A stretch of 64,000 nt of DNA from Poseidonia sp. (lineage in GTDB: Archaea > Thermoplasmatota > Poseidoniia > Poseidoniales > Poseidoniaceae). Every line of letters starts with the position of its first letter. Positions within the stretch are counted from its first letter, which is position 1. A program made the translations under genes and the position numbers. Positions 1 to 64,000 of this stretch are shown here, piece after piece. The notes under the pieces are model-generated. The model had not been told where the DNA came from. It ran no database searches and saw only the letters and a list, made by a program, of their open reading frames with translations. The stretch spans positions 352,001 to 416,000 of the forward strand of contig CBFIDD010000002.1 in assembly GCA_965661285.1 (NCBI GenBank). Direction: 5' to 3'.

Positions 1-2
1 AC

Positions 3-701
3 AACGATTTCTTCGGCGATAATCCCGCTGGCGACCGCCCCGATGACTGCCCGACCGTTCGTGGCACCTCCTTCATCGACCGCTTTGGTTGCGAGGACAG
101 CGATGGCGATGGCCTCTCCGATGCCACCCCTGAATGGACGCTTGAACAAGGAGCAGATGCATGTCCCCTGGCTTACGGGAACTCGAGTGCTGACCGAATT
201 GGCTGCGTGGACACCGACGGGGACAACTACTCTGACCCAACACCTGATTATCGTGCAGAAGACGGTGCTGACGCCTATCCACAAGACCCGACGCGCTGGA
301 TTCTCGAACCGGAGGAAGAAGGCGCGCTCTTCGCCTCGAGCAACGTGCTCGTCGGCGGTGGCGTTGGACTCGTGGTGCTTCTCGCCCTGATCGGATTCTT
401 CATGCGTGGACGTCGGCCAAAGAGCGACAACGCTGCTTGGGAGATACCGCCAACCGTCGGAATGCCGGACTTCAACGCTCAACCCGCAGCCATTTCGCCG
501 GGATACGCAGCGCCGGTCGCCATGCCCGACTTCAACGCTCAACCCGCCCAGGCCACTGTGGCTGCTCAACCCGCCTATGCACCGCCCGTGGCACAGCCTG
601 ACCCCGCTCGGGAGTACTACAACAGCCTCATTGCACAGGGGTACCCACACGATGATGCCGTGCGATATACTAAGCAATACTTCAACCAGTTCCACGGTTG
701 A
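3..701 (+). CDS. C-terminal part of a membrane-anchored surface protein with thrombospondin type 3-like Ca-binding repeats (5'-truncated by the window edge)
   Basis: Frame open from base 3: DDCPTVRGTSFIDRFGCEDSDGDGLSD, DACPLAYGNSSADRIGCVDTDGDNYSD, DAYPQDPTRW. Then a TM helix (VLVGGGVGLVVLLALIGFFM), basic stop-transfer residues and a Pro/Ala/Gln tail. Confidence 0.85.
   Translation, partial: NDFFGDNPAGDRPDDCPTVRGTSFIDRFGCEDSDGDGLSDATPEWTLEQGADACPLAYGNSSADRIGCVDTDGDNYSDPTPDYRAEDGADAYPQDPTRWILEPEEEGALFASSNVLVGGGVGLVVLLALIGFFMRGRRPKSDNAAWEIPPTVGMPDFNAQPAAISPGYAAPVAMPDFNAQPAQATVAAQPAYAPPVAQPDPAREYYNSLIAQGYPHDDAVRYTKQYFNQFHG
462..547 (+). repeat. Intragenic 26-nt direct repeat (two copies, 60-nt period) encoding MPDFNAQPA
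   Basis: atgccggacttcaacgctcaacccgc at 462-487 and atgcccgacttcaacgctcaacccgc at 522-547. Confidence 0.9.
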
Positions 702-718
702 TTCGGGAAGGGCAGGCG

Positions 719-2346
<1,628 letters not shown>

Positions 2347-2447
2347 TTACACACCGAGGTGTGTTGCCCCTCCCTAACAAAGTCCCTTTCTAATGGTTGT
2401 CCCTCATTCCTCTCCTCATCAGCCGATTACTGAGAAGAAAAGCGATG

Positions 2448-2891
2448 TCAAAATGAGCACACGGTGAGGTATCGCTCCAAGCGATCCACCCGACGTTGCC
2501 CGTTTTCATCGACCTCGCTCATGGCTCGAATGGATTCCTCGATCAGTGCGTGCTGGTCTTCCTGAAGTCCAATGATTCGACGAAGATGGTCGAGCATCGC
2601 CCATTCATCTTCGCTGATGACATCGTCGTCGAGCGCAGCGATGAGTGCAGACTGATAGGTGGTGGCGTCACCCATGTGATGACCACCGTATTCACTGCCC
2701 TCATCAAACGGCCAATCGACTTCACCCGCCACAACCGCTCGGCACTCCGCCGTATCTGCTGGCGCCACGCCGAGAGCTCCGGCGAGAATCCTGAGAATTT
2801 GGGCCTCATCATCCGTCACGATGGCGTCTTCAAAGGCCACTCGGAGTGTTTCAAGGTAGAGATAGAGACCCCGTGTGGGTTGCAGTGCCAT
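2448..2891 (-). CDS. Hypothetical protein with two internal TerB-like helical repeats
   Basis: YLETLRVAFEDAIVTDDEAQILRILAGALGV and YQSALIAALDDDVISEDEWAMLDHLRRIIGL, both with a DxxxxxxE pattern as in TerB-like domains. Confidence 0.65.
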   Translation of the reverse strand: MALQPTRGLYLYLETLRVAFEDAIVTDDEAQILRILAGALGVAPADTAECRAVVAGEVDWPFDEGSEYGGHHMGDATTYQSALIAALDDDVISEDEWAMLDHLRRIIGLQEDQHALIEESIRAMSEVDENGQRRVDRLERYLTVCSF

Positions 2892-2955
2892 GAATTCACG
2901 TGGAGCAGACTCGTCTTTCAAACTTCTCACCTTGCATCAAGGGTGCGAGGAGAAG

Positions 2956-3007
2956 TTTGTCATACAGGTAAATACAATTTGTCATCATTTAGAATACAAT
3001 TATATAC
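2956..3007 (+). promoter_or_regulatory. 22-bp-period direct repeat (putative operator) abutting the TATA box of the RHH gene
   Basis: TTTGTCAT-N7-AATACAA at 2956-2977 and 2978-2999, followed directly by TTATATAC at 3000-3007. Confidence 0.6.
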
Positions 3008-3042
3008 GGCTTGGTTCAGTCATGAATTACGAGGCCACCAAG

Positions 3043-3414
3043 ATGACCCAGCCAACCAGCGCCGTTTCCCTCCGAATCACGGAGGAAGATCTCGCCCTGC
3101 TGGACGCCCGCATTGGCATGGACGGCGCACGAAGTCGTTCGGACGTGGTGCGTTTGGCCATTCAGGAATTCCTTCACAACCAACCGCTCCTGCACGACAT
3201 GAAGTCCGTTCGTATCCCACTTGGTCGAAACGACCAGGTTCAACTTGGGAAATTGTACGAACTTCAAGGCACAACGCCCGAAATTGCAGCCCAAGAGGGG
3301 TTGAAATTGTACATTGACCAAGCCATTGACAAGATTGTCAACGGCATCAAACTCGATGATGCACTGGAGGCGTCCAGAGCAGCAACGATTCGACGCAACG
3401 AATACCAAGAATGA
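3043..3414 (+). CDS. Ribbon-helix-helix (CopG/CdrS-like) regulator with two RHH-like units
   Basis: SAVSLRITEEDLALLD...SRSDVVRLAIQEFL is a canonical RHH; a second unit KSVRIPLGRND...AAQEGLKLYI follows. Start chosen from TATA spacing. Confidence 0.8.
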   Translation: MTQPTSAVSLRITEEDLALLDARIGMDGARSRSDVVRLAIQEFLHNQPLLHDMKSVRIPLGRNDQVQLGKLYELQGTTPEIAAQEGLKLYIDQAIDKIVNGIKLDDALEASRAATIRRNEYQE

Positions 3415-3458
3415 ATTGGTGAGAGACTGGAGGGGATGGGATGAATTGGCAAAACTCG

Positions 3459-3711
3459 GGCTACAACCTTGGTGATGCCACCCTTGGAGTTGTGCAGGAC
3501 CGGCCTGTCCTGCAGAGCTTTGTCTCGTTGTGTCAGCGTGCCCGTCGTGCGCGCCTTGGCCTTGGTTCCCACAACCAAACAACCCCACACACCTCCCTGG
3601 ACGACGGCCAGGGAGACCCTGATTCCACTCCCGTCAGTTGACGCGGTGGTTCCCCGTGCCCAGCCCCCACACTTCTGGGCACATTGATTCCAGACAGTCA
3701 AGCCTGTAACC
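3459..3711 (-). ncRNA. Candidate structured non-coding RNA (strand uncertain; minus favoured)
   Basis: 12/13-bp closing stem, three perfect 8-bp hairpins, three smaller hairpins and complementary 7-nt loops (see findings). Confidence 0.5.
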
Positions 3712-3744
3712 TCCATGCGAATCCTTTAGGAGGGTCGCCGCAGG

Positions 3745-5865
3745 ATGCTTGATATGAACGAGCAGGAAGAACAGGTGGACGCATCCACCTATCCATTTCT
3801 TGCTCATGCCAATCCCCGACCTGGTCAACTAGAAATGATACAAGACGGCATCAAAGCGCTCCAAAACGGAGGCTACCATCTGGCAGCGGCGCCAACAGGT
3901 ATCGGAAAAACCGCTGCTTCGTTGGCCGCGGCCCTCGAAGTGGCCAGTCAACAACCGCAGAAGAAAACCGTGTTTTTCCTCACCTCCCGCCAAACACAGC
4001 ACCGCATCGTTGTGGATACCGTTCGCCGTATCAACCAGCGAAGAAAGGGCACGATGCCCGTTCGATTGGTCGACATGGTCGGTCAAGCCGGCATGTGCGT
4101 CCAACCCTTCGCCAAAGAATCCCCGTTGGTGTTCTCCCTCCTGTGCAGCCAAGCCAGAAAAACACGTTCGTGCAAGCCGTGGATCACATCGGCACCCGGG
4201 CTGAAGGAGCGAATATTGGCCTCGCCCCTTCATGTTGACGAACTGGTCGACATCGCCCGAACACACACGGCCAACGGCGAGCCTGCCCAAACCTGCCCGT
4301 GGAAAGCGGCTCGAGAAGCCGTGAGCGGCGCTGATGTCTTTGTTGGCGATTACAATCACCTCTTTGATGACGGTGTTCGGGAATCCAGCCTCAAAGCGAT
4401 GGACCTTGACCTCAGCGACATCATCATCGTCGTTGATGAAGCACACAATCTCCCGGACCGTATCCGAATGACGCTGGAGAAACGACTGACAAGAACCATG
4501 ATTCGAAATTCCCAGATGGAATTGGAGGAATACGCCGGCATGCTCGCACAAGCCATGAATGCTCCTGGAGGTGAAGCGCTCTCAATGGCGCACGGTCTTG
4601 CTTCTTGGGCGTTTGAGGTGATCAAAGCCTCACGTGTCGGATTCGATGCGCTTTTTTCCCAGTACCTACGAAACCTCTCGGGTCAAGACGAAGAGGCTGA
4701 GGTGAGCGTGGACGAGGTACTCAATGTCTTTCACCGTGCGTGCGATAGGGTGGAAGGGAAGGCTGGACAACAGCAACTCAACGCCCCGACCTCGTCCAAA
4801 CATCCGGTTGTCGACGTGGCCGTACGCATCCACCAACTTCGAGATGTTTTGGCAAGCGTTGACGTGGATATGGAGGCCGGTGATGACGGCAACCCGATGG
4901 AGCCCAATGCCCACAGGGTTGCCGAGATTCTCGATTGCATGGTGAAATACGGTTCAACCCCAGCCCTGACCATGATTTACGACACCAAAGGGAAAGACGG
5001 GCGAATCACCACCCACCTCCTCGACCCCGGTTTGGTCTCAAAGCCCGTCTTCGAACAGTCAGCAGGAGCCATGCTGATGTCTGGCACACTCTATCCACCC
5101 AGCATGTACGCCAACATCTTGGCCCTCCCGAGTTCCTCTACCACGTCGGTTGCCTACCGGTCACCTTTCGCCGCCATGCGAAGACCGGTGCTCGTTGCGA
5201 AGAACGTGACGACAAAGTACACCGAGCGTGGGCCCGAAAACACCCGGGCCATTCGAGCACACATTCAATCCCTCATCGATGCTTCACCCGGCAACGTGGC
5301 CGTGTTTGCCCCCTCTTACGCGATGCTCAACGATGTCGTTCTTGAAGGGCATTTTACGGGGGCACGCATCATGGCCGAAAGCAGAGAATGGACCAAACAA
5401 GATTTGGACCAGGTGGTTGACACGTTGCTTGAGGAAAAGCGGAGCGGAAGAAAGATTCTCCTCGCTGGCGTATTTGGTGCTCGGCTCTCAGAAGGCGTGG
5501 ACTACCACAGCGGAGCTCTTGACGCCGTGGCGTGTATTGGCATCCCAAACTCACCACCCTCTGTTCTCTCCAAGGCGCTGAAAACCTACGCAGAAGACCG
5601 TTTCGGACGAAATTTGGCCTGGCGATACACGGTGTCGCAGCCGGCTGTGAACGCCATCCTGCAAGCCATGGGCCGTCCCATCCGCTCCATTGGTGACCGC
5701 GCCCTGATTCTGCTGTTGGACCGCCGCGTTACCGACCGAACCTATGCCGGGTGTTTCCCGTCGGACTTACGTATGAACGATGCAAGCGACCATGACTCAA
5801 CACGCCATTTCGCTCGACGCTTTTTCACAAAAGTTCACCCGGACCGCTCGCTGGAAAGCGAATGA
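3745..5865 (+). CDS. XPD/Rad3/DinG-family FeS DNA helicase
   Basis: Q motif RPGQ, Walker A APTGIGKT, four FeS Cys (GMC, LLC, RSC, TCPW), DEAH, SGTL, SEGVD, QAMGRPIR. Confidence 0.93.
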   Translation: MLDMNEQEEQVDASTYPFLAHANPRPGQLEMIQDGIKALQNGGYHLAAAPTGIGKTAASLAAALEVASQQPQKKTVFFLTSRQTQHRIVVDTVRRINQRRKGTMPVRLVDMVGQAGMCVQPFAKESPLVFSLLCSQARKTRSCKPWITSAPGLKERILASPLHVDELVDIARTHTANGEPAQTCPWKAAREAVSGADVFVGDYNHLFDDGVRESSLKAMDLDLSDIIIVVDEAHNLPDRIRMTLEKRLTRTMIRNSQMELEEYAGMLAQAMNAPGGEALSMAHGLASWAFEVIKASRVGFDALFSQYLRNLSGQDEEAEVSVDEVLNVFHRACDRVEGKAGQQQLNAPTSSKHPVVDVAVRIHQLRDVLASVDVDMEAGDDGNPMEPNAHRVAEILDCMVKYGSTPALTMIYDTKGKDGRITTHLLDPGLVSKPVFEQSAGAMLMSGTLYPPSMYANILALPSSSTTSVAYRSPFAAMRRPVLVAKNVTTKYTERGPENTRAIRAHIQSLIDASPGNVAVFAPSYAMLNDVVLEGHFTGARIMAESREWTKQDLDQVVDTLLEEKRSGRKILLAGVFGARLSEGVDYHSGALDAVACIGIPNSPPSVLSKALKTYAEDRFGRNLAWRYTVSQPAVNAILQAMGRPIRSIGDRALILLLDRRVTDRTYAGCFPSDLRMNDASDHDSTRHFARRFFTKVHPDRSLESE

Positions 5866-6377
5866 TGTCTGTCCGAAGGTTCATGTGGGCTCGTCCGTTG
5901 CAAAAGCCCATGGACAATTGGCAACCGCTGGACATCACCACTGAGGATACGCCCTCCACGCCCCTTGAACCGGCCATTGATGGCCTCGAAACCGACGCTG
6001 CAAACCTCCAAGCAGCCTTTGAAACATCGAGTTCACATCTTGATGAAGTCCGAGCCCGCCACACCGAGGTGCTCGTCACCGCCGGTATGCTTCCCGAAAC
6101 GGGATTGGCCGACCGCCACCCTGAGCGAGCCTTGGCTTGGATTGTTGAAAGCATCAACGGCCGCATGAACCCGGACGGCCTCACCGTACCGCTGCTGGGA
6201 ACGACCGAGGAAGCCATTCGACTTCATGTGAAGAATACCGAAGACGCCACGCTGGTGAAGTTGGACATTCACGACCCGAACGGACCGCCCTTGCTCCGTG
6301 AACTCCCGCTGCCTGTTGAAGCCAGCGAAACGCTTCAAGCCACCTTTGTTGAGGGCAGGCTCCACCTTCGTTGGTGA
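5862..6377 (+). CDS. Hypothetical protein, possibly with a divergent alpha-crystallin/HSP20-like C-terminus
   Basis: ATGA overlap with the helicase stop; C-terminal RELPLP...QATFVEGRLHL resembles the RxxxLP...AxYxNGxLxI motif. Confidence 0.55.
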   Translation: MMSVRRFMWARPLQKPMDNWQPLDITTEDTPSTPLEPAIDGLETDAANLQAAFETSSSHLDEVRARHTEVLVTAGMLPETGLADRHPERALAWIVESINGRMNPDGLTVPLLGTTEEAIRLHVKNTEDATLVKLDIHDPNGPPLLRELPLPVEASETLQATFVEGRLHLRW

Positions 6378-6394
6378 ACCGCGCCCTTCGCATC

Positions 6395-9300
6395 TCACCG
6401 CTGCGGGATGGCTTGCATTTGAGCGATTTCACCGCTCATTCGCGTCAGTGCTTGGACAGCGACCTCTTGGTGTTGAGGGCCCATCTCTTCTCGACTGTAC
6501 CGGGCCATCTCAAACGTGTTGTCGAGGGCGGTCAGAGCATCCTCTGACACGCCCTGCAGCGCTTGGCGGATGGCGAATTCGAATTCCCGAACGGTTTCGA
6601 AGTCACGTCGGAGGAAGCCACGCTGCTGCAGCAGACCGCAGAGGTCCTGATAGCAGGTGAAGATGGCTTCTCGTGTTGCATCCCCGGCCGCCAACAACTC
6701 GGCGGTGTAAGCGAAGACCTCGGCCGCATCCTTGAGCAGGTCGTCGGCGAGTTGCTTTCGTCGGTACATCACGACGCCACCGGCGATGAGCGCGGCGAGC
6801 GCAAGCACGAGGAGGTAGGACCACCACGGTGTTTCCGCTTGTTCTTCTGCAAATTCGTATTGCACAGCAAAGCCTTCACTTCGCAGTGATTCAAAGCCCT
6901 GAAGGCTTTGGGCTGAAAGGCGAGGATCGTTCACGATGATATCCATGGTCAACTGGCCCCAAACATCAGCATCGCCGTATGGCGGGTCAGCATCGAACAC
7001 AAAGGTGGCTTTCCCGGTTTCATCGGTTTGAGCACCACGGTTGGCGAGTTGGGATTGGTTGGCATCGTAGAGATAAATGACAACATCAATCCCCGGCAAG
7101 CCCGTACCCGTATCTTCGGCGATAACGGTGAGGGAACCGCCCACGTCTTCTTGTTCGTCCTCAACCACCTCGAGGAGGTCTACGGTGATGACGGCGTCGA
7201 CCTGTACAAACACCGTTTGACTGATGCTGGCAGCGTTGAGGTAAAGGGAATCGTTTCGAGCGACGTCAAGGAAGAAATACTGCGAACCGACTTCGAGCCA
7301 ATACGGCGCCGTTGCGGTCAGCGAGAAGTTTCCGTTTGACCACACGACGCTGCTCTCTGTGAAGCAGCGTGCTCCTTCCCGACCACCCTCACAATCCGAA
7401 CCGTTCCCAATGCTCAGCAGGAGGTTCTCAAAGACCTCACCTGAGCCTCCGATCTCCTGCACAGAACCCGAATAGAAGACGGGTTCAAACACACTATCAG
7501 AGCGGGTGACGACGTTCGTGTTTGAAGTTGGGTCGACTTGAATCAACAGGTCAGCCCATACCCGAACACTGCTTTCTACGTCGGCTGGAAGATGCGCCTG
7601 CGTCCCTCCAAAGACCACGCCGATGGTGTGTTCGCCCCGGGACAAGTCCATGGTTGCAGGCACCGTTGCGCTCCACGCACCATCAGCACCGGTGGTGGTC
7701 GTGAAGAGCGTGTTTCCGTCGAGTTGGACGAGCAATTCGAATCCGACCAAACCGTCGCGGTCAACGGTGTCGAAGTCGTACAGGCGGCCACTCAATTCCC
7801 ATGTGTCGCCACGGGTGGCATCAATACCATCGTCGAACACCAAGGTGACCCATGAACGATGGGAGAGGAAGAACGAGACGTTTCCTTCCCCGGCACGGTA
7901 ATATCCTTGTGGGGGTGATTCTGCGAACAAGGTTCTGTTCCCGAAGTCAAAGATGTCGGGAACGACCCAGTCATAGGTGAACGCACCGTTTTGGTCGGTG
8001 GTCAAGGTGGAGATGACGATGCCTTCCACGACCAGTTGAACTTCGTGGTTTGCAACGCCCACGAGTTGATTGTCAACCACCGAACCGGTGATGGTCACGG
8101 TTTGGTTCACCGCCACCGGCGAGGAAATATCCACCGTTACGAGGACTGGACTGAAGATTTCCCACAAACCACTGGCGTTGCTGGGGAGGTAAGCCACGGT
8201 CCCGGTGAATCGGGTTTCCAGAACCACTGGACCAAGCGGAGCGTCTGCGGGCACAGGATGGACCGCAGAAAACTCGCCAAGTTCGTCCGTCGTCGTGTTG
8301 GTCAGCCACTGACCACCCAGCCATACCTCGATGGTCAGGTTCGGTAGCGGGTTGTCAACCACATCGAGAAGACGGCCTTGGATGGTGATCGTTGTTTCTC
8401 GGTCGGCATCGCCTGTTGCGGTCAACAGGAGAATCTTCGTGGGTACGCTAACGTTGAATTCCACCATCGCAGAGCTGGGTTGGTAGTATTCGGGATTGTT
8501 GGTGTCCCCGTAGCCGACAGGGTCAACCCATTCACGACCACCACGGAACTCCACCGAGATTTGGTGGGGACCTGCAGCCGTGTCTTCTGGGAGCGCGTAC
8601 GAAAGGGTGTATGCACCCGAGATGTTGTCCGTTTCAATGCTGGCAACGGGAACGCCATCGATGAGAAGGTGCACCACGGCAGTGGAAGGTACACCGTTTC
8701 GTTGCAAGACCAAGCCCAGGTCGTCCAACAGCGTGCCGTTCACGACCAACATGTCGCCAGCCACCAGCACCGTTGGTGCTTCGGTGATGGTAACCTCGGT
8801 CGCACCGAGGACGACAAAGGACGAACTGGCGTTGGTTCCAATGATGCCCGTGGTGCCGGCGATTCCGGTGTAGTCCGCATGGATGCCGGTCGGGCCGACG
8901 CTCATGTTGGCTGGGACGGTCAGGTTGCCCCAAGCAGAACCGTTGGAAGCCGTCAAGACCGTGATTTGGACGGGTGAAGCATCGTTCAGCGTCGCCGTGA
9001 GCGAGACGAGGACGCTTTGATTAGCCAGCGGGAGGCCTTGGTTGTCCCGGAGGAGAATCGAGAACTCAACGATGTCTCCCCTTTCGGTTCGGTCGTTCAA
9101 CGAGGGTTGACCGATACCGTCAAGTGCGGGGAGAATGAAATTCATGACCGAGAACCCACGAGAATCGAACGAGGTGTTGTTGGTCGAGCCAACGTAATAG
9201 TTGACACTCGGGATGTAGGTGGCTTCCATCACGTGGCTACCAGCGGCGAAGGTTTCACTGAGGCGAATCGTGGCGTTCCAATACCCATCAGCACCGACGG

Positions 9301-12300
9301 CACCGCCTGTGGCGGTGAAGCCAGTCGGTTGGCCGTCAATGGAGAACAACACGTTGGCGTTCGCCAAGACGGAGTTGTCCCGCTCAACCAGTCCCGAGCC
9401 GTTGTCGGAGGTGATTTGCCCGCTGATGTTGAAGGAGGTTCCTGCAACGGGGTTGGCTGCGATGCTGTCAACGACCATGAAAGTCAACGAGCGCACGGTG
9501 ATGCTGGTCAGGTTGGCGCTGGTTGAAAGGAGGTCGGTGGAACCGTTGAACACCATCTGAACCACGATGAGGCCCAGAGGATGGTCATAGGGCACGTTGT
9601 AGGTGAAGTTGGCAAACCCTTCTCCGTCCGTGGTTTGTGGCAGGAGCCATGTTTCGTGGAATTGCAGCGCCACCTCGTAATTCGAGAGAGGAGTAAACAA
9701 GTCTGAGGCTTCGACAAGTTGCGCTGACATGTTGATGTCGTTTCCACGGTTGATGACCACGGCATTCAACGGCTGGAGGTTCTCGAGGCGAGAGACGCCC
9801 ATGACCTGGATGGGCGATTGCGCCGTGGCGGTGAGATAGAACGGCGAGGACTCGTTGACGACGGTGACCACCAGCGTGTGCGGGCCACGGGTCGTACCGT
9901 TGCCGGCCGTGTCGGTTGGCACGGTCATGTTGAAACTCCCGTTGTTGGTTGTGGCGTAGTTGCTCAAGAGCAACTCTTCGGGGTTTTCTAGCCAGAACAC
10001 GTTCAGCCTGACGGCGGAAATGAGTGGACGGGTTGCGTTCTCAGCGTCTTCAACCTGCCCGACGACGTTGAACGGGACGCCTGCCGTTACCGTACTTGGC
10101 ACAGAGATGAGCGAGATATCGCTGGTGACTTGCACGGTCACGTTGATCACAGTCAAATTACCGTAGCGGCGCGAGTTACCTTCACTAAGAGCTGCTGTGA
10201 GGTCGTCCTGAACAACGATGCCGACGTCGTAGAACCCGGGTGCAATGCCCGACGGTGTGAAGTCGAACGTGGAGTTTCCTTCGCCGTTTGAGACCACCGT
10301 TCCAAGGCTTTGGTTTGACTTACCGTAATCCCAGACATAGTCAACGCTTGCTCCGCTGATGTTGGAGTTGTCCGCAATGTCGGTGATCTTCGCCGTGAAT
10401 GAAACCGTGTTGTTCATCTCCACGATGTAGGATGAGCGTTCGGCCTCCACCACAACCTCGGTGATGATCCCACCCAGCGTGGATATTTGTGCTGGGGGTG
10501 CAGGGGGGACGGACGTATCCACAAAGGCGTAGTATGCGCCGCCCGCAGGCGCTTGACTGACGAAGTCAAAGTCAAGAATGAATTCATAAGCGTCTGAACG
10601 GAGGTTCATCGGCATCCTGATAGGGATATCAAAGGCACCTGTGCTGTTGTTCAAGGTTGATTGCGCGATGTCGATGGGCCCTTGTTCGGTGAACAGGCTG
10701 ACACTGATGAGCGTGGTGTTGTTGAGGACCGGCGTGAGATAGACCGCATCAAAAACATCGCCGACAAGTCGGGTCGAGTTGCCCATGAATGTCCAATCCT
10801 GCCCGATGGAAAGATTCCATCCGATGTTGGCCATGACACGTAGGGAACCGAGTCCAATTGAGGGTTGGTAAAACGATGAACCGTTGAAGGAGATGCCGAT
10901 GGGGTAGTCGCCCGAGCGTAGGTTGGCATCGAGAGGGATCACAATTTCCAACACATCGGTTTCCGGATCCACGGTGGTGTTGAACCACGACCCATTGAAG
11001 GTGAAATCGTAATTGCCGAAGATTTCAACGCCGGCGCCCACGCCCCGATGGTCGTTGATCTGCACACTGACAAAAGCATCCTGTCCACGCACCTGTGATG
11101 ACTCCTGGACCTCAAACGTCAGCAAGCCTCGGAGGAAGTACGGGGGGTCGACCGTCAAGTTAGCGTCGTCCGTTGCTGGCAGCGTTGAGGGGAAGAAACG
11201 CAATCGCGTCTCGATAGCGCCGGCTGCTACACCAACGTTGGTTGGCATGGGATACTGAACGGTGAAATTCCCGGTGACACTTTGATTGAACAACTCCACC
11301 CAAACATTTCCGGAATCCAAGGCCCGAATGGCAAACTGTAGGTTCCCTGTCAGAGCCGTTGGCGTTGGGCCGAGGGACAGGGCACTTCCGTTCACCCAAA
11401 CGTCATCACCGAGGAGGAAAACGCTCCTGTTGCTGGTCAGAGGACCTTCGATGGTGGCCGTTAGATTTGGGGCCTCGGTGACGTTGAAGGTAATTGAGGT
11501 CGTGGTCGGGTTGAGATGGAAGAGAGCGGGTGTTGAACCTGGAACGGAGGCATCTTGCCAGCCTGAGAATCCAAGGGTCGCCGATAACGGACCGAGCGTC
11601 TCGGCCTCGCTCAAGTTGATCGAGATGCTCCAGGAGCCACTGATGTCGGTTTGTGCAGTGAGATTTTGCGCTCCGTCAACTGAAGAAGTGTACGACAGCC
11701 ACACGGTTTGATTTGGCAGATTGGAGATTTCATCAATCGGTTCATTCGCCAGAGCCAAGCGGCCCTCGAGAACGGTTGTGGCGCCCGCGCCGACAACCGG
11801 GGTGTTGATGGCCAAGGGTGCGGTGTGGACGATGGTGGTGTTCTCGGTCAAATTGACGTAGCCTTCGAAAATAACGCCATCATGCGAAACATAACCGGAT
11901 TGACGGTGTTCGATGACGATGTTGTGCATACCGGGTGCACTGGGTGCGTCGGGGAAGCCGATCATGCTGAAATTGCCGTTGGGGTCAGTGATGTTTTCCT
12001 CAAGCAGGAGTGAAAGGTCAGCGCCTGGACCAGGGACAAAGGGTGCATCACTTACGGGTGAGAGGTAAGCGAACACACGAATATTGGATGCCGGAGTGCC
12101 GTTGGCGGCATACCTCAACTGCCCTGACACCGAGATGCTCTCGGTACCGTCCCGAGCAACGGTGAACGTTGAGATGGTTTGGTTAACGACCTCGATCTCC
12201 TCAGCTGGTGGGCACGGGTCAAAGGCAATCCATCCGAGGTCGGTGTTTCCGTTGGCGCTGTTTTGCTGCAGTCGAACCTCCGACCACGTGGCGGCGTCCG

Positions 12301-15300
12301 AGGCGTAGACGGCATAACCTTCGCCTGTCCATGTGCCTCCGATGTAGCCCGTCACCTGACGAGCAGGAAGCCCAGCAAGACGAGCCATGGTCACGAAGGC
12401 CGTGTTAAACTCACGACACGAACCCTCTTTCACGGCTTCAACCACATTGAGGGTGACGTCCATCGGACTCATGGTTCCCGAACCGTTGAAGTTACGCTTG
12501 AACTCGGTCGTAGCATTGCCGTTGGTGAGGAAGTCTTCCAGGGCAAGCGCCGTATTGTAAGCATCCGTTGCCCCTGCTTCGGCAATGACAGCGGCCGTGA
12601 CGTTATTCACGTATGAGAAGGCCGAAGAAGAGTCGGTAAACTGAGGGTCGACAAGCAGCTCGTAAGGGAAGCCTTGACCGGGGACGGTCGTTGACGCCAA
12701 GTTTGCCCAATCAAAGTAATACTCAGGTTGTTCGTACAAGACCTGCTCTACAGAACCAGCAACCAGCGAGAGCATGTGCGTATCGTTCGACCTTGAGATG
12801 TTGGCTGAGGTTTCGAAGACGAATGAGATGTTGGAATAATATGCAGGAGCAGGGATTTGCCCTGTCGTTATGGGGCGGTTGAATTGAAGGTTCCACTGGA
12901 CGGTTGAGTTGGCAAGGGAAATCGGTGCGAGGTGAGTAAAGTTGCTCATGGGAACAACGACCGCCTCCGAGGGATGAACGCTGTCGAGGTGCGCGTAGGT
13001 GCTTCCGGTGTAGAAGTCATTGGTGATGGTGCGCCACCGATGGTCGCCGTTGAGATCGACGACTCCCGAGGTATTGTTTGCGAAAAAGACAACATCATCC
13101 GACATGATGTCATCGCTGGGGTCAAACACATCAAAGGGCGCGCCTATGCAATCAAAAACCCAAAATGCATCAGGACACTCATCACCGTCAAGCATCCCAC
13201 CACCGTCTGTATCGGGGTTGGTCCAGTCGGTTCCGGTTTGATTCTCAACGGCATCGGGCAATCCATCACCGTCAAAGTCGGCGGGTTGAATATCATCAGA
13301 AGGATCGTTTTGCGGGTTCGTTCCGTCAAAGTATTCACTGCGGTCATCCACGCCCCCCTGGTCGGTATCGAACGCGTTGGGAGCTGTCACCCAAACATCT
13401 TGGGAGCCGTTGGTGATGCCGATGTAAATCAAATCACAGCCAGTGGTGTTCTCAAAGTAGTTGTTGAGTCCGTCGGCGTCATCGTCCAAGAGATTTGAAC
13501 ACGGCTGATTGGGATCGGTGTTGTCCTGAACTTCGTCAAAGTCATTCACGCCGTCAGCATCGCTGTCGGCGATGCTGGGATTGGAGAACCATCCAAAGGT
13601 CCCGAGAAGTTCTTGCCAGTCTGCCAGACCATCACCGTCGGTGTCCTCGTAATCGTCGTCGCAATACTGCTGCGTTGTGCTGATTGTTCCTGAATTCGTG
13701 GCAGCCGTGTGGCAAAATGAACCGTTGCGATTTGCTACCTGGGTCGCCACGCCCGAGGGCCCGTTGGAAACACCCTGCAGAATGTTGGCAACCACAGTCG
13801 CGTAGGCAAAACTTTCCCATGTTCCGGATACGTTGTACCAACCAACGCCCCCTGCGGGGTTGAAACCCGAGCCGTTTCCTACTTCGACCCTGCTGGCGCT
13901 GAGTTCCTGCACGAAGGTGGTCTCAAAGTTCACAAGTGAATCGCAAGGATCCGTACCGTGGCTGATGTTTCGTTCCTGCCCGTCGTTGATGCCGCCAAAG
14001 TCCGTGTCGGCCACATTCCACAGCGTACACGTCAGGTTTTCCTCCCAGTTCTGTATGCCGTCCTGGTCTTCGTCTCCTGAATCCTCACGGCGTGTGGGGT
14101 CCGTCTCACCGGCATCCAACACACCGTTGAAGTTGGTGTCTTCCTCGCCGTCATCAAAAGCATCCCCGTCGGTGTTGTTGTTGCGCGGGTCGCTGGCTTG
14201 GGCAGGGTTGCCGTAAGCACCGTTCACCTCGATACCGTCGCTGATCCCGTCGCTGTCGGTGTCCGAAGACGTTGGATCGGTCAGCAACGTAAAGGCTTCG
14301 TACGAATCGTTCAACCCGTCGCCGTCGGTGTCTGCCCTCTGCGGATCTGTCGAGGTGATACCGTCAACCTCAGCGGTAAATGTGGCACAACCACCCGGTC
14401 CAATGCCTTGGACTGGGTCGCAGGGCGAGGTGGTCTCGGTGACGATGCCATCGGGGCCGTTGCGGAAACAGGGCGAAGAGCCGCACATGGTCGTCCATGT
14501 CGGGTTGACGTACTCGAGGAGGTTGTTCAGGCCATCACCGTCGGGGTCGCCGTTTGGACCGTCAGCGTTGGAGGGCGAGGTGGCGTTCAAGCCGTTAGCG
14601 GCTTCCCAACCGTCGGGCATGCCGTCGCCGTCGGTGTCCCAACCTGCGGGGTCTTCATCGATGACGCCGTCGCCATCATCGTCATCCGATAGACAATCGG
14701 CATCGCCGTCGTTATCCGAGTCCGCCGAGTCGACAAATCCGTCTTTATCATCATCAAATCCATTGGCGCAAATATTCCCGACGGGGTCCTCGTCGCAGAG
14801 GATGATCGAGCCCGTGCCGTCGGAACCTGCCGCACCGCATGCGGGTTGGTTGAACTGCATGGCGTCTTCCTCGTTCCAGTCGTTCACGGGAACGGTGCCG
14901 TTCCACCAAACACCGTTGTCCAGGACAGAAGCGGTGTTGGTGTTGTCCCAACCGCTGGGTTGGAGGTAGAGGTATTCTTGCAAATTGGACATGCCGTCGC
15001 CATCCGGGTCAGCGACTGCGCCATCGGCACCGGTGGACGACAACGGGTCGAGGCCGTACTTCCACTCCCAGCCATCGGGCAAGCCGTCGTTGTCCGAGTC
15101 GGGGTCGTTGGGTTGGGTGTTCATGAGGTACTCAAGGCCGTACGTGAGACCATCACCGTCCTGGTCGGATGCTGCTTGAACATCAACGACCGTGTACTGA
15201 ATGGAGGCGAGGGTGGAGAGGACCATCAAGAGGGTGAGTGAGAGCGACTTGAGCGCTTTTTTCCGCTCTGCGAGGGCTGGTCGAATCGCGGCCGCATTGG

Positions 15301-15328
15301 AATTCGAGCCTGTCAGCATGAGTCTCAC
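6395..15328 (-). CDS. Giant (2977 aa) surface protein: signal peptide, DxDGDG Ca-binding repeats, transglutaminase-like domain, Ig-like beta repeats, TM helix, DUF4129-like cytoplasmic domain
   Basis: Many DSDxDGLxDGxE repeats; GSCREF...ARLAGLPARQVTGY...WIAFDP; C-terminal TM, then FETVREF...LDNTFEMARYS. Confidence 0.9.
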   Translation of the reverse strand: MRLMLTGSNSNAAAIRPALAERKKALKSLSLTLLMVLSTLASIQYTVVDVQAASDQDGDGLTYGLEYLMNTQPNDPDSDNDGLPDGWEWKYGLDPLSSTGADGAVADPDGDGMSNLQEYLYLQPSGWDNTNTASVLDNGVWWNGTVPVNDWNEEDAMQFNQPACGAAGSDGTGSIILCDEDPVGNICANGFDDDKDGFVDSADSDNDGDADCLSDDDDGDGVIDEDPAGWDTDGDGMPDGWEAANGLNATSPSNADGPNGDPDGDGLNNLLEYVNPTWTTMCGSSPCFRNGPDGIVTETTSPCDPVQGIGPGGCATFTAEVDGITSTDPQRADTDGDGLNDSYEAFTLLTDPTSSDTDSDGISDGIEVNGAYGNPAQASDPRNNNTDGDAFDDGEEDTNFNGVLDAGETDPTRREDSGDEDQDGIQNWEENLTCTLWNVADTDFGGINDGQERNISHGTDPCDSLVNFETTFVQELSASRVEVGNGSGFNPAGGVGWYNVSGTWESFAYATVVANILQGVSNGPSGVATQVANRNGSFCHTAATNSGTISTTQQYCDDDYEDTDGDGLADWQELLGTFGWFSNPSIADSDADGVNDFDEVQDNTDPNQPCSNLLDDDADGLNNYFENTTGCDLIYIGITNGSQDVWVTAPNAFDTDQGGVDDRSEYFDGTNPQNDPSDDIQPADFDGDGLPDAVENQTGTDWTNPDTDGGGMLDGDECPDAFWVFDCIGAPFDVFDPSDDIMSDDVVFFANNTSGVVDLNGDHRWRTITNDFYTGSTYAHLDSVHPSEAVVVPMSNFTHLAPISLANSTVQWNLQFNRPITTGQIPAPAYYSNISFVFETSANISRSNDTHMLSLVAGSVEQVLYEQPEYYFDWANLASTTVPGQGFPYELLVDPQFTDSSSAFSYVNNVTAAVIAEAGATDAYNTALALEDFLTNGNATTEFKRNFNGSGTMSPMDVTLNVVEAVKEGSCREFNTAFVTMARLAGLPARQVTGYIGGTWTGEGYAVYASDAATWSEVRLQQNSANGNTDLGWIAFDPCPPAEEIEVVNQTISTFTVARDGTESISVSGQLRYAANGTPASNIRVFAYLSPVSDAPFVPGPGADLSLLLEENITDPNGNFSMIGFPDAPSAPGMHNIVIEHRQSGYVSHDGVIFEGYVNLTENTTIVHTAPLAINTPVVGAGATTVLEGRLALANEPIDEISNLPNQTVWLSYTSSVDGAQNLTAQTDISGSWSISINLSEAETLGPLSATLGFSGWQDASVPGSTPALFHLNPTTTSITFNVTEAPNLTATIEGPLTSNRSVFLLGDDVWVNGSALSLGPTPTALTGNLQFAIRALDSGNVWVELFNQSVTGNFTVQYPMPTNVGVAAGAIETRLRFFPSTLPATDDANLTVDPPYFLRGLLTFEVQESSQVRGQDAFVSVQINDHRGVGAGVEIFGNYDFTFNGSWFNTTVDPETDVLEIVIPLDANLRSGDYPIGISFNGSSFYQPSIGLGSLRVMANIGWNLSIGQDWTFMGNSTRLVGDVFDAVYLTPVLNNTTLISVSLFTEQGPIDIAQSTLNNSTGAFDIPIRMPMNLRSDAYEFILDFDFVSQAPAGGAYYAFVDTSVPPAPPAQISTLGGIITEVVVEAERSSYIVEMNNTVSFTAKITDIADNSNISGASVDYVWDYGKSNQSLGTVVSNGEGNSTFDFTPSGIAPGFYDVGIVVQDDLTAALSEGNSRRYGNLTVINVTVQVTSDISLISVPSTVTAGVPFNVVGQVEDAENATRPLISAVRLNVFWLENPEELLLSNYATTNNGSFNMTVPTDTAGNGTTRGPHTLVVTVVNESSPFYLTATAQSPIQVMGVSRLENLQPLNAVVINRGNDINMSAQLVEASDLFTPLSNYEVALQFHETWLLPQTTDGEGFANFTYNVPYDHPLGLIVVQMVFNGSTDLLSTSANLTSITVRSLTFMVVDSIAANPVAGTSFNISGQITSDNGSGLVERDNSVLANANVLFSIDGQPTGFTATGGAVGADGYWNATIRLSETFAAGSHVMEATYIPSVNYYVGSTNNTSFDSRGFSVMNFILPALDGIGQPSLNDRTERGDIVEFSILLRDNQGLPLANQSVLVSLTATLNDASPVQITVLTASNGSAWGNLTVPANMSVGPTGIHADYTGIAGTTGIIGTNASSSFVVLGATEVTITEAPTVLVAGDMLVVNGTLLDDLGLVLQRNGVPSTAVVHLLIDGVPVASIETDNISGAYTLSYALPEDTAAGPHQISVEFRGGREWVDPVGYGDTNNPEYYQPSSAMVEFNVSVPTKILLLTATGDADRETTITIQGRLLDVVDNPLPNLTIEVWLGGQWLTNTTTDELGEFSAVHPVPADAPLGPVVLETRFTGTVAYLPSNASGLWEIFSPVLVTVDISSPVAVNQTVTITGSVVDNQLVGVANHEVQLVVEGIVISTLTTDQNGAFTYDWVVPDIFDFGNRTLFAESPPQGYYRAGEGNVSFFLSHRSWVTLVFDDGIDATRGDTWELSGRLYDFDTVDRDGLVGFELLVQLDGNTLFTTTTGADGAWSATVPATMDLSRGEHTIGVVFGGTQAHLPADVESSVRVWADLLIQVDPTSNTNVVTRSDSVFEPVFYSGSVQEIGGSGEVFENLLLSIGNGSDCEGGREGARCFTESSVVWSNGNFSLTATAPYWLEVGSQYFFLDVARNDSLYLNAASISQTVFVQVDAVITVDLLEVVEDEQEDVGGSLTVIAEDTGTGLPGIDVVIYLYDANQSQLANRGAQTDETGKATFVFDADPPYGDADVWGQLTMDIIVNDPRLSAQSLQGFESLRSEGFAVQYEFAEEQAETPWWSYLLVLALAALIAGGVVMYRRKQLADDLLKDAAEVFAYTAELLAAGDATREAIFTCYQDLCGLLQQRGFLRRDFETVREFEFAIRQALQGVSEDALTALDNTFEMARYSREEMGPQHQEVAVQALTRMSGEIAQMQAIPQR

Positions 15329-15407
15329 GCTATCGGGTGCGTCTGATGCCTCATAAGGGAAATGGTACGATGTTCATACAACAACGATTTCGTGAGGCGA
15401 TTTTTGC

Positions 15408-18383
15408 TCACAAATCTTCGAGTTCCTCGAGCAGCTCGAGGTCGTCGTCATCGTCGTCTGCCAGCACAGGCGCAGGTAAATCATCGTCGTCCTCAATCGG
15501 CTCAAGTTCCTTTTCAAGACCCTCGTAGTCCTCGTAGTCTCCGTAGTTAGCAAGGTCAGGACTATCATCGCTGCGGCTTCCACGACCTCGTGCGTAGAAG
15601 AGCAGGGCCAAAATTACAACGTAAAACGCAATGGTTTGCGGTTCAGGACTGACCAGTTCTCGCAGCAAACAGTTGGCGCCGCTGCATTCCGTCATGTAGT
15701 TGAAGGTGAAGGTCTGGACATAGTCTTCGGAGTACGGTGTCTCGTTGTTCATGGGCGTGACTCTGAACTCAAAGGCTGCTTGCTGGCTGTCTTTGAGATC
15801 TTCAGGAGCCTGCATGGTCACGCTGAAATCCTTTGAGGAATATGCGGGGAGGTTGATGATGAGGAAATCGCTCCCCAACTGGTTTGAGGTCGCCCGGATG
15901 GCGCCCTCCCAACCATCGGGTTGGTCAAGGCGAATCACGACGTCGAGCGGGATGTTGTTTTGGTTGCTGATGCGATATTCGAGGCTCTTTGATTCGCCCG
16001 GAGCGAAGCGAGATTTCTCGGTTTTATCCGTGAGCTCGATGCGGTTTGGAACGACTTCTTCCTGAATGACAACCTTCACCGGGAGGTCGAAGTAGCGAGC
16101 GTCGTCAATGTCAACACCCTCCTCGATGATGCGGGTGTAGACCGTGTGCTCACCCGCTTCCACCTGACCCCTCAAGGTGATGTCGAGTTTCATGTCGACG
16201 TACTCATCCGGGGCGAGGTTCACCGCCACCAAATTGGAGTTGCTGCCGTTGGAAATGACGTAGTCCCATGCAGCATACTTCGGGTTGTTTTCGGCGTTTT
16301 GTTCAACATCACGGGGATTGATGATCTTCCAGGTGGTTGAGCCAGAACCGGTGTCGCTGGAATCGGTAATTCGGAGATTGAAGTACACCGACGCATCGCC
16401 GGTGACCGGTCCAACTTGACCGAGCGGATTGTCCTCGCCCGTCCCGTCGCTGTCCGAAATCACCTCGACAAGAATGCCAAACGTCCGGTGAACGGTGAAG
16501 GCGATGTCGGTGCGAAGTTCTGAATCTTCCTTGCTGGACACCGAGATTTCAAACAAACCGATGTCGACACCGTCTCGGTCGGCTGGAGGATAGACCTCCA
16601 TTCGAATCGTCAGGATTTGGGTCGAGCCGATGTCGGGCGTGAGCGAGTAGATGCCTTCCTCTGCGAGTTCAAGACCGGTATCGTTGTCGTAAAATCGGTA
16701 CTGCCAGTCATCGGGTTGCTCAAGAATTCGCATTTTGAACGAGTCGGTCTGGAATCCCAAGTTGAAGACGTCGATGAAGAAATCACCGACCTCATCTGCA
16801 TCCACGTAGTGCGAAAGGGTCTCATCATAGGCTTCCGGACGCGTTGAATCTGCGATTTGTTTCTGGTGCTCATCGTCTTCGTAGACAAAGAGACGTGGCG
16901 CGGCAAGGGTATCCACTTCCTCGAATTCTAGCGTGAGGGTTCGTATGGCCACCTCTTCGTTTTGGCCGAGTTCGTTCTGTGCATAGACTCGTGCTTCGAT
17001 TTCCAAGGAATCGGGCGCACTGTCCAAATCGCCCTCAGGAACTTCGAGTTGGAGTTCGGGGATGACCGATGCACCGCCGCCGTTGAGCGTGTAGGTGCTG
17101 CTTGGTGCGCTCCACTGTGGGTCTGACCATGTTGAGGGGAGATTGGTTTCTAGGTCAAAGATCACGTCAATGCTGCTCGATGAGGAGCCCGTATGTTCCA
17201 CGAGGAATTCGACTTGGACGACCGCACCGGGAGCGAATAAGACCACATCGGGCTGATTTGAGGGCAGGGTGAGGTAAATGTCGTTCTCAAGCATGGTGAT
17301 GCCGGGGTGTTCAAACACAACGGCGTGGCCCTGTACGTCCTCCACCTCAAGGCGAACGGGGTAGTCACCCGCAGCGATGCCTGCCTCGTAAGTGTAAGTG
17401 AAGTTGCCCACCAAGCCGTTGTTGTCGAGTTTGAAATCATCATCGTCAAAGTTCTTCTCGAAAACCACGTTTGCGCCGTTGGGCGTGTCCATGATGAGGT
17501 TGACCTCCTCAATGTCATCTCGGCCAAAGGCGTCGCGAACTTCAACGGAGAACTGCATCTCTCGGAAGTCAGGACGGTGGTTGGGGGACCACTCAAATTT
17601 CTGGGCGTCGTTCCAGTTGCACCCGAAGGCTTGGTTGCAACTGTGGACGCGTACGCTCGAACCGGAGAGGGCGTTGGTCATGACCTGGAGACGGGAGTAC
17701 CCTCCCGAGCTTTCCATCTTGCCAAAGGCGATGTCAACCGCACAATCGCCACCACCCACACCGCCGGTGTTGCCTTCGCAGGTGGCTTGGGCGTCAATGC
17801 GGATTTTCAGTTGCTTTCCTTTGGCCACCATGAACCCGTTGGGCCCGGCGTCAAACTCCACTTCGATGATGCTCCAATCGCAGCCGCCCCCGGTGAAGGG
17901 GTTCGGCGAGCATGCATCTTCCAGTTGTCGGTTCTCTGAGGAAATTTGGGTGTCGCCCGACTTGAGCGAAAAGGTGACATCTGCGGTGGAACCCTCGGCG
18001 CCACGGAATTGGATGTAGACAGACAGGCGAGCGGTGTTGGAGGAACCGCTTCCGTTGATGTAGAGGTCGCTGATCATCTCGGCGCTTCGGAACTCCAATC
18101 CGTCAATGGCGCTGCCTTCTTCCTGGCCGCCGTTGGGTTCAATTGTGGTAATGGAACCTTGCCCGCCGGTTTCTGAGGTCGCAGCATCGAGATAGAGTTC
18201 GTAGGTTTGCTCGGGGACAGAAACAGGAGCCACAACACGCTCGTCGTCCAGTGTTTGAATCGGCGTGAGAACAGGCGCTGCGGGCACCATCATGCCCACC
18301 AAGGAGAACACGAACAACGCAACGAGACCAAAGGCCACGGTGCGCTTGCCATTTCCTGAGTCACCAAACAGCATCAAGTCCAC
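15408..18383 (-). CDS. 991-aa secreted/membrane-anchored protein with Ig-like (NEW3-like) domains and an acidic tail
   Basis: N-terminal hydrophobic signal, beta-rich domains with PxxW motifs, C-terminal TM (IAFYVVILALLFY), Asp/Glu-rich tail. Confidence 0.85.
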   Translation of the reverse strand: MDLMLFGDSGNGKRTVAFGLVALFVFSLVGMMVPAAPVLTPIQTLDDERVVAPVSVPEQTYELYLDAATSETGGQGSITTIEPNGGQEEGSAIDGLEFRSAEMISDLYINGSGSSNTARLSVYIQFRGAEGSTADVTFSLKSGDTQISSENRQLEDACSPNPFTGGGCDWSIIEVEFDAGPNGFMVAKGKQLKIRIDAQATCEGNTGGVGGGDCAVDIAFGKMESSGGYSRLQVMTNALSGSSVRVHSCNQAFGCNWNDAQKFEWSPNHRPDFREMQFSVEVRDAFGRDDIEEVNLIMDTPNGANVVFEKNFDDDDFKLDNNGLVGNFTYTYEAGIAAGDYPVRLEVEDVQGHAVVFEHPGITMLENDIYLTLPSNQPDVVLFAPGAVVQVEFLVEHTGSSSSSIDVIFDLETNLPSTWSDPQWSAPSSTYTLNGGGASVIPELQLEVPEGDLDSAPDSLEIEARVYAQNELGQNEEVAIRTLTLEFEEVDTLAAPRLFVYEDDEHQKQIADSTRPEAYDETLSHYVDADEVGDFFIDVFNLGFQTDSFKMRILEQPDDWQYRFYDNDTGLELAEEGIYSLTPDIGSTQILTIRMEVYPPADRDGVDIGLFEISVSSKEDSELRTDIAFTVHRTFGILVEVISDSDGTGEDNPLGQVGPVTGDASVYFNLRITDSSDTGSGSTTWKIINPRDVEQNAENNPKYAAWDYVISNGSNSNLVAVNLAPDEYVDMKLDITLRGQVEAGEHTVYTRIIEEGVDIDDARYFDLPVKVVIQEEVVPNRIELTDKTEKSRFAPGESKSLEYRISNQNNIPLDVVIRLDQPDGWEGAIRATSNQLGSDFLIINLPAYSSKDFSVTMQAPEDLKDSQQAAFEFRVTPMNNETPYSEDYVQTFTFNYMTECSGANCLLRELVSPEPQTIAFYVVILALLFYARGRGSRSDDSPDLANYGDYEDYEGLEKELEPIEDDDDLPAPVLADDDDDDLELLEELEDL

Positions 18384-18474
18384 CGTATCGCCGTGGTGTA
18401 GGGGGTGTTAAACGGTTTTGCATGGTTTGTGCAACAAATCCATCATCTGCCCCCGGCGTCATGAACGGCGAAAA

Positions 18475-18561
18475 TGGTGCAGGGGGTGGGATACGAACCC
18501 ACGAACCCATACGGGACCGGATCTTAAGCCCGGCGCCTTTGACCACCTCAGCCACCCCTGC
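18475..18561 (-). tRNA. tRNA-Leu(TAA), intronless, encoded CCA
   Basis: Reverse complement: GCAGGGG acceptor stem / CCCCTGC-A-CCA, anticodon arm CCGGG-CT TAA GA-TCCGG, long variable arm, T arm GTGGGTTCGTATCCCAC; 87 nt. Confidence 0.95.
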
Positions 18562-18603
18562 GTGGAGCGATGACGCTTGGGCGTAGCACTTGAATGAATC
18601 TCA

Positions 18604-19365
18604 TCATTCGTTCAACGTCCAACCACCGTCGACGTGAAGCACGTTGCCGGTGATGGTGCCGTTGGAAAGCAAAAAGAAGACGCCGGCTGCGATGTCTGAG
18701 GCTTGACCCGACCGGCCCAAGGGGACCTTCTCAAGCACCTTGGCGAAGTGCTCAGCCTCCCAGTCGGCCGCCATGATGGCGCCCGGGGCGAGGCAGTTGA
18801 CACGGATTCTCCCCGCCAACTCGCCAGCGAGGTTGAGCATCAATTGGCGCAACCCGGCTTTGCTTGAGGTGTAGTGTGCCAGTCCTTCCCAAGCACGCCC
18901 CCACGAGGTGTCGACCACGGCCACGACCGAGCCCTCGGCTCGCTCCAGCGCAGGGAGGAGCGATTGGGTAAGCAGGTACGGTGCTTCCATGTGAAGTCGG
19001 TTGAGGGAGCGGTAGGTTTCGAGCGGAATTTCCTCGAATGAACCTTGGCTATAGAACGACGCATTATGGACCAAACCGAAGAGACCATGTTTCCGTACGA
19101 GCGGATGGTCAAGCACCTCCCGATGCAGCCGTTCAAGGTCCTCATCCACCGTTAAATCAGCCACCAAAAGTGAGCCCCTCGGCTCGCCATGGTTGGCCTC
19201 AGCCTCGTCCAGCAGTTGTTGAGCCGGCTCCACTGAAGAGCGGACGTGGATGAGCACGTGCCAGCCTTCGTCCATCAGGCGTCGTGCGGTCGCTGCGCCG
19301 AGCCGTTGACCTGCGCCGGTGATGAGAACAACTCGGCCTTGCACACCCCGCACAGAGCCGCTCAA
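18604..19365 (-). CDS. SDR family oxidoreductase, pteridine reductase (PTR1/FolM)-like
   Basis: TGAGQRLG (Arg at the PTR1/FolM position), HNAS, catalytic Asp (VVD), YTSSK, VDGG. Confidence 0.8.
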   Translation of the reverse strand: MSGSVRGVQGRVVLITGAGQRLGAATARRLMDEGWHVLIHVRSSVEPAQQLLDEAEANHGEPRGSLLVADLTVDEDLERLHREVLDHPLVRKHGLFGLVHNASFYSQGSFEEIPLETYRSLNRLHMEAPYLLTQSLLPALERAEGSVVAVVDTSWGRAWEGLAHYTSSKAGLRQLMLNLAGELAGRIRVNCLAPGAIMAADWEAEHFAKVLEKVPLGRSGQASDIAAGVFFLLSNGTITGNVLHVDGGWTLNE

Positions 19366-19468
19366 CTCATGAAGGCTCGTATGTGACTGGCGCCATCATC
19401 ACCCAATCGCGAGCCCCGCACACCTTTTTTGGTGACCGCTTGGTGGCATTGAGCACTGGGGGCAAAGA

Positions 19469-20485
19469 ATGGAAGGAAAACCGCTCCCAATGGCCTCTGC
19501 AAGCGAGCCCCGCACGCCCGCTCGCCGCCTCCCGGAATGGTTCCGCACCAGCTTGCCGAGCGGTGAGCAACAGGCCACCTTCAACGCCACCAAGTCGGCG
19601 GTCAAGGACAACAAACTCCACACCGTATGCGAAGAAGCACGATGCCCCAACATCCACGAGTGTTGGGCCAGCGGCGACGCCACGTTCATGATCGCCGGCC
19701 AAGAATGCACCCGCGGCTGTCGCTTTTGCGCGGTGGGCACCATCAAGCGACCACCGCCCCTTGACCCGGAGGAACCGCAGCACCTTGCCCAAGCCGTCGG
19801 CTCGATGAATCTCCGTCATGCTGTCATCACCGTTGTGAATCGGGACGACCTTCCCGACAGCGGCGCGGACCACTACAAGCAATGCATCGACGCGGTGGCG
19901 ACCACCTCGCCTGAAGTGACGCTCGAACTCTTGTGTTCTGACCTTGCTGGAGATCTCGATGCCCTGGCCCATTTGTTGGACCAGAGTCCTTTGTCGGTGT
20001 TTGCTCACAATGTGGAGTGCGTCCCCCGACTGGACGCAACCGTCCGGGATGCTCGAGCCTCGTTCGGTCAGTCCATTGCCATCCTCAAGGAAGCCAAACG
20101 CCTGCGTCCGGACATCATCACCAAATCCTCGCTGATGGTGGGTGTTGGCGAAACCGATGAAGAAATTGACGAGGCTCTCGGCCTGCTTCGAGACGCCGGC
20201 GTTGACCTCGTGACCATCGGGCAATACCTTGCACCGTCCAAAAAACACCTGCCAGTGGACCGATTCCCTGAGCCCGAACGCTACGACGAGTGGGCAGAGA
20301 AAGCCATGCAACTCGGCTTCTCGGGGGTTGCCAGCGGCCCGCTGGTTCGGTCCTCCTACAAAGCCGGCCTCTTGGTGCGGAAAACCCTAGACCCCGAGAA
20401 CAGCGAAACCATGCTGGGCGCCTATGTTCGTGTTGCTCAACCCCATCCTTCCCTACCGACACCACTTAAGACGGACGAGCCCTGA
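19469..20485 (+). CDS. lipA: Lipoyl synthase
   Basis: CEEARCPNIHEC (CX4CX5C), CTRGCRFC radical SAM motif, RSSY. Confidence 0.97.
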   Translation: MEGKPLPMASASEPRTPARRLPEWFRTSLPSGEQQATFNATKSAVKDNKLHTVCEEARCPNIHECWASGDATFMIAGQECTRGCRFCAVGTIKRPPPLDPEEPQHLAQAVGSMNLRHAVITVVNRDDLPDSGADHYKQCIDAVATTSPEVTLELLCSDLAGDLDALAHLLDQSPLSVFAHNVECVPRLDATVRDARASFGQSIAILKEAKRLRPDIITKSSLMVGVGETDEEIDEALGLLRDAGVDLVTIGQYLAPSKKHLPVDRFPEPERYDEWAEKAMQLGFSGVASGPLVRSSYKAGLLVRKTLDPENSETMLGAYVRVAQPHPSLPTPLKTDEP

Positions 20486-20494
20486 GGTGAAGCA

Positions 20495-21736
20495 ATGACG
20501 GAGCGAAGCACGGTTACGACCACGCCTTACACCATCGGTGTCGCTCCGTTCCGACCTGGAGATGAGCCATCCTTTGGCGGGGCCTTCACCCAGCAGCCCG
20601 AGGATTTGAACCGCCCCGACCCTGCGACCTGCACGGCCGAGGACACCGCAGAACACGCCAAGGGCTTGATTCGTGTGCTGAACGATGACGGCGAAGCAAA
20701 AGGCGAATGGGACCCCGGTTTGGACGCCGAAACCATGATTCAAGGCCTTGAATACATGATGCGTCTGCGTATTTTCGACGACCGCATGATCAAGATGCAA
20801 CGCACCGGAAAACTCTCGTTTTACATGCGGTCATTCGGTGAAGAAGCCGTCGCCATCGCCCAGACCATGGCGCTTGAGGAACAGGACTGGTTGTTCCCAT
20901 CCTACCGTCAACCCGGTGCTCAATTCGTGCGCGGTCGCGACATGGTCAGCATGATTTGCCACTGCATCGGCAACACCGAAGACAACGTCCGTGGCCGGCA
21001 GATGCCGGTGCACTACACCTGGCGTGAAGGCCGATTCATATCGATTTCGTCCCCTGTTGGCACACAATTCTCGCAAGCTGTTGGCGTTGCTATGGCGAGT
21101 GCCTACAAAGGCGACGACGAGGTGTGCATTTCTTGGCTCGGCGACGGAACCTCTGCCCAAGGCGACTACCACTACGCACTCAACTTCGCTTCGACCTTCA
21201 AACCCCCCGTTATTCTCAACGTGGTCAACAACCAGTGGGCGATCTCAACCCACGTTTCACTGGCCACCGGCGGTCGAACCTTCGCCGAGCGTGGCCTCGC
21301 CTACGACATTCCCTCCTTCCGAGTCGACGGCAACGACTTCCTGGCGCTGTACAGCGTGACCAAGTGGGCCCGTGAGCGAGCCTCAGCCGGCCTTGGTCCA
21401 ACCCACATCGAGGTCTACACCTATCGAGCCGGTGCACACTCCTCTTCCGACGACCCGTCGGCGTATCGCCCGGGTAACGAATTCGAGTGCTGGCCCGGTG
21501 GCGACCCCGTCGAGCGTCTTCGCGACCACCTGATGCAAATCGGTGAGTGGGATGAAGAAAAGGACCAGGCACTGACCGAGAAAATTGACAATGATGTCAT
21601 GACGGCGTACAAGGAAGCCTGCGAATTTGGCGATTTGGCCACCGGCCCCTACCCCCCTGCATCGACCATCTTTACCGAAGTCTACGAGACGGTGCCGTGG
21701 CACATTCAAGAGCAACGAGAGGAACTCGGCAAGTGA
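20495..21736 (+). CDS. 2-oxoacid (branched-chain type) dehydrogenase E1 alpha
   Basis: GDG...NN TPP motif, YRAGAHSSSDDPSAYR, GRQMPVHY; GAGGTGA SD. Confidence 0.93.
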   Translation: MTERSTVTTTPYTIGVAPFRPGDEPSFGGAFTQQPEDLNRPDPATCTAEDTAEHAKGLIRVLNDDGEAKGEWDPGLDAETMIQGLEYMMRLRIFDDRMIKMQRTGKLSFYMRSFGEEAVAIAQTMALEEQDWLFPSYRQPGAQFVRGRDMVSMICHCIGNTEDNVRGRQMPVHYTWREGRFISISSPVGTQFSQAVGVAMASAYKGDDEVCISWLGDGTSAQGDYHYALNFASTFKPPVILNVVNNQWAISTHVSLATGGRTFAERGLAYDIPSFRVDGNDFLALYSVTKWARERASAGLGPTHIEVYTYRAGAHSSSDDPSAYRPGNEFECWPGGDPVERLRDHLMQIGEWDEEKDQALTEKIDNDVMTAYKEACEFGDLATGPYPPASTIFTEVYETVPWHIQEQREELGK

Positions 21737-21742
21737 GGTGAG

Positions 21743-22756
21743 ATGATGGCGAAAATGAACATGATTGCTGCCCTCAACTCGGCACTGGCCCACCAACTCG
21801 AGCGAGACCCGAACGTCGTCATCTTCGGAGAAGACGTCGGCTACTTTGGTGGTGTCTTCCGTGTCACCGCCGGCCTTCAAGAGAAGTATGGTCCGCATCG
21901 GGTGTTTGATTCACCGCTCGCAGAGGGTGGCATCGCTGCGATTGCCATGGGCATGGGACTGAACGGTCTTCGACCCGTTGCTGAGATTCAATTCGCCGAC
22001 TATATCTTCCCTGCCTACGACCAGATCGTCAACGAAATCGCCAAACTGCGCCACCGCTCAGGAGGAGAATTCTCTACGCCGGTGACCTTCCGCACGCCTG
22101 CAGGAGGCGGCATCAAAGGCGGCCACCACCACTCACAATCCCCCGAATCACAGTTCACCCACACCCCCGGACTCAAGGTGGTCTACTGCTCCAACCCTCG
22201 CAACGCCAAGGGGTTGCTCACAAGTGCCATCGAATCCAACGATCCCGTGATTTTCTTTGAGCCAAAACGCTGCTACCGAGGTCCGTTCTACGGCGACCCA
22301 CACAACGTCCCCACCTGGAACAGCCACCCCGACGGTGAAGTTCCCGAAGAGTACTACGCTATTCCACTTGAAGAAGCCAACATCGTCATGGAAGGCAGCG
22401 CTTGCACCGTGATCGCATGGGGCGCCATGGTCCACGTCTGCGAGCAAGCCATCAAAGATTCAGGCGTGGATTGTGAACTCATCGACCTGCAAACCCTCGT
22501 TCCTTGGGACCGCGACACCGTGGTGAATTCCGTGAAGAAAACCGGTCGCGTGGTCATCGTTCACGAAGCGCCAAAGACCAGTGGATTTGGAGCGGAGATG
22601 AGCGCCTCCATCCAAGAGCGTTGCTTCTACCATCTCGAATCGCCCATCGAGCGCGTCACCGGATGGGACACACCGTTCCCTCACACCACCGAATGGGATT
22701 ACCTCCCCAGTCCATCTCGCATTGCTGAAGCCATACACAGAACACAGGAGGAATAA
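21743..22756 (+). CDS. 2-oxoacid dehydrogenase E1 beta
   Basis: GEDVGYFGGVFR, EIQFADY, HSQSPE, FFEPK. Confidence 0.94.
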   Translation: MMAKMNMIAALNSALAHQLERDPNVVIFGEDVGYFGGVFRVTAGLQEKYGPHRVFDSPLAEGGIAAIAMGMGLNGLRPVAEIQFADYIFPAYDQIVNEIAKLRHRSGGEFSTPVTFRTPAGGGIKGGHHHSQSPESQFTHTPGLKVVYCSNPRNAKGLLTSAIESNDPVIFFEPKRCYRGPFYGDPHNVPTWNSHPDGEVPEEYYAIPLEEANIVMEGSACTVIAWGAMVHVCEQAIKDSGVDCELIDLQTLVPWDRDTVVNSVKKTGRVVIVHEAPKTSGFGAEMSASIQERCFYHLESPIERVTGWDTPFPHTTEWDYLPSPSRIAEAIHRTQEE

Positions 22757-22758
22757 AC

Positions 22759-24045
22759 ATGGGAAAATTTGAGTTTAAACTGCCCGACATCGGCGAAGGC
22801 GTCGTTGAAGGTGAAATCGTTGAATGGATGGTCGCTGTTGGGGACGTCGTCAAGGAAGACGACCCGATTCTCTCGGTGATGACCGACAAAGCCACCGTGG
22901 AGATTCCGGCGCCATGCGACGGAACGGTGGCCAGCATCGTCGGTGAAGCCGGCGATATCCTCCCGGTCGGCGGCGTTTGCATCGTGTTCGATGTCGACGG
23001 TGATGGCAACGCCTCGGAAGCCTCTGAACCCGTCGCTGAAAAGCCGGCACCTGCTGAAGAAAAGGCTCCCGTTGAGGAAAAGGTGGCTGAAACACCGCCT
23101 GCACCTGAACTACCGCCGGTCGCTGCTGCACCTGCTGCTGCGCCGGTAACGCGTGCCCCGGGCACCAAAGCCCTCGCTTCTCCCGCTGTTCGTCAGCGTG
23201 CACGAGCTGCCAACATCGACCTTCAACTCGTGGCCGGTTCAGGCCCCGCAGGTCGCATCAGCCACGCAGACCTCGACCGACACATCGCTGGAGGCGCCGC
23301 TGCTGGCTCAGCCTCCATGCCGATGGGCGGTGTTGCCAAGGTGGCCCGAAACGGTACCGAGGACATCAAGGTCATCGGCCTTCGACGAAAGATCGCCGAC
23401 GGCATGATGTCATCCTACAGCACCATCCCTCACTTCTCGTACTTCGAGGAAGTCGACGTCACCGAACTGGAAGCCTTGCGCCAACACCTCAACGCCACAC
23501 GCCCCGAGGGCGCACCCAAGTTGACCTACCTTCCGTTCATCATGCAGGCCCTCGTGAAGGCGCTGGCTCAGCGCCCAGAATGCAATGCGCTTTACGATGA
23601 TGATGCAGGTGTTGTCACCCGCCACGAAGCCATCAACCTCGGCATCGCTACGCAAACCGACCGTGGCCTCTACGTGCCTGTGGTCAAGCACGTCGAAGCC
23701 ATGGACATCTGGCAATCGGCCACTGAAATGGTGCGTGTCACCCAGGCCACCCGGGACGGCAAGGCAGGCGTTGAGGACTTGACGGGGTCCACGTTCACCA
23801 TCACCAGCCTCGGACGGCTTGGTGGTCTCGGAGCGACACCCATCATCAACAAACCAGAGGTCGGTATTCTCGGTGTTCACAACGCCAAAGACCGAGCCGT
23901 GGTGAAGGACGGGCACGTGGTTGTTCGCCGCATCATGAACCTCTCTTCATCGTGGGACCACCGTGTTGTGGACGGCCATGACGGCGCCACATTGGTTCAG
24001 TTGGTAAAATCTTACTTAGAGCACCCCGCTACCATTTTCATGTGA
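22759..24045 (+). CDS. Dihydrolipoamide acyltransferase E2
   Basis: Lipoyl domain TDKA, E3-binding domain ASPAVR...GSGPAGRI, catalytic DHRVVDG. Confidence 0.95.
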   Translation: MGKFEFKLPDIGEGVVEGEIVEWMVAVGDVVKEDDPILSVMTDKATVEIPAPCDGTVASIVGEAGDILPVGGVCIVFDVDGDGNASEASEPVAEKPAPAEEKAPVEEKVAETPPAPELPPVAAAPAAAPVTRAPGTKALASPAVRQRARAANIDLQLVAGSGPAGRISHADLDRHIAGGAAAGSASMPMGGVAKVARNGTEDIKVIGLRRKIADGMMSSYSTIPHFSYFEEVDVTELEALRQHLNATRPEGAPKLTYLPFIMQALVKALAQRPECNALYDDDAGVVTRHEAINLGIATQTDRGLYVPVVKHVEAMDIWQSATEMVRVTQATRDGKAGVEDLTGSTFTITSLGRLGGLGATPIINKPEVGILGVHNAKDRAVVKDGHVVVRRIMNLSSSWDHRVVDGHDGATLVQLVKSYLEHPATIFM

Positions 24046-24055
24046 GGTCGATGAG

Positions 24056-25486
24056 ATGAAGACCAAACAATGCCAAGTTCTTGTCGTCGGGGCAGGCCCC
24101 GGCGGCTATGTCGCTGCCATTCGCTCTGCACAATTGGGCCTGAAGACCATCATCGTTGAAGGCGAGCGTGCCGGTGGAACCTGTTTGATTCGAGGATGCA
24201 TCCCAAGCAAAGCCCTCATTCACGCTGCCCACACGTTCCACAACCTGGCCAAGCACGCCGGAAAGGACGGCCACATGGGCATCTCCATCCCAGGTCCTGC
24301 CGAGCTCAACATGGGCCATCTGGTCGGCTGGAAGGAAGGCATCGTTGACCGCCTCAACAAAGGCGTTGAAGCGCTGTTGAAGAATGCCGGCGCCGAACTC
24401 GTCAGCGGTTGGGCCGTCTTCCAAGACGCCAAGACCGTGAAAATCGGAGAAGGCAAGGATGCGACGCTGATTCAAGCCGACCACGTCATCATGGCCCAAG
24501 GCTCGGTGCCCATCGAACTCCCGTTCATGCCGTTCAGCGACCACGTGCTCTCGTCCCGAGAGGCACTGTCACTGGAAACCCTGCCCGACCACGTCGTTGT
24601 CGTGGGTGGAGGCTACATCGGCCTCGAACTCGGCATCACCTTCCGCATGCTCGGCTCGGATGTCACCATCGTGGAAGCTATGGATTCCGTGCTCCCTCTG
24701 TTTGATAAAGAACTGCGCCGACCTCTCGAAATATTCCTCAAGAAAAACAAGATCACCGTTCATACGGGTGTCTTTGCCAAAGGCGTCGAGGACGCCAAGG
24801 GCGGGAAGGTCAAACTCAACTTCATTGACAAGAACGAGAACGACGAGAAGAAGATACAGCATGTCATCGCCGACAAGGTCCTGGTCACGGTCGGACGAAA
24901 GCCTGCATCAGCCGGCCTCGATGCGACCGGTGTCGCCATGGACGAGCGTGGTTTCGTCAAGGTGAACGAGCGCTGCGAGACGAACATGAAAGGCGTCTAT
25001 GCGATTGGTGACCTCTGTGATTCCGGCGAAATGCTCGCCCACGTCGCTTCCTTCCAGGGCGAGATGGTGGCTGAACTCATCGCAGGCCACAAGCGAGCCT
25101 ACGACCCTGTCGCCGTGCCCGCCATCGTCTTTACCGAACCTGAAATCGTCTCGGTTGGTCTCTCACCCGACCAGGCCAAGGAAGCCGGGCACCCCGTCAT
25201 TACGGGCAAGTTCCCACTGGCCGCCAACGGTCGCTCCTTGACCCAAGAAGCCGAGAAAACCGGCGGATTCGTGCGTGTCGTCGCCCGAGAAGACGACCAT
25301 CGTATCCTTGGCATCCAAGGCGTAGGGACTCACATCAGCGAACTGGTGGGCGAATGGACGCTCGCCCTTGAGATGGGCGCCGTGCTCGAAGACATTGCGC
25401 ACACCATCCACGCTCACCCCACGATGACAGAAATGACCCACGAAGGTGTGCTCGACACGCTGGGGCATGCGATTCACAAGATGTGA
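24056..25486 (+). CDS. lpdA: Dihydrolipoyl dehydrogenase E3
   Basis: GAGPGG, CLIRGC disulfide, GGGYIG, HAHPT. Confidence 0.96.
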   Translation: MKTKQCQVLVVGAGPGGYVAAIRSAQLGLKTIIVEGERAGGTCLIRGCIPSKALIHAAHTFHNLAKHAGKDGHMGISIPGPAELNMGHLVGWKEGIVDRLNKGVEALLKNAGAELVSGWAVFQDAKTVKIGEGKDATLIQADHVIMAQGSVPIELPFMPFSDHVLSSREALSLETLPDHVVVVGGGYIGLELGITFRMLGSDVTIVEAMDSVLPLFDKELRRPLEIFLKKNKITVHTGVFAKGVEDAKGGKVKLNFIDKNENDEKKIQHVIADKVLVTVGRKPASAGLDATGVAMDERGFVKVNERCETNMKGVYAIGDLCDSGEMLAHVASFQGEMVAELIAGHKRAYDPVAVPAIVFTEPEIVSVGLSPDQAKEAGHPVITGKFPLAANGRSLTQEAEKTGGFVRVVAREDDHRILGIQGVGTHISELVGEWTLALEMGAVLEDIAHTIHAHPTMTEMTHEGVLDTLGHAIHKM

Positions 25487-25495
25487 AGCGGGGAT

Positions 25496-26557
25496 TTACT
25501 CTTCTTCAACATCGTTGGCCATCATCACGGCCACCGGGCGAGTGCGTTCGTTCTCGTCCAAAATAAGGCGGGCGATGATGACCATCGGTGCGCCAATGAT
25601 GGCGCCTGCAATCCCCCATACTTGAGAAAACAACATGACGGTCAGCAAGAGCACCAGCGGGGAGATACCGATTTTTGCACCTGAAAGGTTGGGCTCGACC
25701 AGCGAGCCAAACATCTGCTGGTTTCCGATGAGAAGGGCCAGCATCAGGAGCGCCGACACCGGCTCCAGCATGATGAAACCGATGAGCACGGGAGGGATGG
25801 TGGCGAAGAGTGCCCCCAGAATGGGGATGAAATCAAGGAGGAAACACAGCACGCCGAAGAGGAACCAGCCCGGGATATCAAACCCAATCGGGGAGATGAT
25901 GATGGTCATCACAATCGCTTGTCCTCCACTGCAGGTGACCTTGGAGACGACATAGGCGCTGATGGACTCCATGGAATCGTCAACAATTTTCCGAGCCCGT
26001 CCGCTTGATTGGGGAAAGGCCGCATTGAATCGCTTGGCGATGGTGTGCTCTTCGAGAATGATGAACAACAAGAAAATCAGCACGGTGATCATGCTGCCAA
26101 CAAAGGCGCCCAGCGACCCCAAAATGGCGAGCGCGAAGACCTCGATGTTGCTGGGCGAGGCCAGGACATCCACCCACGTCGAATCCGAGAAAATAATTTC
26201 CAAACCGTACAAGTCGGAATTTGCATACCTTGCTCGCTTTTCTTCAAGTTGTGCCGTGATGTCGGGAACCTCTTCAACGAATAACGAGAGCTGCTCGTAG
26301 AGGAAAATCGAGATGAAGTACATCGAGATGATGAAGGTCGCCAACACCGTTCCGTAGGACACCAACTGGTTGCCCACTTTTTTGTGGATGTAGTGTTCGA
26401 TGGGCTTGATGAGGAAAAACAACAGCACGGCGATGGCGAGGGGCATCAAAATGGGTTTAAGGTAGACAAGGGCCAAGTACACGACCACACCAACGATGGC
26501 CACGCTTGCTGCCGTTGTTCGTTTGGAGTCAATGCCAATCTTTGCGTTCACGTCCAT
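25496..26557 (-). CDS. AI-2E (UPF0118/PerM) family transporter
   Basis: Multi-TM; DFIPILGA, LVEP, ISPLVLL, WGIAGAIIGAP. Confidence 0.88.
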   Translation of the reverse strand: MDVNAKIGIDSKRTTAASVAIVGVVVYLALVYLKPILMPLAIAVLLFFLIKPIEHYIHKKVGNQLVSYGTVLATFIISMYFISIFLYEQLSLFVEEVPDITAQLEEKRARYANSDLYGLEIIFSDSTWVDVLASPSNIEVFALAILGSLGAFVGSMITVLIFLLFIILEEHTIAKRFNAAFPQSSGRARKIVDDSMESISAYVVSKVTCSGGQAIVMTIIISPIGFDIPGWFLFGVLCFLLDFIPILGALFATIPPVLIGFIMLEPVSALLMLALLIGNQQMFGSLVEPNLSGAKIGISPLVLLLTVMLFSQVWGIAGAIIGAPMVIIARLILDENERTRPVAVMMANDVEEE

Positions 26558-26627
26558 GCAGCCCACCTCGCTCAAATCTCATCTAAGGTTTCCTCCGATT
26601 CCAAAACGAAAACAGCGGTTCAATCGC

Positions 26628-26756
26628 AAAAAGATTAGCCGCAGTCAACACGCAGCATCACCCCGATTTACACGCTGCGATAGGTTCGGCGTCCTCTTCC
26701 GAACGTCAACGTGCGAAGGAAATACAGAAGCAGACTTCGTCCATGGTCTCGGCCCC
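26628..26756 (-). ncRNA. Candidate ~130-nt non-coding RNA
   Basis: TTTTTATG box ending 22 nt upstream of a GGGG start, imperfect closing stem, three internal hairpins, terminal U5 tract, no ORF longer than 12 codons with a start inside it. Confidence 0.4.
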
Positions 26757-26848
26757 AGTCGGAAGGCGTTTACCAAGCATAAAAAGAATTCACCGGCACA
26801 GCCCCGACCGTTGTTGGTTCCTTGGCGGTTCTTGAGCACAGCAAGGCT

Positions 26849-29242
26849 TCAACTGCCGCACATCAAACAGTCGTCTGGACTGTCAAGACTGCAGGCGATG
26901 GCTTCGAGGCTCTCGGTGTCATCGGCTCGCTCGGCGAGGCCGCCAACGGTTTGGTCTTCCTTGGTGGAAGCTTCAACGGTGAATTGAATGGCGTCAGCAG
27001 CGGCCTTGGTTCGCAGGTAGTACATCCCGGTCTTGAGACCCTGCTTCCATCCGTAGAAATGCATGGAAGTGACCTTTGCCGGGTTGGCATCGACCATGTG
27101 AATGTTGAGCGATTGACTCTGGTCGATGTAGGCGCCTCGGTCGGCAGCCATGTCGAGAACGTGCCGTTGTTTGATTTCCCACGTGGTCTTGTAGATGTCT
27201 CGAATGTGCTCAGGGATGCGGTGGATGCCCTGAATGGAACCCTTGTTGCGCAAGATATCGTTCTTCATCTCAAGGCTCCACATGTCCTGGGCGATCAAAT
27301 CCTTGACGAGGTGCTTGTTGAGCACGACGAATTCACCCGACAGGGTCCGGCGGACGTAGAGGTTGGAGGTGAACGCCTCAAAGCACTCGTTGTTGCCGAG
27401 GATTTGAGAGGTGGAGGCCGTTGGCATGGGCGCCAAGAGGAGCGAGTTTCGCATGCCCTTCTCAACGATTTCTGCCTTCAAGCTGTCCCAGTCCCAGCGG
27501 CCGCTGTGCTCGTTCATGCCCCACAGGTCGAACTGAAGGAGGCCTTGGCTGGCCGGTGAGCCCTCAAAGGTCGAGTAGGGACCATCGGCCACGGCTGCGT
27601 CCTTGGATGCGGTGCAGGCAGCGAAGTAGATGGTCTCGAAGATTTCCTTGTTCAGCGCCCGTGCTGCAGGACTTTCGAACGGCAACTTGAGCATGGCAAA
27701 GACATCAGCCAAGCCTTGAACGCCCAAGCCGATGGGGCGGTGGCGCATGTTGGAGTTGCGTGCCTCTTCAACGGGGTAGTAGTTCACGTCGATAACACGG
27801 TTCAGGTTGCCCGTCGCGTGGTAGGTGACGTCGTAGAGCAGTTGGTGGTCAAACACACCGTCGGTCATGTTGACAAACTTGGGAAGAGCGATCGAGGCGA
27901 GGTTGCAGACAGCCACCTCGTCCTTGGCGGTGTATTCCATGATCTCGGTGCACAGGTTCGAAGAGCGAATGGTTCCCAGGTTCTTCTGGTTCGACTTCTC
28001 GTTGGCTGCGTCTTTGTAGAGCATGTAAGGTGTTCCGGTTTCGATTTGTGCTTCGACGATCTTGTCCCAGACCGTACGTGCAGGAACCGTTTCACGTGCG
28101 AGACCACGGCGTTCGTAGTCTTCGTACATGGCCTTGAATTCAGCACCGTAGACATCCTGCAGACCGGGGCACTCGTTGGGGCAGAAGAAGGACCAGTCGG
28201 CATTGTCTTCCACACGCTGCATGAACAGGTCGGGTGTCCACATGGCGTAGAACAAATCGCGTGCTCGCATCTCTTCCTTACCGTGATTCTTCTTCAAGTC
28301 AAGGAACTGAATGACATCGGGGTGCCATGGCTCGAGGTACACGGCAATGGAACCCTTTCGCTTGCCGCCGCCCTGGTCGACGTAGCGTGCGGTGTCGTTG
28401 AAGACCCGAAGCATGGGGACGATACCGTTCGAGGTGCCGTTGGTTCCCTTGATGTAAGAGCCCTTGGAGCGGACGTGGTGGATGGAGAGGCCGATGCCAC
28501 CGGCTGATTTGGAGATGAGCGCACACTGCTTGAGCGTGTCGTAAATGCCGTCCAGTGAGTCGTCTTGCATGGTGAGCAGGAAACACGAGGACATCTGCGG
28601 CATGGGTGTGCCGGAGTTGAACAACGTTGGCGTGGCGTGGGTAAAGTAGCCTTGACTCATCAGGTCGTAGGTGTGGAGGGCTTTCTCGAGGTTGGCGTGG
28701 TGAATGCCGACAGCCACGCGCATGAGCATGTGTTGCGGGCGCTCAGCCACTTCGCCGTTGAGCTTGAGCAGGTAGGAGCGCTCCAGCGTCTTGAAGCCGA
28801 AGTAGTCGTAGTTGTGATCGCGGCTGTAGTCAATGTGGTTGTTGAGCATCTCGGCGTTGGCCATGATGATCTCATACACCTCTTCGGAGATCAGAGGCGC
28901 ATGTTTGTTGGACTCCGGGTCGATGTACTCGCGGAGGTCGGTGATGACATCGGTGAAGGAGTCCTTCGTGGAGCGGTGAAGGTCGTCCACACAGATACGA
29001 GCCGCCAGACGGCTGTAGTCCGGGTGGTGCGAGGCCAACGACGCAGCCGTCTCAGCAGCGAGTTGGTCGAGTTCACGGGTGGTGACACCGTCGTAGAGCC
29101 CTTCGATGGTCAACTTGGTAACGTGGCCGGGGTCAACCCAGGTTTCGTCGAGACCTTCAGCCAGTTTGACGAGTTTCTCGTGAATCGCATCAAATCGTAC
29201 ATCTTCTCGCTCGCCTTTTCTGTTTACAACTTGCATAGCCAT
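26849..29242 (-). CDS. nrdA: Class Ia ribonucleotide reductase alpha subunit with ATP cone
   Basis: N-terminal ATP cone, [31 protein letters not shown]-terminal CLMC. Confidence 0.96.
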
Positions 29243-29302
29243 GATTCTTCCTCCTCGTGTGTTCATTTGAGAGCGTGGTATCTATCTTCATCCGCGTACG
29301 GT

Positions 29303-30337
29303 TCAAAAGTCTTCGTCCACTGAGAAACGCTGTTGGACGCTTCCGAGCGAAGCACTGTCCATCACGCCGGCTTTCTGATACTCGGCGACTCGCTTCTCGA
29401 AGAAGTTGGTCTTGCCCTGCATGGAGATCATTTCCATCCAAGGGAACGGGTTACCAACGTTGTAGATCTTTGAGCAGTTGAGTTGCACCAGGAGTCGGTC
29501 AGCAACAAACTGGATGTACTGCGTCATCAAATCGGCGTTCATACCGATGAGGTTGACGGGAAGGGCCTTGGTGACGAATTCAATCTCGATGTCAACGGCT
29601 TCGGCGATAATGCGGCGAATCACGTTCTCACCGGCACCACGCAACAATTTGTTGTGGAGCAGGCAGGCGAAGTCGCAGTGGAGGCCTTCGTCTCGGGAGA
29701 TGAGCTCGTTGGAGAAGGTCAAACCGGGCATCAGGCCTCGCTTCTTGAGCCAGAAGATGGCACAGAACGAACCGGAGAAGAAGATGCCTTCAACCGCTGC
29801 GAACGCAACGAGACGCTCGGCGAAGGAGCCTCGCTTCCGAGACAACCAGCGCATGGCCCAGTCGCCCTTCTTTTGAACGGACGGCACGGTTTCGAGTGCC
29901 TTGAACAGGTGGTCCTTCTCCTTCTCGTCTTCGATGTAGGTGTCGATGAGCAGCGAGTAGGTCTCGGCGTGGATGTTCTCCATCATGATCTGAAAACCGT
30001 AGAAGGCACGGGCTTCAGGCCAGCAGACTTCGTTGGAGAAGTTCATGACGAGGTTCTCGTTGACGATGCCGTCACTGGCTGCGAAGAAGGCGAGAATGTG
30101 CTTGACGAAGTGTTGCTCGTCCTTGTTCAGGTTCTTCCAGTCCTTGAGGTCCTCGGCCAGGTCGATTTCTTCAGCGGTCCAGAACGAGGCCTGTTCTTGC
30201 TTGTACATGGCCCAGATGTCGTCGTGCTCGATAGGGAACAGAACGAAACGGTCAAGGTTCTCTTGAAGCATGGGTTCAACGTGCTCTTGCGTCAGGTCAA
30301 TGTTCATGCCGTCATCCTTGCTGTGTTCAATAACCAT
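29303..30337 (-). CDS. nrdB: Class Ia ribonucleotide reductase beta subunit
   Basis: [31 protein letters not shown] (radical Tyr), [24 protein letters not shown]. Confidence 0.96.
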
Positions 30338-30540
30338 GTTCGTACCCTCCGTGATTTACAGACGCGCTGGATTTTGTCCTCCATCGTAGGACGCCTATAA
30401 TCTATCCCCCCTCGGCGAGATTAAACTGAACGGTTTTTGGGGCGTTTGAGAGCGTTCACGCATGGACGCAGTACAACGATTTAACTGAGAGAAGAGCCAT
30501 GTTATTTTTTCATTCAAAATTTCAATTTTCATGCCAAAAC

Positions 30541-30560
30541 CACCCTCTTTTCCACTGGAA
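30541..30560 (-). promoter_or_regulatory. ORB-like (Orc1/Cdc6-type) element next to an AT-rich tract
   Basis: Minus strand reads TTCCAGTGGAAAAGAGGGTG; AT-rich stretch at 30501-30532. Confidence 0.4.
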
Positions 30561-30624
30561 TACCATGTGGGCAAAATCTTACATCATCCCAACAGTCAAA
30601 AACCAATCTATGGTGAGTGGCAAT

Positions 30625-31077
30625 ATGGACCGAATTTCTCTCAACATTCCGTTTGCCCGACTCGACGAACGCGCCGTACTCCCGACACAAGGTTCAGCAC
30701 AAGCGGCTGGCTGGGATTTGTACGCCATCGAGGAGACCGTGGTACCAAAGGGTTCCACCGTGCTCATCTCCACCGGCTGGGCCACGGCCATACCGGAAGG
30801 TTGGGAAGGACAAATCCGCTGCCGCTCGTCGCTTGGAAAGAAGGGCATGATCATGCCAAACGGACTGGGGACCATCGATTCGGATTATCGAGGCGAACTC
30901 AAAGTACTGGCCACCTGGATTGGAGAAGGCGATGCCTTCACGGTTGAAGCAGGTCAGCGCATCGCCCAGTTGTTATTCGCACCCGTGCCGCTTGTGACCC
31001 TTCGAGAAACCACCGTAGAGGGCCTTGACCAAACCGAGCGCGGCTCGGGTGGGTTTGGCTCATCAGGAAAGTTCTGA
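30625..31077 (+). CDS. dut: dUTP diphosphatase (trimeric type)
   Basis: AAGWDL, RSSL, GTIDSDYRGE, RIAQ, RGSGGFGSSG. Confidence 0.95.
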   Translation: MDRISLNIPFARLDERAVLPTQGSAQAAGWDLYAIEETVVPKGSTVLISTGWATAIPEGWEGQIRCRSSLGKKGMIMPNGLGTIDSDYRGELKVLATWIGEGDAFTVEAGQRIAQLLFAPVPLVTLRETTVEGLDQTERGSGGFGSSGKF

Positions 31078-31087
31078 GGCGAGGACC

Positions 31088-31702
31088 GTGGTCGACATCC
31101 GTGCACTCGGCGTCGTGCCCTACGATGAAGCGCAGGCGCTCATGAAAGACCTCCAACAGCAGCGTATCGAAGGTACCATTCCCGACACGCTGCTGCTTCT
31201 TTCCCACCCCGAAGTGGTCACGGTCGGGCCTCGCGCCCGGAACGACGGCCTCCGCCCCCCGGAGGGCTACGCGACGGTTGCCGTTGACCGTGGAGGCGGC
31301 CTGACCTGGCACGGACCAGGCCAGGTGGTGGGCTATCCGATTTTCAAGTGGGGTAAGCGCGAAGGCGAAGCCTCGGTGGCCGACATCATTCACATCATCG
31401 AAGGGTGGCTCATTGACACATTGGCGACCTTTGGAATCAATGGCGAGCGAGACAACCGAATGCAGGGCGTGTGGGTCGACGGGCGCAAAGTCTGCAGCAT
31501 CGGTCTCTCCTTCCTGCGCTGGGTTTCTCGCCATGGATTCTCCGTCAACCTCAACACGCCCCCGGGACGTGTGGAGGGCGTGGCCGGGTGCGGTCTCGCT
31601 GCCGACACGACGACCTCACTGAGCGCCCTCGGCTACGAGGTCGCAGCCGATTCATTCATCGAGGCGCTTGTTTCCATCGTCCACCGAACGCTCGGCGTTT
31701 GA
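31088..31702 (+). CDS. lipB: Lipoyl(octanoyl) transferase
   Basis: DRGGGLTWHGPGQVVGYP, KVCSIG, HGFSVN, catalytic Cys in AGCGL. Confidence 0.9.
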   Translation: MVDIRALGVVPYDEAQALMKDLQQQRIEGTIPDTLLLLSHPEVVTVGPRARNDGLRPPEGYATVAVDRGGGLTWHGPGQVVGYPIFKWGKREGEASVADIIHIIEGWLIDTLATFGINGERDNRMQGVWVDGRKVCSIGLSFLRWVSRHGFSVNLNTPPGRVEGVAGCGLAADTTTSLSALGYEVAADSFIEALVSIVHRTLGV

Positions 31703-32110
31703 GGACAGCGAAGGCGGTCGGCTCGACCAAATCGCCCAGGTCCCCGTCGCACTCGCCACAAGCCGCTCGCCCACCTTGACCTCGCCCGCCAAATGCGCCA
31801 CGTTCTTTCCGCGTCGCACCACGCGCCCCTCCGCCACCAGACGTTCACCGGGTCGGGCGGCCGCAAGGAAACTCGTGGAGAGTTGCGCGGTCGCGCACCA
31901 TTCTTCCACCTTCAGGGACGCCACGAGCGCACTGCCGAGGGCTGAATCGAGCAGCATCATGTGAATCCCGCCGTGGGCCACGCCGCCTTTGTTGAGGTGG
32001 TCTTCTTTCAGCGTGAGTTCCAATCGCGAAGCGCCGGGCGTCCACAGCGTCCGCTCCACGCCCGAATCCGCCATGTAGCCGATCATCTCGGGAGGGGAGG
32101 AGAGCGTCAC
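31652..32110 (-). CDS. PaaI-family thioesterase
   Basis: HLNKGGVAHGG...LLD hotdog-fold motif. Confidence 0.88.
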   Translation of the reverse strand: MTLSSPPEMIGYMADSGVERTLWTPGASRLELTLKEDHLNKGGVAHGGIHMMLLDSALGSALVASLKVEEWCATAQLSTSFLAAARPGERLVAEGRVVRRGKNVAHLAGEVKVGERLVASATGTWAIWSSRPPSLSSNAERSVDDGNKRLDE

Positions 32111-32574
32111 TGGCTCATCACCCCGACGACCTTCACCAGAATGCGTTTGTTGCGTTGTCCGTCAAATTCGGCGTAGTGAATCTGCTCCCACGTGCCCAAA
32201 TGCAAGCGCCCGTCGCGCACCGGCATCGTGACCTGCTGGCCCAACAATTGCCTCTTGAGATGTGCATCCCCGTTGTCCTCCCCCGTGCGGTGGTGGTGGT
32301 ATTCCTCCCCCTGGCGACCGTCGCTGCCGTAGAAAGGTGCCAGCTTCTCGAGCCACGTCATGATGTCGTGGTGCAAACCGTACTCCAAGTCGTTGACATA
32401 ACACGAGGCGGTGATGTGCATCGGGTTCACCAAGACAAGGCCGTCGGCAATGCCGCTCTGGGCGACGATGCGCTCGACGTCTCGGGTAATGCAGACGATT
32501 TCGTAGCGTTTCTCGGTGTTGATGTGCAGTTCTTCCACGTAGGTGGCGGCGGTTCCGGTTACAAGGGTCCCCAT
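32107..32574 (-). CDS. YjbQ/UPF0047 family protein
   Basis: HITAS, DNGDAHLK, LGTWEQIHYAEFDG. Confidence 0.9.
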   Translation of the reverse strand: MGTLVTGTAATYVEELHINTEKRYEIVCITRDVERIVAQSGIADGLVLVNPMHITASCYVNDLEYGLHHDIMTWLEKLAPFYGSDGRQGEEYHHHRTGEDNGDAHLKRQLLGQQVTMPVRDGRLHLGTWEQIHYAEFDGQRNKRILVKVVGVMSQ

Positions 32575-32652
32575 GTGTGCGCCTTCTGTGTGCGGTCAAA
32601 GAACGATTGGGCGAAATCAACCCTTCATAAGTCCACCCGGACCCACTCAACC

Positions 32653-33300
32653 ATGCGCACCGTCACGCTCGTCCTCCTCGTGGCGGTGTTTGCTCTTCCC
32701 TTGGCCAGCGCCGAAACCTACAGGATTTCAGGTCAGGCCACCTACAACGACAACACGCCCGTGATGCTGCGCGACGTCTACGTCGAGTGCCCTCCTGGCG
32801 AAGTTGACTGCTACCAGTACCGGGGTGCCAGCGCCATCACGGACGCTAACGGCGTGTTTCTCATCGCCATCGAAGTCGAGCAGGAGGACGACGGCACCGA
32901 AATCTACCTACAGCTGCGCGGAGAGAACTTCACCCACGTGATTGACCTCGACACCTTTCGCAACACCAGCGAAGGGAAGATGACGCAGCACATTCGGCTG
33001 GCCCAGGACGGCTCGGGCTCGGGCTTCTTTGGCGGACTGGGGTGCTGCATGGTCCTCTTCGGGCTGGTCTTCATGTCCACGCTGCTTCGAACCGTATCCG
33101 GCCTTGCCACGCCCCGAGGGCGAGCGGCCTTCCAAGGCTACCGTGAGCCCGACCGGCACAACTGTCCGGTGTGTGACGAGAGCGTAGCGCAGCACAACCT
33201 GGTGAAGCACCTCATTTTCGAGCATGATTACGACCCGATGGATGCGGGTGAAGCGGCGGGGCTTGTGATGCGGAAATCCTGGTCAAAGAGCGATGAATGA
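32653..33300 (+). CDS. Single-pass membrane protein with a cytoplasmic C2H2-type zinc finger
   Basis: Signal peptide (ASA cleavage), beta-rich ectodomain, TM, then CPVC-X9-HLIFEH. Confidence 0.75.
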   Translation: MRTVTLVLLVAVFALPLASAETYRISGQATYNDNTPVMLRDVYVECPPGEVDCYQYRGASAITDANGVFLIAIEVEQEDDGTEIYLQLRGENFTHVIDLDTFRNTSEGKMTQHIRLAQDGSGSGFFGGLGCCMVLFGLVFMSTLLRTVSGLATPRGRAAFQGYREPDRHNCPVCDESVAQHNLVKHLIFEHDYDPMDAGEAAGLVMRKSWSKSDE

Positions 33301-33572
33301 ATCACCCAAAGGCATCCATATGGGCAGCGTTGTGAAAGGCCCACTGCGACCCCTCGGAAACATGCAGAGTATGTGCAAAGGTGTTTAGGGTAACCCCTCC
33401 TAAACATATGCAGTTCATTTATTCACTTCACTAGATCACTATGTCTCATTGTGCAGCGTTGTTTAATCCCCCCTACAAATCCATGGATACAGCAGAGCCG
33501 TTGTTAACCTGCAATTATAAGATTCATTCTTGGGGGTTCATTTTTTTTATGCGAGAGGAGTGGTAAACTTCA

Positions 33573-33893
33573 ATGCCAACCTGTAGGACATGCTCTTTGA
33601 CTTATCCACAGTCCTCGGTTTATTGTCCAAATTGTGGTACAAACAATGTGCCACCACCTGTGCCTCCGAAAGCGAGTGCCCAAGTCGCATATCAACCACG
33701 ACATCAAACAATTGTTCAGCCGCAAAGGATGCCTGCACAACAACCGCAGGTTGTTTATGTAAACCAGAAAGGCAGCAGCGGATTCAACGTACTGATGTGG
33801 CTAATAGTGTTCATCATTTTGGGAGGCATTGGTCTAGTTTGCTTCTTGCCAGGATTGCTCTATGTACTCGCTAGTTCTCTTGCCGGAAGTTAG
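33573..33893 (+). CDS. Zinc-ribbon membrane protein, lower GC than its neighbours
   Basis: CRTC...CPNCG, Pro/Gln-rich linker, hydrophobic C-terminus. Confidence 0.75.
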   Translation: MPTCRTCSLTYPQSSVYCPNCGTNNVPPPVPPKASAQVAYQPRHQTIVQPQRMPAQQPQVVYVNQKGSSGFNVLMWLIVFIILGGIGLVCFLPGLLYVLASSLAGS

Positions 33894-34066
33894 GGCATTT
33901 GGGTTTACGGATTTCCGAAAACAACTTCCTTCACAAGGGCCCCCCTTGTAGTCCTATACGACATCGAGGGTACCGTTGTGTATACTCGCAGCCATCCGAA
34001 CAGGTGTGAAAAAATCGTAGAGAGAAAGAACAAGAGGCTAAATGGGAGAGCCACCGGTTTTGGCTC

Positions 34067-34636
34067 ATGGGCGAGGTCGTCATCGGCATTTCTGGCGCTT
34101 CAGGAGCCATCTACGGCAAGCGCCTCGCTGAGGTCCTGTCCGACATGGGCAAGACCGTTCGCCTGGTCGTCACCGACTCGGGCAAGATCACCCTCAAGCA
34201 CGAGTGCGACACCACGCCCGAAGCCGTGGCTAAAGCCACGAACGCCATCCTCGAAGACGCCAAGAACGTCGGTGCGAAGTCCGCCTCTGGCTCGGCCAAA
34301 ATCGATGCGGTGGTCATCTGCCCCTGTTCAGGCACCACCATCGGCAAACTCGCTGCCGGTATCTCTGACAACCTCGTGACCCGCTCGGCCATCGTCGCCC
34401 TGAAGGAGCGCCGCAAGCTCATCATCGTGCCCCGAGAGGCACCTTACGCCACCGTTCACCTCGAAAACATGGCCAAACTTTCCCAGTGGGGCACCATCGT
34501 CATTCCCGCTTCGCCTGGTTTCTACAACCACCCGAAGAACATCGACGACATGGTGGACTTCATCATCGCACGTATCCTTGACCAACTCGGGTATGAACAC
34601 GACATCGGACGCCGTTGGACCGGCGATGAAGTCTGA
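34067..34636 (+). CDS. ubiX: UbiX-family flavin prenyltransferase
   Basis: GISGASG, SASGS, PCS, DNLVTR, LKERR, PRE, PGFY. Confidence 0.93.
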   Translation: MGEVVIGISGASGAIYGKRLAEVLSDMGKTVRLVVTDSGKITLKHECDTTPEAVAKATNAILEDAKNVGAKSASGSAKIDAVVICPCSGTTIGKLAAGISDNLVTRSAIVALKERRKLIIVPREAPYATVHLENMAKLSQWGTIVIPASPGFYNHPKNIDDMVDFIIARILDQLGYEHDIGRRWTGDEV

Positions 34637-34687
34637 AAAGACGCCGGACCGCCGACTTCTTGAACAATGGAGTCGAGGGGACCATGA

Positions 34688-36442
34688 GTGAGTCCCATGG
34701 ACCTTGAAGGCAAGACCGTCGCCGACCTGAAAGACATGCTCCGAGAACAGGGGCTCCCCGTCAGCGGAAACAAGTCCCAACTCATTGAACGATTGGAGGC
34801 CAGCAACCCTACTGACGCGGTGCTCAACCTGGAGGATGACCCGAACGACAATGCGGGTCTGCTTACCGAAGAAAACCTGCCCTGGTGGCGAAGTACGGAT
34901 GTGCTTACTCCTCAGGCGTTGATGGCGATCGGCGTCGTGGTCTTGATGGTCACCGCCGTCTTTGTGTTCCGACCTACATGGCTTGGATTCACACCCTCCT
35001 ACGAATACGACCTCATCGAATACGATGCTGCCCAAACCCGAGCCTTTGCCGAAGACCTCGTGGCGCTTGGCCATCCCGAATGGGAAGGTCGCATGAGCGG
35101 CACCGTGGAAGAGGCCAATACCTCGGCGTACATCGCTGCGCAATTTGAAGCGATGGGCATGACCGCTACCGAGCATTCCTATCAGGTACCGATGCACAGT
35201 GTGAATTCCGAACCGAGTCTGCGCATTTGCATTCAGGGCTTTGGCGGCAACAGTCCGTGTGAGGGGCCGCTGGCCATCGGCACGCAGATCATCCAGTTCC
35301 AGCACCGCGTGGATTATGTCATCCAAGGCTTCTCTGGACGCTCGGAATACACCTTCGACCAGAACGTGGCAATGACCGATTTGGGCAACGGCAGCGACGA
35401 TTCCTTGTGGGCTTCCGCCAGCGGCTCCGTGGGCTATGTCCGCAGCGGCGGCAGCGTCGGCGGCAACACCGATTTGATGTCGCTTGCCGCTGAGAACAAC
35501 CTCGCAGGCCTCATCCGAGTCAACAAGGATTACAACTGCGGGAAAATCGAGAACACCGACTGCGTGCCCATCTTCAAGGGCACGGGCATCGACGCCATCA
35601 CCCAAGCCAACGGTGGAAGCGTGCCCACCGAACTCCCGTTCATCGCCATGTCCCGAGACGCCGGTGAAATTCTTGAGCAGGCCATCTTCAACGCAACCGG
35701 TCCTCCCGGCGTCTTGGAGATGATCATCGACGTCACCAATGACCAAGAGCGCACCATCTACGTGCCCTGTGGCGAAATTCGAGGCAAAACTTCCGACGTC
35801 GTCATTGTCGGCGGCCACCACGACACCGTCTACCACGCCCAGGGCGGGGTGGACGACACCTCGGGAACGGCGAGTGTGATGGAGATGGGGCGGCAACTCA
35901 GCGAGATCGTCAACGAAACCGGAACCCCAGAGCGAACCTTACGCTTCTGTACCTGGGGCGGCGAAGAAGAGGGCTTGTACGGCAGTCGCGCCTATGTTGA
36001 GGCCTTCCAAAACAGCCTGAGGGACAACCTTCGCCTCTACATCAACCTCGACATGAATCACGTGGATGCCGACACGGCCAACCGAGGCAATTCCGTGACC
36101 CTCTTTGGGAACAACCAGGACGACATGGACCACATCGCCCGAATCACAGCGATGTACAAGAACGACCGCTCGGATGTGGCCGACCGCTACGACATCCGGC
36201 TCTCCACCTTGACCGGCGACAAAGGCGCCTCGGACGGGATGCCGTACAACTCCGACCACGGACCGTTCGTCTACGATTTGGGTGAAGGGAAGAACGGGCG
36301 AGCCGTCGTGTGTTATGGCAGCGGAAGTTGGGAATACCACACCTACGCCGACACCATGGAGCGCTTCAACGAGGAATCCCTCGGCGTGTCGGTGACCATC
36401 TACGGCACCTACATGCGCTTCTTGGCCTATTCGGATTTCTGA
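34688..36442 (+). CDS. M28-family metallopeptidase with N-terminal SAP domain, TM anchor and PA-like insert
   Basis: SAP motif TVADLK...GLPVSGNKSQLIERL; TM; GGHHD, GGVDDTSG, GEEEGLYGS, NLDM, SDH, YHTYAD. Confidence 0.9.
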   Translation: MSPMDLEGKTVADLKDMLREQGLPVSGNKSQLIERLEASNPTDAVLNLEDDPNDNAGLLTEENLPWWRSTDVLTPQALMAIGVVVLMVTAVFVFRPTWLGFTPSYEYDLIEYDAAQTRAFAEDLVALGHPEWEGRMSGTVEEANTSAYIAAQFEAMGMTATEHSYQVPMHSVNSEPSLRICIQGFGGNSPCEGPLAIGTQIIQFQHRVDYVIQGFSGRSEYTFDQNVAMTDLGNGSDDSLWASASGSVGYVRSGGSVGGNTDLMSLAAENNLAGLIRVNKDYNCGKIENTDCVPIFKGTGIDAITQANGGSVPTELPFIAMSRDAGEILEQAIFNATGPPGVLEMIIDVTNDQERTIYVPCGEIRGKTSDVVIVGGHHDTVYHAQGGVDDTSGTASVMEMGRQLSEIVNETGTPERTLRFCTWGGEEEGLYGSRAYVEAFQNSLRDNLRLYINLDMNHVDADTANRGNSVTLFGNNQDDMDHIARITAMYKNDRSDVADRYDIRLSTLTGDKGASDGMPYNSDHGPFVYDLGEGKNGRAVVCYGSGSWEYHTYADTMERFNEESLGVSVTIYGTYMRFLAYSDF

Positions 36443-36479
36443 GCGTGGGGTTCAAAACACGACGACAGGTGGGCATTTC

Positions 36480-36773
36480 ATGGTCGCACCGAGTGCATGG
36501 GCCTCCCACATCCTTGTGGATTCTAAGAGCGAAGCCCTTCAGATCAAAGAGAAGGTCGGGAAGCTGAAGGATTTCCAAAAACTGGCACGGAAGAAAAGCA
36601 CGTGCCCCTCCAGCCAAAAGGGCGGCGACCTCGGATGGTTTCGCAAAGGCCAGATGGTCGCAGCCTTCCAAGAGGCGGTGTGGTCCACGCCGCTGAAGAC
36701 CGTATCCTCGCCCGTGAAAACCCAGTTTGGCTACCACCTCATTTGGGTTCACGAGCGCGACGAAGACCAGTGA
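36480..36773 (+). CDS. Parvulin-type peptidyl-prolyl isomerase
   Basis: ASHILV, STCPSSQKGGDLGWF, QMV, VKTQFGYHLI. Confidence 0.93.
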   Translation: MVAPSAWASHILVDSKSEALQIKEKVGKLKDFQKLARKKSTCPSSQKGGDLGWFRKGQMVAAFQEAVWSTPLKTVSSPVKTQFGYHLIWVHERDEDQ

Positions 36774-36782
36774 GGCGAGACC

Positions 36783-37145
36783 GTGCAGTGGCGTGTTGGT
36801 CTCGAAGCCTACGAAGTGAAGGCGGTTCACGGCTACTATGACAGAGAACATGCGGCACCGCAACCCTTCATCTTCACCGTCTGGGCCACCCTTGCGGGGA
36901 ACGGTCGCATAGAAGCGCTGGAGGAGACCCTCAACTACGCTGACATTCAAATCGCCATCGACGAGGTGATGCACAACACCCCCCAACCCATTCGGCTCAT
37001 GGAGGAGATGGCGCAAGCCGTCGTCGACCGACTCGCTCAACATACGGCCATCGCCAGCCTCAGCGTGCGCATCGAGAAGCCCAACGCACCGCTTCCCCAC
37101 CCGGGGGGTCTGCCCGCAATTGAGGTCCTTTGGCACCGAGATTGA
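36783..37145 (+). CDS. folB: Dihydroneopterin aldolase (bacterial type)
   Basis: HGYYDRE, ETLNY, LMEE, IEKP motifs. Confidence 0.85.
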   Translation: MQWRVGLEAYEVKAVHGYYDREHAAPQPFIFTVWATLAGNGRIEALEETLNYADIQIAIDEVMHNTPQPIRLMEEMAQAVVDRLAQHTAIASLSVRIEKPNAPLPHPGGLPAIEVLWHRD

Positions 37146-37180
37146 GCGATGCTTAAACGCCAGCAGGCCCAGCCGCCTCC

Positions 37181-37666
37181 ATGGTCATGACCGGTCGCGT
37201 CTATGTCCCAAGCGCCGTAGAGAAAGGCGGCGCCGTGGTCGGCATGGGGTGCTTCAGCAGTCAGGAGACGGCCTTGAATGTCCTGCGTTCGTTTCTCAAA
37301 AAGTCCCATCAGGTGCCCCTTGAACGCGCCAGCGTTGCTGCATGGGAAGTGGACGTCGTCGGCGATGACGCCATGACCGTGCTCTCAGAATACGAGTGCA
37401 GAACCTGCCCGGTCTGTCATCGCACCACGTTTTGGCTTGACATTCAGCGATTCAAAGCCAAATGCTACGGTTCGGCCTGTGGAGCATGGATTGAGGAAAG
37501 CGCCGTCGAAGCCGATGTCATCGATTGTGGGTGGCCGCCAACACAATTTGCGGAACAGGTCGAATCTATAGATGAGGCCATGCGCTCGTTGCGACGCATT
37601 GCAGCCAAAGCAGAGTCAGCGGGCCTTTCAGCCATTGACGAACGATTTTCCCTGGATGATGTTTGA
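37181..37666 (+). CDS. Hypothetical protein with a putative Zn-binding Cys cluster
   Basis: CRTCPVC...KCYGSAC; in an operon-like arrangement. Confidence 0.7.
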   Translation: MVMTGRVYVPSAVEKGGAVVGMGCFSSQETALNVLRSFLKKSHQVPLERASVAAWEVDVVGDDAMTVLSEYECRTCPVCHRTTFWLDIQRFKAKCYGSACGAWIEESAVEADVIDCGWPPTQFAEQVESIDEAMRSLRRIAAKAESAGLSAIDERFSLDDV

Positions 37667-37698
37667 TTCTTTATGTAGGGTTGACCGGTTGTTCTGCC

Positions 37699-38001
37699 AT
37701 GTCAACCCGTTTGCACACCATCCCAGGCACGGAGGAAAACCTCAGCCTCGTTCACGACGCCACACCCTTCAATCCGGGGAGGGTCTCGGCTCCCCACGCC
37801 GTCCTCGTGGACGGCATTCGAGGCGTGGCCTCCATCGGCAGCCACGGTGCGTACAGCACGCGAATCGTCATCACGCTCGAGGAAGACCATCCCGAGTTGG
37901 GCAGAGAATTCGGGACCAAATATTTCCTCATCGACGAGCCGGGCGTGGTCACGTGGGGCCATGAAGGCAAGTCGTTCAACATTGAGAAAATCATTGACTA
38001 A
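37699..38001 (+). CDS. Hypothetical protein
   Basis: 100-aa ORF with genome-typical codon usage that fills the gap between genes. Confidence 0.65.
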   Translation: MSTRLHTIPGTEENLSLVHDATPFNPGRVSAPHAVLVDGIRGVASIGSHGAYSTRIVITLEEDHPELGREFGTKYFLIDEPGVVTWGHEGKSFNIEKIID

Positions 38002-38058
38002 CCTCAACCAGTGAACTGGCAAACAGTCCTTCAAAACCAAAAGGACCAATCTCACCAC

Positions 38059-38892
38059 ATGCCCGAAGGCCCCGAAATACGTCGTGCGGCCGATAAGATC
38101 GGAAAAGCACTGGTCGGGAAGGTCATTGAGGACGGTGAGTGGCCCTATCCCTCCCTTTCCGGGGCAGAATCGTTCATCCTCGGCCACGAAGTCTTGAGCG
38201 TGACCAGCCGAGCCAAAGCCATGCTCATCCGATTCAGCAGCGGCTACACCATGTACAGCCACAACCAACTCTACGGGCGCTGGACGGTCCACCTCAAGAC
38301 CACCGACCCGCGCTCACGCCGAAGCCTCCGTGCCGCCTTTATAACCGATAAACACGCCGTTCGCCTGTGGTCTGCCACCGACATTTCCCTGTTGCCCACG
38401 CCCGAGGAAAACGGCCATCCCTTCCTCGCCCGGCTTGGTCCTGACGTTCTGGATGAAGACATCACAGGTGACCATCTGCTTACCCATCTCAAATCAAAAA
38501 GCATTCACCGAAAAAAGGGCGCCACGCTGATGCTCGACCAGCGAAGCTTCGCGGGTCTTGGAAACTACCTGCGCTCCGAAATTCTTCACGCTGCGGGCGT
38601 GCACCCCGATGACCGCCCGTGCGACTTGGATGAAGAAACGCTGGCGAGGTGGGCAACCTGCATCAAGTCCGTCACCGTTCAAGCCTACGAGCACGGTGGC
38701 GTCACGGTTGACCTTGACGTGGCACAGGCCAGCAAGACACGTGGCGAGCCTCGCCGAATGTGGCGCCACGCCGTGTTCTGTCGCAACGACCGGCCCTGCC
38801 TCTCGTGCGGTGACCTCGTCGTTCGCCTACGCTATGGAGGCCGTCGTCTGGACTACTGCCCGACATGCCAGCCTTCGCGAAGAGGTTCATAA
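38059..38892 (+). CDS. nei: Endonuclease VIII (Fpg/Nei DNA glycosylase)
   Basis: N-terminal MPEGPE, YSHNQLYG, LGPD, AGLGNYLRSEIL (H2TH), C-terminal zinc finger. Confidence 0.93.
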   Translation: MPEGPEIRRAADKIGKALVGKVIEDGEWPYPSLSGAESFILGHEVLSVTSRAKAMLIRFSSGYTMYSHNQLYGRWTVHLKTTDPRSRRSLRAAFITDKHAVRLWSATDISLLPTPEENGHPFLARLGPDVLDEDITGDHLLTHLKSKSIHRKKGATLMLDQRSFAGLGNYLRSEILHAAGVHPDDRPCDLDEETLARWATCIKSVTVQAYEHGGVTVDLDVAQASKTRGEPRRMWRHAVFCRNDRPCLSCGDLVVRLRYGGRRLDYCPTCQPSRRGS

Positions 38893-40563
38893 CCACGAAC
38901 GCAAATCGCCCTCAGGAGGGCGTATCTCGCTTCCTGCTTGGAGCGTCGTGCGAACGTGTGCAAACGTGCCGGCATCGATGGCTTTCTCCTCGTCTGCACG
39001 GCGCATGACGTTCTTGTTGGCGATCGCCATGCGACGGTTTCCGGTGAAGGCCTCCCGATGACGGTTCAGATAGGCCCAGTACAATCGGGTCATTGGACAG
39101 GTTTTCTTGTGGTGAAATTGGCATGATTTGCAGTGGTCGCTCATGCGGTTGATGTAGGCCGAGCCGGCCACATAGGGTTTGGTCATCATCGCCGTTCCCA
39201 GGGCAAAGGTTCCCATTCCCAGCACGTTGGGCTCCACAACCCAGTCGTACGCATCAATGAACGCAGCATGAAACCAATCGGTCAGCGCCCGCGGATTGAC
39301 ATCCAAAAGATTCGCCACGTTGCTCAGCACCATCAAGCGAGGGATATGGTGGGTCCACCCGTCCTCCATGACCGAAGCGACCGAGGCATCGAGGCAGCGC
39401 AATCCGCTGGTTGCACCCCAGAAGGCGGGAGGAAGGCCGTCGGTTTGTTCCAGATGGTTTGGATGAGGCTCCTCGTCTGCCTGAACGAAACCCTCCCAAC
39501 CGGCACCTCGTATCGATGGCGTTCGTTGCACGTCAAGCGTGCGAAAACCGTCGGTGATGTCGTGGATGTGGTGAACGTATTCGCGCCAGATCATCTGTCG
39601 AACAAAGCCCTCTCTGCTGTTGATGGGGGCGTCGCTGGCAAGGGCAGCCTCGACCACGCGGCTGGGCATCAGTCGGTGCAGATTGACCAGCGTGGCTAAG
39701 CGTGAATGAAAGAGACCGCGACTCTTTTCGGACATGGCGTCCTCGTAGGTTCCAAAATTGGGCAGACAATCCAAAGCAAAACCAAAGGCAGCCTCAATCT
39801 GTTCTCCAGAGGTTGGCTGGTTTTTCAGGTCCACCGTTCCTGGATGTTCACCGTAGCGCGAACGAATCATGGCCTCCACCTCAAGGTCGATGGCGTCCGT
39901 GTCGTAGACCGGTGGTGCAGGGGCTGGCGGGTCACCCTTCCACGGAAACCGATTTTCTGCATCATAACTGTACTTCCCGCCAACGGGTTTTCCATTCTCC
40001 ATCATCCATCCGGTTTGCTGACGCACTTTTCTATAGAACGCATCCATGCGAAATGGCGGTGTTTCCCCCACACTTTCAACAAACCACTCGGGGGGTGTCA
40101 GCCACCCCGGGTGAGCGTGTTCCACGAGCAGACCCGAAGCGACCAGCGGTTCAACTTCGAGGCGCAATTCTCGCTCGGCGTGGCGGAAACAGTGAACGGG
40201 ACCGCAGGCACGAGAGACTTCGCGAAGAGGCGAGGCGTAGTCCGCATCGGTGAGAAGATACAGGACGGGGATGCCTCGGGCTTGGAGCTCGACGGCAAAA
40301 TGGCGCTGATTGGCCAGCAGCACGCCCAATTTCTGCTGATGGTACGGACGGCGTTTGGCCTTGGAAGCGGATTCGATGAGCACCACACCGACATCAGCAG
40401 TCGGAAGGGCGTCGAGGAAGGCCACGTTGAGTTGGTCGTAGGCCAACCACACCCACGACGAGACGGTCTCAGGCCCAACAGGAGAGAGCGTGTCCCCCAA
40501 GGTGCCTGGACGCCCTGCAGCCATGACGGTGCCGTTTGTGAACGAAAATTCGCTCGCAGCCAT
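38887..40563 (-). CDS. Cryptochrome/photolyase, FeS-BCP (PhrB/CryB-like, putative (6-4) photolyase)
   Basis: DQL, HQQK, MDAFYRKVR, PVGGKYSYDAENR, HHIPRLM, DAYDWV, TKPY, four Cys (LRCL, HCKSC, TCPM). Confidence 0.9.
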   Translation of the reverse strand: MAASEFSFTNGTVMAAGRPGTLGDTLSPVGPETVSSWVWLAYDQLNVAFLDALPTADVGVVLIESASKAKRRPYHQQKLGVLLANQRHFAVELQARGIPVLYLLTDADYASPLREVSRACGPVHCFRHAERELRLEVEPLVASGLLVEHAHPGWLTPPEWFVESVGETPPFRMDAFYRKVRQQTGWMMENGKPVGGKYSYDAENRFPWKGDPPAPAPPVYDTDAIDLEVEAMIRSRYGEHPGTVDLKNQPTSGEQIEAAFGFALDCLPNFGTYEDAMSEKSRGLFHSRLATLVNLHRLMPSRVVEAALASDAPINSREGFVRQMIWREYVHHIHDITDGFRTLDVQRTPSIRGAGWEGFVQADEEPHPNHLEQTDGLPPAFWGATSGLRCLDASVASVMEDGWTHHIPRLMVLSNVANLLDVNPRALTDWFHAAFIDAYDWVVEPNVLGMGTFALGTAMMTKPYVAGSAYINRMSDHCKSCQFHHKKTCPMTRLYWAYLNRHREAFTGNRRMAIANKNVMRRADEEKAIDAGTFAHVRTTLQAGSEIRPPEGDLRSWL

Positions 40564-40610
40564 GGTCAAAACAGCGAGATTGGCCGCATAAAGGGCTGCT
40601 TTTTCCCTGC

Positions 40611-43600
40611 TCAGTAGTGAACGGTGAGTTTGCGAGGTTCAAGAACTTCTTCGATGCTCGCACGCATGGCTGCAACCTCCATGGTGGCGCCTCGCATCGT
40701 GGTCACGAAGGGGATGTTGAGTTCCACCGCCAACCTTCGCATCATGTTCCCGTCTCGAACGGCACCGCCCGAAACGGTGGGGACATTCACGATGAAACTG
40801 ACCTTGCCCTGACGCATGAGATCAAGTGCATCGGGGTGCTTGCCCTCAGCAATTCTGTAGACCGTTGTTACGGGTACATCGTGTCGACGAAGCGCATCTG
40901 CCGTTCCGCCTGTGGCGTAGAGCGTGAAGCCAATGTTGACGAGTTCCTTGGCGACGGGCACGAGGTTCTCCTTGTCTTCGTCTCGAACCGTCAGGTAGGC
41001 TCCGCCTTCGGTCGCAACCGGAACTTCCGTGGCCAGTCTCGCCTTGAGGTAGGCCAAATCGGCGCGCTCATCCGAGCCGTAGACTTCGCCCGTGGACTTC
41101 ATTTCTGGCCCCGGAGCGGGGTCAAGACCTCGCAATTTGATGAACGGGAAGACCGGGGCCTTCACGCAGACCTGGCCTGAGGTGCGGCGTGGAATCTCCT
41201 GGCTGGAAAGCGGCTGGCCGATGGTGATGCGAGCCGCAATACGAGCAAGGGGCAGGCCGGAGGCTTTTGCGACAAAGGGAACGGTACGGGAGGACCTCGG
41301 ATTGACTTCAAGCACGTAGAGGTCGTCGCCTTGGATGGCAAATTGGATGTTGAAACAGCCCTTGATCTTCAGCCCAATGCCGATGATTTTGGTTTGCTCT
41401 GCGATGCGCTCAAGCATGTCCTCGGGAATGTTCTGTGCGGGAATGAAACAGGTCGAATCGCCGGAGTGAATGCCGGCTTCTTCCAGATGTTCCATGATGG
41501 CTCCCACGAGAACATCCTCACCGTCAGAGGCGGCATCGACGTCAATTTCCGTAGCGTGGCCGAGGTATTCGTCGACCAGGAGCGGCTTGTCGGGAGCGAG
41601 GTACGCCTCTCGCAGGTAGCCGTCAAGTTGCTGTTGATTGGACAAAATCTCCATGCCGCGTCCACCCAAAACGTAGGAGGGACGGACCAGCACGGGGAAG
41701 CCGATTTCCTCAACCGCAGCTCGCAGATCGTCGGCCGTTGTTCCCGTCGCACCCCGTGGCATCCGCAGACCGTGGCGACTGGCAAAGGCCTCGAAGCGCT
41801 CTCGGTCGCTCGCTTCGTCGATGGCATCGCACGACGTACCCATGATGGCAAGGTCGAGGCCGCTGGCCGTCAAATCGGGCAGACGCGCCTCGAGTGGGAG
41901 CGCCAAATTGATGGCTGTTTGACCGCCGAATTGAAGCAGAATACCGTGGGCCCGCTCCCGAAGTAAAATTTCACTTACATACTCCAAGGTGAGCGGGTCA
42001 AAGTACAATCGGTCGGAGGTGTCGAAATCCGTTGACACCGTTTCCGGGTTGTTGTTGATGAGGATGGCGTCCTTGCCCGCTTCGCGAATGGCTTTGACGG
42101 CGTGAACACAGCCGTAGTCAAACTCAATGCCCTGGCCGATGCGAATGGGACCGCTTCCGATGGCGACAAGTCGCTCTTTGGTGCGTTCCTCCATGTTGGG
42201 CAGCAGGTCGATGCCCGGCAGGCCGTGCGGCTCGTAGGTGGAGTAGTAGTACGGGGTTTTGGCAGCAAATTCTGCCGCACACGAATCGACCATCCGGTAG
42301 ACGGGGTGAAGGTTGAGCTGGTGGCGACGCACCATAACGGACCGCTCGTCCTGACCCGAGGCCAGTGATTTCAGGCCTTCCGGAGGGAAGCCCGCCAGTG
42401 CGTCAGCGATGTGCGCATCGCTAAAGCCGTGGCTCTTCCACAGACGGAGTTCCTCCTCGGTTAACTCAGCGGGAGAGACACCTCGCTCAACGATGCTGCG
42501 CTCCATCTGGGCCAGTCGTTCAAACCCGTAGAGGAACCAGCGGGTGATGCGGGTGATTTCGTGGACTCGCTCAATCGTCCAACCGCGCCTGAACGCTTCG
42601 AGGAGGGCGCCCATGCGACGGTCGGTCGCCACGGCCAGCCATTCGACCAGCGTGTTGTCCGGGAGCGGTTCGTGGGCCCGCTGCGACATGCCTTCACCTT
42701 CGGATTCGTCCGCACGCGTCAAGGGACGGGGGTGGGCGCATCCCTGTTCAAGCGAAGCCCAAGCCTTGAGGAAGGCTTCTTCGAAATTGCGTCCAATGGC
42801 CATCACTTCACCCGTGGATTTCATCGACGTGCCCAAGGTGCGGTCAGCGGTTCGGAATTTGTCAAAGGGCCACCGAGGAATTTTCACCACGCAGTAATCC
42901 AACGTGGGTTCAAAAGCAGCGGTCGTGCCCTCACCGGTGATCGGATTGGGCAATTCATCAAGGGTGTAGCCAACGGCGATTTTGGCCGCCATGCGTGCGA
43001 TGGGGTACCCGGTGGCTTTGGAGGCAAGCGCTGAGGAGCGGGAAACCCGGGGGTTGACTTCGATGACGCGAATCTCCCCGGTGAATTGGTTGAAGGCAAA
43101 CTGCACGTTGCAGCCGCCTTTGATGTTCAGCGCGCGAATCAAGGCCAAGGCTTGGTTTCGAAGACGCTGATGGTCCGCATCGCTGAAGGATTGGAGCGGG
43201 GCGACCACGGTGGATTCGCCGGTGTGGACACCCATCGGGTCGATGTTTTCCATGGTACACACGATGGTGGCGTTGTCGGCCTCGTCGCGCATCACTTCGT
43301 ATTCGAGTTCCTGCCATCCCAAAATGGACTCCTCAATGAGGACCTGAGAGATGCGAGAATTGCGAAGACCGAGTTGTGAAATTTCCACCAGTTCGCCCAT
43401 GTCTCGGGCCGTACCGCCGCCCAAACCACCCAGCGTGAAGGCCGGGCGAATCAGGATGGGCCAGCTTCCGATGAGTTCCGCAGCCGCGATGACCTCGTCG
43501 ATGGAATTGCACGCCACCGCTTGACTGATGGGCAGGTTGATGGATTCACAGACCTTGTTGAACAGTTCACGATCCTCTGCCTTGTCGATGGCGTCCAAAT

Positions 43601-43955
43601 CCGAACCGATGAGTTCCACACCCAGTCGCTTCAACGTGCCGTTGTGCGAGAGTTCACTGGCGATGTTGAGCGCGGTTTGACCGCCCATGCCCGCCAGCAA
43701 GGCGCACGGTCGCTCTTTTTCGAGAATCTTGGCGATGGTGTCGGGCAGGAGCGGCTCGATGTAGACGATGTCAGCCATCTCAGGGTCGTTTTGAATGGTG
43801 GCCGGGTTGGAGTTGACGAGAATGACCTTGTAGCCGTCTTCTCGCAGCGCACGGACGGCTTGGGAGCCCGAGAAGTCAAACTCCGCTGCTTGGCCGATTT
43901 TGATGGGCCCGCTGCCCAAGACCATGATCGTCTCAAGGTCGTCCCGGCGTGGCAT
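40611..43955 (-). CDS. carB: Carbamoyl-phosphate synthase large subunit
   Basis: GSGPIKIGQAAEFDFSG, duplicated ATP-grasp domains, NPRVSRSSALASKATG, MGS domain. Confidence 0.97.
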   Translation of the reverse strand: MPRRDDLETIMVLGSGPIKIGQAAEFDFSGSQAVRALREDGYKVILVNSNPATIQNDPEMADIVYIEPLLPDTIAKILEKERPCALLAGMGGQTALNIASELSHNGTLKRLGVELIGSDLDAIDKAEDRELFNKVCESINLPISQAVACNSIDEVIAAAELIGSWPILIRPAFTLGGLGGGTARDMGELVEISQLGLRNSRISQVLIEESILGWQELEYEVMRDEADNATIVCTMENIDPMGVHTGESTVVAPLQSFSDADHQRLRNQALALIRALNIKGGCNVQFAFNQFTGEIRVIEVNPRVSRSSALASKATGYPIARMAAKIAVGYTLDELPNPITGEGTTAAFEPTLDYCVVKIPRWPFDKFRTADRTLGTSMKSTGEVMAIGRNFEEAFLKAWASLEQGCAHPRPLTRADESEGEGMSQRAHEPLPDNTLVEWLAVATDRRMGALLEAFRRGWTIERVHEITRITRWFLYGFERLAQMERSIVERGVSPAELTEEELRLWKSHGFSDAHIADALAGFPPEGLKSLASGQDERSVMVRRHQLNLHPVYRMVDSCAAEFAAKTPYYYSTYEPHGLPGIDLLPNMEERTKERLVAIGSGPIRIGQGIEFDYGCVHAVKAIREAGKDAILINNNPETVSTDFDTSDRLYFDPLTLEYVSEILLRERAHGILLQFGGQTAINLALPLEARLPDLTASGLDLAIMGTSCDAIDEASDRERFEAFASRHGLRMPRGATGTTADDLRAAVEEIGFPVLVRPSYVLGGRGMEILSNQQQLDGYLREAYLAPDKPLLVDEYLGHATEIDVDAASDGEDVLVGAIMEHLEEAGIHSGDSTCFIPAQNIPEDMLERIAEQTKIIGIGLKIKGCFNIQFAIQGDDLYVLEVNPRSSRTVPFVAKASGLPLARIAARITIGQPLSSQEIPRRTSGQVCVKAPVFPFIKLRGLDPAPGPEMKSTGEVYGSDERADLAYLKARLATEVPVATEGGAYLTVRDEDKENLVPVAKELVNIGFTLYATGGTADALRRHDVPVTTVYRIAEGKHPDALDLMRQGKVSFIVNVPTVSGGAVRDGNMMRRLAVELNIPFVTTMRGATMEVAAMRASIEEVLEPRKLTVHY

Positions 43956-45262
43956 CAAACATCGCCTCCCAAGTGAGCGTCCACCATGCCACGGAACCGA
44001 AGGAAGAGCGGTGCAGCGTCGTGAGGCCCCGGGCAAGCCTCGGGGTGGAACTGGACCGTGAAGCAGGGTTTACCGATGACATCGAGCCCCTCAACCGTAC
44101 CGTCGTTGGCGTTCACGTAGCGCACCTCAACCTCAGAGCCGTGCTGATTGGAGACGGCAGGCGAAGTGGCACCAGTGGGGTGGGCTGCCAGCATACCGTC
44201 GCTGGGATGGGCCACGGCAAACCCGTGGTTCTGGCTGGTGATGGACACCGTTTGATCCTGTAGATCAACCACCGGTTGGTTTGCGCCTCGGTGGCCGTAG
44301 CGCATCTTGTAGGTTTGCAAACCGGATGCAAGACCCATGAGTTGGTGGCCAAGACAAATGCCCATGACGGGCAGACCGTCCCGTACTGCACGGGCAAGCG
44401 TGTTGCGTGCAGCGGTGGCTTTTCCTGGATGCGCAGGGTCGCCTGGACCGTTGCTGCAAAACAAGGCATCGATAGCGTATTCGCTCATCAGCCGGTCGTA
44501 GTCCATGTCCGGAGGACACCAAACGACATCGAACACCATGCAGAGATGGCGAAGGATGTTGTGCTTCACACCGCAATCAAGAACGCCGAGCCGAGGCTTA
44601 CGTGCCCCGAGTTCATCGGTTGAGCCAGGATTCAACTCAAGGGGTTCATCGATGGAAACCTCGTCCACCAAGTCTTCCAGTTCCGGCGAGGTCAAACCTG
44701 CGAGTTGTGTTTTCATCTCCTCCTCCCGCTCCGCCGGGCCGAACACGCAGAGAACCGTCCCCAATTCTCGCACTCGCCGGGTGATGGCTCGGGTGTCGAT
44801 GTTGTGAATTCCAGGCACACCATGCAGGCGGAGGAATTCGTCCACCGTTCCCACTGCGTGTCGATGGTCGGGCTGGTGCATGGCGTGGCGCACGACGACG
44901 CCTTTGGGCCAAACCTTGCCGGACTCGGAGGCGCCTGCATGGACACCGTAGTTGCCGATGAGCGGGTAGGTGAACGTGAGGACCTGTCCGGCAAAGGAGG
45001 GGTCGGTCAACGATTCTTGATAGCCCATCATGCCGGTGGTGAACACCAATTCGCCCGACCCGATCGTACGGGCTCCAAACAATTCCCCCAAGTAGCGTCC
45101 ACCGTCTGCGGTCAACAGCACACCAGCACCTGAGGCCCCTTCGGGCAACTCCGCACCGTTGGCCAACCCATCGGCTGCATCAGGAATGTCGAGGGAGGAT
45201 GGATGGTACAGGCGATGGGTCGCCGGTAGGGAGCGTGTATTTGCGATGCCGCCCCCTAACAT
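43955..45262 (-). CDS. carA: Carbamoyl-phosphate synthase small subunit (start uncertain)
   Basis: GELVFTTGMMGYQE, SNGPGDP, GICLGHQ, QFHPEA; TGATG coupling to carB. Confidence 0.95.
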   Translation of the reverse strand: MLGGGIANTRSLPATHRLYHPSSLDIPDAADGLANGAELPEGASGAGVLLTADGGRYLGELFGARTIGSGELVFTTGMMGYQESLTDPSFAGQVLTFTYPLIGNYGVHAGASESGKVWPKGVVVRHAMHQPDHRHAVGTVDEFLRLHGVPGIHNIDTRAITRRVRELGTVLCVFGPAEREEEMKTQLAGLTSPELEDLVDEVSIDEPLELNPGSTDELGARKPRLGVLDCGVKHNILRHLCMVFDVVWCPPDMDYDRLMSEYAIDALFCSNGPGDPAHPGKATAARNTLARAVRDGLPVMGICLGHQLMGLASGLQTYKMRYGHRGANQPVVDLQDQTVSITSQNHGFAVAHPSDGMLAAHPTGATSPAVSNQHGSEVEVRYVNANDGTVEGLDVIGKPCFTVQFHPEACPGPHDAAPLFLRFRGMVDAHLGGDV

Positions 45263-45381
45263 TGATTTTTGTCGGAAAAGGCCCCTCATAATGATTGGGT
45301 GCGTAGTTCCATGAAACCAAGTTTGGGGAAAACCCGAACAGTGTGTGAAAAAGAGGGAGCAGAGAACCAAGTAAGAAGAAA

Positions 45382-45951
45382 TTAACTTTCTTTTTTCTTC
45401 TCGTGGTCAATGACCGACTTGCCACGGGCGGAGGGCTCGATGACCAGACGAGCCCCGGGGAAGTGGCGCTCGGTGCCGCCTTGTCCAAACCAGCCCTCCA
45501 TGAACAGGGCCAAGGCTGCCACTTCCGAATGCGGTTGATTGCCCACGGCTACGTTGTATTGGGAATATTCGAAGACATCGCTTGGCACTTTTGCACCGCC
45601 GACGACGACCACGACCGGCCGGTCCCTGCGAATGCGAGGAATGACCTCTCGGTAGGGCTCACCGTACATGGTCAAGTGAACGGCAACCCCTGGTTCTCCA
45701 TCACCGGCATCGTGCTGCGTGAATCGGCGTAACCATCCCATGGCTCCCCCGATGTGCTCGCATTCCATGGTGCCCCCAAAGCGGTCGTTCACAGAGGCGA
45801 CGTTTTCGAAGAGCTCTTTGTCCTCATCGCCAGCGAGCATGAACTTCGTGGCACCGAGAGCACGAGAAACCAACGCCAGGTGGGTGGTGATGCGAGGGTC
45901 CCGTCCCTTGCGGTAGCCCAACCTCAAGACGTTGAACGGCGAGGTGCTCAT
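45382..45951 (-). CDS. trm56: tRNA (cytidine(56)-2'-O)-methyltransferase aTrm56
   Basis: RDPRITTH, VHLTMYG, VGGAKVP, NQPHSEVAALA. Confidence 0.93.
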   Translation of the reverse strand: MSTSPFNVLRLGYRKGRDPRITTHLALVSRALGATKFMLAGDEDKELFENVASVNDRFGGTMECEHIGGAMGWLRRFTQHDAGDGEPGVAVHLTMYGEPYREVIPRIRRDRPVVVVVGGAKVPSDVFEYSQYNVAVGNQPHSEVAALALFMEGWFGQGGTERHFPGARLVIEPSARGKSVIDHEKKKES

Positions 45952-45988
45952 GCCACGGGGAATCCCCTCGCCCTCATGAGGATAGCGT

Positions 45989-46639
45989 TCAATCTTCGGA
46001 GACGCCCTTGCCGACACCGGAACCCGGCGTTTGCTCGTTCCGCTCCGAGAAATCGAAGTCGTTTACGTCCATGAAACGGATGAGCCACTTGAGAAGAAGT
46101 GCATTGACGATCAAATTCGAACCGTATGTGGTGCCGCCCCAAAGAAGGCCCAATCGGACCGAACGCCAGACGCCGAGCTGAACATCAAGGTCGTAGTTGG
46201 CGATAAAGAGGGCCGAAACCAAGGGTTCGGCGACATAGAGGCCCGCCAAGATGATCATGCCACCAGCAGCGGTTGAAGGCAGAATCTTGCCCATGTCTCG
46301 ACTGAATTCCGTGAGCAGGGCCGAAAACAACGAGAGCACCATGACGGCGAGCGCCGCTTGCTCGAAATTGAGGGAAAAGAACACCGAGATACCGTCGGCT
46401 AGGTCGTCGTTGTTGCCGCCGATAAATAACCACCAAATAACGACCATGAGGGTGATGAGCATCCCGCCGTTTTTGGAATCCCTCGCCGCCATGTCGTAGA
46501 CGTGTTGCGGGGTGCGAGGATTCAGGCGCTTCAAAATGCGTTCAGCAAATTCCCAATCTTGGGGCAACTGGCCACCGGCTCCACCGACGTGGGCACCCAA
46601 GGAGGCTTCGCCTTCCAGCAATGCATCCACCTCGGACAT
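45989..46639 (-). CDS. Hypothetical membrane protein (about 4 TM)
   Basis: Several hydrophobic helices. Confidence 0.7.
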   Translation of the reverse strand: MSEVDALLEGEASLGAHVGGAGGQLPQDWEFAERILKRLNPRTPQHVYDMAARDSKNGGMLITLMVVIWWLFIGGNNDDLADGISVFFSLNFEQAALAVMVLSLFSALLTEFSRDMGKILPSTAAGGMIILAGLYVAEPLVSALFIANYDLDVQLGVWRSVRLGLLWGGTTYGSNLIVNALLLKWLIRFMDVNDFDFSERNEQTPGSGVGKGVSED

Positions 46640-46691
46640 GCCTACCCGTTCCTCGTAACAACTTATCAAACCTGCCGAACTGGGCAGGGCC

Positions 46692-47549
46692 ATGACCTCG
46701 GACTTTGGACACGCACCAAACCGCCGAGCACGGATTGCAGAAGCCCTGAAGTTCAATCACGCACCACGAATCATGGGCATCGTCAACGCAACCGAGGACT
46801 CATTCTTTGCGGGCAGTCGGGCTACTGGCCATGATGCCATCCAGCGTGGCGTTGCCATGTGGGACGCCGGTGCCACCTGGATTGATGTCGGTGGTGAATC
46901 CACACGACCCGGAGCCGGACCCGTCAGCATCATCGCAGAAAAGAAGCGTGTGGTCCCCGTTATCGAAGGCCTGCGGGCCGCCCGTCCGGAGGGTTTGATC
47001 TCCGTTGATACGCGCCACGCAGAAGTGGCCAGGGCGGCCCTCCAAGCAGGTGCTGACATGGTCAATGACGTCTCGGGTTTGCGCGACCCTGCCATGGTTG
47101 AACTCGTGGTGGAGACGGGCTGTGCTGTATGCATCATGCACATGCAGGGCGAGCCCGGTTCCATGCAAGACAACCCTTCCTACGCAGATGTGGTCAGCGA
47201 GGTGGGTCAGATGCTTGAGGACGTGAAGGCCGAACTCGTGGGACGGGGACATCCAGAAGCGCTGATTTGCATCGACCCGGGCATTGGATTTGGAAAAACG
47301 CAAGACCACAACATTGCCCTCCTCCAAGCCGGTCGCAGCGTGTTGAAATCCAATGGCGCCATCCTTTGGGGCGTTTCGAGAAAAAGTGTCGTGGGACATC
47401 TCACCGGGCACGCCAACCCGGAGGACCGCCTTGCTGGAACCTTGGGTTTGGCGGCCGTGGCCCACCGCATGAACATCGACATCCTTCGGGTACACGATGT
47501 GCAGGAGCACGCGGACCTGTTGGCAGCGTTGGCCATCCACTCAGCCTAA
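46692..47549 (+). CDS. folP: Dihydropteroate synthase (bacterial type)
   Basis: MGIVNATEDSF, DVGGESTRPGA, SVDT, NDVSG, MHMQG, DPGIGFGK, SRKS, RVHDV. Confidence 0.95.
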   Translation: MTSDFGHAPNRRARIAEALKFNHAPRIMGIVNATEDSFFAGSRATGHDAIQRGVAMWDAGATWIDVGGESTRPGAGPVSIIAEKKRVVPVIEGLRAARPEGLISVDTRHAEVARAALQAGADMVNDVSGLRDPAMVELVVETGCAVCIMHMQGEPGSMQDNPSYADVVSEVGQMLEDVKAELVGRGHPEALICIDPGIGFGKTQDHNIALLQAGRSVLKSNGAILWGVSRKSVVGHLTGHANPEDRLAGTLGLAAVAHRMNIDILRVHDVQEHADLLAALAIHSA

Positions 47550-48701
47550 TCCAAGACCGCCCAAGAGAATCAAGGGAGCCGCCCAAGCACCCAGCATTGA
47601 GCCAAGGTTGGTCAGGGCCGTCACGAGCAGGACCTTTCCCGCGGGGTTTGACCAAAACGAGGACAAGTCATCGAGTTTGAGGAAGTGTTGGAGGTCTTCA
47701 GCGGTCGGCTCAGCGAGTCGGAGTTGGACATACCCGGCAAACCAACCGGCGGCAAGGGCTGGATTCAGTGAGGTGATCGGAGAGGCGAGGGCTGCGGTGA
47801 GCACCGCCAGTGGATGCCCGCGAGCAAGAAGGCAAGCCAACGCGGCAAACACGGCGTTGGCTGCCGTCCAGACGGTGAAGAAGGTCAACCAGTCAATGTC
47901 CTGGCTTGTGGAGAGCACCGCGGCCAAAACCCCGATCATCACGAGGGGAAACGCCCAAGGAAGAAACCTCCGAACGGTCGATGGCGAAGGGAGTTCTTCA
48001 AGGGCTTCGGAATCTATAGAATCTGGTTCATCGCTCAATTTTTCAGCAACACCGTTGAGGTGACCTGCACCGAGCACCGCCAAGATTCGTTTCTCACCAT
48101 CGAGCGCATTCAGTTTTGCTGCGATGTATCCGTCTCGCTCGTCGATGAGGACCTCACCAGCACCGGGCGAGAACCCCTTCAGTTCCTCCATCATGGAGGA
48201 CAAGAGGTCGCTGTCTTGGAGTAACTCGTTGACGTCGAGCTCATCCTCGTCCTCTTCCTCTGCCAGCAGGGAGGTCAGGAGACGCCATTTTTCTCGCAGT
48301 CGCATGCGTTTCCATGCCCGGCGCAGCGTGGTCTGAATGTCCCGGTCAACCAAGGCGACTTCACAACCCACTTCGTTGGCAACCTCCACAGCAGCCAAGA
48401 GTTCGGCGCCAGGTTGTTGCCCTTCGTTGATACCAAGTTTCCGCTGCTCTGCAGAGAGCATGGACTGCAACAGCACCATCGGCGCTTTACCTTCTTTGAT
48501 CACTTTGAGCAGGCCTTCCTTGTCCAAACGGCGGTCGCTTACCAAGGTATCATGGCGGCTTTGGCACAACTCCACCGCCACAATATCGGGCTGGTATTCG
48601 GCGATCTGTTGACGCACCGCTTCAACCGATGAAGTGGCGATATGCGCTGTCCCGAGCAGTCGGAGGTTTGGTGCGATATCAATCAATGGAGCGGTCGTCA
48701 T
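47541..48701 (-). CDS. TraB/PrgY/GumN family protein with C-terminal TM domain
   Basis: GTAH, VELC, PGAE, LIDERD, GAGHL; TM region with SPITSLNP. Confidence 0.9.
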   Translation of the reverse strand: MTTAPLIDIAPNLRLLGTAHIATSSVEAVRQQIAEYQPDIVAVELCQSRHDTLVSDRRLDKEGLLKVIKEGKAPMVLLQSMLSAEQRKLGINEGQQPGAELLAAVEVANEVGCEVALVDRDIQTTLRRAWKRMRLREKWRLLTSLLAEEEDEDELDVNELLQDSDLLSSMMEELKGFSPGAGEVLIDERDGYIAAKLNALDGEKRILAVLGAGHLNGVAEKLSDEPDSIDSEALEELPSPSTVRRFLPWAFPLVMIGVLAAVLSTSQDIDWLTFFTVWTAANAVFAALACLLARGHPLAVLTAALASPITSLNPALAAGWFAGYVQLRLAEPTAEDLQHFLKLDDLSSFWSNPAGKVLLVTALTNLGSMLGAWAAPLILLGGLGLG

Positions 48702-48741
48702 GGAGGAACCTCATGCAGGTAGCTTGAGGAGCCGAACGGTT

Positions 48742-49317
48742 TCAGAACGAAATTTGAACGTTCTCACGAGCGATGCCCTCAACGGACCAGAGTTCTCGGC
48801 GAACGGAGCCCTTGATGCCTGCAACGATGTTGGAGGGGATCATCTGAATGGCCTTGTTGTAGTTGGTCGAAGCTGCGTTGTAGAATTCTCGGCGGTCGGC
48901 CAGTTGGTTTTCCAACGAAACGAGTTGGTTTTGCAGGTTCAAGAAGTTGGCGTTGGCCTTGAGGTCGGGGTATTGCTCAGCGACCATGTTGATTCGAGGA
49001 AGCATGCCAGCAAGCATGCCTTCTGCAGCAGCAACGCCTGCGACATCGCCTTGAGCGAGGGCGCCCGCAGCGGTTTGGCGAGCTTGGGCGAATTGGTCAA
49101 AAATCCCAGCTTCGTGCTCAGCATATCCCTTGACGATGTTCACCATGTTGGGGATCATGTCGTATCGCTGGTTGAGAATAACGTCGATGTTATTCCACGC
49201 GTTTTGGGCATTTTCATCGAGGTTGATGAGGCGGTTCCAGGTTGAGAAGAACCAGACGATGAGAATCAGCACGAAGACGCCGCCCACGGCGAGGGCAACA
49301 ATGGTTGTAGTATCCAT
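48742..49317 (-). CDS. LemA family protein
   Basis: N-terminal TM, LNQRYDMIPN, EQYPDLKAN, RREFYN. Confidence 0.92.
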   Translation of the reverse strand: MDTTTIVALAVGGVFVLILIVWFFSTWNRLINLDENAQNAWNNIDVILNQRYDMIPNMVNIVKGYAEHEAGIFDQFAQARQTAAGALAQGDVAGVAAAEGMLAGMLPRINMVAEQYPDLKANANFLNLQNQLVSLENQLADRREFYNAASTNYNKAIQMIPSNIVAGIKGSVRRELWSVEGIARENVQISF

Positions 49318-49439
49318 AATGGCCTGCAGCCGGAGTACCCTAATGAAACCTTCTCCAGAGAACATCCGGTGTGGGACAACATCATGAACGGACCACACAC
49401 AGGCCGAAATTACACCCGCACTTGGGCGGAGGCCTCGTG

Positions 49440-50252
49440 ATGATGGAAACACTCGTGCTGATGGCGGGGGTTGTTTTTGTGGCCTTTGTGTTCGCCCCCG
49501 TTGGCCTTGGGGGCGGTATGCTCTTTGTTCCACTTCTGCACTATGTTGGCGATTGGCCAATCGATGGCACCCTTCTGGCGGTCTCCCTTGTTTTGACCTG
49601 GGCGGTGAGCATCGGTAGCGGGCTCAAGCACCGAAAAGAAGGATTCGTCCACGCTGCAGCGGCCAACTCCGCCCGGTACGGTGCCGTCATGGGGGCTTTG
49701 ATTGGGGTTGGCATCGTTGTGGCCCTCGGCGACCGGCTGGACGGCGTGTTCAAAATGCTCTCCATCGTCATGCTGGTTTGGGCTTTGAACAGAACCTGGA
49801 AAAAACGGAAGCGAGGAGGCCCTCTCGAGGAACACGAAGGCCAAACTGGCGACATTCGCCATCTGCAACTCCGCGTCGGCAGCAGCATTGGCGGCGCCCT
49901 CTCAGCGGTCTTGGGGATCGGAGCGGGCGTTATTTACGTCCCCGTGCTGCAACAACAGGTGGGCCTGGGGCCCCGAACCGCCATTGGTTCAAGCCTGTCC
50001 GTCATGATGGTGGTGGTTCCCGTTGCGATCGCCACCCTCCTCATCACGGCACCCGAAGGTTTGGTCGAGGAACTGAGGTCGCAACCGTGGTGGCTCTATC
50101 TGTTGCCGTTGTTGGCTGTTGGAGGCGCAGCAGCAGGTGCAAAATTCGGCATAGAGCGCATCAGCAAGGAGAACATCATGAACATCTTCATGACGCTGAT
50201 CGCCATCGTGCTGATTCGCTATGTCGTGGATGTCGCTACGCTCTTCACTTGA
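49440..50252 (+). CDS. TauE/SafE (TSUP) family membrane protein
   Basis: GLGGGMLFVP and GIGAGVIYVP repeats; multi-TM. Confidence 0.85.
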   Translation: MMETLVLMAGVVFVAFVFAPVGLGGGMLFVPLLHYVGDWPIDGTLLAVSLVLTWAVSIGSGLKHRKEGFVHAAAANSARYGAVMGALIGVGIVVALGDRLDGVFKMLSIVMLVWALNRTWKKRKRGGPLEEHEGQTGDIRHLQLRVGSSIGGALSAVLGIGAGVIYVPVLQQQVGLGPRTAIGSSLSVMMVVVPVAIATLLITAPEGLVEELRSQPWWLYLLPLLAVGGAAAGAKFGIERISKENIMNIFMTLIAIVLIRYVVDVATLFT

Positions 50253-51468
50253 GCGTCTCGATAACCATAGCGATGCCTTGCCCGCCACCGATACAGGCAG
50301 TCGCCACACCGTAGCGGCCGCCTGAGCGGTGAAGTTCGTGAGCAAGGGTCAGCACCAATCGTGTGCCGGTCGCGGCGAGCGGATGGCCCAAGCCAACCGC
50401 TCCTCCGTTCACGTTGACCTTCTCGACATCAAGGCCGAGGTCGTTGATGCAGGCAACGGCTTGTCCGGCAAAGGCTTCGTTGATTTCCCAGCGGTCAATA
50501 TCCTCAACGGTCAATCCAGCTCGTTCAAGGGCTTGGCGTGAAGAGGGGACGGGCCCGTAGGCCATGATGGCCGGCTCGAGCCCAACGATGCCCCACGAAA
50601 CGATTCGGGCCAGGGGCTTGTCGCCGTCGGCTTCGGCTTGGCTGGCGGATTTAATGACCACAGCCGCTGCACCGTCAACAACCCCCGAGGCGTTTCCTGC
50701 CGTGACGAAGGATTCGGGCCCGAAGGCGGTTGGAAGCCCTGAGAGGGATTCTTGGGTTGTGCCTCGAACGACGTGGTCTTCGTCGCTGTGGTTCAGCACC
50801 GTTTCACCACGGCGTGATTTGATGGTGACCGGCACGATTTCCGCCTCAAACACACCGTTGTCGATGGAGGAGGTGGTTCGTGCGTGGGAGAGCGCCGCAA
50901 AGGTATCGATTTCTTCTCGCGTCACGCCCTTTCGTCGGCACAGCTCATCGGAGGTTTGGGCCATGAACAAACCGCAGGTCATGTCTTGAAGGTTGGTCAT
51001 CATGTAGTCTTCGACCTTGGGTGAGCGACCAAGTTTCCAGCCGTCCCGTGCTCCTCGAAGAATGTGCGGGGCTTGCGAAAGGTTCTCCATGCCGCCTGAA
51101 ACCACGGTTTTGGCTTCACCGAGCATGATCATTTGGGCCCCAGAGACGATGGACTGGATGCCCGAGCCGCAGATTCTGGAGAGGGTGAGCATGGGCACTT
51201 CTTGAGGAATCCCGGCCTTCAGGCCAGCATGGCGAGCACCGTAGATGGACTGCGAACAGGTCTGCAGGGCATAGCCCATGACCACATGGTCCACGGATTC
51301 CGCAGCCGTTCCGGTCTTTTCGAGTGCGCCCTGAATGGCGATGGCACCAAGTTCTTGGGCGCTCACGGTCTTCAGGGCACCGCCCGCTTTTCCGTCGCCG
51401 CGCTTTCCACCAACCCATTCACAAAACGGTGTTCGAGCACCGCCAACAATGACCACGTCTTCGCTCAT
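50245..51468 (-). CDS. Acetyl-CoA C-acyltransferase (thiolase)
   Basis: RICGSG, NEAF, GHPLAATG, CIGGGQG. Confidence 0.95.
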   Translation of the reverse strand: MSEDVVIVGGARTPFCEWVGGKRGDGKAGGALKTVSAQELGAIAIQGALEKTGTAAESVDHVVMGYALQTCSQSIYGARHAGLKAGIPQEVPMLTLSRICGSGIQSIVSGAQMIMLGEAKTVVSGGMENLSQAPHILRGARDGWKLGRSPKVEDYMMTNLQDMTCGLFMAQTSDELCRRKGVTREEIDTFAALSHARTTSSIDNGVFEAEIVPVTIKSRRGETVLNHSDEDHVVRGTTQESLSGLPTAFGPESFVTAGNASGVVDGAAAVVIKSASQAEADGDKPLARIVSWGIVGLEPAIMAYGPVPSSRQALERAGLTVEDIDRWEINEAFAGQAVACINDLGLDVEKVNVNGGAVGLGHPLAATGTRLVLTLAHELHRSGGRYGVATACIGGGQGIAMVIETLK

Positions 51469-51532
51469 GATTCGCTGGACCCCAAAGCGGGGTATGAACA
51501 TCACGCCTCTTGGCGTTTGGAGGAATCGTGGG

Positions 51533-52177
51533 TCAACCGAACAATTTGCTGTCGTCCAGACCGTTGTTGGACACCATCAACGGGATCGCCACAATCAAGC
51601 CACAGATGGCGTTGCAGAACAACACCATGACCATGCCAACACCTTGAACGATGCCGCCCACATCTTGGAGGGCGTCGTACTCTTCCTGCGTGATGTCTTG
51701 GTCTTCCAACATTTGGTCGTAGATCTCGTCGACCATGGTAAGTTGTCCCATGCCCACACCAGCGCTCAGAATGATCGCAAGGAGAAGCACCATCACGCCG
51801 CGTCGCTGATAATTCATCAACATCACACCACCGACAACAGTGGCGACACCAAGACCGATGTTGGCCACGTCAAAGCTGATGAGAGCGGCGTTGTCCATGG
51901 ATAATGAGCCTAGGAGATTGAAGACGTTGCCGAGCACGCCAGCGAGTACCCCGTAAATGATGACGAGGATACCGATGACCTTCGCTGCGCCAGACGGCGG
52001 TTGAAGATAGATGAGTTGCCCGGTGGGCATTTGGGTGGTCCCCGTGAGCATCGTGCCCTGGTTCATCGGTGAATAGCCATCCGAGATGGAGACCGGTTGG
52101 GGGGCGGTGGACATGGCGTCGTCTGGTTTGGGTTGGGCTTTTTCAGGGACATCGTCCCACGGTGAATCACCTTGCAT
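51533..52177 (-). CDS. Hypothetical membrane protein (4 TM)
   Basis: Disordered N-terminus followed by four hydrophobic helices. Confidence 0.75.
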   Translation of the reverse strand: MQGDSPWDDVPEKAQPKPDDAMSTAPQPVSISDGYSPMNQGTMLTGTTQMPTGQLIYLQPPSGAAKVIGILVIIYGVLAGVLGNVFNLLGSLSMDNAALISFDVANIGLGVATVVGGVMLMNYQRRGVMVLLLAIILSAGVGMGQLTMVDEIYDQMLEDQDITQEEYDALQDVGGIVQGVGMVMVLFCNAICGLIVAIPLMVSNNGLDDSKLFG

Positions 52178-52272
52178 GGCGAATGCTAGGCTTGGTGCCC
52201 TTTGATAGTTTCTCGTATTCTACGGAAGGGTCGTGTTCTTGAAGCAGGAACGCTTGGTTTGAGACAGGGGGC

Positions 52273-53157
52273 GTGGAAATGAACATCCTGGTGGTTTTCA
52301 AGAAAAACTTCGAGGGCGTCCACGATGAGGGGCTGATGTCGCTCAAAGAAATCCTGAACCGGGTGGCATCGACGACCCACCATATCGACTACAAGCCTCG
52401 GGAACATGTTCGGAGAGCCGATTTTATCGCCCGTGATTTGGTGATCGTGTTCGGCGGCGATGGCACCCTCACCTCGCTGTCCCACAACATCGATGCTGCC
52501 ACGCCGGTCATGGGCGTGAATTCCCATCCCCGAACCGAAGACCCCGAGGGAAGTTATGGATTCTACATGGACTCCTCCACCTCAACATTCGAGGAGGATT
52601 TCGCCAGCGTGGTCGCCGGAAGCGCCATCATCAACGAACTGCCCCGTCTTCAAGCCATCATCGACACGACCTCGGGCAACCGATTCACCAGCGACCCTGC
52701 CATGAACGATTTGCTCATCGCCAACACGCACCAATACGCTCCGAGCAAGTACCACCTGCGACGTGGCGACCAGCAAGGCCACCAGCAGAGCAGCGGGTTG
52801 TTGTTCTCAACATGGTACGGACAGGGCGCCTGGCTTCGAAACGCCATGGGCGACGCCGAATTTTCCGCCCTAAAGCAACGGGCTGGAAACAACCGCTCAC
52901 CGCACCACTACTTCGTCCTCGCAAGGGACCTCTCACCCGAACAGCGGCAATTGATGCCGTGGGCGTGGGCCGATTGGACCGACGAAGAAACGACCATCAC
53001 ATCGGACATGCATCGTGGCTACGTGGTCCCCGACGGTTGGGACGAGGTGCACTTCAACCGGGGCGCCACCATCACGGTCAATGCCGAGGCCCCAACGCTG
53101 ACGCTCTTGACGTTCAGGACGACCATCGAGGCGAAACTGAGCGCCGCCTTCAACTGA
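52273..53157 (+). CDS. NAD(+)/NADH kinase family protein
   Basis: GGDGT, GVNSHP, ND motif, SSGLLFST...G. Confidence 0.8.
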   Translation: MEMNILVVFKKNFEGVHDEGLMSLKEILNRVASTTHHIDYKPREHVRRADFIARDLVIVFGGDGTLTSLSHNIDAATPVMGVNSHPRTEDPEGSYGFYMDSSTSTFEEDFASVVAGSAIINELPRLQAIIDTTSGNRFTSDPAMNDLLIANTHQYAPSKYHLRRGDQQGHQQSSGLLFSTWYGQGAWLRNAMGDAEFSALKQRAGNNRSPHHYFVLARDLSPEQRQLMPWAWADWTDEETTITSDMHRGYVVPDGWDEVHFNRGATITVNAEAPTLTLLTFRTTIEAKLSAAFN

Positions 53158-53210
53158 AACCGATTGGCGCGTTCGCCAAATCGGTGTAAAAAGTAAACTT
53201 GGTGATCGAT

Positions 53211-53254
53211 AAAAAAAGGGTTGGAGACTGGGGTCGCAAGCGACCCCAGCCTCC
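53211..53254 (-). terminator. Hairpin plus U-tract 3' of the 16S gene (terminator or processing element)
   Basis: ggag-a-ctggggtcgc-aa-gcgaccccag-c-ctcc at 53223-53254; A7 at 53211-53217 gives U7 on the minus strand. Confidence 0.6.
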
Positions 53255-53262
53255 GGTTTCTT

Positions 53263-54718
<1,456 letters not shown>

Positions 54719-54984
54719 TCTCTTGTTTCGATCCTTTGGCTACCTGTCGCATTGAATTTGATTTGCTGACCTAAAATTGATTGGCGAGAGAATAATGCAC
54801 TTGAGCTCTTTGCACAAATACGTCATAATCTCGATCACCTACCTGACCCCAAAGCCCGAGTAGGCCTGCTTGGGATCGCAATCGCTTCGGCTTTGCATCA
54901 GGGAGGATGGAGACGGTCATTGTCCGAAGACTCTGCCCCCAACGCCGTTCCCATACGACGCAAGCAACCAAGCCACATACAACC

Positions 54985-54993
54985 TGTATATGA
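54985..54993 (-). promoter_or_regulatory. Putative TATA box of the 16S rRNA gene
   Basis: TTCATATAC-like AT box on the minus strand about 270 nt upstream of mature 16S. Confidence 0.35.
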
Positions 54994-55051
54994 ACATAAC
55001 CGCCGCCAAAGCGCCTCAAAAATGAGGCACTGCGAGCCAAACCGAGTCAAA

Positions 55052-55429
55052 TCAAGGGTTCTCAGCGTCATCGAAGGTCCAGAACGAGGCTGCGGGTGCA
55101 TCGGCCGATTCCACCTCATCCGCCTTCTCGATACCTGCTGGCTCACCTTTCTGGGTCAACCCGTAGCCCCACACACCGCCCTTATTCTCGCTCATCGGTG
55201 CCTCCGAGGGAGAACCAGCGGGTTCATCATCGGGCACCTCGGTTCGGTCCTCGCCCGTGCTGGCGACCCTCTCCGGCTGGACGAACTCCCCGGGGTATCG
55301 CTGGACCAACACATGGTGCAAGAGTCGCTGGGCATCCTCGGTGGAACGCACGGTGGTCAAGCCAGCCCCTTCGTAGAGCGGACGCCTGTACATCTCCTTG
55401 AACGGACGGTCGCCGTATGGCTCCAGCAT
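55052..55429 (-). CDS. Hypothetical acidic protein
   Basis: 125-aa ORF downstream of secY on the same strand; acidic, Pro-rich C-terminal half. Confidence 0.55.
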   Translation of the reverse strand: MLEPYGDRPFKEMYRRPLYEGAGLTTVRSTEDAQRLLHHVLVQRYPGEFVQPERVASTGEDRTEVPDDEPAGSPSEAPMSENKGGVWGYGLTQKGEPAGIEKADEVESADAPAASFWTFDDAENP

Positions 55430-55496
55430 GAATTCAGGGTCATGCCCGGCTCGCCTTCCACCATGAATGATGAACCGTTCTCCTCCAAATGAAGGA

Positions 55497-57428
55497 TTAC
55501 TCGGCACCGAAGAACTGGCGTATCATCGGGTGCATTTCCATGGCCTGTTCCTTCTGGATTTGCTCGTAGGTACGTAGAATGATACCGACGGCCAAAAGCA
55601 GTCCTGTACCCGTCGCGTTACCTACCGTACCCAGCAGGTCTGCACCTGCTGCGAGTAGACCCACAAACGCACCGGAGAAGTAGGTCACCGGCGGAATGTA
55701 GTTCTCAAGGATCTTCTCCAGAACCTTGGGGTTCTTTCGGAACCCGGGAATCTGCATGCCCGTGCGTTCGATTTGCTTGGCGACGTCCTTGGTACCCATG
55801 TTGGTGGTGTCAATCCAGAACTTCGCGAAGACCATCGAACCGACCGTCATCAACGCCACATAGAACACCACGTGGACCATGATTTGCGTTAAGGAGTGAC
55901 CAAAGACGTCACCCTGCTGGTTGAGCAGCGGAATCAGCCAGTCGTTCACGCCGTTCACCATGCTGGCGTACCAGGCAAACCCGCCTGAAGCCGTGGTCTG
56001 GCCCGGTTCATACGTACCGATGAAGGCTGACGCCGACATCCAACCGTTCTGACCGAGAATCGGTGTTTGACTGAGCGTCGGATGGCTCCAGAACAAGAGC
56101 GTGAACATGTTGATGTTGGCAAGGAGGGCCGCCATCAAAATGACCGGAATGTTCGATGCGTAGACCAAACGAATCGGGTACTTACCACGATGGCCACGAA
56201 CCTTGCCGTGGGTAAGTGGCAATTCGAGCTTGCTGGATTCTGCGTAAGCCACGACGAGGAACACAATGATCGACGAGACCAAAGCCGCAACGGGATTGAC
56301 GTGCGTCAGTAGCATCACTTCGAACCCGTTTGATTGAATCATTTCGTAGTTGGTTGACTCCCTGAACATGTAGAAAATCATCGGTAGTGTCCCGGAAGGT
56401 GGGTTCTGAATGGAGTAGGGTGCACCGGTGGTGGTGGCGAGTGGCGAGAGCGTTCCCACAAACGTGGATTGTGCCACACCGGCGGCGATAAACAGCGAGA
56501 TACCGGACCCAATACCCCACTTGCTGACGAGTTCGTCAAGCAGGAACACGAGGTAGGAACCGGCGAAGAGTTGCGCCACGATCACGAAGTTGGCCCAACC
56601 GAGACCGTAAGCGTCAATGAGCCACTCGCTGGGGTCGAGGAACCCGTAGGTTTGTGGAATCGATTCGATGGGAATCATGATGAGAACGAGGAGTTTCTGC
56701 ACACCTTGGTACATGGCCTTGTCTTCTGAGTTGCTGAGGTCAAGACGGATGATCTTGGCACCGGCGAACAACTGCATGATAATGGAGCCCGTAACGATGG
56801 GACCGATACCCAAGTGCATGATGGTACCTGAAGCACCGGCCATGATGGAGCGGAACCCACTGAACAAGTCAAGGGCTTGACCAGAGAGACCGAACAACAT
56901 GACGTTGGTCATGGCGAAGTAGATGATGAGCACAAAGGTGGTGGTCCACATCTTCTCGTTGAAGCGAACGTGTCGCTCAGGCTTGGTGATGGTCGGGTAA
57001 ACGTCCACGAAGCGGCTGAGAGCATAGAGACGGCTGCTTTGGTCGCCGCTCCACATGAAACATGTCAAAATGGCAGCAGCAGCAAAGCCGAGCAAAATGA
57101 TGCCCACGAGGAAAAAGCCCACGCCTTCATCATAACCGCCCCAGGCATCGGGACGGACGTACCACACGGCAATGGAGAGGAAGGCGAGCCAACCCGTCAG
57201 TTTACCGTAGCGGCCAACAAAGGGCATGTCCTTGAGTCCGGGTGGAAGGTCGCGCTGGAAACACAGCATGCAGTAGCCCAGGTAGAACACGGAGAACACC
57301 AAGCCGAACACAGCGGCGTCTCGCGCTTGCCCGGTCCCTGACAGTTCGTCTGACTGCCAGTAGATCAACAGGGCGTAGTACAGGACACCGGTCAGTGCGA
57401 TGGCCCATGGAATTGGCTTATGCTTCAT
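55497..57428 (-). CDS. secY: Preprotein translocase SecY with an N-terminal 4-TM extension
   Basis: LGIGPIVTGSII, SKWGIGSGISLFI, YPIRLVYASNIP, IPGFR, GTGLLL; 643 aa. Confidence 0.96.
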   Translation of the reverse strand: MKHKPIPWAIALTGVLYYALLIYWQSDELSGTGQARDAAVFGLVFSVFYLGYCMLCFQRDLPPGLKDMPFVGRYGKLTGWLAFLSIAVWYVRPDAWGGYDEGVGFFLVGIILLGFAAAAILTCFMWSGDQSSRLYALSRFVDVYPTITKPERHVRFNEKMWTTTFVLIIYFAMTNVMLFGLSGQALDLFSGFRSIMAGASGTIMHLGIGPIVTGSIIMQLFAGAKIIRLDLSNSEDKAMYQGVQKLLVLIMIPIESIPQTYGFLDPSEWLIDAYGLGWANFVIVAQLFAGSYLVFLLDELVSKWGIGSGISLFIAAGVAQSTFVGTLSPLATTTGAPYSIQNPPSGTLPMIFYMFRESTNYEMIQSNGFEVMLLTHVNPVAALVSSIIVFLVVAYAESSKLELPLTHGKVRGHRGKYPIRLVYASNIPVILMAALLANINMFTLLFWSHPTLSQTPILGQNGWMSASAFIGTYEPGQTTASGGFAWYASMVNGVNDWLIPLLNQQGDVFGHSLTQIMVHVVFYVALMTVGSMVFAKFWIDTTNMGTKDVAKQIERTGMQIPGFRKNPKVLEKILENYIPPVTYFSGAFVGLLAAGADLLGTVGNATGTGLLLAVGIILRTYEQIQKEQAMEMHPMIRQFFGAE

Positions 57429-57446
57429 TGAGAATCACCCAGGAAT

Positions 57447-57875
57447 TCACTCTTCTTCCCATTCGTCATCCCAGTCGTCGTCTCCACCGGATTGGACGGT
57501 GCCGCCTGCGGCGGCAACCTTCTCAGCGGCTCGAGCGCTGACTTCGTCAACAATAACGGTCAGGGCGGTGCGGATTTGACCGCTGCCGAGCAACTTGTCA
57601 ATGCCTTTTTCGGTCAAGTTCACGGTATCAGCACCGTCGGCCATCTCTTCGAGTTGACTGACATTGGCCGTGACATAGACCGTACGAAGCGTGGGGTGAC
57701 GGTTGAAACCGTGCATGCCCCAGTGCTTTGGCATGTACTTGATTCGGGTCATGACGCGGTGTTTGTTCATACCGGCGTTTCCTCGGCCACCACGCTTTCC
57801 AGCGCCACGACCGGCTTTCTTTCCTCGACCGTGGTAGCGGTTGCGTCCACGGTGCTTGTTTGCTTTTGTTCCCAT
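57447..57875 (-). CDS. rpl15: 50S ribosomal protein uL15
   Basis: RGAGKRGGRGNAG, KLLGSG, KVAAAGG. Confidence 0.95.
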   Translation of the reverse strand: MGTKANKHRGRNRYHGRGKKAGRGAGKRGGRGNAGMNKHRVMTRIKYMPKHWGMHGFNRHPTLRTVYVTANVSQLEEMADGADTVNLTEKGIDKLLGSGQIRTALTVIVDEVSARAAEKVAAAGGTVQSGGDDDWDDEWEEE

Positions 57876-57885
57876 CTCATTCACC

Positions 57886-58356
57886 TCAAATCATTCGGTC
57901 GACAAGGTCGCCGATGGCATCTCCACGGGAGCCGAGGGCTCCACCGACGACGAAGCTGCGCTTGATGCCGCCCCAGCCCTTCGTTCCTCGAGGGGGGTGG
58001 AGGCGGAAAACACGCTTCAGTCCTGGAATGTCTTTCACCTGAGCCTCACCAGCGGTGATGGCCTTAGCAAAGTCGCTGATGTTCTTGTAGTCGGTGTGCT
58101 CAGCGACGATGTCATCGGTCAGCGGAGCGTTGCCGGCCATTCGGCCTCGCTCGGCGAGCATGCGCTCGACCAAGGCTTCGTCGGCTTGGCCCCACGTGAT
58201 GTAGTCTTTGGCCTTCTGAAGCATGCCACGGTATTGCGGGTTGTCAGGAATGATGACGGCGTGATTGACACGGGTCAGGTTCATGTGACCCATGGTCTCG
58301 CGAATCGATCGCTCAACCTTGACATCGCTTCGTGCTCGTACAACAATAAACGTCAT
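57886..58356 (-). CDS. rpl30: 50S ribosomal protein uL30
   Basis: GMLQKAKDYITWG, FRLHPPRG. Confidence 0.95.
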   Translation of the reverse strand: MTFIVVRARSDVKVERSIRETMGHMNLTRVNHAVIIPDNPQYRGMLQKAKDYITWGQADEALVERMLAERGRMAGNAPLTDDIVAEHTDYKNISDFAKAITAGEAQVKDIPGLKRVFRLHPPRGTKGWGGIKRSFVVGGALGSRGDAIGDLVDRMI

Positions 58357-59120
58357 GCATTCTTCCTCCCGGTGTGGATGTAGAGATTTTCACGCTGGGC
58401 GTTGGTGACGCGGGTCGTGTTGATGTTCTTCAACGCATTGAACGTAGCAGCGGCGTAGTTGATGGTTGTGCGGGTCTGTCCCTTGGTTCGGGAGAGCACG
58501 TCCTCGATACCAGCGAGTTGCAGAACGCTCTTGCCGGTTTGGCCGATGACCAAGCCCTTGCCCTTTGCAGCGGGCATGAGGGTGACACGGGTTGAGGCAG
58601 CTCGTCCGTTGACCTTGAACGGCACGGTGTTGCCGGGGCCGGGTGTGGATTCCCACGAGCCGTTGCCACGCTGGACAGCGATGAGATTCAACTTGGCGGC
58701 GGTGATGGCCTTGCGGATGGCGGTAGCGACTTCCTTGGCCTTGGCCATCCCAAGTCCGACGTAGCCGTCTCGGTTGCCGACGCAGGCCATGACGTTGAAG
58801 CGGACACGTCGACCGCTGTCGGTCATGCGCTGAACCATGTTGACGTCAATGACTTCGTCTTCGAGGTCGGGGATGAGTGCATCCACGATTTCGACCTCGC
58901 GAATAGGGAGACCGGAAGCAAGCGCTGCCTCGTAGCTGATGATTTTCCCAGCCATCACCGCAGCACCGAGGCGCGTGCGGGGTTCCCACTTGAGCAGGTT
59001 CGCAATCGGGTCGTCCTGATTGCGACGGCGGCGACGTGGGTCAGGTGCGTCTTCAACTTCTTCGGGGTTGTAGGCCCTGTGGAGACCAGGGGCCATGGTG
59101 GTTGTTTCTTCTTCACTCAT
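58353..59120 (-). CDS. rps5: 30S ribosomal protein uS5
   Basis: WEPRTRLG, VQRMTDSGRR, GNRDGYVG. Confidence 0.96.
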   Translation of the reverse strand: MSEEETTTMAPGLHRAYNPEEVEDAPDPRRRRRNQDDPIANLLKWEPRTRLGAAVMAGKIISYEAALASGLPIREVEIVDALIPDLEDEVIDVNMVQRMTDSGRRVRFNVMACVGNRDGYVGLGMAKAKEVATAIRKAITAAKLNLIAVQRGNGSWESTPGPGNTVPFKVNGRAASTRVTLMPAAKGKGLVIGQTGKSVLQLAGIEDVLSRTKGQTRTTINYAAATFNALKNINTTRVTNAQRENLYIHTGRKNA

Positions 59121-59629
59121 CAGTAAGCCCCCTCAATGGTTTTCTTGGTGGTTTCAATATCGCCAGCAACGCTGTCGTCGATGTGGGAACCGTTCAGGCG
59201 CTCCTCATCGGGGTAGACATCCTCGCTGTGTGGAAGGTCAAGACCTGCATCACTCATGCCCTTGAGGGCGGCGTACACACGGCCACCTCGGGTGCTGGCA
59301 GCCAAGCCGATGTCGAGCACGGCTTCGCTGGCACCAGAGGCAACGGCGGCTTTGCCCATGGCAAAACCGACGAGGTAGGATGCGGGAACGGATTTGAGCG
59401 AGCGGTTGCTTGGCCACCCGTATTTCTTGACCAGATCAGAGCCCGTAACGGACACCGATACGAGGTCACCATCAGCAGCCCAGTTGACCAACTGACACGT
59501 GGTGCGGGTGTTCGACACACGGACAACGGCACGAGGCATTTGTCCACGCAGCAACTTGAGACGGCGACGGTAGTCGGTGAGGCCGGACTTTCGTCGGCGG
59601 AAGATGGAGCGTCGGTTGTTGCCTGCCAT
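59120..59629 (-). CDS. rpl18: 50S ribosomal protein uL18
   Basis: RRRKSGLTDYRRRLKLL, AVLDIGL, DLPHS. Confidence 0.95.
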   Translation of the reverse strand: MAGNNRRSIFRRRKSGLTDYRRRLKLLRGQMPRAVVRVSNTRTTCQLVNWAADGDLVSVSVTGSDLVKKYGWPSNRSLKSVPASYLVGFAMGKAAVASGASEAVLDIGLAASTRGGRVYAALKGMSDAGLDLPHSEDVYPDEERLNGSHIDDSVAGDIETTKKTIEGAY

Positions 59630-60090
59630 CACTCATCCCCTCCTTTGAGTTCAACACCCTCGAGCGCCATCTGAGAGCGCATGTGGGCGATGGAACGGTA
59701 GGAACCGCCCTTGGCCTTCAGGTAGTAGCGGCGATATTGCGACGGTTCGATAGTGCTGTCCTCTCGAAGTTCTTTCAACACACGGCGCTGGCTGCGAATG
59801 GTCCGCATCCAGCGGTTCTTTCGTGGGTTGCGAGCGTTGGACGAACCGGCACGGGTACCTTGTCCCTTGCGGCGTCCTTTTTTCTTCTGAGCCAGTCGAG
59901 CACGAGCACGCACACGGGATGTCCCCTTGACGGGCTTGGCACGAATCCATCCTTCGTCGATGAACTCGCGGATATCGTCGGTTTGCACGGCCGAAGCCAC
60001 CTGGTCGACGTAGAGCGGGTTGATCCACACTCGGTTCTCGCCGCACTTGAGCAGACGAGCTGCGATTCGCTTTTGATTGGTGATTTGCAT
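59629..60090 (-). CDS. rpl19e: 50S ribosomal protein eL19
   Basis: QKRIAARLLKCGENRVW, KGRRKGQGTR, YLKAKGG. Confidence 0.96.
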   Translation of the reverse strand: MQITNQKRIAARLLKCGENRVWINPLYVDQVASAVQTDDIREFIDEGWIRAKPVKGTSRVRARARLAQKKKGRRKGQGTRAGSSNARNPRKNRWMRTIRSQRRVLKELREDSTIEPSQYRRYYLKAKGGSYRSIAHMRSQMALEGVELKGGDE

Positions 60091-60725
60091 CAAACATCCC
60101 TCCGTCGGTTCAACACACGAACACCGAGTTCATCGGCTCGTGCGTAAATCTGTTCTCGCTTGCGCCCGCCGACCGATGCGCCAACACGGGCGGCTTCGGT
60201 CTCGGGGTCAACGGCTTCGAGGTCGGCGGTGTTGTGCACCATCACTTCACGGAAGCCGGACGGGTGAAGGAATCGGGCAGCGGCGACTTTGCCGTGTCCA
60301 ATTCGCACGAGTGAACCTCGGTACTTGTAGTTGCGACGTTGCTTGTTGTCCATACCGTGAGGAGCACGCCATCCGGAGCGTGAGAGACGCTTGTAGCGGA
60401 ACCATTCGGTTCGTCGGAAGGATGGTGTCTTCTTTTTCTGCGCAGCTCGCAAGGCGAGGACGGCCTTCATCTCATCGTCAAGAACAGGCTTCTGCTTGAC
60501 CATGTAGACATCGTCACCTTCGTCGTCCCAGTCCTCGTCGTCCCATGCATCGTCATCGTCTGCGCCCTCTACTGGAGCGTCCTCTTCAACGATGTCATCG
60601 GATTGACCGCCTGCTTCCTGCAGACGTTCGATGAGGTCGGATTTCTTTCCGGACACAGGGAGACCCTGTTCCTTTAGCAACTCTTTGAGTTGGGCAACGG
60701 TCATTGATTCGTAATCTTCAGCCAT
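60090..60725 (-). CDS. rpl32e: 50S ribosomal protein eL32 with N-terminal SAP domain and acidic linker
   Basis: FRRTEW, WRAPHG, LHPSGF, VGGRKR, RVLN; N-terminal SAP motif. Confidence 0.95.
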   Translation of the reverse strand: MAEDYESMTVAQLKELLKEQGLPVSGKKSDLIERLQEAGGQSDDIVEEDAPVEGADDDDAWDDEDWDDEGDDVYMVKQKPVLDDEMKAVLALRAAQKKKTPSFRRTEWFRYKRLSRSGWRAPHGMDNKQRRNYKYRGSLVRIGHGKVAAARFLHPSGFREVMVHNTADLEAVDPETEAARVGASVGGRKREQIYARADELGVRVLNRRRDV

Positions 60726-60730
60726 ATCAA

Positions 60731-61273
60731 TCACTCCTTGTTCAGCAGGTAAATACCATCCTGGAAGACACGGCGGTCTCGGTTCTTCACGGTCGTGCAG
60801 CGCTCAATGTTCGCTGCGGTTTGACCAACAGCTTCCTTGTCAATGCCGGAAACGGTGACTTCGGTTTTGTTGGAAACCTTGACGTCAACGTTGTCGAGAA
60901 TGTGAGCCGTTCGAGGAACTCGCTCCCCAAAGTAGTTGTTCACTTGGAAGGTGTTGCCGTTCACGGCCAACGTCATCGGGAAGTGAGAGTAGAACGCCTT
61001 CAGGTTGTAGGTGAAGCCGTCGGTCACGCCCTTGACCATGTTGTTGAGATGAGCGTTCCATGTGCCGGCGAGCGCTCGCTGCTTGCGGCGTGGGAGATCC
61101 ACACGAACGATGAGCCCAGCACCGTCTTGGTGGAGTTGGACGACATCGCTTTGGAAGGTGCGGTTCAATGTCCCCCTGGGGCCGGTAATGGTCACGACGC
61201 CATCTTCGCTGATGTTGGCAGTAACGCCTTCAGGGATGGTTACGGTGTGTTCGATTCTGTCGAGTTTTACCAT
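60731..61273 (-). CDS. rpl6: 50S ribosomal protein uL6
   Basis: YSHFPM, GQTAANIE, RDRRVFQDGIY. Confidence 0.97.
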   Translation of the reverse strand: MVKLDRIEHTVTIPEGVTANISEDGVVTITGPRGTLNRTFQSDVVQLHQDGAGLIVRVDLPRRKQRALAGTWNAHLNNMVKGVTDGFTYNLKAFYSHFPMTLAVNGNTFQVNNYFGERVPRTAHILDNVDVKVSNKTEVTVSGIDKEAVGQTAANIERCTTVKNRDRRVFQDGIYLLNKE

Positions 61274-61284
61274 ATTTGTTCACC

Positions 61285-61674
61285 TCAGTACACATAGGCC
61301 AGCAGTTTGCCGCCAATTCGAGCGTCTTTTGCATCGTTGTGATGCATCACGCCGGAGTTGGTCGTCAGGATAAGAAGACCGAAATCTCGGGCAGGGAGGT
61401 ATCGTGACTCCCACTTCTCGTATTCTTGACGACGAACGCTGTGTCGGGGTTTGACCGTACCACAGCGATTGATCGTTCCTCGCAGTTCGACGACATAGGC
61501 GTCACCACGGCCGTTTTCGACACGTTCGATGTCGCCAACATAGCCAGAGGTCTGCATGATGTTCAGCACGTTGCCGAGGAGCTTGGAGGCAGGGGTCAAC
61601 TCAACGTTGAATTTCCCGGCCTGCTCGGCATTGTAAATTTTGACAAGAGCGTCATTCAATGGATCCAATTGCAT
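61285..61674 (-). CDS. rps8: 30S ribosomal protein uS8
   Basis: DPLNDAL, YLPARDFG, GGKLLAYVY. Confidence 0.97.
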   Translation of the reverse strand: MQLDPLNDALVKIYNAEQAGKFNVELTPASKLLGNVLNIMQTSGYVGDIERVENGRGDAYVVELRGTINRCGTVKPRHSVRRQEYEKWESRYLPARDFGLLILTTNSGVMHHNDAKDARIGGKLLAYVY

Positions 61675-61686
61675 ACTTTCTCCTCC

Positions 61687-61839
61687 TCAACTCATTTTCT
61701 TGAAACCGATTTTCGGTGCAACATCGCGGAAGCATTGTCGGCACAGTCGCAGCCCGTGGCGGCGAATCATGCCTCGCTTGCGGCCGCATCGACGACATCC
61801 GATGGTTCGTCCAATTCTTTCTCCGTGATCTCGTGCCAT
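61687..61839 (-). CDS. rps14: 30S ribosomal protein uS14 (Zn-binding; absent from the supplied ORF track)
   Basis: Manual translation [50 protein letters not shown]. Confidence 0.96.
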
Positions 61840-61841
61840 GT

Positions 61842-62369
61842 TCATTCCTCCAGGATATTGATGTTGAAGTTCTCAACGAACCATGCTCGGGATTCTTCTG
61901 CCGAGACACGGTGGTTCGTGCCGACCTTGCTCTTTGCACGTCGGCGGCGACTGACACGGTGGCCGGGGCGTTCGATCACGGCCGTGATGTCCATACCAAA
62001 GATACCGATTTCCGGGTCGTACTTCTGACCGGGGAAGTCCGTGTAATCACGGACACCAAAGGAGAGGTTGCCCTCGCGGTCAAAGTTCCAAGCGGGGATG
62101 GTGTTCTCTCGGCAATCAAAGGCGCTGGTCAAGAAGGCCTTGATGTCGTCTTGATTTCGCATGGTGGCCTTGCAGCCGATAGGAGCACCCACGCGCACCT
62201 TCAGGTCTCGGTTCTGGATGCGACCGAGGGTTCGCTGTGGCTTGACGCCGGTGACCATCTCGAGAACGCTTTCGGCGTTCACCAAGCGTTCGCCGCCTTC
62301 ACCGACACCGATGTTGACGCACACCTTGGTGATGCGCAGTTGGGTCATGGGGTTGACGGTGGTGCTCAT
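61842..62369 (-). CDS. rpl5: 50S ribosomal protein uL5
   Basis: [29 protein letters not shown]. Confidence 0.97.
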
Positions 62370-63064
62370 TCAGCCACCTCCGTGAGTGGCATGCTGGCGT
62401 CGCCAATGGCGAAGACATTGCGAGCAACCGTGTCGAAGCCGTCAAATTGGACTTCGTTGGGCATGCTGGAGCGCTTCACGACGTATTCCTTGACGTCGGC
62501 GGTTGAGCCGACGTGGGCGCCGCCGATGAGGTAGCATCGAGTACCTTCTCCAAAGCGGATGTGCTCAACGATGTTCTGGTCGGGCAAGCCCAGTTTGAGG
62601 GAGTCGCCCGTGTTGTATTCGGAAGGGTCGTCAACCAGAATGTTGCGACCGTCGTGAAGGTTGAGTTGGGTTCGTCCGCCCTTGATGGTGGTCTTGCCTT
62701 CGATGCGGCAAACCTTCCATGCAGCTTCTTCGGCGCTGATGGGGCGGTATTGGAGACGGCCGTTGTGATCGAGGACACAGCGGTAGTTGTCCTCACCGAG
62801 GGTGAGCACGTCCATCAAGCCAACACCGCGTCGGGTATCTTTGACAACGCGGCCGTCGATTTTGGCCAGTTCGTTGTGCAGGATAAATCGAACCTCACGA
62901 GCGGTTTTGGCGAGACGAAGCACGTCTCGGACCACGAGGGTGATGGGCATGCAGTGCTCAAGCGTATGGGCACCAGGAGCAGGGCGAGTGACCCAAATGG
63001 AGGTCTTTCGTGGCAAGGGCCAGCTTCGTGGCATGGCCAAGCGCTTCAAGTGATTGCTGCTCAT
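62366..63064 (-). CDS. rps4e: 30S ribosomal protein eS4
   Basis: HLKRLAMPRSW, GLMDV, QLNLHDGRN, IGGAHVG. Confidence 0.97.
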   Translation of the reverse strand: MSSNHLKRLAMPRSWPLPRKTSIWVTRPAPGAHTLEHCMPITLVVRDVLRLAKTAREVRFILHNELAKIDGRVVKDTRRGVGLMDVLTLGEDNYRCVLDHNGRLQYRPISAEEAAWKVCRIEGKTTIKGGRTQLNLHDGRNILVDDPSEYNTGDSLKLGLPDQNIVEHIRFGEGTRCYLIGGAHVGSTADVKEYVVKRSSMPNEVQFDGFDTVARNVFAIGDASMPLTEVAE

Positions 63065-63069
63065 CTTCT

Positions 63070-63477
63070 TCAACTCCTGTCACCAGTCAATTTTGCGATG
63101 CGGAGGCGGTCCGACTCGTCGAGTTGGGTTACCACCACATTCGAGACGTGCACTGGAACCGCCTCTTCCTTGTTGTCGGCCTTGCTGGCCTTGACACCTT
63201 CAATGTACAATCGACCCTTCTCAGCGTCGATACGCAACACAGCACCGGTGAGGGGCTCGTTGTTTCGCTTGCCACCGTGGCGCTTGCCGCCGTGGGCTTG
63301 GTCGCCTCGGGTGACCTGAACCATATCGCCCACACGGACGGTCACGGTTCGCACACCGGCGAAGCGAGCATCGGGCTTAGCGAGCTGCAGACGGGCTGCG
63401 ACGCGCTTGCGCTTCTGGTGCATGGGCGCATTGAAGTGCGCCTTGCGTTGTTTGCCTGGTTTCATACTCTTGACCAT
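63070..63477 (-). CDS. rpl24: 50S ribosomal protein uL24
   Basis: PGKQRK...NAP, VRVGDMVQVTRG, VHVSNV. Confidence 0.95.
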   Translation of the reverse strand: MVKSMKPGKQRKAHFNAPMHQKRKRVAARLQLAKPDARFAGVRTVTVRVGDMVQVTRGDQAHGGKRHGGKRNNEPLTGAVLRIDAEKGRLYIEGVKASKADNKEEAVPVHVSNVVVTQLDESDRLRIAKLTGDRS

Positions 63478-63486
63478 TTCAATCCC

Positions 63487-63885
63487 TCACACAATTTGCT
63501 TTGCATTGGCAGCAATTCGAGGCCAGCGTTCAGCAGCCTCACGGGCAACTGGTCCCTTGATGTCGGAACCGGTGACGTCGCCCTTCTCATTGACGATGAC
63601 ACACGCGTTGTCTTCGAATTGGACCCACGTACCGTCAACACGACGGAAGGGGCGGCGCTGGCGGATGATGACAGCGTTGAACATTTGTCGGCGGGTGTCT
63701 GGCGTTCCCTTCTTGACGGAAACCTTGGCCATATCGCCCACACCGGCGGCGGGGTATCGACGCATGGTACCGCCGAGCTTCAGCACGTTGAGAATCTGAA
63801 CGACCTTAGCGCCCGTGTTGTCGGCAACGTGCAGACGGGCTGCAGTGGGCAAACCGCGGGTTTGCTTACCGGCGATGCCCTTCAT
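63487..63885 (-). CDS. rpl14: 50S ribosomal protein uL14
   Basis: ADNTGAK, FEDNA, IKGPVAREAA. Confidence 0.97.
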   Translation of the reverse strand: MKGIAGKQTRGLPTAARLHVADNTGAKVVQILNVLKLGGTMRRYPAAGVGDMAKVSVKKGTPDTRRQMFNAVIIRQRRPFRRVDGTWVQFEDNACVIVNEKGDVTGSDIKGPVAREAAERWPRIAANAKQIV

Positions 63886-64000
63886 CAAGCAACACCTCCT
63901 GAGTTCTCAATGACACAGAACGAAACGGTCTTGGAAAGCGGTCGGCATTCCATGACCTTCACGTTGTCACCGATGCTGACCTCGCCGATGCACGAAGGAA
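63885..64000 (-). CDS. rps17: 30S ribosomal protein uS17, C-terminal part (truncated by the window edge)
   Basis: Manual translation [31 protein letters not shown]. Confidence 0.93.

Follow-up and report, generated by a model that had tools for sequence, protein, structure and literature searches.

In the window analysed here, which is the whole stretch of 64,000 nucleotides from the archaeon Poseidonia sp., the interval between the gene of an RHH (CopG-family) regulator and that of an XPD/Rad3-like helicase harbors a structured RNA that overlaps a small open reading frame (sORF). Judging from the comparison of related sequences, the fold is very probably real and selected, and so is the reading frame, since the frame bears coding signatures, its synonymous sites evolve slowly and compensatory changes are abundant. 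We lean toward regarding the element (approximately positions 3415-3715) as a structured RNA that is translated as the second cistron of the RHH operon, that continues into a 3' tail and whose fold would act in cis. The features of the region are as follows, in window coordinates.

3022-3414, plus strand: RHH (CopG-family) regulator gene, matching PF01402 RHH_1 (E 6.7e-06)
3418-3425, plus strand: 5' motif GGTGAGAG, Shine-Dalgarno-like (GGUGA), 22-33 nt ahead of the sORF start, invariant in 85/85 aligned rows
3429-3437, plus strand: Shine-Dalgarno (SD) site GGAGGGGAT of the sORF, complementary to the 16S 3' tail
3441-3641, plus strand: sORF of 66 codons (59-67 in relatives), with an open frame, an SD site and a shared stop site
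3493-3514, plus strand: hairpin H1, 8 bp here, 5-6 bp conserved, with double changes in all 8 pairs
3536-3554, plus strand: hairpin H2, 6 bp, with the 7-nt loop CCGUCGU (3542-3548), a kissing-loop partner
3542-3607, plus strand: loop-loop (kissing) pseudoknot of 7 bp between 3542-3548 and 3601-3607, paired in 98.0% of cells
3562-3578, plus strand: hairpin H2b, variable and dispensable, in the linker; 70.9% of cells paired, deleted in part of genus g23
3583-3590, plus strand: first copy of the unpaired C-rich motif CCCCACAC, kept as CCCCAC or CCCAAC in the 85-row alignment
3593-3615, plus strand: hairpin H3, 8 bp, with the loop ACGACGG (3601-3607), a kissing-loop partner; 94.9% of cells paired
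3625-3649, plus strand: hairpin H4, which encloses the sORF stop (3639-3641), with double changes in 7/9 pairs
3656-3682, plus strand: hairpin H5 of the 3' untranslated part, covarying, with the C-rich loop CCCCCACAC
3665-3672, plus strand: second copy of CCCCACAC, in the H5 loop, as read in the sequence
3720-3737, plus strand: invariant block AATCCTTTAGGAGGGTCG, outside the RNA fold, putative BRE/TATA promoter of the helicase gene
3754-5865, plus strand: XPD/Rad3-like helicase gene (PF13307, PF06733)

Related loci were collected using the RHH protein as query. The RHH gene was found in synteny at 88/88 usable family loci and in 39/41 sister-family genomes, and the spacer between it and the helicase gene measures 309-348 nt at all 88 usable loci, which represent five genera. 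The sORF, its SD site and both flanking genes all lie on the plus strand. M8 of the RHH protein is nearly invariant in the alignment of relatives, and the true start of the gene may be ATG 3043 instead of 3022. The helicase matches TIGR00604 (rad3) with an E value of 2.8e-50 at a score below the model cut-off; its conserved start is ATG 3754, the in-frame ATG 3745 being restricted to part of genus g1. Conservation covers a block at approximately 3370-3745, wider than the element of 3459-3711 originally delimited. Among 29 relatives of the same genus, identity of this block to the window is 0.84-0.94, as opposed to approximately 0.5-0.85 in the flanking coding genes, with dips to approximately 0.75 at 3490-3519 and 3670-3699.

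The RHH gene is probably the first cistron of the transcript. Co-transcription of the RHH gene and the sORF is assumed because an SD site is present and no TATA-like word is seen upstream; no promoter or terminator belonging to the element itself was identified. That the element might be the 3' part of the RHH transcript, which the earlier note had offered as a fallback, is what fits best. In four RNA runs, assembled metatranscriptome contigs of relatives, which carry neither strand nor transcript ends, include three short ones from three studies that span approximately 3375-3604, and a 746-nt contig, also strandless, joins the end of the RHH gene to the helicase gene. Upstream of the helicase, TTTAG stands at a constant, gap-free spacing from ATG 3754 in the 85-row alignment, although the sequence between them diverges, and in most genera the helicase ATG has no SD site ahead of it and a TATA-like word at a fixed spacing of 27 nt. 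The words CCTTT, ATCCT, GAATC, AAAGG and AAGGG are 1.9-2.9-fold enriched at -34 to -24 of the ATGs of long ORFs in this genome; in a direct position test, CCTTTA and CTTTAG gave a weak signal as promoter words, with 6/80 CTTTAG occurrences at -31 to -29. We infer that the block at 3720-3737 serves as the BRE/TATA promoter of the helicase gene.

The coding character of the sORF is apparent from its start context, its frame and its stop. In the SD site, 8/9 positions match the complement of the 16S 3' tail of this genome (GAUCACCUCCU), and GAGGGGAT, at the correct distance from the sORF start, is invariant in the 85-row alignment; SD words are approximately 3-fold enriched upstream of long ORFs in this genome. 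The 5' motif is found as GGYGAGAG in 103/103 rows and as GG(T/C)GAG(A/G)G at 9/10 sister-family loci. The frame is open in 106/106 homologs from eight genera, the other five frames being interrupted in 55-103 of them, and the stop codons fall at one aligned site as TGA (83), TAA (15) or TAG (8). When delimited by frame-independent landmarks, the linker has seven lengths of 52-73 nt, all congruent modulo 3 (84/87 matched sequences), whereas untranslated spacers occupy every residue (38/37/14 and 67/24/12). Leu30 is invariant while its codons change synonymously, position 3 is the most variable in paired and unpaired columns alike, and dN/dS lies between 0.2 and 0.8 (0.22-0.80). Within the genus, constraint is nearly even across codon positions (0.081, 0.083 and 0.14). 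Its open frame, in-frame indels, start context, stop site and dN/dS below 1 are those of a protein-coding gene; its synonymous rate is not that of the neighboring genes. On the best reading, the sORF would be a translated gene, and the label of a purely non-coding RNA initially given to the element does not hold, the sORF being conserved with coding signatures in 106/106 homologs.

The predicted product contains one basic helix (residues 21-39) with the motif GFxxLRxRARxA, flanked on both sides by disordered tails. The AF2 model of the 66-residue protein shows the helix at 21-39, with a pLDDT of 60.5 and a pTM of 0.28, and its recognition by the protein Atlas is low. No family of Pfam or NCBIfam was matched. 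In existing databases the sequence forms 28 clusters, labeled by gene callers as domainless hypothetical proteins. The product is poorly protein-like, and the RNA determines a large part of its sequence, which makes the peptide's own function uncertain. A type II toxin-antitoxin pair made of the RHH protein and the sORF product was considered and rejected, the product belonging to no Pfam or NCBIfam family, consisting of a helix plus disorder, and being encoded in a single copy that is syntenic across the order.

The plus-strand model of the fold, which comprises H1-H5 and the kissing loop, was evaluated over 46 pairs in 85 relatives from five genera (3904 cells). Pairing is retained in 85.8% of cells, compared with 36.6-45.5% when partners are slid, and double changes occur in 29/46 pairs, for a total of 342 double-change cells vs. 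19-68 in the slid controls; none of 500 shuffles reached any of the observed measures. Compensatory changes above controls, as are generally expected of a structured RNA, are thus found. In an unbiased helix scan of 103 rows, the top three helices are H1, the kissing loop and H3. The three 8-bp hairpins, the smaller hairpins, the complementary loops and the two CCCCACAC copies that the earlier note had pointed out are all present, and its description of an undescribed structured RNA agrees with the covariation in relatives and the absence of an Rfam match. The covariation analysis in relatives that it had suggested, loop-loop pair included, shows that H1, H3, the kissing loop and H5 covary.

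The helices differ in how they are conserved. H1 (arms 3493-3500/3507-3514), which ranks first in the unbiased scan, has its pair 3497/3510 as AU in 41 and GC in 38 of the 85 relatives, and in g19, g22 and L090 its arms are wholly different with pairing retained. The peptide encoded over H1 varies freely (VQDRPVLQ, MMTTSGIS, DIAMPGSI), and pairing is kept. H2 is nearly invariant, its inner four pairs being found in 85/85 relatives and one pair being U-A in 75 and U-G in 10, and third codon positions across it are nearly invariant as well. In H3 (arms 3593-3600/3608-3615), pair 3598/3610 is UA in 46 and CG in 39, and pair 3594/3614 is CG in 60 and UA in 24. The kissing contact was proposed from complementary loops in one sequence and is now substantiated, being 98% paired and the second-strongest helix of the unbiased scan, with covariation in 5/7 pairs; in the 85 relatives, 3547/3602 is UA (30), AU (21), GU (15) or GC (13), 3545/3604 is UA (73), CG (7) or UG (3), and 3544/3605 is GC (82) or AU (2). 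Indels in the MAFFT alignment lower the helix counts of H4 and H5, H4 being paired in 69-72% of its cells there. H5 is a perfect 8-bp hairpin here (arms 3656-3663/3675-3682), and a hairpin of at least 5 bp around a C-rich loop is found in 98/100 distinct sequences, with 28 distinct stems. Conservation extends approximately 75 nt past the sORF stop, where H5 covaries. The idea that the C-rich loops might be general anti-SD sponges was dropped, as GTGGG is not enriched ahead of starts.

Other pairings drawn from the single sequence fared less well. The closing stem at 3459-3471/3699-3711 exists here, with 10 Watson-Crick pairs and 2 G-U pairs available on the minus strand only, but is not conserved: 47.7% of cells are paired for the plus strand and 55.4% for the minus strand in the 85 relatives, vs. 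41% when slid by one column. Similarly, the switch-like hairpin CAGGG-AGA-CCCTG (3609-3621) is present in the window, but all five of its pairs are found in only 31/85 relatives, with no double changes. RNAalifold on the MAFFT alignment returned H1-H3 together with invariant long-range pairs devoid of covariation, SD/CCUUU 3721-3727 and TACC/GGTG. The first of these, between the SD region (3431-3437) and 3721-3727, is 98.5% paired and, both of its sides being invariant, shows no covariation. A pairing of the SD with the 5' arm of H3 (CCUCC) was rejected, because A3431 is invariant and its partner 3594 switches between U and C.

The wobble pairs argue that the element is read from the plus strand. 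H3 has 31 G-U vs. 0 A-C, H3 and the kissing loop together have 54 wobbles as G-U for the plus strand vs. 3 for the minus strand, and the H5 stems of 28 sequences contain an internal U-G, which on the minus strand would become an A-C mismatch. On the MAFFT alignment, wobble counts give mixed results for H1, H4 and H5, those of H4 and H5 not favoring the plus strand. The call was based on H3, the kissing loop and the internal wobbles of H5 because MAFFT misaligns the arms of H1, H4 and H5, and because terminal G-U extension favors the G/U-rich minus strand. The initial preference for the minus strand is therefore reversed by the 54 vs. 3 wobbles, and by the orientation of the ORF, the SD site and the flanking genes. 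By folding energy the element cannot be told apart from a coding control, so the reality of the fold rests on covariation: single-sequence folding z scores for 3459-3711 are -2.05 (minus) and -2.81 (plus), and that of 3415-3715 on the plus strand is -1.77 vs. -2.10 for a 301-nt control from the RHH coding sequence. The z-score check suggested at the outset was thus unremarkable.

That the fold constrains the code is seen in the substitution rates. For the same pairs, dS is 0.11-0.84 in the sORF, 0.36-1.82 in the RHH gene, and above 1 (from 1.1) or saturated in the helicase gene, i.e., the synonymous sites of the sORF evolve 3-10 times more slowly than those of its neighbors; dN is alike in the three genes. 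The covariation even reaches the protein: 3598/3610, one of the covarying pairs of H3, has its partners in codons 53 (L/P) and 57 (Q/R), so that these amino-acid pairs covary because of an RNA helix. Conservation of the 66-codon ORF in the absence of compensatory changes had been put forward as grounds against a structured RNA; the ORF is indeed conserved, but its synonymous sites are constrained and compensatory changes are abundant.

Covariance model R1 detected one copy of the element in 69/74 Poseidoniaceae genomes and none in 76 genomes of the other families of the order. In the sister family, the RHH gene, a sORF and the helicase gene are in place with a matching start context (10 loci), and the peptide motif GFxxLRxRARxA can be aligned to that family (hhalign E 5.3e-05, probability 67%, 16 columns). 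No known RNA family was recognized in the Rfam covariance search that had been recommended as a check: with Rfam 15, positions 3300-3900 gave, at E values up to 10, nothing but a chance lncRNA match inside the helicase gene (E 3.8); five divergent homologs gave no match at E up to 1; and at the gathering score the whole window contains an SSU rRNA and one tRNA, and nothing else. RNase P and SRP RNA were rejected as identities of the element, in agreement with what had been noted from their missing motifs. Each is found elsewhere in the genome, RNase P RNA (RF00373) at G000:C2:268790-269086 with 227.6 bits and SRP RNA (RF01857) at G000:C2:63789-64095 with 128.1 bits, and neither model touches 3300-3900 at E up to 10. 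In literature listings and abstracts, there was nothing on the element and no described regulatory RNA for Marine Group IIa/Poseidoniaceae.

How a translated second cistron might use its fold can be proposed as follows. The selected three-dimensional fold would consist of H1, H2, H3, H4 and H5, with the 7-bp kissing of the H2 and H3 loops, and the SD site and AUG would lie in the less structured 5' part. Translation would require the ribosome to open H1 and H2, the kissing complex, H3 and some of H4, so that the RNA would switch back and forth between being compactly folded and being translated. In this way the fold would act in cis, setting the yield of the basic-helix protein and the lifetime of the RHH-sORF transcript; its C-rich loops may also be offered to a partner. 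A role of the protein alongside the RHH regulator or the neighboring XPD-like helicase is probable, and the helicase might be transcribed from its own promoter at 3720-3737, giving a leaderless mRNA that begins near 3754. A bolder and more tentative proposal is that the fold is itself the functional RNA, a compact riboregulator or RNP scaffold held by the loop-loop pseudoknot, which would display the CCCCAC loops and have as its partner the RHH protein, the arginine-rich peptide that it encodes, or the XPD-like helicase, with translation switching it between messenger and structured states. If true, this would be a family-wide bifunctional RNA in very abundant surface-ocean archaea, with a sister-family counterpart folded differently.

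Among the other explanations, a dual-function RNA that acts in trans appears unlikely, if somewhat less so than the rest. It would be a discrete RNA of approximately 300 nt, arising from the RHH operon by processing or by internal transcription, with C-rich loops or a fold that binds other RNAs or a protein, and the sORF would have a separate function. The C-rich motif is unpaired and conserved in nearly all homologs, and the tertiary contact is kept at 98%, a level seemingly beyond what mRNA stability by itself would call for; archaeal sRNAs that code for small proteins are also reported, as in Methanosarcina mazei. The short contigs of relatives that cover only approximately 3375-3604 are a weak hint at most. 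Against this stand the absence of a visible promoter or terminator of its own and, in one crude test on this genome, the lack of enrichment of the loop complement GTGGG upstream of starts (ratio 1.00), and its single copy per genome in one syntenic slot suits a cis element as well. An ordinary small-protein gene, in which the hairpins merely stabilize a short mRNA or reflect GC-rich codons, would account for the strong ORF signatures, the peptide motif conserved across the order and the existing annotation as a hypothetical protein in 28 clusters. We nevertheless find it improbable, as by-products do not covary, and here 29/46 pairs are double-changed, the loop-loop helix including a pair of four types; moreover, synonymous sites evolve more slowly, by a factor of 3-10, than those of either neighbor, conservation continues approximately 75 nt past the stop with H5 covarying, and amino acids at structured codons vary with pairing kept.

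The converse proposal, a pure non-coding RNA over which the ORF is untranslated and open by chance or composition, could draw on the mostly disordered peptide, unlike known proteins, and on the almost equal constraint of codon positions within the genus. It is very hard to reconcile with a frame that is open in 106/106 homologs when the other five are interrupted in 55-103, with TGA, TAA and TAG interchanging at one site, with seven linker lengths congruent modulo 3 as those of untranslated spacers are not, or with an invariant SD at the correct distance and synonymous Leu codons at an invariant Leu, and we give it little credence. By analogy with repY/repZ, the sORF might instead control the helicase as a leader peptide or through translational coupling, as suggested by an order fixed across Poseidoniales (a repressor-like RHH gene, a pseudoknotted small ORF and a large gene) and by the invariant possible pairing of 3431-3437 with 3721-3727 (98.5%). 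This, too, seems highly improbable: the pairing does not covary, its sides being invariant, and the kissing loop lies inside the ORF, away from the helicase start. Approximately 110 nt separate the sORF stop from the helicase ATG, and spacer lengths fall in every residue class modulo 3; the distance from the stop to the TATA-like word, itself approximately 30 nt before the ATG, is 72-91 nt (15 distinct lengths). The usual absence of an SD before the helicase and the fixed 27-nt spacing point to an own promoter and a leaderless mRNA. A translated second cistron with a cis-acting fold thus remains the reading that we prefer.

In the abundant, uncultured Marine Group IIa archaea (Poseidoniaceae), the locus represents a richly covarying RNA family of approximately 100 distinct sequences, with a kissing contact supported by covariation and overlapping a conserved frame, and it offers a natural case of how one sequence meets the constraints of both an RNA fold and a protein. 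It also carries a warning for annotation, since gene callers report a hypothetical protein, RNA scans miss the element, and codon-based tests alone would misjudge it. The conserved cassette of RHH gene, small ORF and XPD-like helicase gene across Poseidoniales may bear on the regulation of DNA repair.

Several known systems combine some of these properties. The element resembles RNAIII/hld of Staphylococcus, SgrS/SgrT, SR1/SR1P and the sRNAs of M. mazei in that conserved structure and a small ORF share one transcript, and its unpaired C-rich loops recall RNAIII-type loops. Unlike in these dual-function RNAs, to which it has no sequence or Rfam relation, its structure lies over the ORF and not beside it, and unlike free-standing dual-function sRNA genes, it would be the second cistron of a conserved operon, for which a trans role is only a candidate. 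With archaeal RNase P and SRP RNA it shares a length of approximately 300 nt and a multi-hairpin architecture. The hok mRNA of type I toxin-antitoxin systems has a structured coding region with long-range RNA contacts. Like hok, the element has a small ORF within an mRNA, the fold of which is conserved by covariation and plausibly gates translation, but its peptide is hydrophilic, basic and disordered and not a membrane toxin, no antisense RNA gene is seen, and it is single-copy, syntenic and not mobile. In the repY/repZ system of IncB and IncI-alpha plasmids, a pseudoknot can form once a leader ORF is translated, and it opens the ribosome site of the downstream gene. The element has in common with this control of repZ/repA a repressor gene, a small translated ORF and a pseudoknot upstream of a large gene; it differs in that the sORF stop does not adjoin the helicase start, the helicase seemingly has its own promoter, and the pseudoknot is internal to the ORF.

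The element (3459-3711) lies between two plus-strand genes on a contig of which the window is part, in an archaeal genome of 1.98 Mb that is 93% complete. The features around it are the following:

2448-2930, minus strand: 160-aa ORF in divergent orientation to the RHH gene
3022-3414, plus strand: RHH/CopG-family gene (PF01402), upstream neighbour of 3459-3711
3441-3641, plus strand: small ORF (sORF) of 66 codons
up to 5865, plus strand: XPD/Rad3-like helicase gene (PF13307, PF06733), downstream neighbour of 3459-3711
5862-6377, plus strand: 171-aa ORF overlapping the helicase stop codon
6395-15328, minus strand: very long ORF of 2977 codons, directly 3' of the helicase operon

The helicase matches TIGR00604 (E 2.8e-50, under the family cut-off), the 160-aa product resembles TerB at a sub-threshold level only (E 0.0039, 17.9 bits, cut-off 24.4), and the 171-aa ORF, for which an NCBIfam search returned no family, is probably co-transcribed with the helicase. 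With 60 further loci added, the order RHH gene, spacer, helicase was kept in 88/88 usable loci, with spacers of 309-348 nt. Compared with the window, 29 relatives from the genus mostly show an identity of 0.84-0.94 over a block spanning about 3370-3745, falling to about 0.75 at 3490-3519 and at 3670-3699, and mostly 0.5-0.85 in the coding sequence on either side.

The hairpins described in the earlier note can be read straight from the sequence, namely three perfect 8-bp hairpins (H1, 3493-3514; H3, 3593-3615; H5, 3656-3682) and smaller ones (H2, 3536-3554; H2b, 3562-3578; H4, 3625-3649), as can both copies of the repeat CCCCACAC and the exactly complementary 7-nt loops CCGTCGT (3542-3548) and ACGACGG (3601-3607), for which a kissing interaction had been proposed. 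Five genera supplied 85 distinct sequences for a MAFFT alignment, on which a plus-strand model of five hairpins and the loop-loop pair was tested. Counting one pair in one aligned sequence as a cell, 85.8% of 3904 cells are paired, as against 36.6-45.5% when the 3' partner is slid by 1-3 columns; 29 of the 46 pairs changed on both sides (slid, 7-14), in 342 double-change cells (slid, 19-68), and none of 500 shuffles attained any of these measures. Exchanges occur, for example, at 3497/3510 in H1 (AU 41, GC 38) and, in H3, at 3598/3610 (UA 46, CG 39) and 3594/3614 (CG 60, UA 24). No helix is better kept than the kissing loop, with 98.0% of cells paired and several pair types at 3547/3602 (UA 30, AU 21, GU 15, GC 13), 3545/3604 (UA 73, CG 7, UG 3) and 3544/3605 (GC 82, AU 2). 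A model-free scan of all column pairs, performed on a separate L-INS-i alignment of 103 rows, returned H1, the kissing loop (5/7 pairs covarying) and H3 as its top three helices. H2 is almost invariant and so says little for or against the model, while H4 and H5 are blurred on the MAFFT alignment because of indels. Sequence by sequence, a hairpin of at least 5 bp around the C-rich loop of H5 was found in 98/100 distinct sequences, with 28 different stems (e.g., GUGCCCAG/CUGGGCAC, GUGUUGCGCA/UGCGCAACAC and GCACCCGG/CCGGGUGC).

Other parts of the initial proposal fared less well. The 13-position pairing of the two ends is present in the window but not conserved (47.7% of cells paired as plus strand and 55.4% as minus, 41% when slid). 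Likewise, the switch hairpin CAGGG/CCCTG (3609-3621) exists, but all five of its pairs occur in just 31/85 sequences, with no double changes. The lean toward the minus strand is reversed by the non-Watson-Crick pairs of H3 and the kissing loop, 54 of which are G-U on the plus strand and 3 A-C (minus-strand G-U). An internal U-G is found in H5 in 28 sequences; on the MAFFT columns, the wobbles of H1, H4 and H5 give a mixed picture, which we attribute to misalignment. The plus strand is also that of both neighbour genes, the sORF and its ribosome site. A possible pairing of 3431-3437 with 3721-3727 (98.5% paired) shows no variation on either side and hence carries no covariation information.

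The folding z-score, suggested as a check, does not set the region apart by itself: 3459-3711 scores -2.81 on the plus and -2.05 on the minus strand, and 3415-3715 -1.77 on the plus strand, as against -2.10 for a 301-nt control within the RHH coding region. Searches of Rfam 15 over 3300-3900 (E up to 10) gave nothing except a chance match inside the helicase gene, five divergent homologs of the element had no match at E up to 1, and at gathering score the whole window yielded SSU rRNA, one tRNA and nothing else. The earlier note had found the canonical RNase P and SRP helix-8 motifs to be absent; the RNase P and SRP RNAs of this genome lie at other sites on the contig (227.6 and 128.1 bits, respectively). 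Literature searches combining Poseidoniales or Marine Group II with RNA turned up, in titles and abstracts, no account of such an element.

A 361-nt query (3400-3760) matched 34/36 other genomes of the genus and 0/24 of other genera in a first draw, and 122/200 other genomes in a family-wide draw (by genus of Poseidoniaceae, g1 42/42, g23 39/41, g15 33/37, g19 2/2, remaining genera few or none). A covariance model built on 3530-3651 (H2, H2b, H3 and H4; 122 positions, 29 pairs) found precisely one match each in 69/74 other family genomes (g1 20/20, g23 23/24, g22 10/10, g15 10/10, g14 4/5, g19 1/1, g20 1/2, g13 0/2) and 0/76 in genomes from the two other families of the order, these genomes being samples, many of them incomplete.

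A conserved sORF had been set against the RNA reading. The sORF is indeed conserved, but its synonymous sites are slow and compensatory changes are present. It is open in all 29 genus sequences covering it (one cut by a contig end), in 88/88 family loci and in 18/18 more distant ones recovered by the covariance model (g22, g14, g20 and divergent g23). Over these 106 sequences (106/106 open), the stop codons (TGA 83, TAA 15, TAG 8) fall at one aligned place, and the five other frames hold stops in 103, 96, 95, 55 and 93 sequences. The linker points the same way: measured between landmarks that are independent of frame, the H2 5' arm and the H3 loop, it is 52, 55, 61, 64, 67, 70 or 73 nt long, all congruent modulo 3, in 84 of 87 pattern-matched sequences (19/106 unmatched); the 3 other matches, at 110-144 nt, look false. 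The untranslated spacers, by contrast, vary freely, with 15 lengths from stop to TATA-like word (residues 38/37/14) and 11 from 5' motif to ATG (67/24/12). An invariant GAGGGGAT precedes the ORF; as GGAGGGGAT it is complementary to the 16S tail GAUCACCUCCU of this genome at 8/9 positions, and Shine-Dalgarno (SD) words are about 3-fold enriched before the genome's long ORFs. Among 89 distinct products, M1, L30, R33, A34 and A37 are invariant, Leu30 being kept via synonymous changes, and variability peaks at the third codon position (paired columns 0.45/0.73/0.97 bits, unpaired 1.08/0.87/1.22 bits). From the open frame, the modulo-3 linkers, the SD and the peptide-level conservation we conclude, on evolutionary grounds, that the sORF is translated. 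Its product has no family in Pfam or NCBIfam and nothing usable in the protein atlas, and database gene callers have entered it as hypothetical, in 28 clusters with no domains; AF2 with 89 relatives predicts one helix (21-39) in an otherwise disordered chain (pLDDT 60.5, pTM 0.28).

For the same genome pairs, dS is 0.11-0.84 in the sORF, 0.36-1.82 in the RHH gene and 1.1 to saturated in the helicase, while dN is similar across the three. The low dS thus places the sORF dN/dS at 0.22-0.80, above the neighbour genes (0.03-0.24). Over H1 the peptide reads VQDRPVLQ, MMTTSGIS, DIAMPGSI or DEIRSGFV with the helix kept throughout, and the alternation of L/P and Q/R in SLDDGQG/PPDDGRG reflects the two sides of H3 pair 3598/3610. 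At the level of sequence evolution, these comparisons demonstrate a fold, a reading frame and a joint constraint on both.

In the large sister family, the RHH protein was found in 39/41 genomes, and a plus-strand sORF (products of 35-88 aa) follows its gene in 10/10 loci inspected; the helicase comes next in 9/10, the contig ending first in L179. Nine of the ten sORFs share the start context GATGGGATG, with the 5' motif GG(T/C)GAG(A/G)G 22-34 nt upstream, and one starts further upstream. A GFxxLRxRARxA motif region is common to the products of both families (hhalign E 5.3e-05, probability 67%, 16 columns). The GC-rich hairpins of these loci (L178-L187) differ from the Poseidoniaceae fold and have no Rfam match; one right after the start codon, of types such as GCGGGGGGG...CCCCUCCGC and in several cases capped by a UUCG or GAAA loop, varies on both arms from locus to locus when read by eye, and more precede the helicase. 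That the sister family keeps the gene order and the motif but has different hairpins indicates that the RHH-sORF-helicase cassette is order-wide and the fold specific to Poseidoniaceae. A tRNA gene adjoins the RHH gene in two sister-family loci (L180:1186-1269, L182:2249-2332), and there is none at the corresponding place in the window.

One rival explanation makes the element a leader-peptide device serving the helicase, next to which it is regularly found. Upstream of that gene, the block AATCCTTTAGRRGGGTCG (3720-3737) is invariant and keeps a constant spacing to an ATG (3754) that is itself conserved in nearly all rows of the 85-sequence alignment; its TATA-like centre lies about 27 nt 5' of the ATG, the intervening bases diverge, and an SD is absent before the ATG in most genera. 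Between -34 and -24 from the ATGs of this genome's long ORFs, its motif pieces show 1.9-2.9-fold enrichment, and a direct position test of the motif was weak. We infer that the block serves as a promoter for the helicase gene itself, whose mRNA would be leaderless. Genome-wide, A+T upstream of long-ORF ATGs peaks at -33, -29/-28 and -26/-25, and the stretch from -34 to -24 is rich in words such as AAAGG, AAGGG, TTCAA, CCTTT and GAATC, a profile that fits many leaderless mRNAs with a TATA region followed by G-rich bases. At the RHH gene, TTATATA at 3000-3006 and a nearly invariant Met8 suggest that translation begins at ATG 3043, behind a short leader and a GAGG (3031-3034), and not at ATG 3022. 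Over the first 200 helicase residues (3745-4344), at the same syntenic slot, identity to the window is about 65-94% for most relatives and just 39-48% for a scattered minority, among them three species of the window's genus (loci concerned: L010, L011, L015, L034, L037, L047, L055, L060, L066, L068, L070, L090, L091). The upstream RNA and sORF are unchanged where this part diverges, and it looks as if two helicase lineages had been swapped at one locus.

Part of the stretch is contained in 24 public runs, 15 of them recorded as RNA. Relatives contribute three short contigs, of 206-220 nt and from three studies, over about 3375-3604, and one contig of 746 nt extends from the end of the RHH gene into that of the helicase; these contigs, from four RNA runs and assembled only, show presence in RNA libraries, not strand, ends or level. 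Among the other rivals, a pure noncoding RNA would have the fold and no need of the frame, and a plain small-protein gene the frame and no need of the fold, and both are constrained. A trans-acting dual-function RNA would have both. The element is most likely the second cistron of the RHH operon, both structured and translated, as far as comparative data can tell. It would be an SD-led internal gene following a first gene with a short or no leader, and a ribosome translating it would have to unfold H1, H2 and H3 together with the kissing complex, through which the fold might control both transcript lifetime and the output of the small basic-helix protein. Through the C-rich loops, the fold may also have an additional role. 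The protein may act with the RHH protein or the helicase. Systems with which such an element can be compared include RNAIII, hok and repY/repZ.
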